DNA of 64,000 bases from Methanobacteriota archaeon (GTDB lineage Archaea > Thermoplasmatota > E2 > DHVEG-1), in contig CAVYNH010000007.1 in assembly GCA_963769885.1 (NCBI GenBank), positions 32,001 through 96,000 on the forward strand, given 5' to 3'. Every line of letters starts with the position of its first letter. The stretch's first letter is position 1. The position numbers and the translations under genes were made by a program. The notes under the pieces were generated by a model. That model ran no database searches, was not told the DNA's origin, and saw only the letters and a list, made by a program, of their open reading frames with translations. Shown here in pieces: positions 1 through 64,000 of this stretch.

Positions 1-91
1 CATCTTCAATATTAATCTGGTGACGATTTCGGTCCAGTTTGCTCCGGGGTGGATCGACTAGACAAGACCTTGAGACGCTGGTGGAGTCTCT

Positions 92-1282
92 GTGAGATCT
101 GCAGAGGGTCGTCGGTGGTTTTCCTCTGGTAGCCGAGGCGTGGCCTCGCGCTGGCGGGTCCTGATCCTCGTCTGCGGGGTCTCGGTGTGCCTCCTCATCG
201 GCGGATTGGAGCATATTCGTGTGTATAGTTCAAGTCAGACGGTGACCAAGCATGGCTATGGGTTCTTGGTGGTTCCCCCTCCGCAGTGGTGGGGGAGCAA
301 CTGGACGTATGTGAAAAAAATCGTCGTGAACCATTCGAGGGTCTCGTCCAATCTGGTGAATTTCCCGGTCTTGATCTCGGAGGAGTCAGACGCGGATCTG
401 GCTGCGCATGCACAGGCGGACGGTGGGGATATCGTGTTCGTGGACGATGTCAATACGACACAGTTCCCCCACGAGATTGAGAAGTACGACAATGATTCTG
501 GGGCGCTGGTCGCCTGGGTGAAGATCCCGTCCCTGTCCTCAGAAGAGGATACCATCGTGTACATGTATTATGGGAATCCGGGCTGTGAGAACCAGGGGGA
601 GGCGTCCGGTGTATGGGATGATTCGTTCTCCGGGGTCTGGCATATGCGAGATGAGACGGCATTAATAGTACCCGACAGTACCTCGGAGGAGAACGACGGC
701 TTGAAGCTAAGTGAGGGTCATCCGGTACAAGGATCGGGAGTGATCGGGGATGCAGAGGTTTTCAATGGCGTTGATGATGTGATTACAGTTTCGGGGTCGG
801 ATTCGGTGAATCCTGCAGTGTTCACACTTGAGTATTGGGTGCGGAATTCACCGCCGCAGACCGGTGATTTTTTCGCGCGGATGACAGGGAAGACGAAAGG
901 GTTTGAGACGGCGATCGACAGTGACGACGGGTACCTGAACGACGATGTGAGTGTCTGTTTCTATGATGGCTCCTGGCATGATACAGGGTTCGATGCATTG
1001 GCTGGGGCCTGGTATTATCTCGCCTGGCGGTATGACGGCGTCAACGTGACGTTGTCGGTGAATGGCTCTGAGGTGTTTCGCCTGGATGATTCAGGCGTGT
1101 TCCTCAGCGGGAATCTCTCCTTGGGGAATGCGGAGGGGTCGTTGCAGGGGCTGAGCGGCGGTCTGGACGAGGCTCGCCTCTCAACGGTCGTGCGCAGCGA
1201 TGCCTGGATTGCGACGAGCTATCAGACTATGAGCGTGCCTGGCTCTTTTGCCAGCATCGGCCCGGAGGTAGCCAAGGGGTAA
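92..1282 (+). CDS. Membrane-anchored DUF2341 + LamG/ConA-like domain protein
   Basis: N-terminal hydrophobic segment; NFPVLI...DIVF...HEIE...AWVKIP..IYMYYGN (DUF2341-like); GVWHM, WYYLA, G.LDE.RLS (LamG-like). Start uncertain. Confidence 0.75.
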   Translation: MRSAEGRRWFSSGSRGVASRWRVLILVCGVSVCLLIGGLEHIRVYSSSQTVTKHGYGFLVVPPPQWWGSNWTYVKKIVVNHSRVSSNLVNFPVLISEESDADLAAHAQADGGDIVFVDDVNTTQFPHEIEKYDNDSGALVAWVKIPSLSSEEDTIVYMYYGNPGCENQGEASGVWDDSFSGVWHMRDETALIVPDSTSEENDGLKLSEGHPVQGSGVIGDAEVFNGVDDVITVSGSDSVNPAVFTLEYWVRNSPPQTGDFFARMTGKTKGFETAIDSDDGYLNDDVSVCFYDGSWHDTGFDALAGAWYYLAWRYDGVNVTLSVNGSEVFRLDDSGVFLSGNLSLGNAEGSLQGLSGGLDEARLSTVVRSDAWIATSYQTMSVPGSFASIGPEVAKG

Positions 1283-1375
1283 GGGCTGGGGAGAGCTCAT
1301 GGCTGTTTTTCTCGAGGCGGCGACAGATAGGGGCCCCCATATTCTTTAAATATACCTAGCGGATTCGGTGTCTTC

Positions 1376-1759
1376 ATGGCAGTATGGCAAGGCGGCCCCC
1401 GACGGTCCCGAACCGGGCGACGGATTCGCTATGCGCGAAACAAGCGGAAGTTTGAGATCGGGCGGGAGACCACGCTTCCCACTATTGGAAGCACCAAACA
1501 GAAACCCGTGAGAACCCGGGGGAATCATCGCAAGACCCGGCTGCTGGTCGGGAACCAGGCGTATGTGACTAATCCGAAGACCCATACCACGGCGAAGACC
1601 GATATCATCACGGTTGTGGAGAACCCGGCGAACATCCACTACGTCCGACGTAACATCCTGACGAAGGGTGCGATTATCAACACGAAGCTGGGGAAGGCGC
1701 GGATCACCTCGCGGCCGGGGCAAAGCGGCGTCATTGATGCCGTCCTCCTCTCAAGCTAG
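1376..1759 (+). CDS. rps8e: 30S ribosomal protein S8e
   Basis: MAVWQG..R..TG, KRKFEIGRE, VVENPAN.HYVRRNILTKGAII, ARITSRPGQSGVIDAVL; TTTAAATA box at ~1345. Confidence 0.97.
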   Translation: MAVWQGGPRRSRTGRRIRYARNKRKFEIGRETTLPTIGSTKQKPVRTRGNHRKTRLLVGNQAYVTNPKTHTTAKTDIITVVENPANIHYVRRNILTKGAIINTKLGKARITSRPGQSGVIDAVLLSS

Positions 1760-1772
1760 GAGGGAGAGGGTT

Positions 1773-2072
1773 TTGGTTTCGCGTGGGGAGTCCAAGGTTG
1801 TGGTCTGGCCTGCGTATTTTGACAGTTCCCGTACACGTGAGCAGGGCCGTCGTGTGCCCAAGCGGTTTGCGGTGGAGAAGCCAACCTGTGATGATCTTAT
1901 CGCGGCGGCGAAAGCGCTGCGGATGCCGATAGTCGTAGAAAAGGATGCCGCGTACCCGGGGACCTCGTGGAAGCGTGATGGTCGTCTGGTGATTGTGAAG
2001 TCTGGCCCGAAGACCGCGATGTTGCGGAAGTTGGGTGAGCGGTTGCGGGCTGCTAGGGAAGAGAAACTATAA
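1773..2072 (+). CDS. srp19: Signal recognition particle protein Srp19
   Basis: VVWPAYFDS..TR..GRRVPK..AV..P motif; TTG start after GGAGGG. Confidence 0.92.
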   Translation: MVSRGESKVVVWPAYFDSSRTREQGRRVPKRFAVEKPTCDDLIAAAKALRMPIVVEKDAAYPGTSWKRDGRLVIVKSGPKTAMLRKLGERLRAAREEKL

Positions 2073-2133
2073 AATGGCTTAGTGTATTTCAAGTGTCGCA
2101 CTAACCTGATGATTTGCTGAGTGGAGACGCAGT

Positions 2134-2841
2134 ATGGAGCCTTCTGGTTCGATGTATGACGAGGCGAGCACGATTTTCTCTCCTGATGGTCGGTTGTTTC
2201 AGGTTGAGTATGCGCGTGAGGCGGTGAAGAAGGGCGCGACGACGATCGGGGTGAAGTTCAAGAATGGGGCGTTGTTGCTTGCGCAACGCCCTGAGTTGTC
2301 GCATCTGGTGCCGTCGACGTCTCTGGAGAAGATTTTTCGGATTGATGACCATATTATTTGTACGGTGACCGGGTTGGTCGCGGATGGCCGGCATTTGATT
2401 GAGCTTGCTCGAGAGGAGGCGCAATTGAACCGGATCCGGTACCTGGATGCGATTCCGGTGAAGGCGCTGGTTGACACGATTTGTGAGTACGAGCATATGT
2501 ATACGCAGTTCGACGGCGTTCGGCCCTTTGGGGTCGTCTTGCTTGTGGCTGGGATCGACGAGCGTGGGGTGCATCTATTTTCGACGGATCCGTCTGGGGC
2601 GTACCTCGAGTATAAGGCGATTTGTGAGGGGAGTAAGAGCCAGACGGCGATGACGTATTTTGCGTCGAATTACGCGGCGAATCTGTCGATCGGTGATGCG
2701 TTGGAGTTGTCGGTGGCTGCGTTGCAGAAGTCGTCGAAGAAGAAGTTGGTGCCGGAGATGATTGATGCGGCGGTTATCGATGCGAAATCCGGTTTCCATC
2801 TCGTGTCGAGTGAGATGAAGAAGAAGGCGTTTGGGAAGTAG
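2134..2841 (+). CDS. psmA: Proteasome alpha subunit (divergent N-terminus)
   Basis: FSPDGRLFQVEYAREAV, RPFGV.LLVAG, TDPSGAY. Confidence 0.93.
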   Translation: MEPSGSMYDEASTIFSPDGRLFQVEYAREAVKKGATTIGVKFKNGALLLAQRPELSHLVPSTSLEKIFRIDDHIICTVTGLVADGRHLIELAREEAQLNRIRYLDAIPVKALVDTICEYEHMYTQFDGVRPFGVVLLVAGIDERGVHLFSTDPSGAYLEYKAICEGSKSQTAMTYFASNYAANLSIGDALELSVAALQKSSKKKLVPEMIDAAVIDAKSGFHLVSSEMKKKAFGK

Positions 2842-2872
2842 ATTGGTTTTTTGCCTGTTTTTTCTGTTGTTG

Positions 2873-3467
2873 TTATTTTCCTTTTCTGCCTGAGGTGAAC
2901 AGGTGGCGTTTGGCATGGGGAAATTGGGCTTCGGCGACGGATTTGACGTCTTCGATGGAGTAGAAGGCGTGGGGGTGGATGCTGTGAATGTGTTGGATGA
3001 TCTTGGGGAGGTCTTTGCGGCGGATGATGGCGGTGATGATTTTGACGGGGCCGGTGTTGCCTTGGCCGTCGTAGGTGGTGACGCCGTAGTTTTCGGCTCT
3101 GAGGCTGTCGATGAGTTGGGTGGTGTCGTGCTTGCAGGTGATGCGGATCATGACCATGCCGATGCTGATTTTCTCTTCGAGGATGATGCCGACGAAGTTG
3201 CCAGTGGCGAAGCCGGCGGCGTAGGCGAGGCTGCAGGGGATGTTGTTGAGGTTGGTCATGATTTGGCCGATGGCAAGCAGCCAGATGTTGATTTCGACGA
3301 AGCCGACGAGGGGGGCGATGTATTTTAGCCCGTGTGATAACGAGATGATGCGGATGGTTCCGAGTGAGACGTCGGTGAGGCGTGCGCAGAAGATGAGGAT
3401 AGGGAGGAGTACCCATTTGAAGAGGTCTGAGGAGTAGAAGCTAAGGAGGTCTATGGCGATGGGTCAT
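2873..3467 (-). CDS. DUF2179/DUF5698-type membrane protein (apparent +1 base after the start codon)
   Basis: The frame extends upstream of the track ORF as IAIDLL...IFCARLTDVSLGTIRII...GFVEINIW; YAAGFATGNFVG. The ATG at 3467 is out of frame by one extra C (ATG ACC C ATC). Confidence 0.8.
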
Positions 3468-3605
3468 CCCCTGGTCGTGATTATAGGGAGGAGAATGCGC
3501 TGTGTTCTTATAAACTCTTCAATTTGGTTGTGTCTTTTTGGGTGTCGAAATCTTTTTATTGGTTTTGTTTTTACCTCTCTGACACACAATTGTGGGGTTG
3601 TGTTG

Positions 3606-3803
3606 ATGAAAAAGCTCTCGGTCGGCACGGATGACTTCTGTCAGAAGTGCATGGATTGGCGTGAGTTCGACGAGAGTGGGAACTGTAAGATCTGCGGGTG
3701 TCATATCAAGAAGCAGTCACAGGCCAGTAGAAGTACGGTGGAGTACGACCTCTCGGATTTCACGACGGAGCATGAGGAGGAGCCGAGTTCCGGAGAGTAT
3801 TAA
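3606..3803 (+). CDS. Small CxxC...CxxC zinc-ribbon protein with acidic tail
   Basis: FCQKC..W....GNCKICG; GGGG upstream; T-rich tract after the stop. Confidence 0.6.
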   Translation: MKKLSVGTDDFCQKCMDWREFDESGNCKICGCHIKKQSQASRSTVEYDLSDFTTEHEEEPSSGEY

Positions 3804-3936
3804 GGCCTCCTTTTTCCTTTGTTTCTGTTGTTACGTTTCTTGTTTAACTTATTAATACTCTTGTTTTAATTCACGATTTTTGTTGTTGGCTGGGATGAGA
3901 ATCCTTAAATTTTGTTGACGCGTTCGTGGTCGTTGG

Positions 3937-4785
3937 ATGGATGCACCGGCGGTGGTTCGAGCCGCGATCTACACGCGGGTTTCGACTGAAGACCAAGCCA
4001 AGGAAGGCTTTTCGCTTGATGCGCAGCTTGAGAAACTGCGTGCGTATTGTACAGCGCGCGGCTGGTCCGTGGCTGGCGAGTACATCGATGACGGGTACAG
4101 CGGACGAAAGGCGAAGCGTCCCGCGTACATCCGGATGATGGAGGAACGGGGGAAGTGGGATACGCTCTTGGTCATCAAGATGGACCGGATCCATCGGAAC
4201 TCCAAGAACTTCATGACCATGATGGAGGAGCTCGGCCGAGAGGGCAAGGAGTTCGTGTCCATGATGGAGTCGCTGGACACGTCGACGGCGATGGGGCGGT
4301 TCGTCATGGATATCATCCAGCGGATTGCACAGCTGGAGTCCGAGCAGATCGGCGAGCGCGTGTACATCGGGATGGAGCAGAAGGCGAAAACCAATGGGGG
4401 CATGCTAGGTTTTAACATACCATACGGGTATGACTACGTCAATGGAAAACTCGTCGAAAATAAAACAGAATCCCCCCAGATAAAAAGAATCTTCGAGTTG
4501 TATCTTGCTGGACAAAGTATGGATAAAATTGCAGAATTGCTTAATCAAGAAGGAATTCCTTCGAAACAGAACAAAAAATGGGGACCTCACACCATTCAAG
4601 TAATTCTTAAGAATCCGCTCTATTATGGATTTCTTCACTGGGAGAAATATATGAACAAGGGGGATTATCCGCCCTTGATCGATCAAAATACTTTCACCAA
4701 GGTCCAAGAGATTATTAAAAAGAGGAAGACGATTGTTCGCCGTCAATTGAAGAAAATCAAAGCACCTACAACCGTAAAAAGTTAG
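3937..4785 (+). CDS. Serine recombinase (resolvase catalytic domain + recombinase DNA-binding domain)
   Basis: YTRVSTEDQ (catalytic Ser), DDGYSG...RP, KMDRIHRN, GFNIPYGY, ILKNPLYYG. Confidence 0.93.
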   Translation: MDAPAVVRAAIYTRVSTEDQAKEGFSLDAQLEKLRAYCTARGWSVAGEYIDDGYSGRKAKRPAYIRMMEERGKWDTLLVIKMDRIHRNSKNFMTMMEELGREGKEFVSMMESLDTSTAMGRFVMDIIQRIAQLESEQIGERVYIGMEQKAKTNGGMLGFNIPYGYDYVNGKLVENKTESPQIKRIFELYLAGQSMDKIAELLNQEGIPSKQNKKWGPHTIQVILKNPLYYGFLHWEKYMNKGDYPPLIDQNTFTKVQEIIKKRKTIVRRQLKKIKAPTTVKS

Positions 4786-4792
4786 AGGAATC

Positions 4793-5554
4793 ATGAGGGA
4801 GAATGATTTTTCCTGGGAAATAAAAGCCCAAGCCTTGAAAAAAGCAAATAATCATTGCGAGCGATGTTGGTCCGAAAAAGACCCCGAATGCCATCATATT
4901 GTCCCATATGAGCTCGGTGGTCAATCAACATTAGATAACTGCGTGGTTCTTTGTCATCATTGCCATAACATTGCACCACGTGATCCTTTTCTATTAACAA
5001 ATCTTTTCCTGCGATTCGCCTCCAGTAAAGAATTAATCAACTATTACAATGTAAAAACCGAAGAAGAAGCTATTCAATGCTTTTGCCGAGAAACAAATAT
5101 TGATTTTCAAGAGACGCTTATAAAAATTAGGAATGATCCCTATTCACATGTATATGCAATTAAAAATGGCATGGAGGAACGTGTTAAAAGGAAAGGACAT
5201 GCCGGATTCAACATCCCATACGGATATATTTATTTTCAGGGCGAATTGAAGGTCTACCCAGAAGAAGCAAAGATCGTTAAGGAAATTTATCAGTGGTATC
5301 TTGAAGGAAAAAGCCTGGGTACTATCTGTAAGATGCTGAATTCGGCCCATGTTCGGTCCAAAAAAGGGAGTGTCTGGGCGAAGAAATGCGTTTCTACAAT
5401 TTTGAAAAATCCTGTCTACTGTGGTTACCATAGATGGATGAATCTTTTAGTTGCAGCAAAACATGAAAAGATAATCGACCCAATAGTCTACAATCAAGTT
5501 CAAAAGATGTTAGTGCTACATCATGGCATGCCATTTATCTTGGAGTTAAAGTAG
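4793..5554 (+). CDS. HNH endonuclease fused to a recombinase DNA-binding domain
   Basis: CERC...ECHHIVP...GG....NCVVLCHHCH (zinc-HNH); C-terminal GFNIPYGY...W....V..ILKNPVYCG. Confidence 0.85.
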   Translation: MRENDFSWEIKAQALKKANNHCERCWSEKDPECHHIVPYELGGQSTLDNCVVLCHHCHNIAPRDPFLLTNLFLRFASSKELINYYNVKTEEEAIQCFCRETNIDFQETLIKIRNDPYSHVYAIKNGMEERVKRKGHAGFNIPYGYIYFQGELKVYPEEAKIVKEIYQWYLEGKSLGTICKMLNSAHVRSKKGSVWAKKCVSTILKNPVYCGYHRWMNLLVAAKHEKIIDPIVYNQVQKMLVLHHGMPFILELK

Positions 5555-5835
5555 GTGTTTTTTGCTTTGGCCGCATCTTTCTCATTCCATTTGGACTACC
5601 GATATGAATGACGAGGGAAATGGAAAAGTCTGGGTTTCCCTCCTGGACCCTTCCTGTTATTCTCCTGATAGATAGGGATGCCAACAGATATGCAGAATCA
5701 TTCTACTTCTGGTTTTCTCGAAGGAGATACCGAGGATCCTCTTGTTTGAGCATCGAAAGCCTGGATTTTACGACGAATTTGGCGCGGCAGCCGCGCATTA
5801 TCCATGCTAGATTTTCTCTTGCACTTGTATATAAT

Positions 5836-5968
5836 TGTTAGCAAGTAGCAATGGACTATGTAAGAGCTATTTGCATTATATGCTAGCAAATAACATGGAA
5901 GATTTGTTAAAGTTTTGGCAATACTTGTTAGCAAATAGCATTGCTGTAAATAAGAGCCATGCTAACAC
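5836..5968. repeat. Three TGYTAGCAA.TARCA units at 45-bp spacing plus an inverted copy
   Basis: Units start at 5836, 5881 and 5926; TGCTAACA at ~5960; TAAGAGC at 5861 and 5951. Confidence 0.7.
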
Positions 5969-6285
5969 GAATTTATCGATTTCATTTCTTCCCTTTACAA
6001 ATTAACTAAGAAGCATTACAAACTTCACAAAATAACGATAAGAATTGAATTCACCGAAAATCAGCCAAAAAAATCACCACAAACCCATCCGTACGAGCAG
6101 ATATCCGTCGTCACAGCCGAACACACCAGCCGACCTCATTGCTCCTGCCTCCGCCATAACCACACAATCCAGACCAGTTTAAAATAAAAAAAATACCGAA
6201 ATTTAACAGGTAAATCCTAGAAAAAATCATGTGTGACGAAATATTCAAATACGAGGGAAGCGCTCCCCGACATGGGGGAACCAAG

Positions 6286-6954
6286 ATGAAGATCCATAAC
6301 ATTGTCCCACTCATTGTCATCGGCTGCGTCCTGATGGCATCGGTCGGATACACGCAAAAGGCCACCGACACCCAACAGAACACCTTAACCACCGTCGACT
6401 TCGTCGACTGCACCGGCCACACCCCAATCACCCGCACCATTCAGATGCCCACCAGCCAATGGCGCGCGCTCCAACACGACCTCAGTGAAATCAGATCCTC
6501 GGGTCCGCTCACCAAAGAGTCCTTTACCGCCCAGATCCACGTACTCCAGCACTACGGCCTCATCAGCAACGATGCCGCCACCACCCTCTATCCGCACTAT
6601 GCCACGCGAACCAGGACCGTCCTCCCCGCGATCAACAACTCCAACATCAACGCGATGTGCGCCATCAGCGTCACCCTCAACAGCATCACCCCTAACGGGA
6701 GCACCGTCGTCCTCGGGCTGAACAGCTTCATCAACTACATCGGTTTCGACATCGTCAGCTTCCATTACGGTAACGCCACCGACGGCATCCAGACCACCGG
6801 GCTCGTCAAGAAGACCTCGCCGCCCGGCGAATACTCCGGTTTCATGTTCGGCTTCCTCGGTTATTGGGTCGGTGAAAAAATAAAAACCGGCGTCTACAAC
6901 AACCTCACTGCTGTCGGCTTCACCGTCATCACCGCCTGGATCCCCGTCCTCTAA
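6286..6954 (+). CDS. Secreted/membrane hypothetical protein
   Basis: Signal-peptide-like N-terminus; T-tract after the stop. Confidence 0.65.
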   Translation: MKIHNIVPLIVIGCVLMASVGYTQKATDTQQNTLTTVDFVDCTGHTPITRTIQMPTSQWRALQHDLSEIRSSGPLTKESFTAQIHVLQHYGLISNDAATTLYPHYATRTRTVLPAINNSNINAMCAISVTLNSITPNGSTVVLGLNSFINYIGFDIVSFHYGNATDGIQTTGLVKKTSPPGEYSGFMFGFLGYWVGEKIKTGVYNNLTAVGFTVITAWIPVL

Positions 6955-7008
6955 TACACCTATTCATCCCTCTTTTTTTATATTTCTCTTTTCCACCCCC
7001 AGTAGACA

Positions 7009-7563
7009 TCACACACGGTACACCAAAATGTACATATTCTCTGAATCCCGGACCAGCTCGAACGCCAACATCGTCCGTCCCTCTTTTCTTAAAATCAGAC
7101 TCTCGTCCCCAAGCTGAACCCGCCCATCCTCAAAGAGCCCAGCGCGAAACCCCACATCAGGATCCGACAGCCACACCACCTCCTTGCTCGCCCCCTGCAC
7201 CAAGAACACGATCACCGCCCCCGACCCCGTCACCCCCGCCTCCAACACCCCGTCCCCATCAGGATCCGAGTCACCACCAAACGACACAAACACACACCCA
7301 TCCGGCACCTCCACCGGCATCACTCGCCGCGTCCCCAGCCCCGCCATCGGGTCGCGCAGATCCCGCGGCGACCCACCCCGCACCAGACTCACCAACTCCC
7401 CTGCGATCCCCTCGCACTCCCCCCGCAGCCGCTGCGACGCCAACGTCGGCTCCAGCACATACACCCCCACTACCCACACCCCCAGAATCGCCCCGATAAT
7501 CGCCAGGCTCATGACCACCCGGATCGGGACCATCTCCACCCCCCACGCGTCCAGTCGACGCAT
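7009..7563 (-). CDS. Pilin-like protein with probable class III signal peptide
   Basis: MRRLDAWG|VEMVPIRVVMSLAIIGAIL; next to a secretion ATPase locus. Confidence 0.55.
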   Translation of the reverse strand: MRRLDAWGVEMVPIRVVMSLAIIGAILGVWVVGVYVLEPTLASQRLRGECEGIAGELVSLVRGGSPRDLRDPMAGLGTRRVMPVEVPDGCVFVSFGGDSDPDGDGVLEAGVTGSGAVIVFLVQGASKEVVWLSDPDVGFRAGLFEDGRVQLGDESLILRKEGRTMLAFELVRDSENMYILVYRV

Positions 7564-7564
7564 C

Positions 7565-8827
7565 TCACCGTCTCTCCGCCGGTAGCGCCACCGGCTCCTC
7601 CCCCGCATGCCACGTCACCCTAGGACGGATCCGCACCACATGCGCGGACTCAGAGGTATCATCCACCACCACCGCTACCCCCTTCTCCCGGCCCAGCTGC
7701 CGGATCAACCCCCCGATGTCGCCCGCTAGGTACTCCGGCCGCACCCGCCCCAACGCCACCAGGTCCTCCTGCGCCGTCACCCGATGACAGATTACTAAGT
7801 CACTGTGGGCGAACACCTCCTCGTCCACCGCACACGGCCGCTGCGTCGCCATGATAAGGGACAACCCCGGTTGCCGGCCTTGTCGCATCCATTTCGACAC
7901 CAGAACCTCTTTACTCAACGTTACCCCCTGATTTGGGAGGAACACCTGCGCCTCGTCCACCGCCAGCCACGCCATCGGCAGCCCCCGCTCGCCAGGGTCT
8001 AGACCGAGCCGCCCCCGTTCGTACGCCTTGCGCGCCAGCACCCGACCCTCGAAGATCTGGTCCGCGACCAACGCCACGACCGTATCCTTCAGCTCCACGC
8101 TTGGCAGATAGCTGATGTCCAACACCGAGACGTCCCCCGGCCGCACCACTTCCTCGATCCGTACTCCCCGCGCAGAAAAAACCCCCCAAGATTCCGCCAT
8201 ATGAATAAGGTTCCCGGCGGCTACTCTCAGAAGCGGGTCGAACTCCGTGCATCCCTCTAGCCACGCCCGGATGTCTTTCAATGAGAACTCCGGTTTTTCC
8301 TCACGGATCGACAGGACGGCCTTCGCTAGGACGATGCCGACCGGATCCATCGGCGACAGTTTGAACAGATGGCACCAGGAGGCAATAGACAGATCTGAGA
8401 CCCGCACCGCGTACGGCACCACCTCGATCCCAAGCCCCCGCGCCCGATTAACAGAGCCCTCCGGGACGAACACCCGCACCGGCATCCCCTGCTCACCATT
8501 CTTCCCCAGCACTGCCGGGTATGCCATTGTCCAGAAGATCCCCAACGTATCGACCACGACCACCCCGAGATGCTCCCTCACCTCCGGCTCCAACCTTAGA
8601 AACTCCTCAAGAAAAACCCCGATCGTGTACCATTTCCCGTACCCCCGCTTCCCGCAAATCAGCACCACATGCGGGTGCAGCGCGTCCACATACACCTCAG
8701 CGCCCGCGGACCCATCCAACGCATGGTACCGCCCTAAACGCAAGACTCCCCTCGCCTCTTGCTCCCGACGACCAAGCACCATCGGCGCCTCACGGAACCG
8801 ACCGCCGACTGCCTTTTTCTGAATCAT
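7565..8827 (-). CDS. HerA/DUF87-like ATPase
   Basis: Walker A GKRGYGK(W)YT, VVDTLGIF, Walker B LAVDEAQ, RQGRQPGLSLIMATQRP. Confidence 0.88.
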   Translation of the reverse strand: MIQKKAVGGRFREAPMVLGRREQEARGVLRLGRYHALDGSAGAEVYVDALHPHVVLICGKRGYGKWYTIGVFLEEFLRLEPEVREHLGVVVVDTLGIFWTMAYPAVLGKNGEQGMPVRVFVPEGSVNRARGLGIEVVPYAVRVSDLSIASWCHLFKLSPMDPVGIVLAKAVLSIREEKPEFSLKDIRAWLEGCTEFDPLLRVAAGNLIHMAESWGVFSARGVRIEEVVRPGDVSVLDISYLPSVELKDTVVALVADQIFEGRVLARKAYERGRLGLDPGERGLPMAWLAVDEAQVFLPNQGVTLSKEVLVSKWMRQGRQPGLSLIMATQRPCAVDEEVFAHSDLVICHRVTAQEDLVALGRVRPEYLAGDIGGLIRQLGREKGVAVVVDDTSESAHVVRIRPRVTWHAGEEPVALPAERR

Positions 8828-8974
8828 TGTTCCATGTACCTCCCAGACAAACCAAAACTTAAATACATCAAATAATATATAATTCATTCGTTTGGGAGGT
8901 TAACAACCACTTTCACCATACCTGTGAGAAGCGGACGCTCTCACCACACCCAAGCGGGAGAACACCAGAACACG

Positions 8975-11095
8975 ATGGACTGCGACCACACCATCACCAC
9001 CCACCACCACACCAAAACCCTCACCCTCAACTGCCGCGCCTGCACCCATGGCGCCTCCAGCCTCAGCGACCCCGTCTGCCGACAACAGATTTTCACCCTC
9101 CTCAGAAAACACCGCGGCACCACCCAACTCATCCTCAACCACACCATCGTCAAAGTCTACACCAACACCGAACTGGCAACCCTCCACGCCCTCACCGCCT
9201 TCATCGACCGCGCCAGCACCTACCATCCCACCCCAGACAGCCCCCACCACGCCATCCTCGACACCCTCACCACCGACCCCATACAGACCCACCGCACCCT
9301 CACCGATCACCTCCAACACATGGACCCCACCGACCCCGACCACCACCTCCTCACCGACCTCGACACCCACTTCCCCAGACTCATCAAAGAAGACACCCCC
9401 ACCGACGCCTTCTACGCCCACCACCTCCGCCCCTACGTCCGCCCCGGCTTCATCGACTCCTACATCCACCTCCACCCCCCACCCGACACCCACTTCCTCG
9501 AATCCTACGACGTCACACGACCCGGCGGACGACCCACCCACATCACCCTCTACGCCCACACCGACAAACCAGAAAAACTCTACTTCATCGTCCCACCCGA
9601 ATACACCCTCCCCAAACACGAACTCCACCTCCTCGAAACCCTCCGCACAACCCTCGCCGCCCACCGCCCCACCGACACCACCTTCCTCGACGCCACCCAC
9701 GCCGAAGACTACTTCAAACACCTCGCCGCCACCACACTGGCCACCCTCACCACCACGCTTCCCCCCGACCGCCTCGACTACCTCGCCGACACCTACGCCC
9801 GCTACACCGCCGGCCTCGGTATCCTCGAAGACCTCCTCCTCGACCACCGCATCCAAGACATCTACATCAACGCCCCCTCGCACCACAACCCCATCCACCT
9901 CGTCCACGACGGCGAAGAATACACCACCAACATCTACCTCTCCGACACCGACATCGACGCCCTCGCATCAAAATTCCGCGCCATCAGCGCCAGAGCCTTC
10001 AGCGAAGCCTCCCCCGTCCTCGACATGGACCTCCCCGCCTACCACACCCGCATCGCCGCCATCTCCAACCCCCTCACCCCCCGCGGCATCGCCTTCGCCC
10101 TCCGCCGCCACCGCCCCCATCCCTGGACACTCGCCCACTTTATTAAAAACCACATGCTCACCCCAGCCGCCGCCGGCCTCCTCAGCCTCCTCGTCGACGG
10201 CCAAGCCACACTCCTGATCGCCGGCAGCCGAGGCGCCGGCAAAACCTCACTGCTCACCGCCCTCCTCCTCGAAATCCCCCAACGCTACCGCATCCTCACC
10301 ATCGAAGACACCCCCGAACTCCCCGTCCAACAACTCCAAGACCACGGCTACAAACTCCAATCCCTCATCACCCGCTCCATCGCCACTCACGCCACCTCCC
10401 TCGAGATCGACCCCACCGACGCCCTCCGCACCGCCCTCCGCCTCGGCGAATCCGTCCTCATCCTTGGAGAAGTCCGCGGCCTCGAAGCCAAAGTCCTCTT
10501 CGAAGCTATGCGCATCGGCGCCGCCGGCAACCTCATCATGGGCACTATCCACGGCGCCACCACCCGCGACGTCTACGAGCGCGTCGTCTACGACATCGGC
10601 GTCCCCCCCACCTCCTTCAAAGCCGTCGACGCCATCATCATCGCCGCCCCAATCCGCAAAGGCGGCGGCATCGAACGCCACCGCCGCATCACCCAAATCT
10701 CCGAGACCGCCAAAACCGGCTGGACCACCACCCCAGACCCCGACAAAGTCTTCCATGACCTCATGACCTACGACGCTGCCACCGACACCCTCCACCCCAC
10801 CGACCTCCTCGACATGGGCCAATCCCTCGTCATCAGCACCATCGCCAAGAAATGGGGCATCAGCATCGAAGACGCCCTCGCCAACATCCACCTCAGAGCC
10901 GCCATCAAACAAACCATGGTCGACCACAGCGCCACCCAGCCCCTCCTCCTCGAGGCGGCCGCGACCCGCGACGCCAACAACGCCCTCTGGCTTCTCATCG
11001 AGCAAGCTCGCCACCGCAAGGACACCGACCGCTACCACTGGATCCGACATCACTGGGACCAATGGTTCACAGAGTACCGCCGGGGCCTCGCATGA
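8975..11095 (+). CDS. Type II/IV secretion ATPase (VirB11/TadA/FlaI family)
   Basis: AGSRGAGKT, TIEDTPEL, ALRLG, ILGEVRG.EA, GTIHG. Confidence 0.93.
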   Translation: MDCDHTITTHHHTKTLTLNCRACTHGASSLSDPVCRQQIFTLLRKHRGTTQLILNHTIVKVYTNTELATLHALTAFIDRASTYHPTPDSPHHAILDTLTTDPIQTHRTLTDHLQHMDPTDPDHHLLTDLDTHFPRLIKEDTPTDAFYAHHLRPYVRPGFIDSYIHLHPPPDTHFLESYDVTRPGGRPTHITLYAHTDKPEKLYFIVPPEYTLPKHELHLLETLRTTLAAHRPTDTTFLDATHAEDYFKHLAATTLATLTTTLPPDRLDYLADTYARYTAGLGILEDLLLDHRIQDIYINAPSHHNPIHLVHDGEEYTTNIYLSDTDIDALASKFRAISARAFSEASPVLDMDLPAYHTRIAAISNPLTPRGIAFALRRHRPHPWTLAHFIKNHMLTPAAAGLLSLLVDGQATLLIAGSRGAGKTSLLTALLLEIPQRYRILTIEDTPELPVQQLQDHGYKLQSLITRSIATHATSLEIDPTDALRTALRLGESVLILGEVRGLEAKVLFEAMRIGAAGNLIMGTIHGATTRDVYERVVYDIGVPPTSFKAVDAIIIAAPIRKGGGIERHRRITQISETAKTGWTTTPDPDKVFHDLMTYDAATDTLHPTDLLDMGQSLVISTIAKKWGISIEDALANIHLRAAIKQTMVDHSATQPLLLEAAATRDANNALWLLIEQARHRKDTDRYHWIRHHWDQWFTEYRRGLA

Positions 11096-13020
11096 CCACC
11101 GGCCACTGGTACCTCTCCGGCGTCGCCTTCACAAAACGCCACTTCCCCTGGCTCAGCCGCCCCACCGATAAGGCCAAGTCATTCTCCCGGGAATTCCTCC
11201 ATTCCCTGGCCTTCAGCGGCCTTGAGCTCGAGCCATGCGACATCCTCCTCTTCTCCCACGTAGCCGCACTTCTCGCCTTCCTCATCTGCCTTACCGCCGC
11301 CATCATCACACTCACCATTTGTACTATTATACAACAGCCACTCGACCTCCTGCTTTTGGCGGGACTCATCCTCTCCTTTGTCATCGTCCCATTCACCGCC
11401 ATGAACGCTATCGCTGCCTACCCCAGCTCCTACGCTAAGTATGCCCGCATCCAATCGCTTGGCGATGTGCCGGAAATCCTCAGCTACCTCGTCATGTCCC
11501 TCAAGATCGTCCCCAACCTAGAGAACAGCGTGAAGTTCGCCGCGACGGAATCTAAGACACACCTCGCCGCCGACCTGCGCAAACTTCTCTGGGATATGGA
11601 GATCCGGCTCTACCACGGCATCGACGAGGCGCTCACTGCCTTCTCCCAATACTGGGGGCAATGGCATGAGTACCTCCGCCGTTCACTTCATCTGATCAAG
11701 GCCTCGATCTGCGAACACGACGAGGTCTCCCGGTCCCTCACCCTGGACCGCGCCCTCGAAGTCTCCCTTGATGGCACCAAGGAGCTGATGAACAAGTTCG
11801 TCAACGCCCTCCATCAGCCAACCATGATTCTCTATTCAGTCGGCATCATGATTCCACTTTCGCTTGTTGCGATGCTGCCCGCGGCCAGCCTCGTCGGCAT
11901 CCACCTCTCCCTGTTGGAAGTATTTCTGCTCTATGACGTGGGCATCCCTATTTTCGTTTTCATTTTCATGTGGAGGATTCTCCTGTCGCGGCCGGCAGCG
12001 TTCGCGCCCCCGCGTATCTCCCCCACACATCCAGATCTGAAAAACATCCACACACTTCAGGAGGGATGCATCGCCCTTCTCATCGGTGGCCTCATCGCCG
12101 TTCCGTTCGTGCTCTCGCTATCTTCGTGGTCAGGCATCTTTGCGCGCATTAAAGGGATCATCCCTCTAAGCTTGTTCCTCATCTGGGGGATCACAGGCGG
12201 CGGTTCATGGTACTGCCTTCGCGTCTATACGCCCTATAAGAGGATTCGCGATGGAATCAAGGCGATGGAGCGGGAGTTCAGTGACGCGCTTTATGTTTTA
12301 GGGAAGCGGCTCGCAGAAGACCGGTCGCCTGAGGAGAGTATCCAGTTCACGGCGCAGGCGATGGTGGGGACGAAGATCTCGGAGGTCCTTGCTCATACAG
12401 GATACCTGTTGCAGACCATGAATATCAGCCTACGAGATGCGTTCTTCCACCCTGAGTTCGGGTCTCTGAAGTACGTCTCCTCGGATAGAATCAAGGCGCT
12501 TACGCGGCTTATTGTCGAGGGGATTCAGAAAAGCCAGCAGGCGGTGAGCCTCTCGATTATTCGGATTGCGGATCATTTGAGAGACCTGCAGGACGTCGAG
12601 GCGAAGATTCGGGATATGCTCAATGAGTTGACGTCGACGCTGCGGGCGACGACGACGGTGTTCGCGCCGTTGATTGCGGGCGTCACCTTGAGTATCACGA
12701 CGTTGATTGCGTCGATTCTTTCTTCGGTGCAATCACAGTTCTCAGTCATTCCTGAGGATTCATCTCTCTCGATGTTGCCGATATCGACGGCGTTCTCCGC
12801 GCAGAACATCCAGCCGGAGTACTTCATCTTGATTATCGGTGTGTATCTCCTTGAGCTGGTGGTGTTGTTGACGCGGTTCACGAACGGCATCAATGAGGGC
12901 GATGACCGGTCGCTGTTCATGTACAGCCTGGGGCGGACCATGATCGTCGCGGTGGTTATCTTCAGTCTGACCGTTATCTTGGGTCAGTATTTTTTCCTTG
13001 GGTTTGTCCCGCATGTCTAA
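11092..13020 (+). CDS. TadC/FlaJ-like polytopic platform protein
   Basis: ATGA overlap with the ATPase; several TM segments with two cytoplasmic domains (PNLENSVKFAA; EREFSDALY.LG). Confidence 0.8.
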   Translation: MTTGHWYLSGVAFTKRHFPWLSRPTDKAKSFSREFLHSLAFSGLELEPCDILLFSHVAALLAFLICLTAAIITLTICTIIQQPLDLLLLAGLILSFVIVPFTAMNAIAAYPSSYAKYARIQSLGDVPEILSYLVMSLKIVPNLENSVKFAATESKTHLAADLRKLLWDMEIRLYHGIDEALTAFSQYWGQWHEYLRRSLHLIKASICEHDEVSRSLTLDRALEVSLDGTKELMNKFVNALHQPTMILYSVGIMIPLSLVAMLPAASLVGIHLSLLEVFLLYDVGIPIFVFIFMWRILLSRPAAFAPPRISPTHPDLKNIHTLQEGCIALLIGGLIAVPFVLSLSSWSGIFARIKGIIPLSLFLIWGITGGGSWYCLRVYTPYKRIRDGIKAMEREFSDALYVLGKRLAEDRSPEESIQFTAQAMVGTKISEVLAHTGYLLQTMNISLRDAFFHPEFGSLKYVSSDRIKALTRLIVEGIQKSQQAVSLSIIRIADHLRDLQDVEAKIRDMLNELTSTLRATTTVFAPLIAGVTLSITTLIASILSSVQSQFSVIPEDSSLSMLPISTAFSAQNIQPEYFILIIGVYLLELVVLLTRFTNGINEGDDRSLFMYSLGRTMIVAVVIFSLTVILGQYFFLGFVPHV

Positions 13021-13176
13021 TTTTTTTTCGATGGTTCGGATGGTGGGTGTGCAGATAGGTATGCGGGCGGCTGGATACATACATGGACATGTACCGGGAG
13101 ATATACCGGGGGACTTACATGAGAAATGGCTTTATTAACTAGGACGGGTTTTCGCTGGTTGGAAGGTGGATGCGGG

Positions 13177-13512
13177 ATGCAGAACGAGGATGCTACAGGA
13201 CAGACGCTCGAGTTTCGGCGGCCGTTGGCGGTGCGGGCGCTGCGGCGCAGTAATGTGCGGATTAAGATAGCGGAGTATCTTTCTGAGATTAGTCCGAATT
13301 ATAGTTATACGGCGGACATCGCGTATCATGTGCGGACGACGCCGTCGAATGTGATTGGGGCGATCCGGGGGATGGAGACGCGGTATAAGGAGGATGAGTC
13401 TCTTCTGAATCTTGATATCGTGGAGGAGAAGAACTGCCGCAACAACATCAAGCTGTATGGAATCACGGTGTTTGGCAAGGAGATGTTGCGGGAGATTAAG
13501 GAGAAAAAATAG
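13177..13512 (+). CDS. earA: EarA-family winged-helix transcriptional activator
   Basis: RALRRSNVR.KI..YL..I.P..SY...IA......PSNV.GA.RGM..RY....SL..L.IVE. Confidence 0.8.
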   Translation: MQNEDATGQTLEFRRPLAVRALRRSNVRIKIAEYLSEISPNYSYTADIAYHVRTTPSNVIGAIRGMETRYKEDESLLNLDIVEEKNCRNNIKLYGITVFGKEMLREIKEKK

Positions 13513-13551
13513 TCTTCGGTTTCTTGAGTGCGTTCTTTTTCCTTTGTTTTG

Positions 13552-15090
13552 TTATTCTGTGGGTTCGTTGATGGTTTCGGTGGAACCGCTGGCGGAGAGG
13601 AGTTGTTGCAGAGAGTTGGTGTACTCCGTGGGTGTGGCGTTGAGGAGTCGTTCGACGGATGGTTTGAGGAATTCGCCGTAGTTGATTTCTTCGGAGGTGA
13701 ATTTCCATTTGGCTTCTTTTTCGGCCTGGAAGGCGAGGAGGAAGGCGTATTCGAGGGATTTCCCTTGGGGGGTGTCCGGTCGTCGTTTGAGTTCTCGTAC
13801 TGCTTTTTGTGTGCCTTCGGTTTTGTAGATGCGGGTGATGGTGTCCGCGAACTGGGCGAGGGCTGGGAGGGTGGTGTACTGGGGGAGTTCTTGGAGGAGC
13901 CTTTGATGGTCCCGCCATTCGAAGGCCATCTTTAGGATTGTGGTTGGGGAGTCATGGAGTTGGCTGAGGGCGTCTGCTTGGTGTGGGTCGTTGACGATGC
14001 TGCGGATGAAGTCTTTGCCGTAGGGGGTCCAGAGTTGTTCGAAGACTTTGGCCGCTGTTTTTTCCGGGATGACGATGGATTGGTTGGTCCTGGTGAGCAT
14101 GTAGTCGAGGGCTTGGCGTTCTTCGGGTGAGGGCTGGAGGGCGTCGATGAAGGATTGTGGTGAGTCGTAGGCTTCTCCTTTGGCCATGAGGACGCGGTCG
14201 GTTTGTTGTCGGACCGAGGTCTGGTGGTGTTTTGCGCGGTCGCTGATGAATTGGGCGTCGGTGAGGGCGCCGGAGAAGTAGGCTCGGGTGGCGCGTCGTT
14301 TGTCTCTTGGGTTTTCTTCGTGGGCGGCAGAGTAGGCGGAGATGACGTCTGCGGTGATATCGGCGGAGAGGTCTGGTTCGATGAAGTATCTGGTCATGGC
14401 GATGATGGTGTTGCCTTTAATCTTGGCGCAGGTTTCGCAGATGCCGATGATAAGGTGGGCGGAGTGCCAGTCGAGGCGGAGGTACGGCGTTGAGACCGGT
14501 TTTTTTTCTCTCAGTGTTGAGGGGGGGATGTGTGGGCAGGCGGCAGTGTCGTCTTGGGCGGTGAGGGAGAGTTTTTTTAGCAGGAAGGTGAGGAAGTCGG
14601 TGGGTGGTTGGGGGGTGCGTCCAGTGCAGGCATAGCCGGTGTCCCAGGAGTAGATGTTGAGGTGTTTTTTCTTGGCGTAGGTGGCAATTCCGAGGAGGCG
14701 GTAGACGGGGTCTTGGCAGTGTTGGGCGGCGATGAGGTGTTCTTTGTCGGCGGCGCCGCGTTGGGCGTACATAACGGTTTCGCCGGTGGAGAATTTGAGG
14801 TAGCCGAGGACTGGTGCTTTTTCGGTGTCGAGGAGGAGGAGGGTGCCGGCGACGGCGCCTTCGAGGGTTTTTTTGTTGGCGAGTTTTTTGAGTCGGTCGG
14901 GGTTGTCGTGGAGGGTGGCGATGGCGGTGAGGTGATTGTGGAGCTTGGCGAAATATTTGTCGCAGCCGGTGGGGAGGAGGCAGTCGGGGTGTTGTTGGAG
15001 GTATCTGGCGTTGTCGATGAGGTCTTTTTCGTGTGTTTTTGGGGCGGTGCGGTGGAAGGTGCGTTGGGCGGTGGCTGGTTTCTTTGCCAT
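13552..15090 (-). CDS. Hypothetical protein (512 aa, Cys-containing)
   Basis: Long ORF with consistent codon pattern; no family recognised. Confidence 0.7.
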   Translation of the reverse strand: MAKKPATAQRTFHRTAPKTHEKDLIDNARYLQQHPDCLLPTGCDKYFAKLHNHLTAIATLHDNPDRLKKLANKKTLEGAVAGTLLLLDTEKAPVLGYLKFSTGETVMYAQRGAADKEHLIAAQHCQDPVYRLLGIATYAKKKHLNIYSWDTGYACTGRTPQPPTDFLTFLLKKLSLTAQDDTAACPHIPPSTLREKKPVSTPYLRLDWHSAHLIIGICETCAKIKGNTIIAMTRYFIEPDLSADITADVISAYSAAHEENPRDKRRATRAYFSGALTDAQFISDRAKHHQTSVRQQTDRVLMAKGEAYDSPQSFIDALQPSPEERQALDYMLTRTNQSIVIPEKTAAKVFEQLWTPYGKDFIRSIVNDPHQADALSQLHDSPTTILKMAFEWRDHQRLLQELPQYTTLPALAQFADTITRIYKTEGTQKAVRELKRRPDTPQGKSLEYAFLLAFQAEKEAKWKFTSEEINYGEFLKPSVERLLNATPTEYTNSLQQLLSASGSTETINEPTE

Positions 15091-15185
15091 GGGACGGTCT
15101 TTTGGTGATAAGGTGGGGCTGTTAAAGAGGCTATCGATAGCTTTTATACGTATTGCGGTGTTTTCCAGGGTGAGGTGACTAGTGG

Positions 15186-15764
15186 ATGAATCTGTTTTCG
15201 GTGATGGTGGGTCGGCGGACGGTCCGGCGGTTTGTGCAGCGGTCGTTGCCTGCGGGGTTGTTGGAGCGGTGTGTGGATGTGGCGCGGCTGGCGCCGTCGG
15301 CGGCGAATCTGCAGCCGTTTGAGTACGTGGTGGTTTCGGATCGTGAGGGGTGTGCGCGGGTGTTTCCCGCGTTGAAATGGGCGGCGTATTTGGAGCCGGC
15401 GTGGGTGCCGGCGGAGGGGGAGCGGCCGGTGGCGTACATCGTCATGGTCGCGAGGGATGAGAAGCCGTTCACGCTGCGGGATATGGGGCTTGCGGCCTCG
15501 TCGATGGTGGTGTTGGCGGAGTCTGAGGGGGTGGGGAGTTGCATCCTGTGCAATATTGATAAGGAGAGGATTCGGAGGATTTTGGGTGTTCCCGATTCGT
15601 TTTTCGTTGATGCGGTGATCGCGCTGGGGTATAAGGCGGAGGAGCCGGTGGTAGAGGAGCGGGAGGATACGGTGAAGTACTGGCGGGACAGTGATGGGGT
15701 GTTGCATGTGCCGAAGCGGCCGTTGTCGTCGGTGCTGCATCGGGGGTCTTTTCGGGGGCGATGA
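15186..15764 (+). CDS. Nitroreductase family protein
   Basis: RRTVRRF, ARLAPSAANLQP, GVGSC, IALGY. Confidence 0.92.
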   Translation: MNLFSVMVGRRTVRRFVQRSLPAGLLERCVDVARLAPSAANLQPFEYVVVSDREGCARVFPALKWAAYLEPAWVPAEGERPVAYIVMVARDEKPFTLRDMGLAASSMVVLAESEGVGSCILCNIDKERIRRILGVPDSFFVDAVIALGYKAEEPVVEEREDTVKYWRDSDGVLHVPKRPLSSVLHRGSFRGR

Positions 15765-15801
15765 AAAGGTTAAAATTCTGGGTTGGCTTATGGGGGGTAC
15801 T

Positions 15802-16083
15802 ATGAGGGAATACTCGATTAAACGTGGTCATGATGTCGATTTGAATTCGCTGGTCGCCAGGTATTTCGGGGCGGACGGCGATATCACCGAGGGGATTTCG
15901 TTCTCCGCTGATGGGATCGGGGAGGTGAACCTGAAGCGGGAGAAGAACAAGCTGCAGGTGGATATCGTGCCGCCGAAGAAGATCACGGGGGACGGGACGA
16001 TCATCCGGAAGTGGAACGAGTTTTTGTTAGAGGCGACGGGCAAAGACGCGAAGGAACGGAAAAAGGAATTTGGGAAGTGCTAA
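15802..16083 (+). CDS. DUF5611-like archaeal protein
   Basis: MREY.IKRG...WNEFL.EATG.DAKERKK. Confidence 0.7.
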   Translation: MREYSIKRGHDVDLNSLVARYFGADGDITEGISFSADGIGEVNLKREKNKLQVDIVPPKKITGDGTIIRKWNEFLLEATGKDAKERKKEFGKC

Positions 16084-16554
16084 CAGCAAGAAACAACAGG
16101 ATGTTTTCGACATCAGACGCGGACCTTCAAGGCGCACATCGTTCATTCCCTAGTGTTTGTCCTTGCAATCGTGATTATCGACGTGGCCGTCATAATTCCC
16201 CTAACGAATCAGCTTGTTGCTGGATCTGGCCAAACTATTGAGGGAACGATTGTCTCGTACTTTAGTACGTTCATCGCCATAATGGTCCTCCTCGTCGTGG
16301 TCTTCGGACTTTTCGACGGGTAGACCACTCGGACTTGTCACCTGTCTTTTAGGGGCTGGTGGTTTATTGTGGTGGCCGCTAACCTCCTCTTTCTCCTCAG
16401 GTTGAAGTCAAACGGGCGGGGCTGGCCCAGAAGGCAGAGTTTACTTATGTTTTCCCGTCATCAGCTTCCCCCTCCTTTCATATTTTTATTTGGTGGGGGT
16501 TAACAAAAAATATAACTAGAGATATGACTTTCCCAAATCAACCTTCGAGGAAAA

Positions 16555-16737
16555 ATGGGAAAAGACGAAGATCGAGACGAAGCGATAGCAGCTTTTTTAC
16601 TTGGTTTGATAGGTGGTGCCTTAGTAGGATATTTGTTGAAAAAAACCTTGGGAACACCATGCCCAAGATGCGGAACCCAGGTACCTCAAAGAGCATATCG
16701 GTGCCCGAATTGTGGAGTTACCTTGGAATGGAAGTAA
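16555..16737 (+). CDS. Small TM + zinc-ribbon protein
   Basis: Hydrophobic helix then CPRC...CPNC; GAGG RBS. Confidence 0.6.
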   Translation: MGKDEDRDEAIAAFLLGLIGGALVGYLLKKTLGTPCPRCGTQVPQRAYRCPNCGVTLEWK

Positions 16738-16741
16738 ACTA

Positions 16742-17002
16742 ATGAGCGAGACAGAGGAGCAGCGGCTTTCAATACTTCATAAAAACTTCACGTTAGGTGT
16801 AAAAGCGTCCCTGCCGATTCTAGGTGGTTTGACTTCTTGGTGCTGTTATGGTTATTTTATCCAGAACACCCTAAATATATGGTTAATCCTCATCACTATA
16901 GGATTGTTCATAAGCACTATTGGCAGATGCCTCTTTGTTTGCATTAGCCCTTTTCGAGAACCAAAAATCAAGCAAGAAAAAAATTCCAATAAAGGCCCGT
17001 AG
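16742..17002 (+). CDS. Small two-TM hypothetical protein
   Basis: Two hydrophobic segments; directly follows the previous ORF. Confidence 0.4.
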   Translation: MSETEEQRLSILHKNFTLGVKASLPILGGLTSWCCYGYFIQNTLNIWLILITIGLFISTIGRCLFVCISPFREPKIKQEKNSNKGP

Positions 17003-17094
17003 AATCAACTAGGAACCATACATACCATTTTAGGACAGAACAACCCCACGCGGCCGTAGATAATGCGCCGCAGGCCTGAAAGCAAAGCCCGTTT

Positions 17095-18087
17095 TCATGT
17101 GGTCAATGATTTTGTTATTTCGTTGCCTGATTTTTGGTCTTGACCGAGTGCGGGAAAACGGAATTTAGAGGCTTCGAGGTATTCCTCGATTATTTCAAAG
17201 GCTATCCATTTTCTCTTTAGCTCTTGTGCTACCTTGCCGGTTACATTGCTGCCAGCGAAGGGGTCTAGAACTACGTCATTTACACCTGTGAGGAATCGAA
17301 TGAAAAACTCTGGTAGTTTCTTAGGGAATCGGGCCGGGTGTGGTTTAATGCCCGCTACCTCACATTTCTTCAGGTAAGAACTATTAGCGTCGTTGTTGCC
17401 GAACTCTAGGAGATTCGGGGGGATTGCGCCCCCAAGGTCTTTGTTGAATTTCGGGGTGATCTTGTAGCCTGAGGGCCGCTCCTTTGGTCTGTACCCGTTC
17501 ACGAGGAGGTCTTGCATCGCCTTACTATAGGGCCGTAGAACGTTGCGGTTATCGGCCTTGGGGTACTCTGTTTTCGAGAGCCACCATACAGTATTCACCG
17601 CTGGCTTGACTCGTATTCGCCTTACGTTGACCCATTCGGCGGGAGTGGGTAAGGCCGCGGTATTGTACCAATAGATATCCTGGGCTAGGTTGAACCTGAT
17701 TTTTTGCTCTTTAATCGTTTGCTCCCTACAGAGTTCGATGGGGAGCTCAAAGTTATAGAGAGATTTCGTCGGTACTCCTTTATTCCAGCTTCCCCCGACG
17801 TCAATAACCAGGCTTCCATCCTTGGTTAAGACCCGGTGAAAATCGTATTTGAATGAGGAGACAAACCAGTTAACGTATTCCTCTGGGGCGACGTTGCCAT
17901 ATTTCTTCTTGAATTGGAGTGCAAACGGGGGCGAGGTCATTATGAGATTAACTGATTCATCTGGGATTTTCTTTAGTAACTCGATTGAATCACCGAGGTA
18001 GGCCGCTCCCCGATCCGTAAAATAGAAGGGATTCTCCTGGATTTTGTTTTTAAATGGGTTGATTATTGGGTTAATCAGTTGGTCCAT
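17095..18087 (-). CDS. Site-specific DNA methyltransferase, beta class (probably N4-cytosine)
   Basis: Motif IV TSPPF near the N-terminus, HPARFP, motif I VLDPFAGS near the C-terminus. Confidence 0.93.
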   Translation of the reverse strand: MDQLINPIINPFKNKIQENPFYFTDRGAAYLGDSIELLKKIPDESVNLIMTSPPFALQFKKKYGNVAPEEYVNWFVSSFKYDFHRVLTKDGSLVIDVGGSWNKGVPTKSLYNFELPIELCREQTIKEQKIRFNLAQDIYWYNTAALPTPAEWVNVRRIRVKPAVNTVWWLSKTEYPKADNRNVLRPYSKAMQDLLVNGYRPKERPSGYKITPKFNKDLGGAIPPNLLEFGNNDANSSYLKKCEVAGIKPHPARFPKKLPEFFIRFLTGVNDVVLDPFAGSNVTGKVAQELKRKWIAFEIIEEYLEASKFRFPALGQDQKSGNEITKSLTT

Positions 18088-18090
18088 AGA

Positions 18091-18273
18091 TCACTCTTTC
18101 TTCTGGTTAAGTTTGTTTTTCGCTGAGGTGGAAATCATGGATTTTTCAGCCATCCATGCCAGGATAATATTACGGATAATCTCAGCGTCCCCGGTTCCCA
18201 TCTCGCCCCGGAATTTCTCGATTAGATTCCATTGCTCTTGATTGAAGACAACCTGAACTCGTTTTCGTTTCAT
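18091..18273 (-). CDS. CopG/ribbon-helix-helix small regulator
   Basis: KRVQVVF...QW.LIE...G.MG..DAEIIRNI; directly upstream of the MTase. Confidence 0.7.
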   Translation of the reverse strand: MKRKRVQVVFNQEQWNLIEKFRGEMGTGDAEIIRNIILAWMAEKSMISTSAKNKLNQKKE

Positions 18274-18367
18274 CTCTCGCCCCCCCCATCTTGAAAATAC
18301 ACACTCAAGACACACCTGAGATAGTCTTGCCTTATATTAAGTTTTCTGATTTTTAAAGCCTAAGGGC

Positions 18368-18904
18368 ATGGTTCACAAGCTGGAGAAGGTTTTTAACGCC
18401 TCGAAAGAGGACATCCTGGATGCGATTTCGCATGGTTTCAGAGCGCAGGTGGATGTCAAAGGGAAACTCGCTGAACTCTATCTCGATAAAATGTTAACGA
18501 AACTCCAGAATGCAGGAACCATAAGTGACCTCCAATGGAATGACAAAGACGGGGAACCGGACTTTTATTTTACCTATGAGGGCCGGAATCATCGCCTCGA
18601 ATGTAAGAACCTCCGAAATGAGGTATTCACAAAGCCACCCTCCTACAAGGTTGAGATTCAGAAAACCCGAAACTCCAAGGATGGAACCAATACAAGGAGT
18701 TACCGCGTTGATCACTTTGATACTCTAGCCGTCTGCCTCTTTAATCAAACCGGGAAATGGGAATACCGCTATATCAAAACTATTGATTTAGAGCGAGTAG
18801 ATAATGATCCCCGTCTCCTTAAGATTATGCAAAGAGTCCCTAAAACCCTAGTTGAACCTTGGAAAAGCGACCTTCTTGATGTCTTAAAAGTGAAAAATCT
18901 TTAA
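18368..18904 (+). CDS. Putative PD-(D/E)XK restriction endonuclease
   Basis: KGKLAE...PDF...LECK...VEIQKTR; divergent from the MTase. Confidence 0.65.
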   Translation: MVHKLEKVFNASKEDILDAISHGFRAQVDVKGKLAELYLDKMLTKLQNAGTISDLQWNDKDGEPDFYFTYEGRNHRLECKNLRNEVFTKPPSYKVEIQKTRNSKDGTNTRSYRVDHFDTLAVCLFNQTGKWEYRYIKTIDLERVDNDPRLLKIMQRVPKTLVEPWKSDLLDVLKVKNL

Positions 18905-18961
18905 AGCAAACCTGCTATATGCTTTATAATTTCAGGGAGAGGCATCAATTAAGGAGCATTC

Positions 18962-19375
18962 ATGGAAGGGTCAAAGCAAGGGGATGAAAAATACGTCGAA
19001 ATAAACGGGAAGAAATACCCTGCCTCCCTGTGGGATGAAAAATATGGGGAGAAATACGGAATAGATCACTATGCCACAAGCCTGTCTCTTTATCACAGGA
19101 AAACCATTCAAATGCTTCTAAATTTGAAAATCATTCAGTATTATCAACCTCCTGACGGGGTAGATTTTACCTGTGTTTTAACCCCAGATTTTGTCGCTCG
19201 ATGTGAGAAACGTTATACTGAATCGGGTAACAAGAAGTTTCAATGGGACGACTTGTTTAAAGAGATAGGGAAAGAAAACGGGGTGAGGTTGGGAGGGAGG
19301 TTGTTAAGAGATATGATCGAGTTTATATTATTCGTCGATAAATGGGGGAATAAAGGACAGATTTGGCTTCGATAA
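18962..19375 (+). CDS. Hypothetical protein
   Basis: AGGAG RBS, 137-aa ORF. Confidence 0.55.
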   Translation: MEGSKQGDEKYVEINGKKYPASLWDEKYGEKYGIDHYATSLSLYHRKTIQMLLNLKIIQYYQPPDGVDFTCVLTPDFVARCEKRYTESGNKKFQWDDLFKEIGKENGVRLGGRLLRDMIEFILFVDKWGNKGQIWLR

Positions 19376-19397
19376 ACGGGTGATATGGAGGTAGATT

Positions 19398-20354
19398 ATG
19401 ACTGATGAACCAGTAAAAATGCGAAGACGTATAGATTTTGTTATGGAACCTCAAGTAATAGATGCGAAAAAGGGGATCGTCGGGGTTTCTCTTGTCCCCA
19501 ATCCGAAGAGATATGATTGGGTAACCGGAAAGGATGGAAAGAAGTATTTGCATGATAAATTTGATGATTACCTTATGCCTGAAGACCTTCTACAAGACCT
19601 TGCGAAGAGTATGGAAGGGCAGCCGATATTTTACCAACCCCCTGAGATTGAGGATGCTGATAAATATGTTGAATCAAGAAAACCCCATGTTTCAAAATTG
19701 ATCGAGAGTGGCCAGACTGATATTCAGTTCAAAGATAAATCTGAAGAATACCTTGAATCACTCGCTGTAGATAACCTCGGTTTTGCGATAATGTCAATAG
19801 ACTTAGTTGGCTCAACCAAATTAGTCCAGGAACTTGGCGAAGAAGGCTATACTAGAACGATTCAAACTCTGCTCTATGAAATGAGCAATGTCATTCCAAA
19901 ATTCAAAGGTCAAGTTTTAAAATATACTGGAGATGGACTTATTGCATATTTCCCAGAGCCTAATTTTATTACTAAATGCGACTTAGCTTTAGATTGTGCT
20001 CTCACTATCAGAAGACTTGTTTATAATGGACTGAATCCTCTTCTTGAACAGCATGGTCTTAAAAAGGTAAACATAAGAATTGGATTAGATGCTGGCAGTG
20101 CATCAGTTATCATCGTCGGAAGTCCAGAGACCAAACAACACAAAGACATTATTGGATCGGTTATCAATATTGCAGCGAAAATTCAAGCAAAAGCCACACC
20201 CGGAGGCATACTCATTGGGGATGAGATGCAGAGAAACTTGCATACAGATTGGAAATTACACTGTAAAAAATTCCCCATTGAACCCTGGCCCTATAAAGAT
20301 AAACAAGGAAAGCCTTATCCAGTTTTCAGATACGAAGATGAAGAAAGTCGATGA
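19398..20354 (+). CDS. Class III adenylate/guanylate cyclase domain protein with unknown N-terminal domain
   Basis: SIDLVGST, LKYTGDG, IRIGLDAG, DIIGSVINIAAK; GGAGG RBS. Confidence 0.88.
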   Translation: MTDEPVKMRRRIDFVMEPQVIDAKKGIVGVSLVPNPKRYDWVTGKDGKKYLHDKFDDYLMPEDLLQDLAKSMEGQPIFYQPPEIEDADKYVESRKPHVSKLIESGQTDIQFKDKSEEYLESLAVDNLGFAIMSIDLVGSTKLVQELGEEGYTRTIQTLLYEMSNVIPKFKGQVLKYTGDGLIAYFPEPNFITKCDLALDCALTIRRLVYNGLNPLLEQHGLKKVNIRIGLDAGSASVIIVGSPETKQHKDIIGSVINIAAKIQAKATPGGILIGDEMQRNLHTDWKLHCKKFPIEPWPYKDKQGKPYPVFRYEDEESR

Positions 20355-20372
20355 AGAATCGTTTAAAGGCGA

Positions 20373-20876
20373 ATGAGTGAAAATATGACTAGAACCAACC
20401 AGTTCAGGAAAGAATTTGTCGATTCATGTACGATGATTGGCTCTAGTATTATAACCGCAATTGTTTTTTACCTTGCATTAATCAATTCATGGCCTTATCA
20501 ACAAAAACTACTTTGGATTATTGTTTTCGTCTCTATTTATCTGGCATTTTTAGCTGCCAGCATACTTTTTTTGGTTCTATTCTATACGGCCTCCCACTAT
20601 TACGGCGGCTACAAAGATTTTCTCAAGAGATTGATTCCCGGTATCGCGGGAGGCGTGATAGTATTCACAGTTACACAGTTCATGGCGAGGCTCCCTAATA
20701 ATCCCAATATCGTTGATACCGTTATCCCTAATATTCTCTGGACTGTGGCAGATGTCTTCCTGGTATTCATAATCTTATTTTCCCTGTATCTGGTCGTTGC
20801 ATTAACAAAAAAAAGAAACACCAAGATACGAAGAAAGCCGCTCTACCCCGCCCGATCAACCGGAACCTCTAACTAA
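20373..20876 (+). CDS. Four-TM membrane protein
   Basis: Four hydrophobic segments and a basic C-tail; 18 bp after the cyclase. Confidence 0.65.
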   Translation: MSENMTRTNQFRKEFVDSCTMIGSSIITAIVFYLALINSWPYQQKLLWIIVFVSIYLAFLAASILFLVLFYTASHYYGGYKDFLKRLIPGIAGGVIVFTVTQFMARLPNNPNIVDTVIPNILWTVADVFLVFIILFSLYLVVALTKKRNTKIRRKPLYPARSTGTSN

Positions 20877-21080
20877 CGATGGTAAAACGAAAAAATCCAA
20901 GCGTGGTAAACCGTAGCATGAAACTATAGGCAGATTTATATAGAAGATTCCGACTTGGGATGGTTTGACCTCCTCATTTTTGGTTCTCTCCTGTAATTAG
21001 GTAAAACGGCTTTTGCTGCTTACTTTAACCAAAAAGGAGTTCGGCAAGATCTAAGTGTTTAACGTAAGCGTCCTCAGTTC

Positions 21081-22043
21081 TTATTCCAAGGTTTGATCGA
21101 TGATTTCTTTCAACTTCTGTTCTCTTTTATCCGGGGTGTAGCAGGCGAGGATGCGCACTCGGGCTGGTGCCCCGGGTAATGTTAAGGCTTTCTTGATGGC
21201 AGCGACTGTTTTTTCAACGTCACCATACGGCACCACGATGCCTGTGCCCCCGGCGATCTCGGCAATTGCGCCCTTATCTGAGACAACGGGGACGCACTCA
21301 CACGCCATCGCCTCGCCCAAAGCCACGCCGAACGCCTCATGGAATGATAGTTGGCAGTAGACTTTGGCTTCCTGATAGTAGTGAAGAAGGGCGTCGTCAG
21401 TGACAAAGCCAGTGTACTTGACGTTACCGATCTTTTGTGCGGCTAACTCCGCCGCGATGTCGTCCTCTAGGCCGCCGATGACCGCAAATTCCAGGGGCTG
21501 GAGCTGTCGCGCAGCTTCGAGAAAGGTCTTCAGTCCCTTTCGTCCAATATTTTTACGGTTCACAAAACAGGTGGTGACAACGAGATCGCGTTTCTTGCCG
21601 GCGGGGTAAAACTTCGTGGCATCCACAATATTATACACCAACCGGGATGCGGGGTACTTCGCGTTATTTTGGATCTCTCGCTGGTTGGTCTCCGACACCG
21701 CGAGCACCACTGTGGCGTGATCAAGGACGAATCGGACCATCCGACTGGTGAGCGGCCGGGACATGAGGCCGTACTGGAACTGCGGTTCACAGGCGACGTC
21801 ATAGCCGCCCGCCACAACGATGACAGGACGGTGGATGAATCGCGTGACGAGACTGGTCAGCAATGCATGATAGCTTGCGAACCAGATGTATACTGCGTCT
21901 GATTCCCATATGGCATGCATGAATGCTCCGAGGCGGCGGATGTTAAAATGGATTGGAAGAACGGCGTAGTGTTTTGATAAGAGTTCGATGTCCTTGCGGA
22001 CAAAACTTGATTTCTTTAGGTAGATGACCGCGATTTTTTTCAT
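21081..22043 (-). CDS. Glycosyltransferase family 4
   Basis: RKG, EAFGVALGEAMACECVPV. Confidence 0.92.
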   Translation of the reverse strand: MKKIAVIYLKKSSFVRKDIELLSKHYAVLPIHFNIRRLGAFMHAIWESDAVYIWFASYHALLTSLVTRFIHRPVIVVAGGYDVACEPQFQYGLMSRPLTSRMVRFVLDHATVVLAVSETNQREIQNNAKYPASRLVYNIVDATKFYPAGKKRDLVVTTCFVNRKNIGRKGLKTFLEAARQLQPLEFAVIGGLEDDIAAELAAQKIGNVKYTGFVTDDALLHYYQEAKVYCQLSFHEAFGVALGEAMACECVPVVSDKGAIAEIAGGTGIVVPYGDVEKTVAAIKKALTLPGAPARVRILACYTPDKREQKLKEIIDQTLE

Positions 22044-22057
22044 TGTCTGATTCTGGA

Positions 22058-22717
22058 TTATTTCTTGACTTTTTCCCAGTCCTTTAGAAAACTCTTGATG
22101 CCGTTGTCGGTGAGGGGGTGTTTGACCATTTTTCGGATGATTTCGGGTGGCACGGTGGCGATGTCGGCGCCGATGCGTGCAGCGTCGATGACGTGGATGG
22201 GGTGCCGGATGCTGGCGACGATGACCTCGGTCTCGATCTCGTAGTTGTTGAAGATTTCCATGATTTCCTCGACGAGCAGCATGCCTTCCTGGCCGTTGTC
22301 GTCGAGTCTGCCGATGAAGGGGCTGACGAACGTGGCGCCGGCCTTGGCCGCGAGCAGCGCCTGGTTCGCAGAGAAGATCAAGGTCATGTTGGTCATTATG
22401 CCTTGACGGGACAGGGTCTTGACGGCTTTGAGGCCCTCAGGCGTCATGGGGATTTTGATGGCGATGTTCTTGCGGTATTTCTCCGGGGTCTTTTTGACGA
22501 GGTCCTGGGCTTCTTTGACCATACGGTCGGCTTTTTCGCTGATGACTTCGAGGCTGATGGGTCCGTCGACGATGGTGAAGATCTGAGTGAGGACTTCTTG
22601 GAAGGTGTAGCCGCATTTCGCTAGGAGCGTGGGGTTCGTGGTGACGCCGTCGATGACGCCCCACGAGGCAAGCTCCCGGATTTCGTTGAGGTCTGCGGTG
22701 TCGACGAAAAGTTTCAT
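22058..22717 (-). CDS. fsa: Transaldolase / fructose-6-phosphate aldolase
   Basis: [35 protein letters not shown]. Confidence 0.95.
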
Positions 22718-22868
22718 GGTCAGTTCACATCCTGGCGGTTGGGTATTTCCTCTGCGTTCATAAGCATTTGGTTATAGCCTTTTCCAGATATGAAATGATA
22801 TACGTCAAAAAGAATCGAAACATATATATATCCACGTATACATTACATGTCCTTGCCAGGAGGGGATA

Positions 22869-23024
22869 ATGCCTCTTACTCGGAAGGCGCGCATGGTGGG
22901 CAGTAGCCTCGTAATCACCATTCCGAGCCAGCTCGCAAAAGCCCATAATATCAACGATGGGGATGCACTTGAGATCATACCGTTAGGGATGGGAGAATTC
23001 AAAATTCGGAAGGTAAAGAAGTAG
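22869..23024 (+). CDS. AbrB/MazE/SpoVT-family DNA-binding protein (not in ORF track)
   Basis: MPLTRKARMVGSSLVITIPSQLAKAHNINDGDALEIIPLGMGEFKIRKVKK; GGAGG RBS; TATATATA at ~22823. Confidence 0.85.
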   Translation: MPLTRKARMVGSSLVITIPSQLAKAHNINDGDALEIIPLGMGEFKIRKVKK

Positions 23025-23112
23025 GGGTGCCCTGGGTGGAGACAGGGCACCTCACATGCACTCTTACAACGAAACCAAAAAAAGGGAAGGATGAAGTAGT
23101 GAGGAGAGACCC

Positions 23113-23445
23113 ATGAGTGTCACTGGGCCGCATCAACAGGGGCTGCATGCAGATGTCCAGCTGCTGTCTTTGGAGAGCGGCCCGGCACTCGGGGTTTTCG
23201 TCTCCCTGGGAAAAGCCCCCTTGGTGCTAGTCGCGGTCCCGCAGGGGTATGTGATGTGCGGGTATTTGAATATGGAGACGGCGACCAAGCTTGGTGACTG
23301 CGCCGGTCGCGTCACAGGGGTATCTTCTTTTGAGAATCTACTCGCCGCACCCGTCACCTGGGTGTCTGAGGCGGCGAAGGCGCGCGAGCTGCGTGAGGGG
23401 ATGACCGCGCGGGAGTTCCTGAACGCGGCGGCAAAAACCCATTAG
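23113..23445 (+). CDS. YunC/DUF1805 family protein
   Basis: APLVL...GYVMCGYLN...A.KLGD.A.RVTGV. Confidence 0.85.
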   Translation: MSVTGPHQQGLHADVQLLSLESGPALGVFVSLGKAPLVLVAVPQGYVMCGYLNMETATKLGDCAGRVTGVSSFENLLAAPVTWVSEAAKARELREGMTAREFLNAAAKTH

Positions 23446-24602
23446 TACGCATTCTTCAGGATCGAGTAGACATCGGTCTCGTCAAGTCTTCTGAACTTGC
23501 CGATGTCGCTTGTGGAGACGATGCTGTGGGCCATGTCCTTGAGTTGATGTTCTTGGACGCCGACGTCCTTGAGCCGCGTCGGCATCCCTAGGCTTGTGAA
23601 GAATGCCTTGGTCCGTTCGATGCCTTTCTTGACGATCGCCTCTTTTTTTCTGCCTTCGATGCCCCAGATCCGCTGGGCATAGTCAACGAACCGGCTGGCG
23701 GGGTCCTCACCGCTGACGTATTCCATCCAGACAGGAGTCAGGATGGCGAGGCCGATGCCGTGGGTGACGTCGGTGACCGCGCTGACCTTGTGTTCGATGG
23801 CATGCGTCGCCCAGTCTGCGATTTTTCCGTAGGTGATGAGGCCGTTGAGGGCGAGGCTGCTGGTCCACATGAGTTGGGCACGGGCGTTGTAGTTGGTCGG
23901 CTCGCGCATTGCGATAGGCCCGAATTTGAGGACTGTGTGCAGGAGCGCCTCAGAGATGCGGTCCTGGACGTAGGTTTCTGGGGTGGGGCTGAAGTACTGT
24001 TCGAGGATGTGGCTGTAGATGTCGACGACGCCGGCTGCGGTCTGTTCCCGGGGGACGGTAAAGGTCAGGCTGGGGTCGAGGATTGAGAACTGGGGGCGGA
24101 GCAGGTCGGACCGGACGGCGAGCTTCTGCTTGGTCTGGGTGTTGGTGATGACGGCGTTGCCGTTCATCTCGGAGCCGGTGCCGGCAACGGTGAGGGCCGT
24201 GCCTAGGGGCAGAGGGTGTTGGACCTGGGCGTCGCCGGTCATGAAGTCCCAGGGGTCGCCGTGGTAGGGGACGCCGGCGGCAATGGCCTTGGCGCAGTCG
24301 ATGACGCTGCCGCCGCCGACCGCAAGGAGGAACGTGAGATCGTGGTCGCGGCAGAGGCGGATGCCGTCATTGACGCTGGCAAGGCGGGGGTTGGGCTGGA
24401 CGCCGGGGAGCTCCTCGTAGGTGATGTGATGGGTCTTGAGGATGGCGGTGATTTCTTCGTACATGCCGAGTCGTTTGATGCTACCGCCGCCGTAGACGAG
24501 CAGGATGCGGTGGGAGTATCTGGGGATTTCGTGTTCGAGGTTGTGCAGGGTGTCGCGGCCGAAGTATACGCGGGTTGAGACTGCGTACTTGAAGTTCTCC
24601 AT
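23442..24602 (-). CDS. Iron-containing alcohol dehydrogenase (Bdh/YqhD-like)
   Basis: GGGS, VGGGSVIDCAK, GTGSEMN, H..EQYF, THAIEH, HGIGLA. Confidence 0.95.
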   Translation of the reverse strand: MENFKYAVSTRVYFGRDTLHNLEHEIPRYSHRILLVYGGGSIKRLGMYEEITAILKTHHITYEELPGVQPNPRLASVNDGIRLCRDHDLTFLLAVGGGSVIDCAKAIAAGVPYHGDPWDFMTGDAQVQHPLPLGTALTVAGTGSEMNGNAVITNTQTKQKLAVRSDLLRPQFSILDPSLTFTVPREQTAAGVVDIYSHILEQYFSPTPETYVQDRISEALLHTVLKFGPIAMREPTNYNARAQLMWTSSLALNGLITYGKIADWATHAIEHKVSAVTDVTHGIGLAILTPVWMEYVSGEDPASRFVDYAQRIWGIEGRKKEAIVKKGIERTKAFFTSLGMPTRLKDVGVQEHQLKDMAHSIVSTSDIGKFRRLDETDVYSILKNAY

Positions 24603-24696
24603 CTATTTCAGTCCTCCACCAGGGAAATCGTGTATGGGGTGTGTTATTTTAAACATTCTGAGAAACAAAGAAAATAAGGAGAGAGAATTAATCTCT

Positions 24697-25605
24697 TTAG
24701 GGCGGGTTAGGCGGCGTCGGCGACAGTGGAGACTCTTCAGTAGTCGGGGCCGCTGGTTTTTCTTCTCCTTTCTTCTTGCTTGGGCGGTCCGCGATGATGC
24801 GAATGAGGTAGGCGAAGACGATGATGACGATCATGACGGCGGTGTAGGCGGCGAGGTCCGGCTGGATGCCGTATTTAGGAGGGTCGGGCTGGAGACGTTT
24901 GATGATGATGCCGATGTAGGCCCAGACGAAGACCAAGGTATACGGGAGGTCGCGGCGGATCCAAATGACGAGGAGGGCGACGATGGTGGCGACGGCGAGG
25001 ATAGTGCCGAACCAGGTGGCCTCGCTGATGCCGAAGCCGTCCCAGCCGATGGCGACGAGGTAGGCGGTAACGTTGGCAATGGTGGCGACCGTAATCCAGC
25101 CAAGGTAGACGCTGAAGAGCAGACGGGCGCCGACCCATTCCCTTCGGGGAGCAGTGGTCTTGCCGATGCCCAGGCGGGTGTAGATCTCGATGAGTGACAG
25201 CAGCAGGATGACCATGGGCAGTAGGGTCCAGTTGATGTATTTGTACTGCCAGATGAAGATCCAGGCGATGTTGGCGGCGCAGCTGAGCATGAAGTAGCCG
25301 CCGATCTTGGTGACAGTCTCAGGGACATCGCCTTTCCGGACGCCCTTAAGCTGGTAGACGAGGAAGACGATGATGAGGGCGTAGATGATGCCCCAGATGG
25401 CGAACGTGATGCCGCTGGGGGTGAAGAGGTTGTTGACCTTTAAGGCGTCGATGACATCTCCTGTTTTAATGTTATTAATAAAGCCGATGCCAGCGAGGAT
25501 GTTGACGGCGATGGTCGCAAGCCCGAGGATGAGGTTACCTGCCTGCAGGAGGGAGTGTCGTTTCACCATATCCTTGATTCCACCTCTCGTGGTAGTGGTG
25601 GACAT
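24697..25605 (-). CDS. Tryptophan-rich sensory (TspO-like) membrane protein
   Basis: FTPSG.TFAIWGIIY, N.AWIF.W, FSVYLGWITVATIAN. Confidence 0.8.
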   Translation of the reverse strand: MSTTTTRGGIKDMVKRHSLLQAGNLILGLATIAVNILAGIGFINNIKTGDVIDALKVNNLFTPSGITFAIWGIIYALIIVFLVYQLKGVRKGDVPETVTKIGGYFMLSCAANIAWIFIWQYKYINWTLLPMVILLLSLIEIYTRLGIGKTTAPRREWVGARLLFSVYLGWITVATIANVTAYLVAIGWDGFGISEATWFGTILAVATIVALLVIWIRRDLPYTLVFVWAYIGIIIKRLQPDPPKYGIQPDLAAYTAVMIVIIVFAYLIRIIADRPSKKKGEEKPAAPTTEESPLSPTPPNPP

Positions 25606-25740
25606 CGTGCTGCCTGTTTATCTATCTATTGCGCTGGTCTTTCAGGATCATCGCCCATCTCAGGGGCAACATGATTGGAAAACTGAACGGCAGGCCGAGG
25701 CTTGATAGGGATGTCGTCGAGGATTGAGTTCGCGATGCTC

Positions 25741-27258
25741 TTATCTTTGGGGGATGGGAGGTTCTGTTCTCCCGTAGGTGGTGGTGATGAGGCGTAGGAT
25801 GTCGGCGAGGTGGAGGGAGAGTTGGGGTTGGGTGACGCGCCAGGTCCAGTTGCCGTGGCTCTGGTTGGGGGTGTTCATGCGGGCGTCGGAGCCGAGGCCG
25901 AGGAGATCTTGCATGGGGATGATGGCTGTGTCGGCGACGGAGCTGTGGGCGAGTCTGATGAAGACCCAGTGGACGGTGTCGCTGGTGACGTCTTGGGCGG
26001 TGTAGTCGTTGATGTGTTGGCGGATGGTGGGGTCGGTTTCGGTGTCGTACCAGCCGCGGATGGTGTTGTTGTCGTGGGTGCCGGTGTAGATGACAGAGTT
26101 TTTGGCGACGTTGCACGGGAGGTAGGGGTTGGTGGTGGGGTCGTCGAAGAAGGCGAATTGGAGGATGTCCATGCCGGGGAGGTGGTAGTGGTCGCGCAAT
26201 TCCCTGACGTCGGCGGTGATGCAGCCGAGGTCTTCGGCGATGAGTTGGATGTTGGGGTGGCGGCGGTAGAGGCGGTCGAAGAAGCGGGTGCCGGGGCCGG
26301 GTGTCCAGGCACCGTTTTTTGCGGTGGGGTCGGTGGCGGGGACTTCCCAGTGGGCGGTGAAGGCGCGGAAGTGGTCGATGCGGATGTAGTCGTAGAGGGT
26401 TTGGGTGTGGGCGAGTCTGGTGATCCACCAGGTGTAGGTGGTGGTATTCTTCCAGTTGTAGATGGGGTTTTTCCAGAGTTGTCCGGTTTTGCTGAAGTAG
26501 TCGGGTGGGACGCCGGAGACGACCGCGGGGGTCTTGTCGGCGTTGAGTTTGAAGATGTCGGGGTTGGCCCAGACGTCGGCGCTGTAGTAGTCGACGAAGT
26601 AGGGGAGGTCGCCGATGAGGTGGATGGCGTGGCCGTTGCAGTAGGCTTTGAGGGCCTGCCAGTGGTGGAAGGTGAGGAACTGTAGGATTTTTTCTGCGGT
26701 GATCTGATCTCGGAGTTGGTCGTTGATTTTTTTGAGGGCGGTGGGTGTGCGGTCTTTGATGTCTGCGGGCCAGTCGGTCCATGGCGCGTTGAAGTGGGCT
26801 TCGCAGGCGTGGTAGGTGGCGTAGTCGTCGAGCCAGAAGGCGTTGGCGGCGCAGAAGGCGTCGTAGGCGCAGTGGAGGCTTTGGTCCGGGTGTTTGGTGA
26901 AGCGGGCTGGGATTTTATTGAAGAGGGTTTCTTTGTAGGCGAGGGCGTCGTCGTAGTCAACGCGGGTGTCTGAGAAGGAGGGGGGGTTGGCGAGGTCTAC
27001 AGGAGTGAGGAGTCCTTGGTTTTTTAGGATGTCGGGGCTGAGGAAGTAGGAGTTGAGGGCGAAGGCGGAGGCGCTGGCGTAGGGGGAGGTGTTACCGGGG
27101 TTGATGGGGGTGAGGGGAAGGATCTGCCAGAGGCGTTGGCCGGCGGCTTTGAGGAAATCGGCGAAGCGGTAGGCGCCGGGGCCGAGGTCGCCGATGCCGT
27201 AGGGCGAGGGAAGGGAAGAAATGTGAAGTAGGATGCCGCTGCTGCGCAGATGTCTCAC
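25741..27258 (-). CDS. malQ: 4-alpha-glucanotransferase (GH77)
   Basis: SGILLHISSLP, WQILPL, GVPPDYFS.TGQLW, RIDHFR, IAEDLG, YTGTHDN. Confidence 0.97.
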   Translation of the reverse strand: MRHLRSSGILLHISSLPSPYGIGDLGPGAYRFADFLKAAGQRLWQILPLTPINPGNTSPYASASAFALNSYFLSPDILKNQGLLTPVDLANPPSFSDTRVDYDDALAYKETLFNKIPARFTKHPDQSLHCAYDAFCAANAFWLDDYATYHACEAHFNAPWTDWPADIKDRTPTALKKINDQLRDQITAEKILQFLTFHHWQALKAYCNGHAIHLIGDLPYFVDYYSADVWANPDIFKLNADKTPAVVSGVPPDYFSKTGQLWKNPIYNWKNTTTYTWWITRLAHTQTLYDYIRIDHFRAFTAHWEVPATDPTAKNGAWTPGPGTRFFDRLYRRHPNIQLIAEDLGCITADVRELRDHYHLPGMDILQFAFFDDPTTNPYLPCNVAKNSVIYTGTHDNNTIRGWYDTETDPTIRQHINDYTAQDVTSDTVHWVFIRLAHSSVADTAIIPMQDLLGLGSDARMNTPNQSHGNWTWRVTQPQLSLHLADILRLITTTYGRTEPPIPQR

Positions 27259-27293
27259 CGCCTATGAGGAGGTCCTCTCGTTGTTTTTTTTTA

Positions 27294-27878
27294 TCAACCG
27301 TCGTCTCCAGCCTTTTTCCCGCCGTGTACTATCATCGTCCATTCTGCCAATGCCTCCAGCGTGTCCCTGATAAGTCGTCGTGTTCTCTCGTCGGTAAGCC
27401 GACCCATATCGTCGCACTTCTTGGTGACGTCGGCCACAAGGACTTGCGGGAAATTCAACGGATGCATGTTGCAGGCGGAAAAGACATTATGCAGGGCCAT
27501 TTGGCAGCGGGCGGTCCCAAAGCGGCCAGTGGATGCTCCCATCACGGCCACGGGTTTCCCATCGAGAACGGATGTCTCCGAAGGTCGCGATGCCCAATCC
27601 AACGCGTTTTTCAGCACTCCTGGGATCGAGTAGTTATATTCCGGCGTGCAAATGAGGAGCGCGTCGGCTTCGGCGATCGCCTGTTTCAAGGCTTTGACCC
27701 GCTCCGGGTCGCCCTGATCCTCGATATCCTGGTTGAAAAGTGGGATGCCGGCAAGGTCAAAGACCCTGATGTCAACGGAGTCAGGGGCGAGTTCGATTGC
27801 TGATTTGAGAAGCGCCTTATTGTAGGATGCTTGCCGCAGGCTCCCAGCGATTCCCAGGATTCTGAGTTGTTTCGTCAT
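27294..27878 (-). CDS. NADPH-dependent FMN/chromate reductase
   Basis: GSLRQASYN, TPEYNYSIPGVLKNALDWASR. Confidence 0.93.
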   Translation of the reverse strand: MTKQLRILGIAGSLRQASYNKALLKSAIELAPDSVDIRVFDLAGIPLFNQDIEDQGDPERVKALKQAIAEADALLICTPEYNYSIPGVLKNALDWASRPSETSVLDGKPVAVMGASTGRFGTARCQMALHNVFSACNMHPLNFPQVLVADVTKKCDDMGRLTDERTRRLIRDTLEALAEWTMIVHGGKKAGDDG

Positions 27879-28024
27879 ACGAAGATGCAAACCCTTCATC
27901 CTATTTTTGTTTTGTTGTCTCACACCTCATGCATAGCAAAGGAGGACGCCTACGCGCGAGGAAAAGAAAGGGAGTGGCTCGTGGCGGGCGGTTCGGAGGT
28001 TTCAGAGGCGAGATTCGTTACTGG

Positions 28025-29260
28025 CTAGCGTCTCGACCGCCCAAATGACGGCGCATGAAACGAGGCGTTCCGCTGGTGGTGCCGATGATAACTGGGCTGA
28101 CCACCCCGGTGCTGCGAGAACTGCTGAGGAGACTGCCGGGAGAACGGGACGCGCTGGAACTGCGGCATCTCCGCCCGCTCGATCTGCAGCTCTTCGTTGC
28201 TCTGCACACGGCGGAAATTATCGTGATCCCGCTCCGTTAACAGCGTGATCGCGGCGCCTTCTGCCCCTGCCCGAGCGGTGCGGCCTATCCGATGGACATA
28301 GTCCGTTGGGGTCTTAGGGACGTCATAGTTGTAGATATGGGTGATGTTCTTGATATCGAGTCCTCGGGCGGCGACATCAGTCGCGACCAGGACTTTTGTC
28401 CGCTCGTTCCTAAGGTCGTTGAGCGAGGTCGTCCGTTTGTTCTGATTCATGCCTCCATGGATCGCTGAGGCATAGATTCCCTGGCGTTTGAGGTTGCGAG
28501 CGACCACGTCGGATTCCCTGCGTGTCCCGCAGAAAACGATCGAGAGGCCCTCTGTCCTTGTCTTGAGGAGATGGACGAGAAGAGAGAACTTCTGGTTCTG
28601 CTCGAAGATATCGTAGTACACCTGATGAAGCTTGGTGTGATCGACGTACGACTGGGTTCTGACGACTACCGGGTTCTCCGAATGATTCTTCACAAGGGTG
28701 AGGACATCGTCTGAGATGGTTGCACTGAAGAGAAGGAGTTGGCGGCCGCGGGGGACTTCACGGATGATCGCTTCGACGTCTTCGATGAAGCCCATTTCGA
28801 ACATCTTGTCGGTCTCGTCTATTACAAGAACGTCGATGTTCCGAAGATCGATCGTATTGCGTCGGATGTGATCGAGCATTCGACCTGGTGTGGCGACGGT
28901 AATCTCTGCGTTTTCAAGGCGGTGGATTTGCGGGGTGATGCTAACGCCGCCGTGGACGCAGGCGACGGACAGTCGGAGGTGTTTTCCGTAGTCTTTGAAA
29001 ACTTCGGAGATTTGGATGCAGAGTTCTCTGGTCGGGGTGAGGATGAGTGCTTGCAGTCCTTGGCGTGGCTGGGTTTTCTCAAGAATGGGGAGGCCGAAGG
29101 CGAGGGTTTTACCTGAGCCGGTTTCTGCTTGCCCGACGACATCCTTGCCTTGAAGGATGGGGGGGATGCATTTTTCTTGAATGCAGGTAAGATCAGTGAA
29201 TCCTTGGTCTTGGAGCTGCTCGAGGAGTCTTGAATTGATGCTGAGGTCGTTACATTTCAT
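28025..29260 (-). CDS. DEAD-box RNA helicase (DETD variant)
   Basis: AETGSGKT, PTREL, TPGR, DETD, SAT, ARGLD, HRIGRTAR. Confidence 0.95.
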   Translation of the reverse strand: MKCNDLSINSRLLEQLQDQGFTDLTCIQEKCIPPILQGKDVVGQAETGSGKTLAFGLPILEKTQPRQGLQALILTPTRELCIQISEVFKDYGKHLRLSVACVHGGVSITPQIHRLENAEITVATPGRMLDHIRRNTIDLRNIDVLVIDETDKMFEMGFIEDVEAIIREVPRGRQLLLFSATISDDVLTLVKNHSENPVVVRTQSYVDHTKLHQVYYDIFEQNQKFSLLVHLLKTRTEGLSIVFCGTRRESDVVARNLKRQGIYASAIHGGMNQNKRTTSLNDLRNERTKVLVATDVAARGLDIKNITHIYNYDVPKTPTDYVHRIGRTARAGAEGAAITLLTERDHDNFRRVQSNEELQIERAEMPQFQRVPFSRQSPQQFSQHRGGQPSYHRHHQRNASFHAPSFGRSRR

Positions 29261-29319
29261 AGTCTATCAACTGCTAGATTGTGGTCTAAGAATAGTGGGT
29301 TGAACGCGGCTGTTGTTCC

Positions 29320-29511
29320 TTATTTTTTTGTCACGTTCTTGGCTTGTGGTCCTCGCTCTGACGTCTCAACCTCAAAATTTACTTCGTCGCCCTCGTTGAG
29401 TGTGACATCGGCGGGGATTGCACTCCGATGGACAAAAACATCTTTGCCGTCTTCTCCTTGTATGAATCCGTATCCCTTTCGGGCGTTGTACCATTTTATG
29501 TTTCCTTTCAT
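29320..29511 (-). CDS. csp: Cold-shock protein
   Basis: [21 protein letters not shown]. Confidence 0.95.
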
Positions 29512-29835
29512 AATTGATCACGTTTTTTTTGTTTTTCTTGAAAAGAATAGAAACAAAAGCTTTCAAAAATATCGGGTTTGGTGATTGTTTGTGAAATCTT
29601 TTTGTTTTATTCCTTTGGATGTGGTGTACCTTTCCCGCCTTTATATAGTTTTGTCTTATGAAGGGGCATTCAGGGTCGAGCCCATGGTATGTCTGTAATG
29701 GGTTAGAGGTGGGGTAGCGTTTACTCCATTGGTCTTTCCTAAGGGATTCCCAGTTCTAAGGATAATGCTTTTATAATAGGGCGTGGTATCCTTTTTCAGC
29801 GATCGTTTTTCAAAAACGACGCCCAAGGAATATGT

Positions 29836-30006
29836 ATGTATAGAGAAAGACGTGAAAGAGGGGGATATGATAGGCCTCCTCGCGAGATGCACCCCGCTAC
29901 CTGTGCAGAATGTGGAAAGGAAACTGAAGTACCTTTTAAGCCGGATGGCAGTAGACCGGTGTATTGCCGGGAATGCTTCCAGAAGCATAAGCCAAAACGA
30001 TTCTAA
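29836..30006 (+). CDS. CxxC-x17-CxxC domain protein (not in ORF track)
   Basis: MYRERRERGGYDRPPREMHPATCAECGKETEVPFKPDGSRPVYCRECFQKHKPKRF; TTTTATAA box upstream. Confidence 0.92.
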   Translation: MYRERRERGGYDRPPREMHPATCAECGKETEVPFKPDGSRPVYCRECFQKHKPKRF

Positions 30007-30249
30007 GTCCCGCTAGACTCTTGGCATAATTCTTACACATCCTTCTTTTTTTTCTCTTTTTTTCAGGTTTACTTGTTTTTTCTTTTATCAAAAGGTTTAT
30101 AAGGGCTTTCGAGTGTGGGGGCATGCGAAAGAAGAAAAGACTGGGAGTCCGCGTTTTCGATGCAGTCGTCGAAGCGGCGAGAACATTTCTGGTTTTTTGT
30201 TTTTTCATCGGACACTCGCATCGAAAATCGATGGAAGCGTGGTTTGAAT

Positions 30250-30435
30250 ATGAAAGGAAGACGAAACAGCAAGAAGGATTACCATAAGATACAGCAGATT
30301 GTGACGCGCTGCAGTCTCCTGCAAAACGTGAAGTTTGAGCATGAGACTTGCGGGCAGTTCAAGACGAAAACAAATCCCCAGGCGGATCAGGTTAATTCAC
30401 AGCAGACCTGCAAGCACTGTCAGTACTCGTATTGA
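30250..30435 (+). CDS. Small Cys-rich hypothetical protein
   Basis: C...C...CKHC; lies just upstream of the second csp. Confidence 0.5.
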   Translation: MKGRRNSKKDYHKIQQIVTRCSLLQNVKFEHETCGQFKTKTNPQADQVNSQQTCKHCQYSY

Positions 30436-30458
30436 ACGCCTCTTGAGGCGAGGCAGGC

Positions 30459-30650
30459 ATGGACGGCGTTGTGAACTGGTACGACGAAAAGGACGGACGA
30501 GGGTTTATCACCGGCCACGATGGAGCCGATGTGTTCGTGTATAAATCCTCCCTTGATTTTCTGACGATCCTGCATCCTGGCGACCGGATTAAGTACAACG
30601 TCGTCATGACGATAAAAGGACCACAGGCGGAACACGTCAAGGTCCTGTAA
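30459..30650 (+). CDS. csp: Cold-shock domain protein
   Basis: NWYDEKDGRGFI, DVFVY, KGPQA. Confidence 0.88.
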   Translation: MDGVVNWYDEKDGRGFITGHDGADVFVYKSSLDFLTILHPGDRIKYNVVMTIKGPQAEHVKVL

Positions 30651-30909
30651 ACGCCTTTTTTTCGGTATGTAATCTTTTTTAAAAAAAATTGATTGCGAAA
30701 GCCAAGGGGGTAGACCTTCAAGGGAGAGGGGATGAATTTAATAAAACGCGTCCCCGGCGACTCTACAAACCGTTTATAATCAACGAAGAATGCCCTGCAG
30801 CCTCTTCCAAAAAAATCATACATTCACAAATCGTTTCAATTTCGTTTCAAAACACGTATTGTCATATAATTCGAATAAATAGAAAAAGAAAAAAAGAGGG
30901 GATAGGGGA

Positions 30910-32220
30910 TTATTTTTTCAAAATGACGAGGAACAATAAGACGAGTCCTACCGCCGATTTTTCCACGTAACCGGCTTTGACCGTGATTGTCGTCTTCCCA
31001 AAGCCGATTGGCGTGTCTCTTACGGTGGTATATGTTCCGATGTTCAGTGCTGAGATAGTCCCGTCATTAGACTTCCCCTTTAAGATGAACCCGCCGACGC
31101 AACTGATCGTCCAGTTGATGTCCGTCAAGTTGACGTCCCCGACGTTTTTCACCGTCGCAGTGATGCCGAAGACGCCCTTGATGGTGATCTCAATGGGGTA
31201 GCGGATGGTGAACGCGGCAGTCTTCTCAGTCTCGATGTTGCCCGCATTGTCCACAGAGTAGAAGGCGATGGTGTGGTTTCCCTCTTCAGTGATGTTGAAG
31301 GACCCGGTGTAGATCGTCCATTCGCCGGCGTCAACCTTGTACTTGGTGTAGTTCACGCCATACCCAAAGTCAACGGCGGTGAGCGTGACCTTAACGGGGG
31401 ACGTATAATTCCCTCCGCTCATCTCACCTTCAAGGGTGCAGTTTGTTTCAGGTGGCGTCGTGTCTCCTACCGAGCCGATAAGCTGGAAGTTCAAATCATG
31501 GGGAAGTGGATTAGGATCCGGGGGGACACTCTGTGCCAATAATGTCATAATCGTCACCCAATTTGAGTAACTCCAATAAACCCCTTTAAACATTGCTTCA
31601 TGAAGTTTAATTGGACTTTGTGAACTATTGTGTCGGCACCAGGCACCTTGTGGATATGTATTCGGTGTTTGAATCGCTTGAATCGTGATCCAATACTTTG
31701 TGCCCCCGTTGAGGGTTTGCGGTACTGGTAATGGACAAGAATAGTTGGCGACCCAATAGGTATTATTATTATCGGGACGCGTGTAATTATACCAAAAACT
31801 TCTTGTAATCGACGCATCAGATATAGTACGGTTATAAATTTCGGTACCTGGCCAGCTTCCATTACCGATGTCATTCCAGAAGATAATGCGCCAATCCCAG
31901 TGGTAATCCTTTTGGCCTTGGGCTAACTGACACTGGAAATATCCTCCCTGCCAAGCTACGCTATCGACGGTGCTTGTGGTATTAAACTGGAAGTCATCGG
32001 CTGGGAAGGCAATCCCTTCAGTTCTCACCGTGGCTACAATGATCCCACCGCGTGATCCATACACACCCATCACATTATCCCAGACGATGCCCTTCCCCGC
32101 CTGCTGTGGGGCGGCGGTGCTATGTGTTCTTGTGGTTGCGAGGACGGTGCTCGCGGGTAAAATCATGAGCGCTGCAGTGAGTAAGACTACGGCCTCTCGT
32201 AATATCTTTTTCTTATTCAT
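30910..32220 (-). CDS. Secreted surface protein with Ig-like (OmpL47-type) domain
   Basis: Signal peptide; ADDF; DTTPP.T...Y.VD...EGNHTIAFYSVDNAGNIE; C-terminal GITATVKNVG...GFGK domain. Confidence 0.75.
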   Translation of the reverse strand: MNKKKILREAVVLLTAALMILPASTVLATTRTHSTAAPQQAGKGIVWDNVMGVYGSRGGIIVATVRTEGIAFPADDFQFNTTSTVDSVAWQGGYFQCQLAQGQKDYHWDWRIIFWNDIGNGSWPGTEIYNRTISDASITRSFWYNYTRPDNNNTYWVANYSCPLPVPQTLNGGTKYWITIQAIQTPNTYPQGAWCRHNSSQSPIKLHEAMFKGVYWSYSNWVTIMTLLAQSVPPDPNPLPHDLNFQLIGSVGDTTPPETNCTLEGEMSGGNYTSPVKVTLTAVDFGYGVNYTKYKVDAGEWTIYTGSFNITEEGNHTIAFYSVDNAGNIETEKTAAFTIRYPIEITIKGVFGITATVKNVGDVNLTDINWTISCVGGFILKGKSNDGTISALNIGTYTTVRDTPIGFGKTTITVKAGYVEKSAVGLVLLFLVILKK

Positions 32221-32571
32221 GGATAAATTCCTCCTCCGAAGTTATTGATAATTAAACCAGAGGTTCCTTAAAAATATATGCTTGTTGTTTTAAAATTGAT
32301 ATTTAAAGATTGTGTTACGGTGTGTCAATTGTCCATGATTGTCACGCTTGCCAGCGATCAGGCTTATATGTCTATGTGTGGTACGAAATTTTTTCCAATC
32401 GCGGCTTGTGGGTCCCATCTTCTTTCCATCTTTTCTCTTTCTCCAGTGTTGGTTAAAATTCCTTCAATTCGTGAAATTCTTCTCAATAATTATTGCGCGC
32501 TGTGGTCTGGAAATAAAGAGAATACGCCCAAATCGGGTATTTTTGCAAAAGGCTAGACGGCCTGTTGTTAT

Positions 32572-33271
32572 CAGTAGCGGCCGGGAATACTGCGTGGTCT
32601 GAACCGCAGTGAAGACCCGCAGATGAGAGGCCGCTCGTCGTCTTTTTCTCACAACACTCGTTACATTTTTTGTCGCGGCGGGCAGGCGTCCGCCTGCCCC
32701 TTTACCGCGCGACAGGAGTACAAAAACTTATGGAGAGTGTATCGAGCGGCAGCTCTAAAAAGGTTGCGGGTGACACCCGCAACAACTGGGTGACCATGAT
32801 GTTCCCGACACACAAAAGGTACCGGAACTTCCGAAAACAAAGCCACATCGACACCTGCACCCAGGCGTTCCACGACCTGGAACGCCTTGGGTTCGAGTTC
32901 GGCGAATTCGGATTCGCCGAAACCCATGTACATCTCCAGGTCAACGTTCCCAAGCGGTACTCCATTGAAACCGCTGAGATTATTCTCAAGTCTTACACCT
33001 CCCGGAGAATGTTCCAGGCTCACCCCGGGTTCCACAAACGCTACCCCCGCGGGGGATTCTGGAGCGGGTACGAGCACCACGAGTCCACCGGATTGACCAG
33101 CCTTGATGAATCCTCAGCCTACCTACGCGATCAGCAACACCATCACAACGTGACCATCATCGACAACCGACAACAACGCCTGACCGCCGAGTGAGATACG
33201 GCAATGCCCAAGAGGGCTTGCCGAGGAACGAAGGCGGAACGGGGTCATAGGGGCGCAGCCCCTATTTCATT
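32572..33271 (+). mobile_element. IS200-type element (tnpA only), copy 1
   Basis: Preceded by TTAT; LE hairpin ACTGCG/CGCAGT; RE hairpin ATAGGGGC-GCA-GCCCCTAT then TTCATT; three near-identical copies in the window. Confidence 0.92.
32730..33194 (+). CDS. tnpA: IS200/IS605 Y1 HUH transposase
   Basis: HVH (HUH), GFWS, YLRDQ (YxxxQ); AGGAG RBS. Confidence 0.92.
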   Translation: MESVSSGSSKKVAGDTRNNWVTMMFPTHKRYRNFRKQSHIDTCTQAFHDLERLGFEFGEFGFAETHVHLQVNVPKRYSIETAEIILKSYTSRRMFQAHPGFHKRYPRGGFWSGYEHHESTGLTSLDESSAYLRDQQHHHNVTIIDNRQQRLTAE

Positions 33272-33387
33272 CACTCCCTTGCTTTGGATTTTTTCATTTA
33301 TAAGACTGGTTTCGCATAAAATATTAATATCATTTCTGTCTTTATAAGCATAAAATTCAAGGACAAAATGTCGGGGGTTACTGTAGA

Positions 33388-34440
33388 ATGAAGGAAATAA
33401 AAGTCCTTGGCGCTGGCCCCGCTGGCTTAACGGCAGCCATCAATTTGGCAAAAGAGGGATATCAAGTCACAATCTTTGAGAAAGAAAAAGAATGCGGAAT
33501 GCGTTTTAACGGTGATTTCCAAGGCATCGAAAATTGGTCATCCCAAGTCGATGTATTAGACGATTTGAATCTCATGAATATAAAGACCAACTTTTACTTT
33601 GACCCAATTAGGAACTGCGAGATTTATGATCCAGATCTTAAAAAAAGAGAAATCAGGTTCAACAAACCTGCGCTCTATATGGTAAGACGAGGCGATATGA
33701 CGGAAAGTCTGGATCTTGGGTTAAAAGAGCAAGCACTAGCGCGAGGAGTCAAAATCGTTTTCAACAAAAAAGCTACACAAGAAGAAGCGGATATCATTGC
33801 AGGCGGACCAATGGGACCAGTTAAGATAGACGGGATAGCACGAGGAATTGTATTTGACACAGAAATGGAAGACACATTATTATTGATTATTGATGATAAT
33901 ATTGCGCCAAAGGGCTATGCATATCTAGTGATTAAACATGGAAAAGGCTGCCTGACAACTGTTTTATTCAAAAATTTTAAGGATGCAAAAATATATTTTG
34001 ATAGGGCATTTGAGCGATTCTGCAAAATAAAAAGTCTGAGTATAACTAATAGGAAAGATTTTGGTGGTATCGGAAATTTTTTTCTTAGGAAAAACTACGA
34101 AGATAATGGCAAGCTAATTGTTGGTGAGGCTGCTGGATTGCAAGATTTTTTATTTGGTTTTGGCATGAGATATGCAATTACCTCAGGATATTTAGCCGCG
34201 AAAAGTATCGTGGAAAACACAAGCTACGATACTTTAATAAAACAACAATTAGGCACTCAACTAAGAATATCTATTTCAAACAGATTTTTGTTCAACTTGT
34301 TGGGCAATAGAGGCTACAAGGCGCTGTTAAAAAGGGGACAGGAAATCGATCAGCCTCTGGAAAGAATCCGTCAGCAGTATGCCCCCTCTCTTATGAAAGA
34401 ATTGATTCTGCCAATTGGAAGAATTGCTTTTAACAAATAG
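33388..34440 (+). CDS. FAD-dependent oxidoreductase (geranylgeranyl reductase-like)
   Basis: GAGPAG, GYAY, VGEAAGLQD...GFGM. Confidence 0.88.
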   Translation: MKEIKVLGAGPAGLTAAINLAKEGYQVTIFEKEKECGMRFNGDFQGIENWSSQVDVLDDLNLMNIKTNFYFDPIRNCEIYDPDLKKREIRFNKPALYMVRRGDMTESLDLGLKEQALARGVKIVFNKKATQEEADIIAGGPMGPVKIDGIARGIVFDTEMEDTLLLIIDDNIAPKGYAYLVIKHGKGCLTTVLFKNFKDAKIYFDRAFERFCKIKSLSITNRKDFGGIGNFFLRKNYEDNGKLIVGEAAGLQDFLFGFGMRYAITSGYLAAKSIVENTSYDTLIKQQLGTQLRISISNRFLFNLLGNRGYKALLKRGQEIDQPLERIRQQYAPSLMKELILPIGRIAFNK

Positions 34441-34477
34441 GCAAGGCAGGTAGGGAAGTAACCGTCTCAACGCTTTT

Positions 34478-34597
34478 TGTATCGACAGCGACTGAGTAAT
34501 CGGCGCGGTCTGAACCGCAGTGAAGACCCGCAGATGACAGGCCGCGCGTTATCTTTTTCACGCAACACTCGAGACTCGTTTTTTGCCGTGGCAGGTG
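34478..34597 (+). mobile_element. Solo degenerate IS200 left end
   Basis: GCGGTCTGAACCGCAGTGAAGACCCGCAGATGACAGGCCGC...CAACACTCG matches the LE of copies 1-3. Confidence 0.88.
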
Positions 34598-34669
34598 AAC
34601 AAAAACCTACCTCATTCCCGCCGCTTAGAAAAAAATTTTTTCACTTCTGCCTCATATGAAGAATTATTT

Positions 34670-35852
34670 CTAGTTGTCTCTGAGATGTTCTCCTGAGAGA
34701 ATATCCTCTTCGAGCAGCGCCTTCTTCTCTGTGGGAGCCGTATAGTCAAACTCCCGGAGCGCGAAGCCCCACTGGCTCTCTACCGTCTTCTTCATGGAAT
34801 CCGAGTAGGTGTAGTGGTCGGTGTGGATTGTCTTCTGGGTGGTCAAATATTCTTTGAAAACCGGCTCTACTTGGGTGTAGCCTGCGATGTTGAATTTGTA
34901 GTAGAGACTATGGACGGTCCGCAGAGGCTGTCTGATGAATGTCTCGTACCGCACTTCAGCCAGATTCTCCTTGGGGATTCGGTCCTTGTCCTGAAGGTAT
35001 TTCTTGGTCATCTGCGCGCAGAGTGCGACCATGTGCGGCTCTACCTCCCTCCAGGGCGGCGGGGTCTGCACGCAATAAAGGGGGATGACCTTGATGATGA
35101 ACTTCTTCATCGACATGTAGAGATCGTACGGGTTCCGGTAGCAGTAGATGAATTTCGCGTCCGGGAACATCTCGAGCAGGTGGGGGATTTTCCCGGTGTT
35201 GTCCTGGTTTTTAAGGATGAGTTGTTTCCCGTGATGGTACATGGTTATTTTCTTCAGAAGCCGCAGATAGGTCTGTTTCCAGTCCTCGATGGTCTGCGGT
35301 GAGGCGTGGTCCATGCAGACGTAGTCGTTGTAGTGCTGCATGTTCTTGGGGAAGCACCAGCCGTGGTAGTAGGAATAGGGTGAGAGAGATCCCATCGCGT
35401 AGATGTCTTCTTGGGGGAGGTCGGCGGAGAGGTCGCCGTCGTCCATGGGCCGTTTGCTGGGCAGGCTTTTGACGACGATGGGTTTGAAGAATTTTTCGCC
35501 GCTGATGAAGATGGAGGGGGATGAGAGTCTGGTAGGTAGAGAAGTAGCCGAATTGGGGGTCTCGGGTGAGGATGTTGTGCAGGTAGGTAGTGCCGGTGCG
35601 CTAGTGGCCGATGATGAAGATCGGGTCTTTCGTAATCGAGGTGTGGGCGATAGGTTTGTCGTATGCAGCTCGTTCTCTGAGGTAGAAGGGGACCATAAGG
35701 CTACTCAGGGCGAGGCTGTAGGTGAAGCGGGCGGCGTAGCGCGGGCTGATGTTAAAGCGGTTTTGTGCGAGGATTCGGAAAAGGTTGGGGAGGGTATAGC
35801 CGGCGAGCGGGGTGTAGGTGACCACCGTGTTCTTGGTGAGGTCGAATTCCAT
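34670..35852 (-). pseudogene. Sulfotransferase family protein, interrupted (TAG at 35601-35603; +1 at 35516-35520)
   Basis: PIFIIGH*RTGTTYLHN (PAPS loop), KRPMD, LILKN, RNPYD, RYETF. Confidence 0.8.
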
Positions 35853-36224
35853 CTGACACGCGGGTAGTCCTTGGAGGTATATAAGTGATATGATGGAGGC
35901 ATCAGCCTGAGGTTTCCTTCAGGCGGCCGGCAATGGACTCGTTGAATGAGGGAAGAACGGCGGTTTCTAGAAGGATGCAGACGTCGTGAGCTGGGGAGTG
36001 GTGAACCTGATGGTATCCGCCGTCGTCCTCCGGCCCTGAAGAACCACCGGAAAACGATTCGGGGTGAGACCCGAGTTTTCGCTCGCGTCAGTCGTAGTAT
36101 TCAGTGTAGCACCGCTGTCAATTCCTTCTGAGACTCTTCCTTCAGATTGTTCGATGACTTAATATAAAGTCGTCTCAGGCGACTCCATCGGGATGGGAGC
36201 TTCTCGGTGTCGCCTGGAAAATAA

Positions 36225-37160
36225 TTACATGACGAGGGTAATGTCAAGTTTCATTGCCAATTCTTTGTACCGATTCCGTATCGTGACCTCGGTCACCCCA
36301 GCGACGTCTGCGACCTCACGCTGGGTCCGGCGTTCTCCGCACAGTACCGAGGCGATGTACATCGAGGCTGCCGCAAGGCCGGTCGGCCCGCGTCCACTCG
36401 TCAATTCATGATTCGCGGCACGCTCAAGAATCTCCAGGGTCTTGGTTTGAACGCCGTTGCTGAGTTTGAGCACACTGCAGAACCGGGCGATGTAATCCTT
36501 TGGTATGGTCGGCATGAGCCTAAGTTCCAGCTCCCGGGAGACAAAGCGGTAGTTCCGACCGATTTCCTTGCGGGGCAACCGCGTGGCCAGGCTCACTTCA
36601 TCAAGCGTGCGGGGAACGTGGCATTGCCGGCATGCGGCATAGAGCGATGCGGCCGTGATCCCTTCGATGCTCCGGCCTCGGACAAGGTTCTTGAAGGCGG
36701 CTTTCCGGTAGATCATCGCCGCGGTTTCGCGAACGGACCGAGGAAGCCCCATCCCTGAAGAATAGCGGTCGATCTCGGTCAAGGCGAGGGCGAGATTCCT
36801 CTCTGTGGCATCGCTGATTCGGATCCGCCGCTGCCATTTTCGGAGACGATAGAGCTGGGCCCGGCTTCGTGCAGGGATGCGCCTCCCGTAGGCGTCTCGG
36901 TTGGTCCATCCGATGGTCGTGCTGAGTCCCTTGTCATGCATGGTGTAGGACATCGGGGCCCCGGTCCGAGAACGCTTCTCGCGTTGTTCGCTGTCAAACG
37001 CCCGCCATTCTGGGCCATGGTCGATGATGTCTGAATCAAGGACGAGCCCGCAATTCCCGCACACCAGTTCAGCCCGAGAGTAATCGCTTCTCAGATGTCC
37101 GCTCCCGCAATCAGGACAGCTGATGATCTCTTCTATTGCATGTTTGGTCTTTTTCTTCAA
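36225..37160 (-). CDS. tfb: Transcription initiation factor IIB
   Basis: CPDC..CGNCG ribbon, [32 protein letters not shown]; TTG start inferred. Confidence 0.96.
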
Positions 37161-37712
37161 GGCGTTTATCCTGATGCAGGTATCAATGGGCCATGCATGG
37201 TTCCCGGAGGTCTTGGATGCGTAGAAAAAAAACACAAGCATCTCACACGATTGCTATGAGAAAACCACGGTTTCTTCTCTGCCTATAAGTAATACCGGTT
37301 TCCTCCTTTATATGACTTTGTCTCTTTGGATGTGTATTGCACATGGTGTCTTGGACCCTTTCTGTAATAAAAGTCAAATACTTGGGTTGATGAAAAGCTG
37401 GGTTTGCGAGCGTCGGATGCATTGTTCACTGGCGAAGCGGCAGGATCTGGGCTGAAGGCGAGGAGAACAAGGAAACAACGTTTCACTTCCTTCTCTTTCG
37501 ACTTCAAATAAGGCAAAATGAAAAATAATTTGAGATATGAAATCAACTCCAAGTTTTTCCTTAACAACGCATCCTCAGAACCCCGTCGCCTTGCAGCGCA
37601 TACTGCATCCTGGATCCGTTTCTCTGAGCGGTTAGGCAGTGGCACTGTTTCATTTTTTACTAACAAATAAAGATGCTGACTTAACAATAACCGAGTGTGC
37701 ATCCATTCTTAT

Positions 37713-38406
37713 CAGTAGCGGCCGGGAATACTGCGCGGTCTGAACAACAGTGAAGACCCGCGGATGAAAGGCCGCTCGTCGTCTTTTTCTCAAAACACAC
37801 GTTACGTTTTTTGTCGCGGCGGGCAGGCGTCCGCCTGCCCCTTTACCGCGCGACAGGAGATCAAAAACTTATGGATGATGTATCGAGCGGTAGCTCTAAA
37901 AAGGTTGCGGGTGACACCCGCAACAACTGGGTGACCCTGATGTTTGTGACCAAGAACCGCTACAACTGCTTCAGGAAACAAAGCCACATCGACACCTGCA
38001 GCCAGGCGTTCCATGACCTAGAACGCCATGGGTTCGGCGAACTCGGGTTCGCCGAAGACCATGTCCACCTCCAGGTCAACGTCCCGAAACGGTACTCCCT
38101 CCAAGCCGCTGAGACCATGCTGAAATCCCACAGTGCTAAGAGGATGTTCGAGGTGCACCCCGGGTTCCGCAAACGCTACCCGCGTGGTGGATTCTGGAGC
38201 GGGTACGAGCACCACGAGTCCACCGGGTTGACCAGCCTTGATGAATCCTCAGCCTACCTACGCGATCAGCAACACCATCACAACGTGACCATCATCGACG
38301 ACCGACAACGGCGCCTGACCGCCGAGTGAGATACGGCAATGCCCAAGAGGGCTTGCCGAGGAACGAAGGCGGAACGGGGTCATAGGGGCGAAGCCCCTAT
38401 TTCATT
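37713..38406 (+). mobile_element. IS200-type element, copy 2 (divergent interior)
   Basis: TTAT flank and same LE/RE as copy 1. Confidence 0.92.
37871..38329 (+). CDS. tnpA: IS200/IS605 Y1 transposase
   Basis: DHVH, YLRDQ. Confidence 0.92.
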   Translation: MDDVSSGSSKKVAGDTRNNWVTLMFVTKNRYNCFRKQSHIDTCSQAFHDLERHGFGELGFAEDHVHLQVNVPKRYSLQAAETMLKSHSAKRMFEVHPGFRKRYPRGGFWSGYEHHESTGLTSLDESSAYLRDQQHHHNVTIIDDRQRRLTAE

Positions 38407-38430
38407 TTACTATCATCCACATATTTTCAT

Positions 38431-38898
38431 TCATCGAACAATCAACACTTGTGATGAGGCATGACGAGACACCTTTTCACATACGCTCCCCAGCAATATA
38501 TGATCAAGTCCGGTCATCCCTTTACAGCCCATCACGATAAGATCATCTTTTTTCCCTTCCTTGATGATAGCCTCTTCGGGGAATCCTTCGACGAGTTTCT
38601 TACTTACGGACACACCTGCTGATTTTCCCATTTTTGCCACATCGTCAAGGACTTCTTTTCCTTGTTTTGTTAAAATGGCTTCCCATGAGAGTGACACGTC
38701 ATCATAGGGGATCGTTCTAGTTAAACGAGGAGTATCTACAACATAGAGGGCGACAATTCCCACTCCGTTTAATTTAGCCAAGGAGATCGCTTTCTTCACC
38801 GCCTTGGTTGCATAACTTGATCCATCAACAGCTACGATAATACGGTGGAAATCTTCACTGCGCTTTTTTTCAACATGCCCTTTTTTCACATCAATCAC
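38431..38898 (-). CDS. Universal stress protein
   Basis: IIVAVDGS, DLIVMG..G.......LGSV. Confidence 0.93.
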   Translation of the reverse strand: MIDVKKGHVEKKRSEDFHRIIVAVDGSSYATKAVKKAISLAKLNGVGIVALYVVDTPRLTRTIPYDDVSLSWEAILTKQGKEVLDDVAKMGKSAGVSVSKKLVEGFPEEAIIKEGKKDDLIVMGCKGMTGLDHILLGSVCEKVSRHASSQVLIVR

Positions 38899-38951
38899 CT
38901 ATTGCACTTTAGTTTTCACTACTGACAATACAAATTCCCAACAATTTCTTC

Positions 38952-39036
38952 TTTAAAAACATATCCTAAAAACCGTATACAAGACAGAGGATACTGCGTC
39001 CAAGATCCGTTTCCCTGGACATTCAAGCAGTGACAC
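38952..39036 (+). repeat. LE-related hairpin repeat, copy A (others at 39393-39438, 43769-43819, 44792-44877, 46457-46489, 49678-49760, 56712-56785)
   Basis: Consensus TTAAAAACATATCC..N~25..GATACTGCGTCCTAGATCCGTTTCCnTGGnCGGTCAAGCAGTGACACG; some copies are partial. Confidence 0.85.
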
Positions 39037-39091
39037 AGGATTGGGCTCGTGATTGGCTGCTGAATTTGTGAATAAAAAAACCAATGATTAT

Positions 39092-39337
39092 TTATTCATC
39101 AGGATTAGAGTATTGTTTGCCAAAGTCATCTTTTTGTTTTTGTGTTTTATCAACGATCTTAGCTTTAGGGTCATCAAATTCGTTGCCACATTTCATACAT
39201 ATATATTTTGGTGTCTTTCTTCTTCTAATATAAATCTGAATACTTTCACATTTTGGGCACACTGCAATAAAATCCTTTGCTATTTGACGATATTTATCAT
39301 GTGATCGTTCAGCGAATTTATCTTTTTCTTTTATCAA
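39092..39337 (-). CDS. Small zinc-ribbon protein
   Basis: CPKC...YICMKCGNEFD. Confidence 0.65.
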   Translation of the reverse strand: MIKEKDKFAERSHDKYRQIAKDFIAVCPKCESIQIYIRRRKTPKYICMKCGNEFDDPKAKIVDKTQKQKDDFGKQYSNPDE

Positions 39338-39746
39338 AATTTAATCGCCGATGTTGATATTTTTCGTATCCTTATAAAGGCATCTATATGGGTGGCGTCC
39401 TAAATCCGTTTCCCTTGGCGGTCAAGCAAGTAACACGGTTTTTGTGATTGGCATGCCCTGGCCATTTCATTGAAGGCTCTGTTGAATCAAGATGTGTTGA
39501 AAACATGGATTGTTGAATTATGGTTGATAAGGACAGTATACGCATTCATTCATAGGAAACATGTTTTTGTTTTCTCTTTCTCCTCTGTTCCTTTCTTTCC
39601 TTCTTTGTTAAAGGCTTCGATTTCTTTTCCGGAGATATATCTTTACTCATGTCACCTTCCTCCTTTTTCCAAAAACAATTCCTTCTTTAAAAACCTATAC
39701 CTCTTATATGGGTTTTTTCTGAGGCATCCACCTGACCCTTTACGGG

Positions 39747-39998
39747 CTATACTTCTATTGCATGCATCAATGCTTCTTCGGGTGTTATCTCTTTGATCCG
39801 CTCTTCTTTCACCCATCTATTGAATGTGGATTCTTCTATAGGAAATTCAAAATCCCTTTTATCATTGAAAATTCGTAGACTATAGACACCCCTATTTTTC
39901 CCTCTTTCAAACTCATATAATACTGCAAATGTGAGAGTTATTTTGTCTCTTAATTGAAATTCGTAATAATGCCCAACTTTAAGTTGTAAATTTGACAT
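39747..39998 (-). CDS. Hypothetical protein
   Basis: 83-aa ORF with GAGAG upstream and a TTTTTAAA box. Confidence 0.55.
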   Translation of the reverse strand: MSNLQLKVGHYYEFQLRDKITLTFAVLYEFERGKNRGVYSLRIFNDKRDFEFPIEESTFNRWVKEERIKEITPEEALMHAIEV

Positions 39999-40546
39999 CA
40001 GATGTCTCTCTCAAATTACAAATTCAAAACATCTCTTTCTTTAAAAATCTACCCTTGTCCCTCTTCCAAGAAATGAATTGCCCGGCTTTCCCCCGGAGGA
40101 AGAAAACGCCTGAGGACGTATTACGATTCAGCTCCGGGCGATTCATCCCCAAACTAAGGCATGGGGATTTCTTGCTTAAGGGACGCTTAAAGAAAGAATG
40201 TAAGGGATGAGGGCTGGATGAGGAGAGGGTTTATGTCCTATTAATGGGATACACTCTTAAAAAGAGGACCCATCATCCCTAGTGTCTTCTTTTCGTTGTG
40301 GTCATTGTTAGCTTGAATTTTTTTTCAAGTCCCTATCAATTTCCGATGTCAGTAATGCATAACAGTATTTAAATGTATGTACAAAATGAGTAATCATGTG
40401 CAAATTGTAATTATTTTTATTTAAGAAATCATACTTTTACTTATACATGAACACTGCCTGTGCAGCATCATTGTTATATACTAGTTAAATACTATTGTGT
40501 AGGTATATTAAAAAATAAGTAACTAATACAAGGGAGGTTGACACCT

Positions 40547-40720
40547 ATGGTGAAACGAACAACAATCAGTCTTTCAACAGAAGAAATCAAAGAATTGAGG
40601 ACGTTAGCAAAAAAAGAACATAGGCCCATTAGCCGTCAGATTGTATACATGATGGAGTACTATAAAAAAAATAGTGAGAATACCATCGTAAAAAAAACCA
40701 TTAATTACCATCCTCAGTAA
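40547..40720 (+). CDS. Ribbon-helix-helix (CopG/Arc) protein
   Basis: KRTTISLS...L..LAKKEHRPISRQI; GGAGG RBS. Confidence 0.75.
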   Translation: MVKRTTISLSTEEIKELRTLAKKEHRPISRQIVYMMEYYKKNSENTIVKKTINYHPQ

Positions 40721-40945
40721 AGGGAAGAAAGAATTTCTTTGGAGAGGGTGATGAATCCTTTCTGGCTTAATTTCTTGCTCGACGTGTAAATCTGTTTTTG
40801 ACTTTTCCTCAGATGCTGGCCTATTTCGCGAATTTCAGTCGTGCCTGAAGCAAGTTCGCTGAGGATCCGGAGCTCTTTTTAAGAAAACCGCAAATTCCGA
40901 AAATATGAGAATTACTTGTATATCTTTCTCATTTTTTCGGAAATC

Positions 40946-41075
40946 TTACGCCCGCATCGAGATACTGTCACCGAGATAGCGCTATATTCATGGACTCTTC
41001 TTCTGTTGAGGATTTTTAGGTGCGAGTTTTCGAATCGTGTTTTGGTACTTGGAAACAGCCATGGAATCTGGCAAT
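40946..41075 (+). repeat. tRNA-Arg 3'-end copy fused to repeat family X (X also at 42111-42232 and 53690-53810)
   Basis: TTACGCCCGCATCG is identical to 56885-56898, followed by GATACTGTCACCGAGATAGCGCTAYATTCATG...TTCGAATCGTGTTTT...GAAACAG. Confidence 0.88.
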
Positions 41076-41330
41076 TTAGTTACTCATGTTTTACGGTAAT
41101 CGCTGTAAAAAAGAAAAGAAAAAAAAGAGGAAGGGAGGATTAAATAGTTCTTTTGTTCTGGTGAAGAACGATATCCAAACCCCTCTCCGTTCTACGTTAT
41201 TTCAGATCTTGCTATCCTATCCATCTTCCTCCTATTTAGAGTATCTTATTTTCTTTAATCTCTGATAGGAATGTTTAAGTAGTTCCTTGTATAATACATA
41301 TACATATGCAATTGCATGAGATGATGTATT

Positions 41331-41477
41331 ATGATAAGAATGACGTTTTCAATTTCTAACAACCTGAAAAAAAAACTCGATTCCAAACCGGATGTCAATT
41401 GGCCTGAAGTCTTGAAGGAAAGACTCAAGAAGAGAGTAGAACTCTTGGAAAAACTGCATGAACAAGGAGAAATTTAA
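41331..41477 (+). CDS. Small RHH antitoxin-like protein (not in ORF track)
   Basis: MIRMTFSISNNLKKKLDSKPDVNWPEVLKERLKKRVELLEKLHEQGEI. Confidence 0.75.
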   Translation: MIRMTFSISNNLKKKLDSKPDVNWPEVLKERLKKRVELLEKLHEQGEI

Positions 41478-41478
41478 T

Positions 41479-41781
41479 ATGGCATGCATTACAATTTCTG
41501 TTGATAAAACATTTAAAAATAGACTCCATCAATTTTCCTGGATAAATTGGTCTGAAATTGCAAGAGAAGAACTGCTGAAACGATATCTCTTTGAAAAATA
41601 CATGAAAACAGGAGAACTATCCAAAGACGAGGAACGATTCTGCGACCAGATCGATTGGCACCCTGTCGATGAACTTCCGATAAAAAAAGAATTCATTAAA
41701 AAGATAGGGGAAATTCGAAAAGGAGCATCCTCAAAACCAATGAAACCGGATCAAGTCAAGCAGTGGCTTCAGGAGCTATGA
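41479..41781 (+). CDS. RHH antitoxin
   Basis: ITISVD...INWSEIARE; overlaps the toxin start. Confidence 0.75.
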   Translation: MACITISVDKTFKNRLHQFSWINWSEIAREELLKRYLFEKYMKTGELSKDEERFCDQIDWHPVDELPIKKEFIKKIGEIRKGASSKPMKPDQVKQWLQEL

Positions 41782-42053
41782 GCTTCGCCATCATTATCTC
41801 TAATGAGTTGAAGAAGACATTGGTGACGATGAAAAGGAAGGACCAAAGGATGTTTCAAATGGTGAGTAAGAAAATAGTGCAAATTGCGTCCTCGGATTCT
41901 CTTGCCATCCAACATTACAAGAATCTACGCAGCCCGTTGAACGACTATAAACGCGTTCATATAGGAAGCTATGTCCTTCTCTTCCGAGTCCAAGCAGAGC
42001 ACATCATCTTTGAAGCACTTGAACACCACGATCAAGTCTATCAAATGAAATAG
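41778..42053 (+). CDS. RelE/ParE-family toxin
   Basis: KNLR.PL..YKRVHIGSYVLLF.....IIF...EHHD.VY. Confidence 0.88.
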   Translation: MSFAIIISNELKKTLVTMKRKDQRMFQMVSKKIVQIASSDSLAIQHYKNLRSPLNDYKRVHIGSYVLLFRVQAEHIIFEALEHHDQVYQMK

Positions 42054-42083
42054 GGACTTTGCCCCTATGACGCCTTTGCCTTT
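42044..42083 (-). mobile_element. Solo IS200 right end
   Basis: Reverse complement of GGC...CATAGGGGC...CCCTATTTCATT. Confidence 0.8.
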
Positions 42084-42415
42084 ATTTCTTTTCTTTGCTG
42101 GTTTTGATTAGGATACTGTCACCGAGATAGCGCTACATTCATGTGATCTTCTTCTGTTGGGAATTTTATGGCATGGGTTTTCGAATCGTGTTTTTGTAGT
42201 TGGAAACAGTAATGGAATCTGCCAACGAAGACGAGTTTTAAGGAAACAGGATCCACCCATTTCATTAAATGTAATTCCTCTCTCTTAGGATTATGAATCA
42301 GGCTAATTAGTACTATATAGAGTTGACGGTACAATGTCGAAATTAATTTATAGATTGGTATCTATTGAGAGAGTAGATGTTCTCTCTAGAAAAAAGGTGG
42401 GAACACAATAGAAGC

Positions 42416-43424
42416 ATGAAGGCACCGCATACTTTTATTATGTACACACGTGTCCTGAGACTTCAAGGTGCTGCAGCAACTGCCTCCGCGGTTCTCATTG
42501 GTGCTTTACTCATGGGGCAACGAGACTTTGCCTCTCTGTTCGTTCTCTTTATTTTAGGGGTTCTCGCACATATTTTCATCTTTGTTTTCAATGAGTATGT
42601 TGATGTTCAGGTCGATGCAATATCTGCTGATCTTAAGGGGAAACCTCTTGTCAGTGGCGCGGTTTCACGACGTAATGCCCTTGTAATCGCGCTGATTGTT
42701 TTGGCATTAACGTACGTGCTCAGTACCCGTCTTTTTCTCAGAATACCCTTTGTTATTCCTTACATTAGGACTCCTCTGCGGTAGTATCTATGATTTATTT
42801 GGGAAAAAAATACTTTTTGCAGATGTTTTTATTGCAGGATCTTGTTTCTTCATTGTATTATTTGGTGCGAGTACTGTCTCTATCTCGTTTACATCCTTTG
42901 TGTATCTTGTTTCGCTTGCCTGTTTCTTCCACATTTTGTTTAACAATGCTGTTGAGGGTGGATTAAAAGATATAGATCACGATGCTCTTGCTGGTGCGAA
43001 AACAACAGCAACGCGATTACAGGTGAAGATTGTTGATGGGAAACTCGTGGTGACAAAACGGTTCGCTGCGTTCGCGTACCTCTGTAAGCTCTTTTATCTC
43101 AGTTTAGTTTTTTTGGTGAGTCTCCTCCCTGAGGTTTCCTTCTGGAATTCTACCGTATCTTTTTTAGCGCAGATATTTTTGGTCTTTCTACTCGCTGTAG
43201 TTGTTGTCACTTTGTATCGGTTTTGGCATCCCCCTGAATTTAACAGGAAGCATTTAATCAAGGTATTTGGGATACATGAGATCGCAGCATATGCCCTTGG
43301 CCCTATCGTTCTCCTTCCAGTGATAGGGATCTCTTTGACTCTGCTGCTTCTTGTTCTACCAGTAGTTTGGTTTTTCCTGGTGAACCTTTGCCTTTATGGA
43401 CATCCTCTGTATCCTCAGGTGTAA
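42416..43424 (+). CDS. UbiA-family prenyltransferase (apparent +1 frameshift at ~42727)
   Basis: NEYVDVQVD....KPLVSG, YD..GKK, KDIDHD..AGAKT; two frames joined at GTACCC. Confidence 0.82.
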
Positions 43425-43521
43425 ATTCAAAAGATAGATGAAATAAGAACGGATCCCTATTTTATTAGATAGAATCTCACAAAAAATTTGTAATATTTCC
43501 GAGTTTATTAGTTATATCTTA

Positions 43522-43640
43522 TACGCCCGCATCGGGACCTAGCGCTAATTCTATAGTGCCCAACAGGAGAAAATAAACTCAAAAACCAGACGGCCTTGAT
43601 CGCCAAGACTCTACAACGACGGACAGTACATAAAACTAAC
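43522..43640 (+). repeat. tRNA-Arg 3'-end copy fused to repeat family Y (second copy 49955-50070)
   Basis: TACGCCCGCATCGGGA (16 bp equal to the tRNA 3' end) + CCTRGCGCTAATTCTATAGTGCCCAACAGGAGAAAA...CTCAAAAACCAGACGGCC...ACTCTACAACGAC. Confidence 0.88.
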
Positions 43641-43930
43641 TCATTCGTAAGGTTATTGACGGTCAGAAGTTGTCCCCGTTGGACTTTGGCGTAAACATTC
43701 AACCATGGTCCGATAATCATTCAAAATTGATTGATGGCTTGAGAATTTTACAGACATCACCTAGCAAAGGATACTACGTCCTAGATCCGTTTCCGTGGCT
43801 CGGTCAAGCAGTGACACGGTTTTGAATCATATTTTTTGTGTTGAAAAGTTCCATGGGTTCAAATCCCTTACCCTGCACTAAAAGACAAAATCAAGCTTAT
43901 TTTTAGTAAAGAAACCCATTTTATTTGCTC

Positions 43931-44717
43931 TCAATTTATTGAATGAGCCTTGGTTTTGATTTTTTCGAGTGCCAATCCATAAATCGAGATTGTGAATAAA
44001 GGTATATGAAGAATAGCCACCCAAACTGGATATCCTGAAATTATCAAGGGGCCACTCAGGTTTAGAAGACCGAAATAGACGCCTACAATGCAGAGAAAGC
44101 GGTATGCTGGTTTGTAGATATTAGGATAGGTACAAGGTCAAAATATAAATCATTACTGGTGCTGTAAAACAGAAGGCAAGTCCATATTCAGATGTCAAGA
44201 AGAGTATTGGATTAAAGTCTGGTTGTCCAAGTATCGTCATCGGAACCCAAAATGCTAAAATCGCCAAGGGCACTGCCCAAAACCTCCACTTTTCTAGCTC
44301 CACTAACGCAAATTCGTTCTCATGCTGGAAGATTGCTGGAATCCATAAGATGCCTACAAGGAGTATCTGTAACAGGTTATTGAATATAATCACAAACCCG
44401 AACTGTTGATTGACAGTTATGTTCTGTGCAAATGCTATAAACACAAAATTGACTGTAAGATACACATAAAAATATTTCACTACTTTCGTGTTGAGTTTCC
44501 AAAGAAGAATCACAAGGACTAGAGTGGCAAGATGAAAAGCGGGCGCAAGCCAAAGATATGGCGTAAGCGATTCTCTAAGGACTAGTCCCATAAGTTCTCC
44601 TACTTGCCCGTATGTCATTGGTTTGCTCGTATATGGTGGAACAAAAAGAGGGATCAGAAAAAGAAGTAAGTAGAACCACCATTTTGACGTAATCCTTCGT
44701 AGAGCAAACGGTAGCAT
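43931..44717 (-). CDS. Polytopic membrane protein (apparent +1 frameshift at ~44129)
   Basis: Hydrophobic reading continues in the shifted frame as YPNIYKPAYRFLCIVGVYFGLLN...HIPLFTISIYGL to TGA at 43931. Confidence 0.72.
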
Positions 44718-44934
44718 GTTGTTTTAGTATGACATATTTCGTATATAAAAGCATGAATTACTGAAATAGGTTCAAATCCTTCCCCTGCACATAAAAACAT
44801 ATCCTTAGAACCCGATCACCGAGCAGTAGATACTGCTTCCGAGATCCGTTTCCCTGGGCGGTCTAGCAGTGACACGATTCTATTGTGATCTACTACAATA
44901 TTTTGAATAAAAAATCAAGAGATTATTTTCTTAT

Positions 44935-45634
44935 CAGTAGCGGCCGGGAATACTGCGTGGTCTGAACCGCAGTGAAGACCCGCAGATGAGAGGCCGCTCG
45001 TCGTCTTTTTCTCACAACACTCGTTACATTTTTTGTCGCGGCGGGCAGGCGTCCGCCTGCCCCTTTACCGCGCGACAGGAGTACAAAAACTTATGGAGAG
45101 TGTATCGAGCGGCAGCTCTAAAAAGGTTGCGGGTGACACCCGCAACAACTGGGTGACCATGATGTTCCCGACACACAAAAGGTACCGGAACTTCCGAAAA
45201 CAAAGCCACATCGACACCTGCACCCAGGCGTTCCACGACCTGGAACGCCTTGGGTTCGAGTTCGGCGAATTCGGATTCGCCGAAACCCATGTACATCTCC
45301 AGGTCAACGTTCCCAAGCGGTACTCCATTGAAACCGCTGAGATTATTCTCAAGTCTTACACCTCCCGGAGAATGTTCCAGGCTCACCCCGGGTTCCACAA
45401 ACGCTACCCCCGCGGGGGATTCTGGAGCGGGTACGAGCACCATGAATCCACCGGATTGACCAGCCTTGATGAATCCTCAGCCTACCTGCGCGATCAGCAA
45501 CGACATCACAACATGACTATTATCGACGACCGACAACAACGCCTGACCGCCGAGTGAGATACGGCAATGCCCAAGAGGGCTTGCCGAGGAACGAAGGCGG
45601 AACGGGGTCATAGGGGCGCAGCCCCTATTTCATT
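44935..45634 (+). mobile_element. IS200-type element, copy 3
   Basis: TTAT flank; nearly identical to copy 1. Confidence 0.92.
45093..45557 (+). CDS. tnpA: IS200/IS605 Y1 transposase
   Basis: THVH, YLRDQ. Confidence 0.92.
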   Translation: MESVSSGSSKKVAGDTRNNWVTMMFPTHKRYRNFRKQSHIDTCTQAFHDLERLGFEFGEFGFAETHVHLQVNVPKRYSIETAEIILKSYTSRRMFQAHPGFHKRYPRGGFWSGYEHHESTGLTSLDESSAYLRDQQRHHNMTIIDDRQQRLTAE

Positions 45635-45936
45635 CTTGGATCGTTACACTCTGGACAATTAACATTTCCAGTACCATCGCATTCAGGGCAATCTTCGATT
45701 CTAGTACCATCACAGATTGGGCACTCTCTCTTTCCTCCACCACCGCAAGCGGAGCAAATTTTAGGTCTATCACCGTTTGGGTTATCATATGGATCCTCTC
45801 CAGTACCTTTGCAAATTATACAATCAGTCAATCCAGTACCATTACAATCAATACATTCTTCTTTTCCAGAACCGCCACATTTTGGACACACTATTGTTCC
45901 AACACCATCACAACATGAACACTTTTTTTCTGTCAT
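45625..45936 (-). CDS. Stand-alone DnaJ-type zinc-finger repeat protein
   Basis: Seven CxxCxGxG-like repeats plus a terminal CxxC. Confidence 0.8.
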   Translation of the reverse strand: MTEKKCSCCDGVGTIVCPKCGGSGKEECIDCNGTGLTDCIICKGTGEDPYDNPNGDRPKICSACGGGGKRECPICDGTRIEDCPECDGTGNVNCPECNDPRMK

Positions 45937-45944
45937 AATATGTA

Positions 45945-46319
45945 CTATTTCACAACGAGTTTTTTCACTAATTCCATTACTCTGTTGTGTCGAGTTTCCT
46001 CGATTTCTAAAATACTTTTTTTCAACCAATTCCGCCAATCTTTTTTATCTTTCCATAAATGCAGAAAAACAATGGGAATATCGTTCCGTTTGTATATCTC
46101 CTCCCGATATACATAATCGAATTTATCAGATCCACAAACCTCTAAATACAAATTTAATGCAGGAAGGTAAAAATCAGGTATCCACACCCTCGGGCGTTTC
46201 TTTTCATCATAAAGGAAAACAGGCTGTTGATAATACCAATCCAAACCCATTTCATTCAAATAACCGGCGACTACAATCTCGCTTTTGTGCATGTCGTTGT
46301 AAAATTCCTTTCCTGGCAT
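45945..46319 (-). CDS. Small PD-(D/E)XK-like nuclease domain protein
   Basis: SE..VA.YL...WIPDFYLP..NLYLEVCG. Confidence 0.7.
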   Translation of the reverse strand: MPGKEFYNDMHKSEIVVAGYLNEMGLDWYYQQPVFLYDEKKRPRVWIPDFYLPALNLYLEVCGSDKFDYVYREEIYKRNDIPIVFLHLWKDKKDWRNWLKKSILEIEETRHNRVMELVKKLVVK

Positions 46320-46552
46320 TTATTTCTCTTCTCCTTATTATAAGTGATAAAATGTGGATTATTAACTCTTTGGGAGGTCTTGGATTTGGGCAATAAACAA
46401 ACACATGATTATTTAGTCCATGATTCAAATTATTTCTCAATACTTTTTATTCCTGCCCCATTTCCATGGATCGGTCAAGCAGTGACACGTTTTGTAACTC
46501 ATGATTTATGTGCGAAATCAAATGATAAAAAAAAGGGAGATGGATAGGACGT

Positions 46553-48349
46553 CTACCCTCCATCGACAAGTTCGAGCTCCCACTGCGCATTCCCACCCAT
46601 GACCATATCCTTGGTGATCCAACATTCATTCAGGAATGCATGACCATTCGTGAATTTACATGCGGCGAGGAACTCGATCTGATCGGCAAACAACCGGGAC
46701 GTGAGGATCACCCTCACATTATGCATATTACAGATAATCCCATCATAAATGAACTCCACACCCGGTCCCCTCGATCCGTTTACATACGAGTAATTCTCAA
46801 TAGTCACCCATTCCTTCGTTGGCTGAATCCGTTGAGGGAAGAAATCCAAAAAGAACAATGCCCGATCTCGCCATTCCTGTTTTACTTTGAAATCAACGTT
46901 ATAAGATAAATTCATGATTCTGTAGGTGCATACAAAGGTGACGCTCGCTTTCCCGAGTCCATGCACTGGCCGTATCTGGATTGTCGCATTCTCCCCGGGG
47001 CCTAAGGTGCCGATGGTTCCATTTTTCAATTTTGGAGAGAACAGATTTGCTGTTGCATTCATTACCCACGAGATGTTTTCCGCTGTCCCATTCCCTCTAT
47101 TCGTCAACTCGACGGAAAGGCTGCCCAGACCGCCTTTGATGTTGATGAGATCAAGGATTGGTAGGTTTTGTTGTGCAGTAGTGGACCCAAAACAATACAC
47201 CTTCCCATCACCGGATCCTACGTAGACTTTTCCGTTGGCAACCGCAGGAGAGGACGACACATAATTGTCCGTGGTGTAGTTCCAGATGAGTCCGCCGGTC
47301 GAAGCATCCAGACAATACACCTTATTATCAGGATCATTGGATCCTATGTAGACTTTTCCGTCGGCAACCGCAGGAGAAGACGACACATAAGAGCCTGTAG
47401 TGTAGTTCCAGATGAATCCGCCGGTCAAAGCATCCAGACAACACACATTCCAACTATATAATCCCACGTAGACTTTTCCGCCAGCAACCGCAGGAGAAGA
47501 GTACACTATATCACTGTTGGTGCAACATGCCCAGATGAATCCGCCGGTCGTCGCATTCAAACAATACACAAACCCATTATTTGATCCCACGTAGACTTTC
47601 CCAGTGGCAACCGCAGGAGAAGATTCCACCCAAGAGTTTATGGGGTAGCTCCAGATGAGTCCGCCGGTCGAAGCATCCAGACAAAGCACCTCTAACCAAA
47701 ATCCGATGTAGACTTTTCCGTCAGCAACCGCAGGGGAAGAAGTTACCCAATAGCCTGTGGTGTAGTTCCAGATGAGTCCGCCGGTCGACGCATCCAGACA
47801 ATACACAGTCCCATCCCAGGATCCTACGTAGACTTTTCCGTCAGCAACCGCAGGAGAAGAACGCACTTCATCACCGGTGGTGAAGTTCCAGATGAATCCG
47901 CCGGTCGTCGCATTCAAACAATACACATTCGCATCATCGCATCCGACATAGACTTTCCCGTCAGCAACCGCAGGAGAAGATTTCACCCCACGGCCTGTGA
48001 TGTAGCTCCAGATGAGTCCGCCGGTCGGCGCATCCAGACAATACACAGTCCCATCATATGATCCTATGTAGACTTTTCCGTCGGCAACCGCAGGAGAAGA
48101 AAGCACTTCATCACCGGTGGTGTAGCTCCAAAGACTATTATTTGTATCTGGCCCAAGAGATGTTGAATAGCGAGAATGACTCAGGTCATGCCCAAACATC
48201 GGCCACCAATCAGTATCAAGTGGAGCAGGTCGATGCTCGTTCAGTTGAGGTGTATCATTCTTTTGACGTATCTCTCCAGTGATACTCGGGAGACCAACGG
48301 TCGTCATCAACAGCATACACACAAACATACCAAGTATCTTTTTTTTCAT
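46553..48349 (-). CDS. Secreted PQQ-like beta-propeller repeat protein
   Basis: Signal peptide, WPMFGHD, eight SSPAVAxGKVYxG...CLDA.TG..IW repeats (~120 nt period). Confidence 0.92.
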   Translation of the reverse strand: MKKKILGMFVCMLLMTTVGLPSITGEIRQKNDTPQLNEHRPAPLDTDWWPMFGHDLSHSRYSTSLGPDTNNSLWSYTTGDEVLSSPAVADGKVYIGSYDGTVYCLDAPTGGLIWSYITGRGVKSSPAVADGKVYVGCDDANVYCLNATTGGFIWNFTTGDEVRSSPAVADGKVYVGSWDGTVYCLDASTGGLIWNYTTGYWVTSSPAVADGKVYIGFWLEVLCLDASTGGLIWSYPINSWVESSPAVATGKVYVGSNNGFVYCLNATTGGFIWACCTNSDIVYSSPAVAGGKVYVGLYSWNVCCLDALTGGFIWNYTTGSYVSSSPAVADGKVYIGSNDPDNKVYCLDASTGGLIWNYTTDNYVSSSPAVANGKVYVGSGDGKVYCFGSTTAQQNLPILDLINIKGGLGSLSVELTNRGNGTAENISWVMNATANLFSPKLKNGTIGTLGPGENATIQIRPVHGLGKASVTFVCTYRIMNLSYNVDFKVKQEWRDRALFFLDFFPQRIQPTKEWVTIENYSYVNGSRGPGVEFIYDGIICNMHNVRVILTSRLFADQIEFLAACKFTNGHAFLNECWITKDMVMGGNAQWELELVDGG

Positions 48350-48398
48350 GTTCCTTTCACTCCCCAAAATACAAACTTTGTAAGAGTTGATATCCTCT

Positions 48399-48510
48399 GG
48401 ATTCATTTAAATGTTTTCAGGCAATAAAATCTGCAATAAAGGAATGAATGCTTGTATTACTTCTTTAAAAACATATTCTTAGAATCTCATGTTTTGTGTA
48501 AATCGACGAT
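48399..48510 (-). promoter_or_regulatory. Duplicated upstream module of secreted-protein genes (second copy 51891-52000, partial 49644-49700)
   Basis: GATTCATTTAAATGTTTTCAG..ATAAAATCTGCAA.AAAGG...TTTAAAAACATATTCTTAGAA shared. Confidence 0.7.
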
Positions 48511-48596
48511 AAAAAGATGGGATTTTTAGTACCCCAGTAGGTGTCGTAGAATTGGGAACGCATGTGGGAACAAAAAAAAGAAAAGAGGTTGGAGTA

Positions 48597-49589
48597 TTAG
48601 GTTACTCCAAGAACGTAAAACAGAAGAATTTTCCCTGTCGCTGTCTTTTCTTTATCAGATACTCTTGCGGTAATGCTGATAGGACCAAGTCCAAGGAATA
48701 GCCCTGTTGAGACTGTTTTTGGTTCTCCCATTGGGATGTCAATGGTCCCATTCGCTGTTGTATTTACTAGTCCAAGGATGCCGCCTTTCACTTGAAGCTG
48801 CCATGCAACACCAGTGGCATCTGCATCCCCGATGTTCGTGATGACTGCTTTCACTCCAATGCCTCCGGTGATGTTAATCTGATAATCGGGTTTTGGTGTA
48901 TAGGTCAGGTTGAAGGCAAGATTGTGAGCTAGGCTTGCACCATTTTGTAACGCATTGAGGTTACCTTGTGGAGATGTCATCCATAAAAACGAGCTGAGAT
49001 TTTGCGAAGCATTGCTTTGTATTGAAAGCCAACCATTTGTTAAATACACACTTGGAATAGTTGCTTCGAAATAGTACATGGGCCATCCATTATATAGCAA
49101 TCCTGTGTTTGTGTAGGTTGGTACTACATTATAAAATGGTGATGGTGGAACCACTGCACCTGGTGCACCAGCATTATTTTGGTAGAATATGATATCGAAT
49201 GTCATTCCATCTGGAACGCCTTGATACCATCCAGAATTCCAGATCCAGGTTAGTCCCCACCAGTGCACATCATCAATTGTCACATTATTTATACCCCAGA
49301 AGTCTTCTTGACATAGCCATGCCAAATTTTTCGCGGATGTATAGGCAGCCCAAGATTCATTTGGTAGATACGGCATCTGAGAAAATATTACATTTCCTCC
49401 TGACGTCGGCTGAATAATTTTTCCTGATGGTTGTAGATTACTGTTTATTCCCATAGAAGTTATTCCATTATTCGTCATAGACGCGACTGCGGGAATAGCA
49501 GTAGCTATCATCAGCATGCATACAAATATTCCAATTAGTTTTTTTTCCTCCTTCAATTTACTACTACAAACCAGGCTTGTCTTTCTCAT
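48597..49589 (-). CDS. Secreted surface protein, paralogous architecture to 30910-32220
   Basis: KKLIGIFVCMLMI signal; EDFW, VHWWG; C-terminal ITGGIGVKAVITNIG...GLGPISIT. Start uncertain. Confidence 0.75.
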   Translation of the reverse strand: MRKTSLVCSSKLKEEKKLIGIFVCMLMIATAIPAVASMTNNGITSMGINSNLQPSGKIIQPTSGGNVIFSQMPYLPNESWAAYTSAKNLAWLCQEDFWGINNVTIDDVHWWGLTWIWNSGWYQGVPDGMTFDIIFYQNNAGAPGAVVPPSPFYNVVPTYTNTGLLYNGWPMYYFEATIPSVYLTNGWLSIQSNASQNLSSFLWMTSPQGNLNALQNGASLAHNLAFNLTYTPKPDYQINITGGIGVKAVITNIGDADATGVAWQLQVKGGILGLVNTTANGTIDIPMGEPKTVSTGLFLGLGPISITARVSDKEKTATGKILLFYVLGVT

Positions 49590-50148
49590 TCTTTTCCGTA
49601 TAAAAAGCCTGTTCCTCCTTAGCTAGTGCTATTAGTTATCATTATTTAAATGTTTGGAATAGAAAAAAATTCTTCTTTTTAAAAACATATCCTTAGAAAC
49701 CTATTACAAAATAGGAGATATTGCATCCTAGATTCGCTTCCCTTGGCGGTCAAGCACACGCATCAATCCTTCTGAGGATTGCACACAGACCATGCAGAGC
49801 CACAATCCCCCTTGGTTGGTTGGGCATATGCGTACCAAGAAGAAGATAACGCGTCCTCGTTTTTTATCATCAATGTTAATAATTATACATGAAAAAAGAG
49901 ACGGTGGTTCACGGTCTGGAGGTGGAGGTTGGCGATGGAAAAGGAGCGTTTTTTCGTCCGCATCGGGACCTGGCGCTAATTCTATAGTGCCCAACAGGAG
50001 AAAACACCCTCAAAAACCAGACGGCCATGACCGTCAGAACTCTACAACGACCGGCACTACATAATACTATCGCTCACAACTATTCCTATTGTGAGAACCA
50101 GCCTATTTTTACCTAATACCTTTTGCATCTTGCTTTTCCCCCTTAAAC

Positions 50149-51855
50149 TTATATCAATCTATTGCAAAGAGCAATAATAAATCGTAAGCCAATCAGTCCG
50201 TGATACTCCTTTGAGATCGTGACCCTCTCCCCATGAAGATAGGTGATGAAACTGAAGGGGATGAATGTCACTACTCTGGTTTTCACCGCCTCAAACGCCG
50301 TGTACTTTCCTTGACTGGAGAGGTTGGTGATCTTGCCGAAGATGAACACTGGCTGGAACTTTTCAACCGTAATGTTCTGAGTGATACTATCTTCTGCGCC
50401 AGCATTGTCTCTCACGGTCAACGTGACATTGTATGTCCCCGAAGCTAGATAGTCATGCGTCACGATTTCTCCTATTCCTGGAGTGCCATCGCCGAAATTC
50501 CAAACCCAAGAAGAGATATTCCCATCAGGATCATAGGAGGATGATGCATTAAAGGTTACAGAAAGATTTTCAGCAGAAAAGGTGAAATTTGCTATCGGCG
50601 GTTGATTTTCACTTTTTATTTTTATCAACTAGACATCCCTTTCTCCCAATCCATATGATTTTGTGTACCCTGCAATTAGATACCCTTTATCTATGGTCTG
50701 TATTACTGACCATCCTAAATCCTCATTTGGTCCTCCTAAGGTTTCATTCCATAGTTCATCACCCATAGCATCAGTTTTTATCAACCATACATCACTACTA
50801 CCTTTACCATAGGATTCCGTATATCCTGTGATAATATATCCACCATCCAGGGCCTGTCGAACAGAATATGCACCATCATTCAGAACCCCGCCAAAGGTTT
50901 TATTCCATAGCATATTCCCGTTTGCGTCTGTTTTGATTAGCCAAGCATCGTATGAACCTGCACCAAATGAGTTTGTATATCCTGCAATAATATATCCTCC
51001 ATCGGTTGTCTGCTGACCCGATAGTGCTAATTCATCGTTTATTCCTCCAAAGGTTTTACTCCACTGTAAACTCCCATTGCTATCAGTTTTAATAAGCCAC
51101 ATATCAAGGGGTCCAGCACCAAAACCGGTAAATCCAACAATAATGTACCCGCCATCAGCGGTCCGATGAACTGAACGTGCTTGTTCATTGTCTGCTGGTC
51201 CTCCAAAGGTTCTAAACCACTGCTCATTTCCATTAGCATCTGTTTTTAGAAGCAAAACATCAGCACCACCAGCACTGTTCCAATTGGTCCATCCTGCGAT
51301 AATATAACCACCATCTATGGTTTGTTCACCACACTCTGCTGTATCCCAAAGAACCCCCCTCCACCAAATCTTATCCCATTGTGTTATACCATTACCATCT
51401 GTTTTAATCAACAGAACACCAGCAGGACCTACAGGAGTCACAAAAGTGTTCCCTATAATGATATATCCTCCATCGGTTGTCTGCTGAACCGCCCATGCTT
51501 CATCCATGTTTGCCCATCCGAAGGTTTTATTCCACTGTTCAACCCCGTTAGAATCTATTTTTAGGAGAAAAACATCAAAATCACCAGCACCAAACGAGAG
51601 AGTTTTTCCTGTGGCGATATACCCTCCATCTGATGTCTGTTGTACGGAATATGCCGAATCATCGCTTACTCCACCCCAGATAATGTTCCATTCCGCTATG
51701 GGGCCATCTAAAGGCACTGCTGTTTGAGTAGTAAAAGAGCTGAAAACCCCTCTATTTTTCGCCCTAATATCACTAACACTTGATACGACACTCGCTCCCA
51801 CCATTAAAACGATAATTCCACAAACCACGCCCTTGTTCACCCAACTCGTTTGCAT
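50149..51855 (-). pseudogene. Secreted beta-propeller + PKD protein split by an in-frame TAG at 50629-50631
   Basis: Repeats QQTTDGGYII.G.T...DVWLIKTD..G...W; last repeat reads DV*LIK; then NQPPIANF, SYDPDG, WNFGDG (PKD). Confidence 0.8.
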
Positions 51856-52010
51856 GAAAACCGATTCCTCCTTGGCAGTTGTTATCCTATAGATTCATTT
51901 AAATGTTTTCAGACGATAAAATCTGCAACAAAGGGACGAACTCTTATATTACTATTTTAAAAACATATTCTTAGAAACCAATGTATTATGTTAATCGATA
52001 ACTGTACTGA

Positions 52011-52115
52011 AATGAAATAAGGGCTTTGCCCGTATATCTTGTTTCGCCCTCGTTCCTTACATCTACGAGTCTTACGCTGTCGCTTCAGATCGCGTAATAT
52101 TCCCCGCCACTATTG
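52011..52115 (-). mobile_element. Miniature IS200 derivative (LE fused to RE)
   Basis: Minus strand reads CAATAGTGGCGGGGAATATTACGCGATCTGAAG...AAGACTCGTAGATG + AGGAACGAGGGCGAAAC...GGGCAAAGCCCTTATTTCATT. Confidence 0.8.
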
Positions 52116-52235
52116 ATATAAAATAACTGGATGAAAAAAGTTTGAGTTTGAAAAGTTATTGGGATAATAATTTAAATTATGATGATATTAGAAAAATCAT
52201 CAAAGTATCCTTACAAAATTTAAAAGAGGAATAAA

Positions 52236-53615
52236 ATGAATTCAACGGAAGAACAAGACCTTGTTAAGGTATTAGGACAACTGATTTCAAAGATAAAAAA
52301 GGAGATATTCGATGTTCGTTCCAAGGGGATGATAAAGCCAGAAGAAGAATTATACTATCGTTGGAAGATAGATAAATTTCAGTATACGAAGAATGGTGTG
52401 ACGGAATCCTCCGCTCATGCAGAACCTATCATGAAAAAATCTTGGTGGAGGGCTGCTCTAATGATTGAGGAATCTATCAAAAAATCTCATGAATATTTTC
52501 TTGCTGTAGAGGTTTTAAGTAAAATTTTTCATGGAAGAAATACAATAACTCATGACCTCGATTGTTTATTAAGAAAGGTAATCTCATTGTATTTAGAAGA
52601 AACAGCATTTAATGAAACGTATTTTGATGTTCTAATTTCAAATTTTTTAAAAGAGATTAAAGAGGAACCATTAAGATATATGGCAGAAGTCGAACTCAAC
52701 GGAATAGTACTTATTCCAGAGAAGATTGAATATAAAATTGGAGATACAGATGTCGCCCTACGTCAAACTAAAATTGAAGATCTTGAAAAGGAATTTCCTG
52801 CCAATAGGATAGCTGGCCAACCTTTCTTAAGAACGCCTTCGGCAATTCTTAATTTGGAGTTTCTTGGACAAGGAGACAATGAATTACAAATAAAAATCTT
52901 GCAGACAATTGCAGTGCTTCGACTCTTCAAAGTTGGAAGCGTGAAAACCCTCTCATACTGTATGCATTCAGACTCCATCACAAATCTTATGGCCTCTACG
53001 ATTCATACTGCCGTAGATTCAGAAAGAGCTTTAGAAATAAGCCAAATCATAAATGAAGATGAACAAAAATTGAAAAGATTTTGGCAGATAATGATTAAAG
53101 CTCTGCCATCTAATTTTTACACGTTTGAAGATATAAAGATAGATTATATCACCATTGCGTACAAACGTTATTGCGATGCGTTATTGCAAAATGGTTCTAT
53201 AGAACGAAGGATCGCCAATGCAGTGATGGGTCTAGAGAGTCTTTTTCTGAAAGGTGGGGAAATCCAGGAGTTACTTTACCGCCTGAGTATAAGGGTCTCC
53301 AAAATATTCAATTATTTAGAATATGATTATTGCAAAGTAAAAGAGGTAGTAGAAGAAGCCTACAAGGTGAGGAATCTTTTTGTTCACGGCAGCTATTTGT
53401 CGTACAATGAAAAAAAGAAATTGAATAGCAAATTTGGCGATGCTAGAAAGTTGTTACTGTCACTGCTCGACTATTTACGGATATCTATACTGGTCATGAT
53501 ATTAGTCAAAATGGAGAAGGAAGAATTTCTCGATTTAATCGATGATAGCTTAGTTGACAAAGGGAAAGACAATCAATTAAATAATATCCTCAATACCGCT
53601 AGAAATGTTATCTAA
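52236..53615 (+). CDS. HEPN domain protein (ApeA/MAE_28990-like)
   Basis: GLESLF...EL.YRL..R...YKVRNLFVHG (RxxxxH). Confidence 0.82.
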   Translation: MNSTEEQDLVKVLGQLISKIKKEIFDVRSKGMIKPEEELYYRWKIDKFQYTKNGVTESSAHAEPIMKKSWWRAALMIEESIKKSHEYFLAVEVLSKIFHGRNTITHDLDCLLRKVISLYLEETAFNETYFDVLISNFLKEIKEEPLRYMAEVELNGIVLIPEKIEYKIGDTDVALRQTKIEDLEKEFPANRIAGQPFLRTPSAILNLEFLGQGDNELQIKILQTIAVLRLFKVGSVKTLSYCMHSDSITNLMASTIHTAVDSERALEISQIINEDEQKLKRFWQIMIKALPSNFYTFEDIKIDYITIAYKRYCDALLQNGSIERRIANAVMGLESLFLKGGEIQELLYRLSIRVSKIFNYLEYDYCKVKEVVEEAYKVRNLFVHGSYLSYNEKKKLNSKFGDARKLLLSLLDYLRISILVMILVKMEKEEFLDLIDDSLVDKGKDNQLNNILNTARNVI

Positions 53616-53620
53616 GTAAC

Positions 53621-53662
53621 AATGAAATAGGGGCTTTGCCCCTATCACCCCATTCCGCCTTT
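53621..53662 (-). mobile_element. Solo IS200 right end
   Basis: Minus strand AAGGCGGAATGGGGTGATAGGGGCAAAGCCCCTATTTCATT. Confidence 0.88.
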
Positions 53663-53915
53663 ATACCTTTCCTCTGCTGGTCCTTCTCGGGATACTGTCA
53701 CCGAGATAGCGCTACATTCATGGACTCTTCTTCTGTTGTGGATTTTTAGGTGTGGATTTTCGAATCGTGTTTTTGTACTATGAAACAGCCAATGAATCTG
53801 TCAACGAAGATTTGATAACAGAAAAGGCCTAGTTCATAATTCTACCAGGAGAGAACACGTAGCATAAAAATGGGAATTATGAATCAAGCCCAGACAAAAA
53901 GAAAGAAAAAGAGAT

Positions 53916-53972
53916 TTACTTCTTTTTCTTTGTTGTTTTCTTCTTCGTTGCTTTTTTTGTTTTTGTAGCCAT
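53916..53972 (-). CDS. Lysine-rich micropeptide MATKTKKATKKKTTKKKK (not in ORF track)
   Basis: GAGGAG RBS, TATTTAAT box upstream, T-rich tract downstream; alternative ATG at 53984. Confidence 0.55.
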   Translation of the reverse strand: MATKTKKATKKKTTKKKK

Positions 53973-54087
53973 GATTTTTTTCATCTCCTCTTCTAAACTT
54001 ATGAATGGAGAGATTGATTAAATACTTTGTTCAATTATTTGTTAAAATTTCTATGAAAATAGCCAACAAAAAGGATATGGGGCAATA

Positions 54088-54468
54088 TTATCTATTTTTG
54101 ATGATATTTTTAAGTGCCGATATATCATTTTTAATGCTTTTAACTTCTTTTAATTTTTCCTGTTCGAAGGCTTTTAATATTTCAGATAAATCCGTGGTGG
54201 TTTTATAGATATGAACTGGTCTGCCTTTCCCCTCCTTTTTAAGATCCCGCTTTTTTACCCATCCTCTTCTGCGTAGTTCCTGCATCGCTATGCTCACCTC
54301 AGGTTGACGCATATCTGTCCCCTGTTCAACATCAGCAAATTTATATTCATCAAATCGTGAAGCGTATAATAACGTTTTAGCAAGATTTTTCGGCATCCCT
54401 AACCTAACGAATAATTGAATAGCTTTACCATCATCGGTGTCTAACATATACACATTTTTTTGTTTCAT
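54088..54468 (-). CDS. Winged-helix transcriptional regulator (COG4738-like)
   Basis: LGMPKNLAKTL...MRQPEVSIAM..L...GWV....K.GKGRP...Y; GAGGTG RBS. Confidence 0.85.
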   Translation of the reverse strand: MKQKNVYMLDTDDGKAIQLFVRLGMPKNLAKTLLYASRFDEYKFADVEQGTDMRQPEVSIAMQELRRRGWVKKRDLKKEGKGRPVHIYKTTTDLSEILKAFEQEKLKEVKSIKNDISALKNIIKNR

Positions 54469-54684
54469 ATTTTCCACCTCCTCATATTTCATACCATATA
54501 ACATTTAATCACTTATAAGACCAGCCATCAATTGAAAACAAGGAACCATTCATATACAAAGATGCGAAAAAACAGATTCCACAGCCAGCATACTATGAGA
54601 GTATCATTTTAATAGAAATACTTGTTCTTTGTTTTGCCACCTAGAAACTGTGACACTTCACTATTTAACGGAAAGTGATACTAT

Positions 54685-55236
54685 ATGATAGAAATAAAAG
54701 TACAAAATATTGTAGCATCTACATCTTTTGCAGATAAGTTAGATCTTGATGTGATAGCACAATCATTGAAAGAAGCTGAATATGAGCCAGAGCAGTTTCC
54801 TGGGCTCGTGTATCGGTTGAGTAGTCCGAAAACCGCTACCCTTCTATTTAGAAGTGGGAAGGCGAACTGTACTGGTGCAAAGAATATTGAAGACGTCAAA
54901 ACCACTATTAATATCATTGCGGAAAAACTGAAGATGCTGGGTGTTGAGGTCTATAAAGACTTTGGGATCGTCATTCAGAATATTGTAGCCACAGCTGATC
55001 TTGGGGGAGATCTTAATCTTAGCGAAGTAGCTATATCTCTTGGTTTAGAAAATGTGGAATATGAACCTGAGCAGTTCCCCGGACTGGTCTATAGGATAAA
55101 AGAACCTAGGGTAGCTATGCTTTTGTTCGGTTCTGGCAAAATAGTCTGTGCAGGTGCAAGAAAGATGGAAGATGTGTCATTAGCAGTTGATAAATTATCA
55201 AAAGAGCTCACGTCATTGGGGCTTCTCCATAAGTAA
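54685..55236 (+). CDS. tbp: TATA-box-binding protein
   Basis: Two repeats NIVA...YEPEQFPGLVYR...LLF.SGK..C.GA. Confidence 0.97.
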   Translation: MIEIKVQNIVASTSFADKLDLDVIAQSLKEAEYEPEQFPGLVYRLSSPKTATLLFRSGKANCTGAKNIEDVKTTINIIAEKLKMLGVEVYKDFGIVIQNIVATADLGGDLNLSEVAISLGLENVEYEPEQFPGLVYRIKEPRVAMLLFGSGKIVCAGARKMEDVSLAVDKLSKELTSLGLLHK

Positions 55237-55382
55237 AACCTCTCTCGTAATATATGGGGCAACGAAAAAAACCAATCTGTTAACGTGAGAGACGTTCTTT
55301 TCCATAAGAAAATCCTCAAAACTCCTACGAACGAGTATTTATATTACTCAACTGATAAGTTAGAGAATATCAGGGATTTGTT

Positions 55383-56319
55383 TTGGTTAAAAAAGAAAAA
55401 CAGAAAATAGAAGAAATCGTTCAATGCCCTGAATGTGGGAGTACCCATCTCAGTAAAGATTACTCTCGGGCGGAATTAGTTTGTAGAAATTGCGGACTTA
55501 TTCTTGATGAGGATATCATTGACCATGGCCCAGAATGGCGTGCATTTGATAGCGAACAGCGGGAAAAACGAGCTCGAACTGGAGCACCAATGACGTACAC
55601 CATTCATGATAAAGGACTCAGTACCGATGATAGGATGGAAAAACAGAGATTCCTATGGGAAGTCAATTCCAACGAGAAATAGAGCACAAATCTATCGTTT
55701 GAGAAAATGGGCACGGCGCATTCGGATTAGCAATTCAACAGAGAGAAACCTTGCTATTGCATTTTCTGAGCTTGACAGAATGGCATCAGGCATGGGCCTC
55801 CCAAGAACGGTAAGAGAGACCGCTGCTATGATTTATAGAAAAGCAGCATTGAAAAAATTGGTCCGTGGTAGAAGCATAGAAGGTGTTACCACCGCAGCAT
55901 TGTATGCAGCATGCCGGCAGTGCCATGTGCCACGTACACTTGATGAAATAAGTAACATAGCACATATATCCAGGAAAGAGATCGGAAGGACCTACAGATA
56001 TGTCTCTCGTGAATTAGGATTAAAATTGTTGCCGACGTCACCAGAGGATTATATTTCAAGGTTCTGCAGTGAACTGAAATGTAGTGGCGATGTACGAGCG
56101 AAGACCTTGGAGATCTTACAAGAAGCTGCACACCGAGAACTTACTAGTGGACGTGGCCCAACTGGTATGGCAGCAGCCTCTCTTTATATTGCATCGGTAC
56201 TTTGTGGTGAACGGAGAACACAACACGAGGTAGCAGAAGTCGCAGGCGTCACCGAGGTTACTATTCGAAATCGCTACAAGGAACTCACAAATAAACTAGA
56301 TATAGGCATTGCCCTGTAA
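55383..56319 (+). CDS. tfb: Transcription initiation factor IIB (apparent +1 frameshift at ~55625)
   Basis: CPEC ribbon and GPEWRAFD in one frame, cyclin repeats in the next; junction AGT ACC G ATG. Confidence 0.9.
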
Positions 56320-56338
56320 GTTTCATCGTTTGCCCTAT

Positions 56339-56668
56339 TTATTCTTCTTTTTTAGTTGTTAAAATTATTTCTATTGAAGACACATTGGAGATTCTGCCTT
56401 CTTCATTGGTAACACTTTCAGTACCGATTTTTATTTCTTTAATTTTTGCGTCTTTGATAAATCTGTTTCTCACGATTTCTGCAGCATCTACCGCTGTACT
56501 AATCGCCCTGCCTCTCGCTTTAATAATAACCTCATCCGAACCACTAGTGTTAAATTGTGTTACTATTGCAAGCACATAGCTCATCGGAGGTTTGTGTCCA
56601 ACATAGATTACGTTTTCATCTGGTCTTCTTTTTTCAGCTGTTCCCGCTTCTGTTGTTTCTTCTACCAT
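56339..56668 (-). CDS. albA: Chromatin protein Alba
   Basis: [39 protein letters not shown]. Confidence 0.96.
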
Positions 56669-56817
56669 AATTTTTTCCCGCTCAAACCTACAATTTAATA
56701 ACATCTCATTCTTTAATAACATACCCTGAGAAACCCATCACATAGCAGGGAATACTGCGTCCTAGGCCCGTTTCCGCGGCTCCGTTTTCAACAAAAAAGG
56801 ATTAATCATGATTCTAC

Positions 56818-56864
56818 ATGTCTACACCACAGTTCGAACCACGCAGTATTCCTAGCCGCTATTG
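56818..56864 (-). mobile_element. Solo IS200 left end
   Basis: Minus strand TTAT|CAATAGCGGCTAGGAATACTGCGTGGTTCGAACTGTGGTGTAGAC versus LE TTAT|CAGTAGCGGCCGGGAATACTGCGTGGTCTGAACCGCAGTGAAGAC. Confidence 0.85.
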
Positions 56865-56887
56865 ATAAAAATGTCACACTAGATTTA

Positions 56888-56961
56888 CGCCCGCATCGGG
56901 ATTCGAACCCGAGTCTTAGGCTCCGCAGGCCCATAGGATGTCCAAGCTACCCCATGCGGGC
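56888..56961 (-). tRNA. tRNA-Arg(GCG), no encoded CCA
   Basis: Acceptor GCCCGCA/TGCGGGC, anticodon arm TGGGC-CTGCGGA-GCCTA, T arm TCGGG-TTCGAAT-CCCGA. Confidence 0.96.
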
Positions 56962-57123
56962 AAGACGCACCCTTCGCAGCCGATTTTAGCGTCAAGTCAG
57001 GGACCTTTCTTGACAAATCGGTGACGGAGAGTTTTCTGTGCAGTAATCATATATCATATTATAAGCCTTGGGAGGTCTCTCGCAGACTTCGTTCTGCTCG
57101 GCACGAACGCTTCGAACAACCCC

Positions 57124-57642
57124 TCAGCGTTTAAGGACATCCACCATCGCCACCCGCTCCAACACAAGATCACCACACTGACTCGGGGTAACAGTGGCGA
57201 CCTCCTGGTCGCTGATCCCGAACCGACGCAACGTCTCCCGATCCCCCTCAAGCACCGCATCGTCGCGCACAAACCCAAGACAAGAAAGCAAGTCAGTGAC
57301 CACGACCTCGAGGCTGTCTGAGCGATCCTCCTCTGTACCAACCACGATCGCAAAAGCAGTCGTCCCCGGTTTCACCCCCATCTTCCCTAGCGCCTTCTGA
57401 ATCTGCGGCTCCCCCGAGGCATACAACAGGGTCTCCAACCCCACCGACCCCGTCGCATTCGTCCCCTCAGCGAACGAACGCACGGCATGGTCATAGGCGG
57501 ACAGCAGATGCAGCCTGCCATACACTAAAGAGGCATCCATGACCTGAATCACGACATGATGCCGGGCCGCGACCTCCTGCACCCGTGCGAGAAAACCAGC
57601 AACGTCTCGCAGATTCCCACGGGCGCCGAAGACCTCCCTCAT
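57124..57642 (-). CDS. cgi121: KEOPS subunit Cgi121
   Basis: Q..DA..VYG..HL..A..HA, E.LLYASG..QI..AL...GVK. Confidence 0.9.
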   Translation of the reverse strand: MREVFGARGNLRDVAGFLARVQEVAARHHVVIQVMDASLVYGRLHLLSAYDHAVRSFAEGTNATGSVGLETLLYASGEPQIQKALGKMGVKPGTTAFAIVVGTEEDRSDSLEVVVTDLLSCLGFVRDDAVLEGDRETLRRFGISDQEVATVTPSQCGDLVLERVAMVDVLKR

Positions 57643-59810
57643 GCGCGCCTCGCCTTCAACACCATATCACCCTTTCCCGCCTCCTCCCCCAGCTGTTTCT
57701 TGATGCTGACGGCCACGGCCTTGCCGATTCCCTTGATCTTCGCGAGTCGCTCCTCAGGGATACCGCGCAGCGAGTTCACCGTCGGGAACCCCGCGTTGTA
57801 TAACGCACGGGCACGCACCCTCCCGATGCCCTTGAACGTCACCAAATTCAAGAGTTCCTCCTTGCAACCATGCTGCACCCGCGTGATCAAATCGTTCAGG
57901 CTTGAGACCGCGGAGAACTCGTACATCCGGGCGAACTCCCGTAACGCATGCAGCAGCCACTCCGCGACCTCCACGACCGTATGCACATCACCCGGCCAGA
58001 CATTGTACTTCGTGACCAAGGAATCGAGGGGTACCTCCTCGATCCAGTCGTTCAGAAGGAACGCGGTCTTCAGGTCGCTGAGGAACCATTCGTACTCCGT
58101 GCTCCCCCGCTTGGGGACATCCACGAGCAATTCATCCCCGATATGCTCCAGCTTCTCCTCGACCCACGCATCCGACCCACGCATGTACAACGACCGGAGG
58201 TCCGGCGTCGAGCAAATCGCATGTAGGAACCCGAGCACCCCCGCATCACGCCCCCGCACGTGCCCGAGCGCGTCTTTCAGGCGGACCGCGGAGAGCGGAT
58301 CCACGTACAACGACGTCGTCTGTGTCCCAAACGCCGTTGGGATGAACCCCGCCCGCACCGGCTCCACAAACTGGTTCTCCTTGAGGAAATCCAGTGCGGT
58401 CCGGACCTCCTGCTCGATCGTCGTCGGATCCGCCTGGTACGCATAGAAGGTGCTGTGGATGAACTTGATGATGCCCTCAAGGTCCTTGACGAACCCGGTG
58501 GACAGCGCCGCGAGCAGATGCATCCGCATCGCCGGTTGCGTCCCCAGCTTCGAATAAATCGGCTCCGTATCTGCTAGGATATAGTTCGCGAAGATTGCTT
58601 CCTGCTGCCCGCTGTCCTTGGCGATGGTGATCGCCTCGCCGACGGTATCATAGCGAGGTCGGCCCGCACGGCCCGCCTGCTGCTTGTACTCCAGAATCGG
58701 GATGGGCACCATCCCGAAGTTCATGTCGTACCGCCACAGGTCCCGGATGATGACCGTCCGCGCCGGGAGGTTCACCCCGGCCGCGAGGGTCGGCGTCGCC
58801 ACGATGCACTTGATGACCCGGTTCTTGAATCCCTGTTCGACAGCACGCCGCTGACTAAGTTCCAGGCCAGCATGGTGAAACGCCACGCCCTGCTGCATGC
58901 ATGCGGACAGCGACTCGTCAGGAGCGACGAGCTCGCCTTGGGCTTTCCTCATGGACCCGACGAGCGCCTTCGACGCTTTTCTCTCCGCTTCCGTGAGTAT
59001 CGGCTCGATGAGCGAGGCGAGACGCTGGGCGACCGACACCGTAGATTTCCGGTTATTGACGAACACCAGCGATTGCCCCCCGTCACGCAATGCATACTCC
59101 ACAAGCATGTCGAGCGACTGTTTGGCGTCGCCGGCGACAGGCTTCTTCGAGCCGTCATCAAACCGGATAAACTTCTTGAAATAGACGCCTTCGTGAAGCG
59201 TCACAGGACGCCAGTCCGACTGGATTAGGTCTGCGCCCAGCCAGTCCGCGAGTTCCACCGCGTTCTTGATTGTCGCAGACAAGGCGATCAATTGAGTCTT
59301 GGGGTTCAATGCCTTGAAGCGGGAGATGATGACTTCCAGCGTCGGCCCCCGAGAAGGATCGTGGATCAGATGGATTTCGTCGATGACCAGGACGCGGACT
59401 TGGTCGACCCAGGTGAGTCCATGGCGGAGCAGCGAGTCCGCCTTTTCCGAGGTGCAGACGATGATGTCGTACTTCCCAAGCCGTTTATCCGATTCGTCAA
59501 GGTCTCCTGTGGAGATGCCGATTTTAAGACCCAAGGGTTCGAACGCCTGCAAGTCTTCATATTTCTCTCGGGCGAGCGCACGGAGAGGGACAACGTAGAG
59601 GGCCTTGCCGCCCTCAGCCAGCAGCCGATGGATAATGGCGAGATACGCGACCAGGCTTTTTCCGGCGGCGGTCGGCACCGCGAGGATGACGTTCTTTTTC
59701 GCAAAGACCTTGGGGAGTGCCTGGGCTTGGGGTGGGTAGAACTCGTCGATGCCCTGCTCGACGAGAATCTTCTGGACAGGAGGCGGAAGAATGGTATCAG
59801 CGGGTCGCAT
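57639..59810 (-). CDS. hel308: Ski2-like DNA helicase Hel308
   Basis: PTAAGKS, DEIH, LSAT, FHHAGL, TPTLAAGVNLPA, Q.AGRAGRP, GIGRVRAR. Confidence 0.95.
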   Translation of the reverse strand: MRPADTILPPPVQKILVEQGIDEFYPPQAQALPKVFAKKNVILAVPTAAGKSLVAYLAIIHRLLAEGGKALYVVPLRALAREKYEDLQAFEPLGLKIGISTGDLDESDKRLGKYDIIVCTSEKADSLLRHGLTWVDQVRVLVIDEIHLIHDPSRGPTLEVIISRFKALNPKTQLIALSATIKNAVELADWLGADLIQSDWRPVTLHEGVYFKKFIRFDDGSKKPVAGDAKQSLDMLVEYALRDGGQSLVFVNNRKSTVSVAQRLASLIEPILTEAERKASKALVGSMRKAQGELVAPDESLSACMQQGVAFHHAGLELSQRRAVEQGFKNRVIKCIVATPTLAAGVNLPARTVIIRDLWRYDMNFGMVPIPILEYKQQAGRAGRPRYDTVGEAITIAKDSGQQEAIFANYILADTEPIYSKLGTQPAMRMHLLAALSTGFVKDLEGIIKFIHSTFYAYQADPTTIEQEVRTALDFLKENQFVEPVRAGFIPTAFGTQTTSLYVDPLSAVRLKDALGHVRGRDAGVLGFLHAICSTPDLRSLYMRGSDAWVEEKLEHIGDELLVDVPKRGSTEYEWFLSDLKTAFLLNDWIEEVPLDSLVTKYNVWPGDVHTVVEVAEWLLHALREFARMYEFSAVSSLNDLITRVQHGCKEELLNLVTFKGIGRVRARALYNAGFPTVNSLRGIPEERLAKIKGIGKAVAVSIKKQLGEEAGKGDMVLKARRA

Positions 59811-59985
59811 AAGGATACTTTGACATCGAAAATGAGGTTATAAAACAATGAGTAGGGGGCCAAAAACACGCGCTCCATAAGGAGGGGGCAGGCCTTCCCC
59901 TCGGACCCAAAGACATTATAATGCACCGCTGGATACTCTGTCCAAAGACCAGCATCTGGTGAACGCTATGGGCCGCCGGCAGACG

Positions 59986-60273
59986 ATGATGGAGAAATAC
60001 AAGATTCAGATGAAAGCCTATCGGAAGAAGCGGATGAAGGCGGACAGCACCCCGTTCTCCGGCGCCCAGGAGAGCGTCTACGTCATGGACTCGTTGAACC
60101 CGGAGAAGCGCATCAAGGTTATGATTAAGAAGACCGTGACGCGGAACCAGCGTCAGGTGATCGACAGCCTCGCCTGCCCGGAGTGCGGCGCGGACATGTA
60201 CTGGGATAACAACTGGGAGGCGTTCATCTGCACGAAGCATGGGAAGCGCGCGATCTACGAGCTCGCCCCCTGA
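59986..60273 (+). CDS. Small zinc-ribbon hypothetical protein
   Basis: CPECG..M.W......C.KHG. Confidence 0.6.
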   Translation: MMEKYKIQMKAYRKKRMKADSTPFSGAQESVYVMDSLNPEKRIKVMIKKTVTRNQRQVIDSLACPECGADMYWDNNWEAFICTKHGKRAIYELAP

Positions 60274-60481
60274 AATCTGTTCATCACGGCTCTCCTCTTG
60301 TTTGATTGGTCATTGATTGTATTCGCGGATCGTTTTGAAGCGGAAAGAGAAGTACGCATACAGAGACATCAACCCAACCTACGATTTCATACTTGCCGCA
60401 GACCGAAACCAAGGTTTTTCCTCGGAAACGTTCAGTATTCTTTATCTATATCTAATTCTATAAGGGGGGCTTGTGATCGCT

Positions 60482-60736
60482 ATGGTCGAAGAAAAAATCG
60501 GCAGCATTGAGCATTTCTTCACCAATCTCAGCGTCGCCGCCATCAAAGTAACCAGCGGCGAACTTAAAATCGGTGACACCATCCACATCGTCGGCGCAAC
60601 CACCGACGTGACCCAAAAAATCGAGCGCATGGAGATCAACCGGTCACCGATCCTGGTCGCCAAACCCGGCGACGACATCGGCATCAAGGTCACCGGCCGC
60701 GTCCGCGAAGGCGACATCGTCTACAAAGTCCCATAG
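60482..60736 (+). CDS. EF-Tu domain II / U32 C-terminal-like small protein
   Basis: IG.IEHFF....VAAI.....LKIGD.I.I.G...VREGD.VY. Confidence 0.85.
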   Translation: MVEEKIGSIEHFFTNLSVAAIKVTSGELKIGDTIHIVGATTDVTQKIERMEINRSPILVAKPGDDIGIKVTGRVREGDIVYKVP

Positions 60737-60748
60737 GTGAACACCCCC

Positions 60749-61135
60749 ATGAAGGAATTGGCAGAAGTCAGAACCCTAAAAGTCAACCGCTACATCCTCA
60801 TCGACGAGGAGCCCTGCAAGATCCTCAGCATCTCCACTTCCAAGCCAGGGAAGCACGGTGAGGCCAAGGCCCGCATCGAAGCCATCGGCATCTTCGACGA
60901 AACGAAACGCAGCGTCGTCCACCCTGTCAAGCACAAGGTCGGCGTCCCCATGATCGACAAACGCAACGCCCAGATCCTCTCCCTTCAGGGAACCGACGTC
61001 GTCCAGCTCATGGACCTGGAGACCTACGAGACCTTCGAGATGCCCATCCCCGAGGACCTCAAAGGCCAGCTCGAGCCTGGAAAAGAAATCTTATACATGA
61101 CCGCGATGGGGAAACGCAAGATCACCCGCGCCTAA
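60749..61135 (+). CDS. eif5a: Translation factor aIF5A
   Basis: SKPGKHG hypusine motif, [12 protein letters not shown]. Confidence 0.97.
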
Positions 61136-61188
61136 CACCATCACAAACCATCACAGGAAAAACCCGAGTACATGGGATCTGAGGCCGC

Positions 61189-62061
61189 ATGAATTTTCCC
61201 AATTACTACGCTGACGCAGAGGCGGACCGAGCCGCCGCACAGTTCGTCATCCTCGGCGTGCCCTACGAGAAGACCTCCACCTTCCGCCACGGGGCAGACC
61301 AGGCCCCCCGAGAGATCCGCCAGGCGAGCTGGAACTTCGAACAATTCGACCTCTACAGCGGCGTCACCTTCCCCAACCTCGACGTCCACGACGCCGGCGA
61401 CCTCGACGTGAAAACCCTCTCCACCAAGGCCCTCTACGCCCTCCTCCGAGACACCACCGCCACCCTGCTCCAAGACCACAAGATCCCGATCTCCTTGGGG
61501 GGAGACCATTCTATCACGCCCGGCATCGTCGCTGCCTTCCCCAACGACATCGCAGTCCTCTCCCTGGATGCCCACCTGGACTACCGCACCTCCTACAAGA
61601 AAGACCCCTACAACCACGCATGCGTCATGCGCCGCGTCGCCGACCACATCCCCGTCCAGAACCTCGCGATCCTCGGAATCAGATCCGCCGAGGAACAAGA
61701 ATACGCGGATGCCCGCGCCCACGGGCTCTACTTCAAAGACGCCTTCACCATACGAGACCAAGGAATCCAAAAGACAATCCAAGACGCGAAAACCCACTTC
61801 GGCAACAGGCAGCTCTACCTGACCCTGGACATCGACGTCATCGACCCCGCGTACGCCCCCGGGACGAGCACCCCAGAGCCGTTCGGATTAACCCCGCTCG
61901 ACGTTCTTCAGCTCATCGAAGCCTTCGCCCCACGCATCATCGGCATGGACCTCGTCGAGGTCTGCCCCCCCTACGACCAGGGGGGTACAGCGATCCTCGC
62001 CGCGAAGCTCATCCGCCTCAGTCTCAGCCTCATCTCCCGGGAGAGGAAAGGATTAGGTTAA
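61189..62061 (+). CDS. speB: Agmatinase
   Basis: GGDHSIT, DAHLD, DIDVIDP..APGT..PEP.G. Confidence 0.93.
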   Translation: MNFPNYYADAEADRAAAQFVILGVPYEKTSTFRHGADQAPREIRQASWNFEQFDLYSGVTFPNLDVHDAGDLDVKTLSTKALYALLRDTTATLLQDHKIPISLGGDHSITPGIVAAFPNDIAVLSLDAHLDYRTSYKKDPYNHACVMRRVADHIPVQNLAILGIRSAEEQEYADARAHGLYFKDAFTIRDQGIQKTIQDAKTHFGNRQLYLTLDIDVIDPAYAPGTSTPEPFGLTPLDVLQLIEAFAPRIIGMDLVEVCPPYDQGGTAILAAKLIRLSLSLISRERKGLG

Positions 62062-62088
62062 TATAGAACCGAGCGTTTCCACAGGCTC

Positions 62089-63204
62089 ATGAAAAAGGAA
62101 ACCGTTGCCTTAATCGCGTTGATCGTCATCGTTCTCGGATCCCTTACCGTCTTCGTGGTCGGGACGAACACAACCCTGTTCACCGATCTCTTTTCCCAAA
62201 AGCAGACCGTCGCGGTCGGCGACTGCGTGAACGTCAGCTACATCGGCCGGTATGCCTCCAACCACACCGTCTTCGACTCCTCCTACAAAGACTCTACGAA
62301 CAAAACCGGGGACTCGCCCTTGAACATCTTCGTCAGCTATGACAAGAACGCCACCGCCCCGAAATCCGGCTACACCCAGAACATGATCAAAGGATTCATG
62401 GACGGCCTCATCGGCATGACGGAGGGACAGACCAAAACCATCGGACCCATAGCCCCCAAGGACGCCTACGGGGAAAAACTCGTCACCGGCGTTCGAATTA
62501 AGACGCCGATCCTCTTTTACTCATACCACAACATCACCCTGAATGAGACGTTTGAGGTCACGAACATCACAAACAGCAATCTCACCCTGCAATGGCTGGA
62601 CCCGCCCCATCTGGGGAACTTCACCATGACCGAGGGCGTCATCATGGGCGAAAAAGAAATGCTCCAATCGATGAATCCCTTCGAGATGCTCCCGCCCTAC
62701 TTCCTCTGGGAGAACGCCTCCCGGGTCGTGAATGTCACCAACGAGTCCGTGACCGTCAACGTCACCCCCTACCAGTTCACCAACAATTCCTCGAAATGCG
62801 AGATCTTCATGGTCGGCGAGAACTACGGGTTTGTATTCCCGAACGCCACAACCCTCACCTGGACGAACTCCACCATTAATCTCACCAGCACTCCCAAAAA
62901 AGGGACGAACTACGTCATGCTCCTGCAGGGAATCCAATTCAACATCACGGTGGGGAACATCAGCGGTGCCAACTATAACGTGACGATCTCTCAAGGGGAC
63001 ATGAATCAGACCCTGGCCATGAACAAGACCTTCGTCTTCAACCGCACCCTCGTCCTGCGCCGCAACTATGTCTTGCCAATGGCCTATGCCCCCTACATGA
63101 TTGGCAACGAGATCAAAGCGGCCGGCTACAGCATCGACCACCTTGCCGGAGAATCTTTGATCTTCGAAGTCACTGTTGACAAAATCTACAAGACGTCCTC
63201 TTAG
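62089..63204 (+). CDS. Membrane-anchored FKBP-type PPIase-like protein with large insertion
   Basis: GD.V.V.YIGR...VFDSS, MIKGF..GL.GM..G, P.DAYG ... HLAGE.L.FEV.V. Confidence 0.8.
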   Translation: MKKETVALIALIVIVLGSLTVFVVGTNTTLFTDLFSQKQTVAVGDCVNVSYIGRYASNHTVFDSSYKDSTNKTGDSPLNIFVSYDKNATAPKSGYTQNMIKGFMDGLIGMTEGQTKTIGPIAPKDAYGEKLVTGVRIKTPILFYSYHNITLNETFEVTNITNSNLTLQWLDPPHLGNFTMTEGVIMGEKEMLQSMNPFEMLPPYFLWENASRVVNVTNESVTVNVTPYQFTNNSSKCEIFMVGENYGFVFPNATTLTWTNSTINLTSTPKKGTNYVMLLQGIQFNITVGNISGANYNVTISQGDMNQTLAMNKTFVFNRTLVLRRNYVLPMAYAPYMIGNEIKAAGYSIDHLAGESLIFEVTVDKIYKTSS

Positions 63205-64000
63205 ACCGACAACTGTTTGGAGATCTGTCGTTCGACTAGCGACAGAAACTCCTCCTCTTTTCCTTTTGGTATCGTCGCGCCCGCCGCGATGTTATGCCCT
63301 CCGCCGACGCCATGGACGGTCTCCGCCGCGGTTTTCAATGCGGCTGAGAGATCCAGGCCGCGGTCCACGAGCACCTGCGTCGTCCGGGCTGAAACCTTGA
63401 TGTCCCCGTTCTCGGTGCAGGCGAACCCCAGCAGCGGAAGGCTTGCATCGACCTCCTCGCTGTTGAGCATCATGTTGGTGACGATGCCGATGATGGTGTC
63501 CCGTATACCGTCGCCGGCATGGAAGAACTGAACGTACTTGCGTTTCTGGATCTTTTCCTCCCGGGCGTACTGCAGGCCTTCGACGAGGTTGAGGCGGTGG
63601 CCGCGGAGTAGATTGAGTGCCTTGCCGAGCCATTCATCCCTGTCCCCGAGGCAGACCTGCAGGCCGACTTCTTCCTGGCCGTAGCGGGCGGTGGAGTTCA
63701 AGAGGGTGGCGAACTCCTTGGCGTCGTGCAGCTCCGTGCCGACCTCTTCCTGGGGGAGGAGGTAAGTTTCGCCGATGAGCCGCAGCGCGATGCGGTGGCC
63801 GAATCCCTTGCCGAGGAGCATCTGGGTGAGTGCGGACACGATGCGTTGTTTCTCCCAGGGTTCGAGGTGGATCCAGCGGCGTTGTTCGTCCCCGTCTGTC
63901 AATCTGATTTGGAGGTCTTGGAGGAAGGTCGTGCAGGCTTCTTCTCGGCCGGTGAGGCCGGGGATGAACGGGTCGTTGGCGAACTGCAGGAGTTTGGGCA
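63201..64000 (-). CDS. RecJ-like DHH/DHHA1 phosphoesterase (5' part beyond the window)
   Basis: EFATLLN.TARY, KVSAR, GGGHNIAAGATIP; frame open to the window edge. Confidence 0.88.
   Translation of the reverse strand, partial: PKLLQFANDPFIPGLTGREEACTTFLQDLQIRLTDGDEQRRWIHLEPWEKQRIVSALTQMLLGKGFGHRIALRLIGETYLLPQEEVGTELHDAKEFATLLNSTARYGQEEVGLQVCLGDRDEWLGKALNLLRGHRLNLVEGLQYAREEKIQKRKYVQFFHAGDGIRDTIIGIVTNMMLNSEEVDASLPLLGFACTENGDIKVSARTTQVLVDRGLDLSAALKTAAETVHGVGGGHNIAAGATIPKGKEEEFLSLVERQISKQLSV

Follow-up and report, generated by a model that had tools for sequence, protein, structure and literature searches.

A TBP-TFB-Alba cassette with signs of recent transfer between species of DHVEG-1 Thermoplasmatota

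Comparison with a sister species indicates that a 2.9-kb block encoding TBP, TFB, Alba, an MreA-family regulator and a Lys-rich peptide (the module) has recently moved horizontally between species, and a cassette of this kind recurs, with variable content, at many chromosomal addresses across DHVEG-1 Thermoplasmatota. On balance, we think it probable that the block (~53873-56738) is a horizontally moving accessory cassette of this group, which may have entered at the 3' end of a tRNA gene, has the insertion sequence (IS) ends on either side of it as bystanders, and would supply additional transcription factors of standard specificity.

The window, by which we mean the whole stretch of 64,000 nucleotides that was analysed, is C7:32001-96000 of the genome studied here (G000), a metagenome-assembled genome (MAG) of 2.09 Mb in 7 contigs. 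The relatives compared with it are Thermoplasmatota MAGs, SG8-52-3 and SM1-50 among these; we take these and the other relatives to be DHVEG-1 / MBG-D (Thermoprofundales). The module lies nearest the tRNA in an AT-rich island of ~18 kb that extends leftwards from the 3' end of tRNA-Arg(GCG), the sole match in an Rfam scan. Its genes and right-hand surroundings are as follows.

53916-53972, minus strand: Lys-rich micropeptide of 18 aa preceded by an RBS; the conserved block has its left edge here (~53873-53892)
54088-54504, minus strand: MreA-family (TrmB-like) regulator, likely start 54468, match to NF053756
54685-55236, plus strand: accessory TBP, 85% identical to the housekeeping TBP at C6:158391
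55383-56319, plus strand: accessory TFB, 311 aa without an extra C, 82% identical to the housekeeping TFB at C6:332817
56339-56668, minus strand: accessory Alba; the assembly has five copies in all
56698-56738, minus strand: D11, a TATA-like alba promoter within a 28-bp dyad; right edge of the conserved block
56738-56808, plus strand: D12, a repeat of ~65-70 bp whose outer stem resembles the IS left end; G001 lacks it at the corresponding place
56887-56962, minus strand: tRNA-Arg(GCG), anchor of the variable island

The gene set that a preliminary description of this DNA had placed between an IS200 left end (LE) and right end (RE), namely Alba, TFB, TBP, a regulator and a Lys-rich peptide, is present there. 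The regulator, described at first as COG4738-like, belongs to the MreA family, with 114 bits against NF053756 (NCBIfam MreA; cut-off 100); it is 65% identical to a core copy at C6:565542, and a search for a relative in the PDB found none. The Lys-rich peptide is identical in the sister species (G001) and at locus L118, with variants at L119, L124, L127, L151 and L152. Each module gene has a TATA-like box of its own. The D11 dyad is common to many island genes and overlaps the TATA box of alba and of other island genes, while a leader common to the module and the cold-shock genes of the window was looked for and not found. The ~3.2 kb between the IS ends had also been called AT-rich and unlike the housekeeping genes. 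This holds for the module itself (39.0% GC, against 58.1% in the core), but low GC extends beyond the unit bounded by LE and RE, to the neighbouring 14.6 kb (40.6%) and the adjacent gene of 459 aa (34.7%). Values of GC3 for the module genes (0.25-0.35) are around the lowest 5% of genes. One extra C at ~55624, overlooked in the first reading, splits tfb into two ORFs. We considered a tfb pseudogene and rejected it, since tfb is intact in G001 and the extra base is missing from that genome and from contigs of all four metagenome runs examined, among them a short-read contig otherwise identical to the window (X1 record 8); most likely the assembly is wrong at this base.

Basal transcription factors are usually regarded as vertically inherited. 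The core of G001 has ~73-80% nucleotide identity to that of G000; G001 carries the block 53680-56738, and over 53873-56738 the two genomes are 97% identical. In G001 the copy occupies the distal end of the same tRNA-Arg island, flanked by two arms of the repeat D7 and without IS ends, and the IS200 family in question exists elsewhere in G001. For the module genes dS is 0.04-0.08, against 0.67 for housekeeping tbp and 1.36 for cgi121, the two core genes compared. With dN/dS of ~0.2 for TBP and TFB, the copies are intact and under purifying selection, beside separate housekeeping copies. Mobility of the block as such, which had been proposed, is borne out by the low dS and the different position in the island, both pointing to a recent move between species. 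The limits of the moved block lie inside the IS ends: homology of G001 and of L118/L119 stops at 53680-53892 and at 56732-56738, metagenomic copies have the same limits (~53892 to 56732-56738), and in one metagenomic contig the promoter of another cassette is joined straight to 53897. Coverage in runs X3 and X4 is deep over the module and near background over the RE and D7; these depths sum other organisms and are indicative only.

Paralogue counts and phylogenies identify the module genes as accessory paralogues, distinct from the housekeeping lineages, in line with the earlier suggestion of a special transcription module. The genome has housekeeping-type copies of TBP, TFB and the regulator, and four further copies of Alba. 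Most genomes of the family have more than one TBP, with the housekeeping TBP at a conserved locus behind translin and a divergent TBP. The module TBP clusters with accessory TBPs of seven other genera (support 99/96), and accessory TBPs form more than one clade. In approximately unbiased (AU) tests, a grouping with the housekeeping copy of the same genome is rejected for TBP (p=0.002) and for TFB (p=0.0003; the long branch C5 omitted), so that local duplication is rejected for both. Nor are the module genes the sole vertical copies in synteny with tRNA-Arg, because no TBP or Alba was found behind cgi121-tRNA-Arg(GCG) in the 11 relatives for which 8 kb or more of sequence follows; one of these has MreA and TFB behind tRNA-Arg(GCG). 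Looked for at other loci, as had been suggested, the module recurs with variable content: TBP, TFB or Alba lies within 2.6 kb of an MreA gene, in varied subsets, at 64 of 160 MreA loci, which are non-independent and in many cases on short contigs. Recurrent neighbours are genes for zinc-finger proteins (13 loci), which are small, as well as cold-shock (6) and Lrp/AsnC genes (4). An old second operon, kept vertically, moved by ordinary recombination and lost piecemeal, would fit the conservation of gene order in distant genera and the lack of an integrase nearby, but not the dS values ~8 to 35 times below those of the two core genes compared, the foreign codon usage, the differing location in sister species and the many sites occupied across the family, or the accessory TBPs in more than one clade; we regard it as very unlikely. 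Viral carriage was a further candidate and was rejected: a module-specific 20-mer had 0 matches in viral contigs, and seven matches to a D7 17-mer included none with an actual D7 or module match.

The IS ends had been taken as the frame of a mobile unit, with a minus-strand LE and its TTAT flank near tRNA-Arg and a co-oriented minus-strand RE at the left. Both are there, the LE as a degenerate remnant and the RE as a remnant ending at 53622. These ends, the structures compared with them and the left junction of the block are listed here.

56813-56868, minus strand: IS200 LE remnant with TTAT flank (56865-56868), AATA guide kept, hairpin decayed
53622-53679, minus strand: IS200 RE remnant, terminal hairpin and TCAT end only; outside the transferred block
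53680-53812, plus strand: degenerate tRNA-Arg 3'-end (att-like) scar, then the D7 arm repeat; clearer scar in G001 at the same junction
52010-52122, minus strand: 110-bp mini-element (PATE) with LE and RE, same IS200 family, for comparison
42043-42242, no strand assigned: second RE+D7 fusion with other cargo, for comparison; nearest co-oriented LE 10 kb off

The LE remnant proper (56813-56864) lies ~19 bp from the 3' end of tRNA-Arg(GCG); LE and RE are co-oriented, with the target tetranucleotide TTAT 5' of the LE and TCAT at 53622. The genome contains ~9 full tnpA-only IS200 copies, in which TTAT precedes the left end and TCAT closes the right; 110-bp mini-elements composed of LE and RE number at least four, and seven IS200 copies encode TnpA that is 97-100% identical. 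In IS608, guides sit at the 5' foot of subterminal hairpins, and guide and cleavage sequences are both required (PMC3201880). The TTAT/TCAT sites here agree with this rule, the guides being AATA at the left hairpin and GATA at the right subterminal one. The right subterminal hairpin and guide occur in 5/5 transposase-bearing ends examined and are missing from the module's RE, with the caveat that the hairpin used by TnpA is the one predicted by the IS608 rule and that mini-elements are likewise without a right subterminal hairpin. Identity to active copies is 78% for the LE and 85% for the terminal RE, and the left hairpin folds at -0.4 kcal/mol, against -5.3 in active copies.

An IS200-derived cargo transposon, from which TnpA of intact copies would peel out the 3.24 kb between TTAT and TCAT, has in its favour the right orientation and the preserved TTAT flank, AATA guide and TCAT end, and the seven near-identical TnpA copies could act in trans. 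However, the right subterminal hairpin and GATA guide are missing and the left hairpin is decayed, when both are needed in IS608 (PMC3201880), and the ends are 78-85% like active copies whereas the cargo is 97% like the end-free copy of G001. Among the 64 module-like loci, scanned with end models that detect only this IS200 family, one has an LE, two have an RE and none is enclosed by both, and the fusion of RE and D7 recurs at 42043, where the cargo is different. The central proposal of the preliminary description, mobilisation as an IS200 composite, is not upheld, with ends that are broken and do not travel with the cargo, and we judge it the least likely of the accounts considered here.

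A different origin of the same geometry would be a single 110-bp mini-IS behind the tRNA, split into LE and RE by insertion of the cassette. The two halves sum to about one mini-element, a mini-element at C4:89067-90502 has been split by an IS110-like element into the same LE-cargo-RE appearance, and PATEs are frequent insertion targets in Haloquadratum (PMC3119063). On the other side, the halves overlap by several bases, D12 sits between the LE and the cassette, and the RE+D7 fusion seems older than the transfer, because the module's RE shares derived changes and D7 with the fusion at 42043 (86% identity for RE, 91% for D7). We hold this split to be doubtful, with a modest chance of being right. 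Such a split would account for the geometry only, and is compatible with a horizontally moving cassette. LE and RE are, in our reading, decayed mini-element remnants that flank the module by chance. With 12 IS ends, four of them solo, between 32.5 and 57 kb of the window, a co-oriented pair is not surprising, as judged from this count. The remnants and nested insertions fit the behaviour of PATEs in Haloquadratum (PMC3119063), and 110-bp core-deleted mini-elements are found in this genome as well. As in IS200/IS605 elements (PMC3201880), the ends derive from a tnpA-only IS200 with a TTAT target and TCAT end; unlike both kinds of element, the remnants flanking the module lack a functional right end and lie outside the DNA that was transferred.

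For the horizontally moving cassette, we propose entry at the tRNA-Arg(GCG) 3' end of a tandem island by site-specific integration, which would be carried out by a tyrosine recombinase encoded elsewhere and acting in trans; shuffling through island repeats may be an alternative or a later step. Tandem accretion of integrase-less passengers is a known feature of tRNA-targeted integrative elements (CIME-like). In the present case, the module lies 3' of the tRNA and the tRNA 3' end is duplicated at its far boundary, an arrangement that is not general across the other loci. In G001 the left junction consists of a duplicated tRNA-Arg 3' end joined to D7, and the att-like core at 53680 in G000 is degenerate, matching it at 11/14 positions. 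Clearer tRNA-Arg 3'-end scars lie in the G000 island near 40950, 43525 and 49958, and for eight or more other tRNAs of G000 a duplicate of the 3' end is likewise present outside a tRNA. The crossover at the scars falls just after the T-loop. D7 is an arm repeat specific to the island, with 3 copies here and 2 in G001, and was not found in 59 other genomes searched outside the genus. The island has no integrase, and none was found near ~220 related loci with six G000 integrases as queries; eight PF00589 matches lie elsewhere in G000, and in the relative G006 a tyrosine integrase is found directly behind tRNA-Arg(GCG). The module is 3' of the tRNA in 10/12 tRNA-containing module loci, with 7 kinds of tRNA. 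Enrichment of tRNA adjacency is not significant (7/30 vs 7/58, p=0.22), and a strict test for a 3' scar is positive in 1 of the 12 tRNA-containing loci only. The repeated 3'-end scars, conserved arms, cargo 3' of a tRNA and differing order in sister species resemble CIME-like elements; unlike these, no cognate integrase was found, no excision circle or empty-site joint was seen in the contigs of four runs, and no scar was found at most other module loci.

TBP and TFB bring in RNA polymerase via TATA and BRE (PMC5569661), and the C-terminal HTH of TFB reads the BRE (PMC4581349). The BRE-recognition helix of the module TFB is identical to that of the housekeeping TFB and almost the same as that of 1D3U, with residue-level contacts based on PMC4581349 and an alignment to 1D3U. 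The core Phe/Asn motifs of TBP are unchanged relative to the housekeeping copy, and the changed DNA-recognition residues by which an alternative factor would be recognised are absent. Since the helix and these motifs match the housekeeping copies, an extra or conditional supply is likelier than a sigma-like reprogramming. On gene content, and with the zinc-finger, cold-shock and Lrp/AsnC neighbours in view, the cassette would be a conditional or extra supply of standard-specificity TBP and TFB together with nucleic-acid-binding proteins; this supply may act under stress or cold, with MreA as a putative local regulator.

Reprogramming, if it occurs, could act through MreA and the D11 dyad. MreA in Methanosarcina is a promoter-binding activator and repressor (PMC3419521), and a mobile alternative initiation system, in which TBP-TFB and MreA redirect RNA polymerase to distinct promoters such as D11, could draw on several observations. 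TBP and TFB often travel together, the CLR/HTH2 of TFB binds BRE as sigma region 4 binds -35 (PMC4581349), and haloarchaeal TFB paralogues differ in stress fitness (PMC4230888). D11 is present at 6/30 module loci vs 1/58 others (p=0.006), a comparison confounded because the D11 model was trained partly on the alba promoter. But the recognition helix and TBP motifs are those of the housekeeping copies, TBP and TFB are found together at just 7/64 MreA-linked loci (many contigs being short), and a genome-wide comparison revealed no distinct BRE class, in a crude and uninformative scan. We consider such a system unlikely. A joint action of the accessory TBP-TFB, MreA, Alba and Lys-rich peptide in switching on D11 dyad promoters of island genes is similarly improbable; if true, gain of 2.9 kb would rewire archaeal transcription in the manner of a mobile alternative sigma factor.

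In a limited literature search we found no account of a compact, linked TBP-TFB-Alba cassette in the DHVEG-1 group. Halobacterium NRC-1, with multiple TBP/TFB paralogues, several of them on pNRC100/pNRC200 (PMC1447603; expansions in PMC4230888), offers the nearest precedent in its plasmid-borne tbp/tfb set. In both cases extra general transcription factors are carried on accessory DNA beside a conserved housekeeping copy, with a proposed role in promoter choice or stress. In contrast to that set, the present cassette is compact (2.9 kb) and chromosomal, links TBP, TFB, Alba, an MreA regulator and a Lys-rich peptide, belongs to a Thermoplasmatota host, and has evidence of recent interspecies transfer. 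The regulator, like MreA (MA3302) of Methanosarcina acetivorans (PMC3419521), is above the NCBIfam cut-off, TrmB-like and without a sensor domain, and it differs from MA3302 in that its host is not a methanogen, a genome holds several paralogues, and the gene is often linked to TBP, TFB or Alba. What makes the case of wider interest is that a TBP-TFB-Alba-regulator block has crossed species recently and recurs at many sites in a widespread sediment lineage. The accessory and housekeeping copies, 82-85% identical and sharing one recognition helix, are a natural near-matched pair with which to ask if archaeal paralogues choose different promoters or simply add to the supply. For genome surveys, extra copies of tbp, tfb and alba in such MAGs are not contamination, and they make poor phylogenetic markers.

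The housekeeping TBP of the source MAG is preceded in tandem by a divergent TBP (30-49% identity), both lying behind a translin-like gene (contig C6:157836-158942), and this tandem arrangement upstream of the housekeeping gene was found in most of the family genomes checked (L033-L053). The MAG also carries two further TFB paralogues:

Window 36225-37241, TFB paralogue
Contig C5:28681-29628, TFB paralogue

The C5 paralogue is highly divergent (58%), but its recognition helix is almost unchanged. Two identical alba genes are found in a long inverted duplication on contig C1 (5700-15500), which is possibly an assembly artefact.

Two repeats recur in the AT-rich island that extends leftwards from tRNA-Arg. 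In many island genes, in relatives as well as here, the TATA-like box is overlapped by D11, a 28-bp dyad that could act as an operator or as a site of recombination. D12 is ~65 bp long, has an outer stem in common with the left end of IS200, lies on the + strand in all copies, and is frequently placed in the right arm of D11 with CAT-like triplets on both sides; a search for a cognate D12 transposase found none.

Window 38939, 48455, 49667, 51948 and 56698, D11 dyad
Loci L118, L132, L139 and L195 of related genomes, D11 dyad
Window 37586, 38978, 39395, 43757, 44815, 46450, 49704 and 56738, + strand, D12 repeat

One IS200 mini-element (C4:89067-90502) is interrupted, with duplication of CA, by a gene for a 325-aa transposase that was classed as IS110-like on visual inspection. 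The MAG also contains a second IS200 family that has mini-elements of its own, and in the sister species G001 one of its members lies immediately behind tRNA-Arg.

Window 40052-40180, second IS200 family
Contig C1:45121-45750, second IS200 family
Contig C6:39348-39964, second IS200 family

Within the island, an ORF (44121-44717) has a tRNA-Leu 3' end on either side, the two copies being in direct orientation (window 43856-44792), and together these are possibly a cassette relocated from a tRNA-Leu array. In the relative G006, a tyrosine integrase gene is located immediately 3' of tRNA-Arg(GCG) (L287:1765-2748), and is a candidate enzyme class for the tRNA 3'-end scars.

Adjacent to the RE remnant, with its end 6 bp away, is a gene (52236-53615) for a 459-aa protein that had no match in Pfam and NCBIfam searches. 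As assembled, a prenyltransferase-like gene (42377-43424) is broken into a pair of ORFs that overlap, and at 50149-51855 the gene for a repeat surface protein ends at a stop, with a PKD-like ORF immediately after it; these breaks may be real or may be assembly errors. A ParE/RelE-type toxin-antitoxin pair is encoded at 41458-42053.
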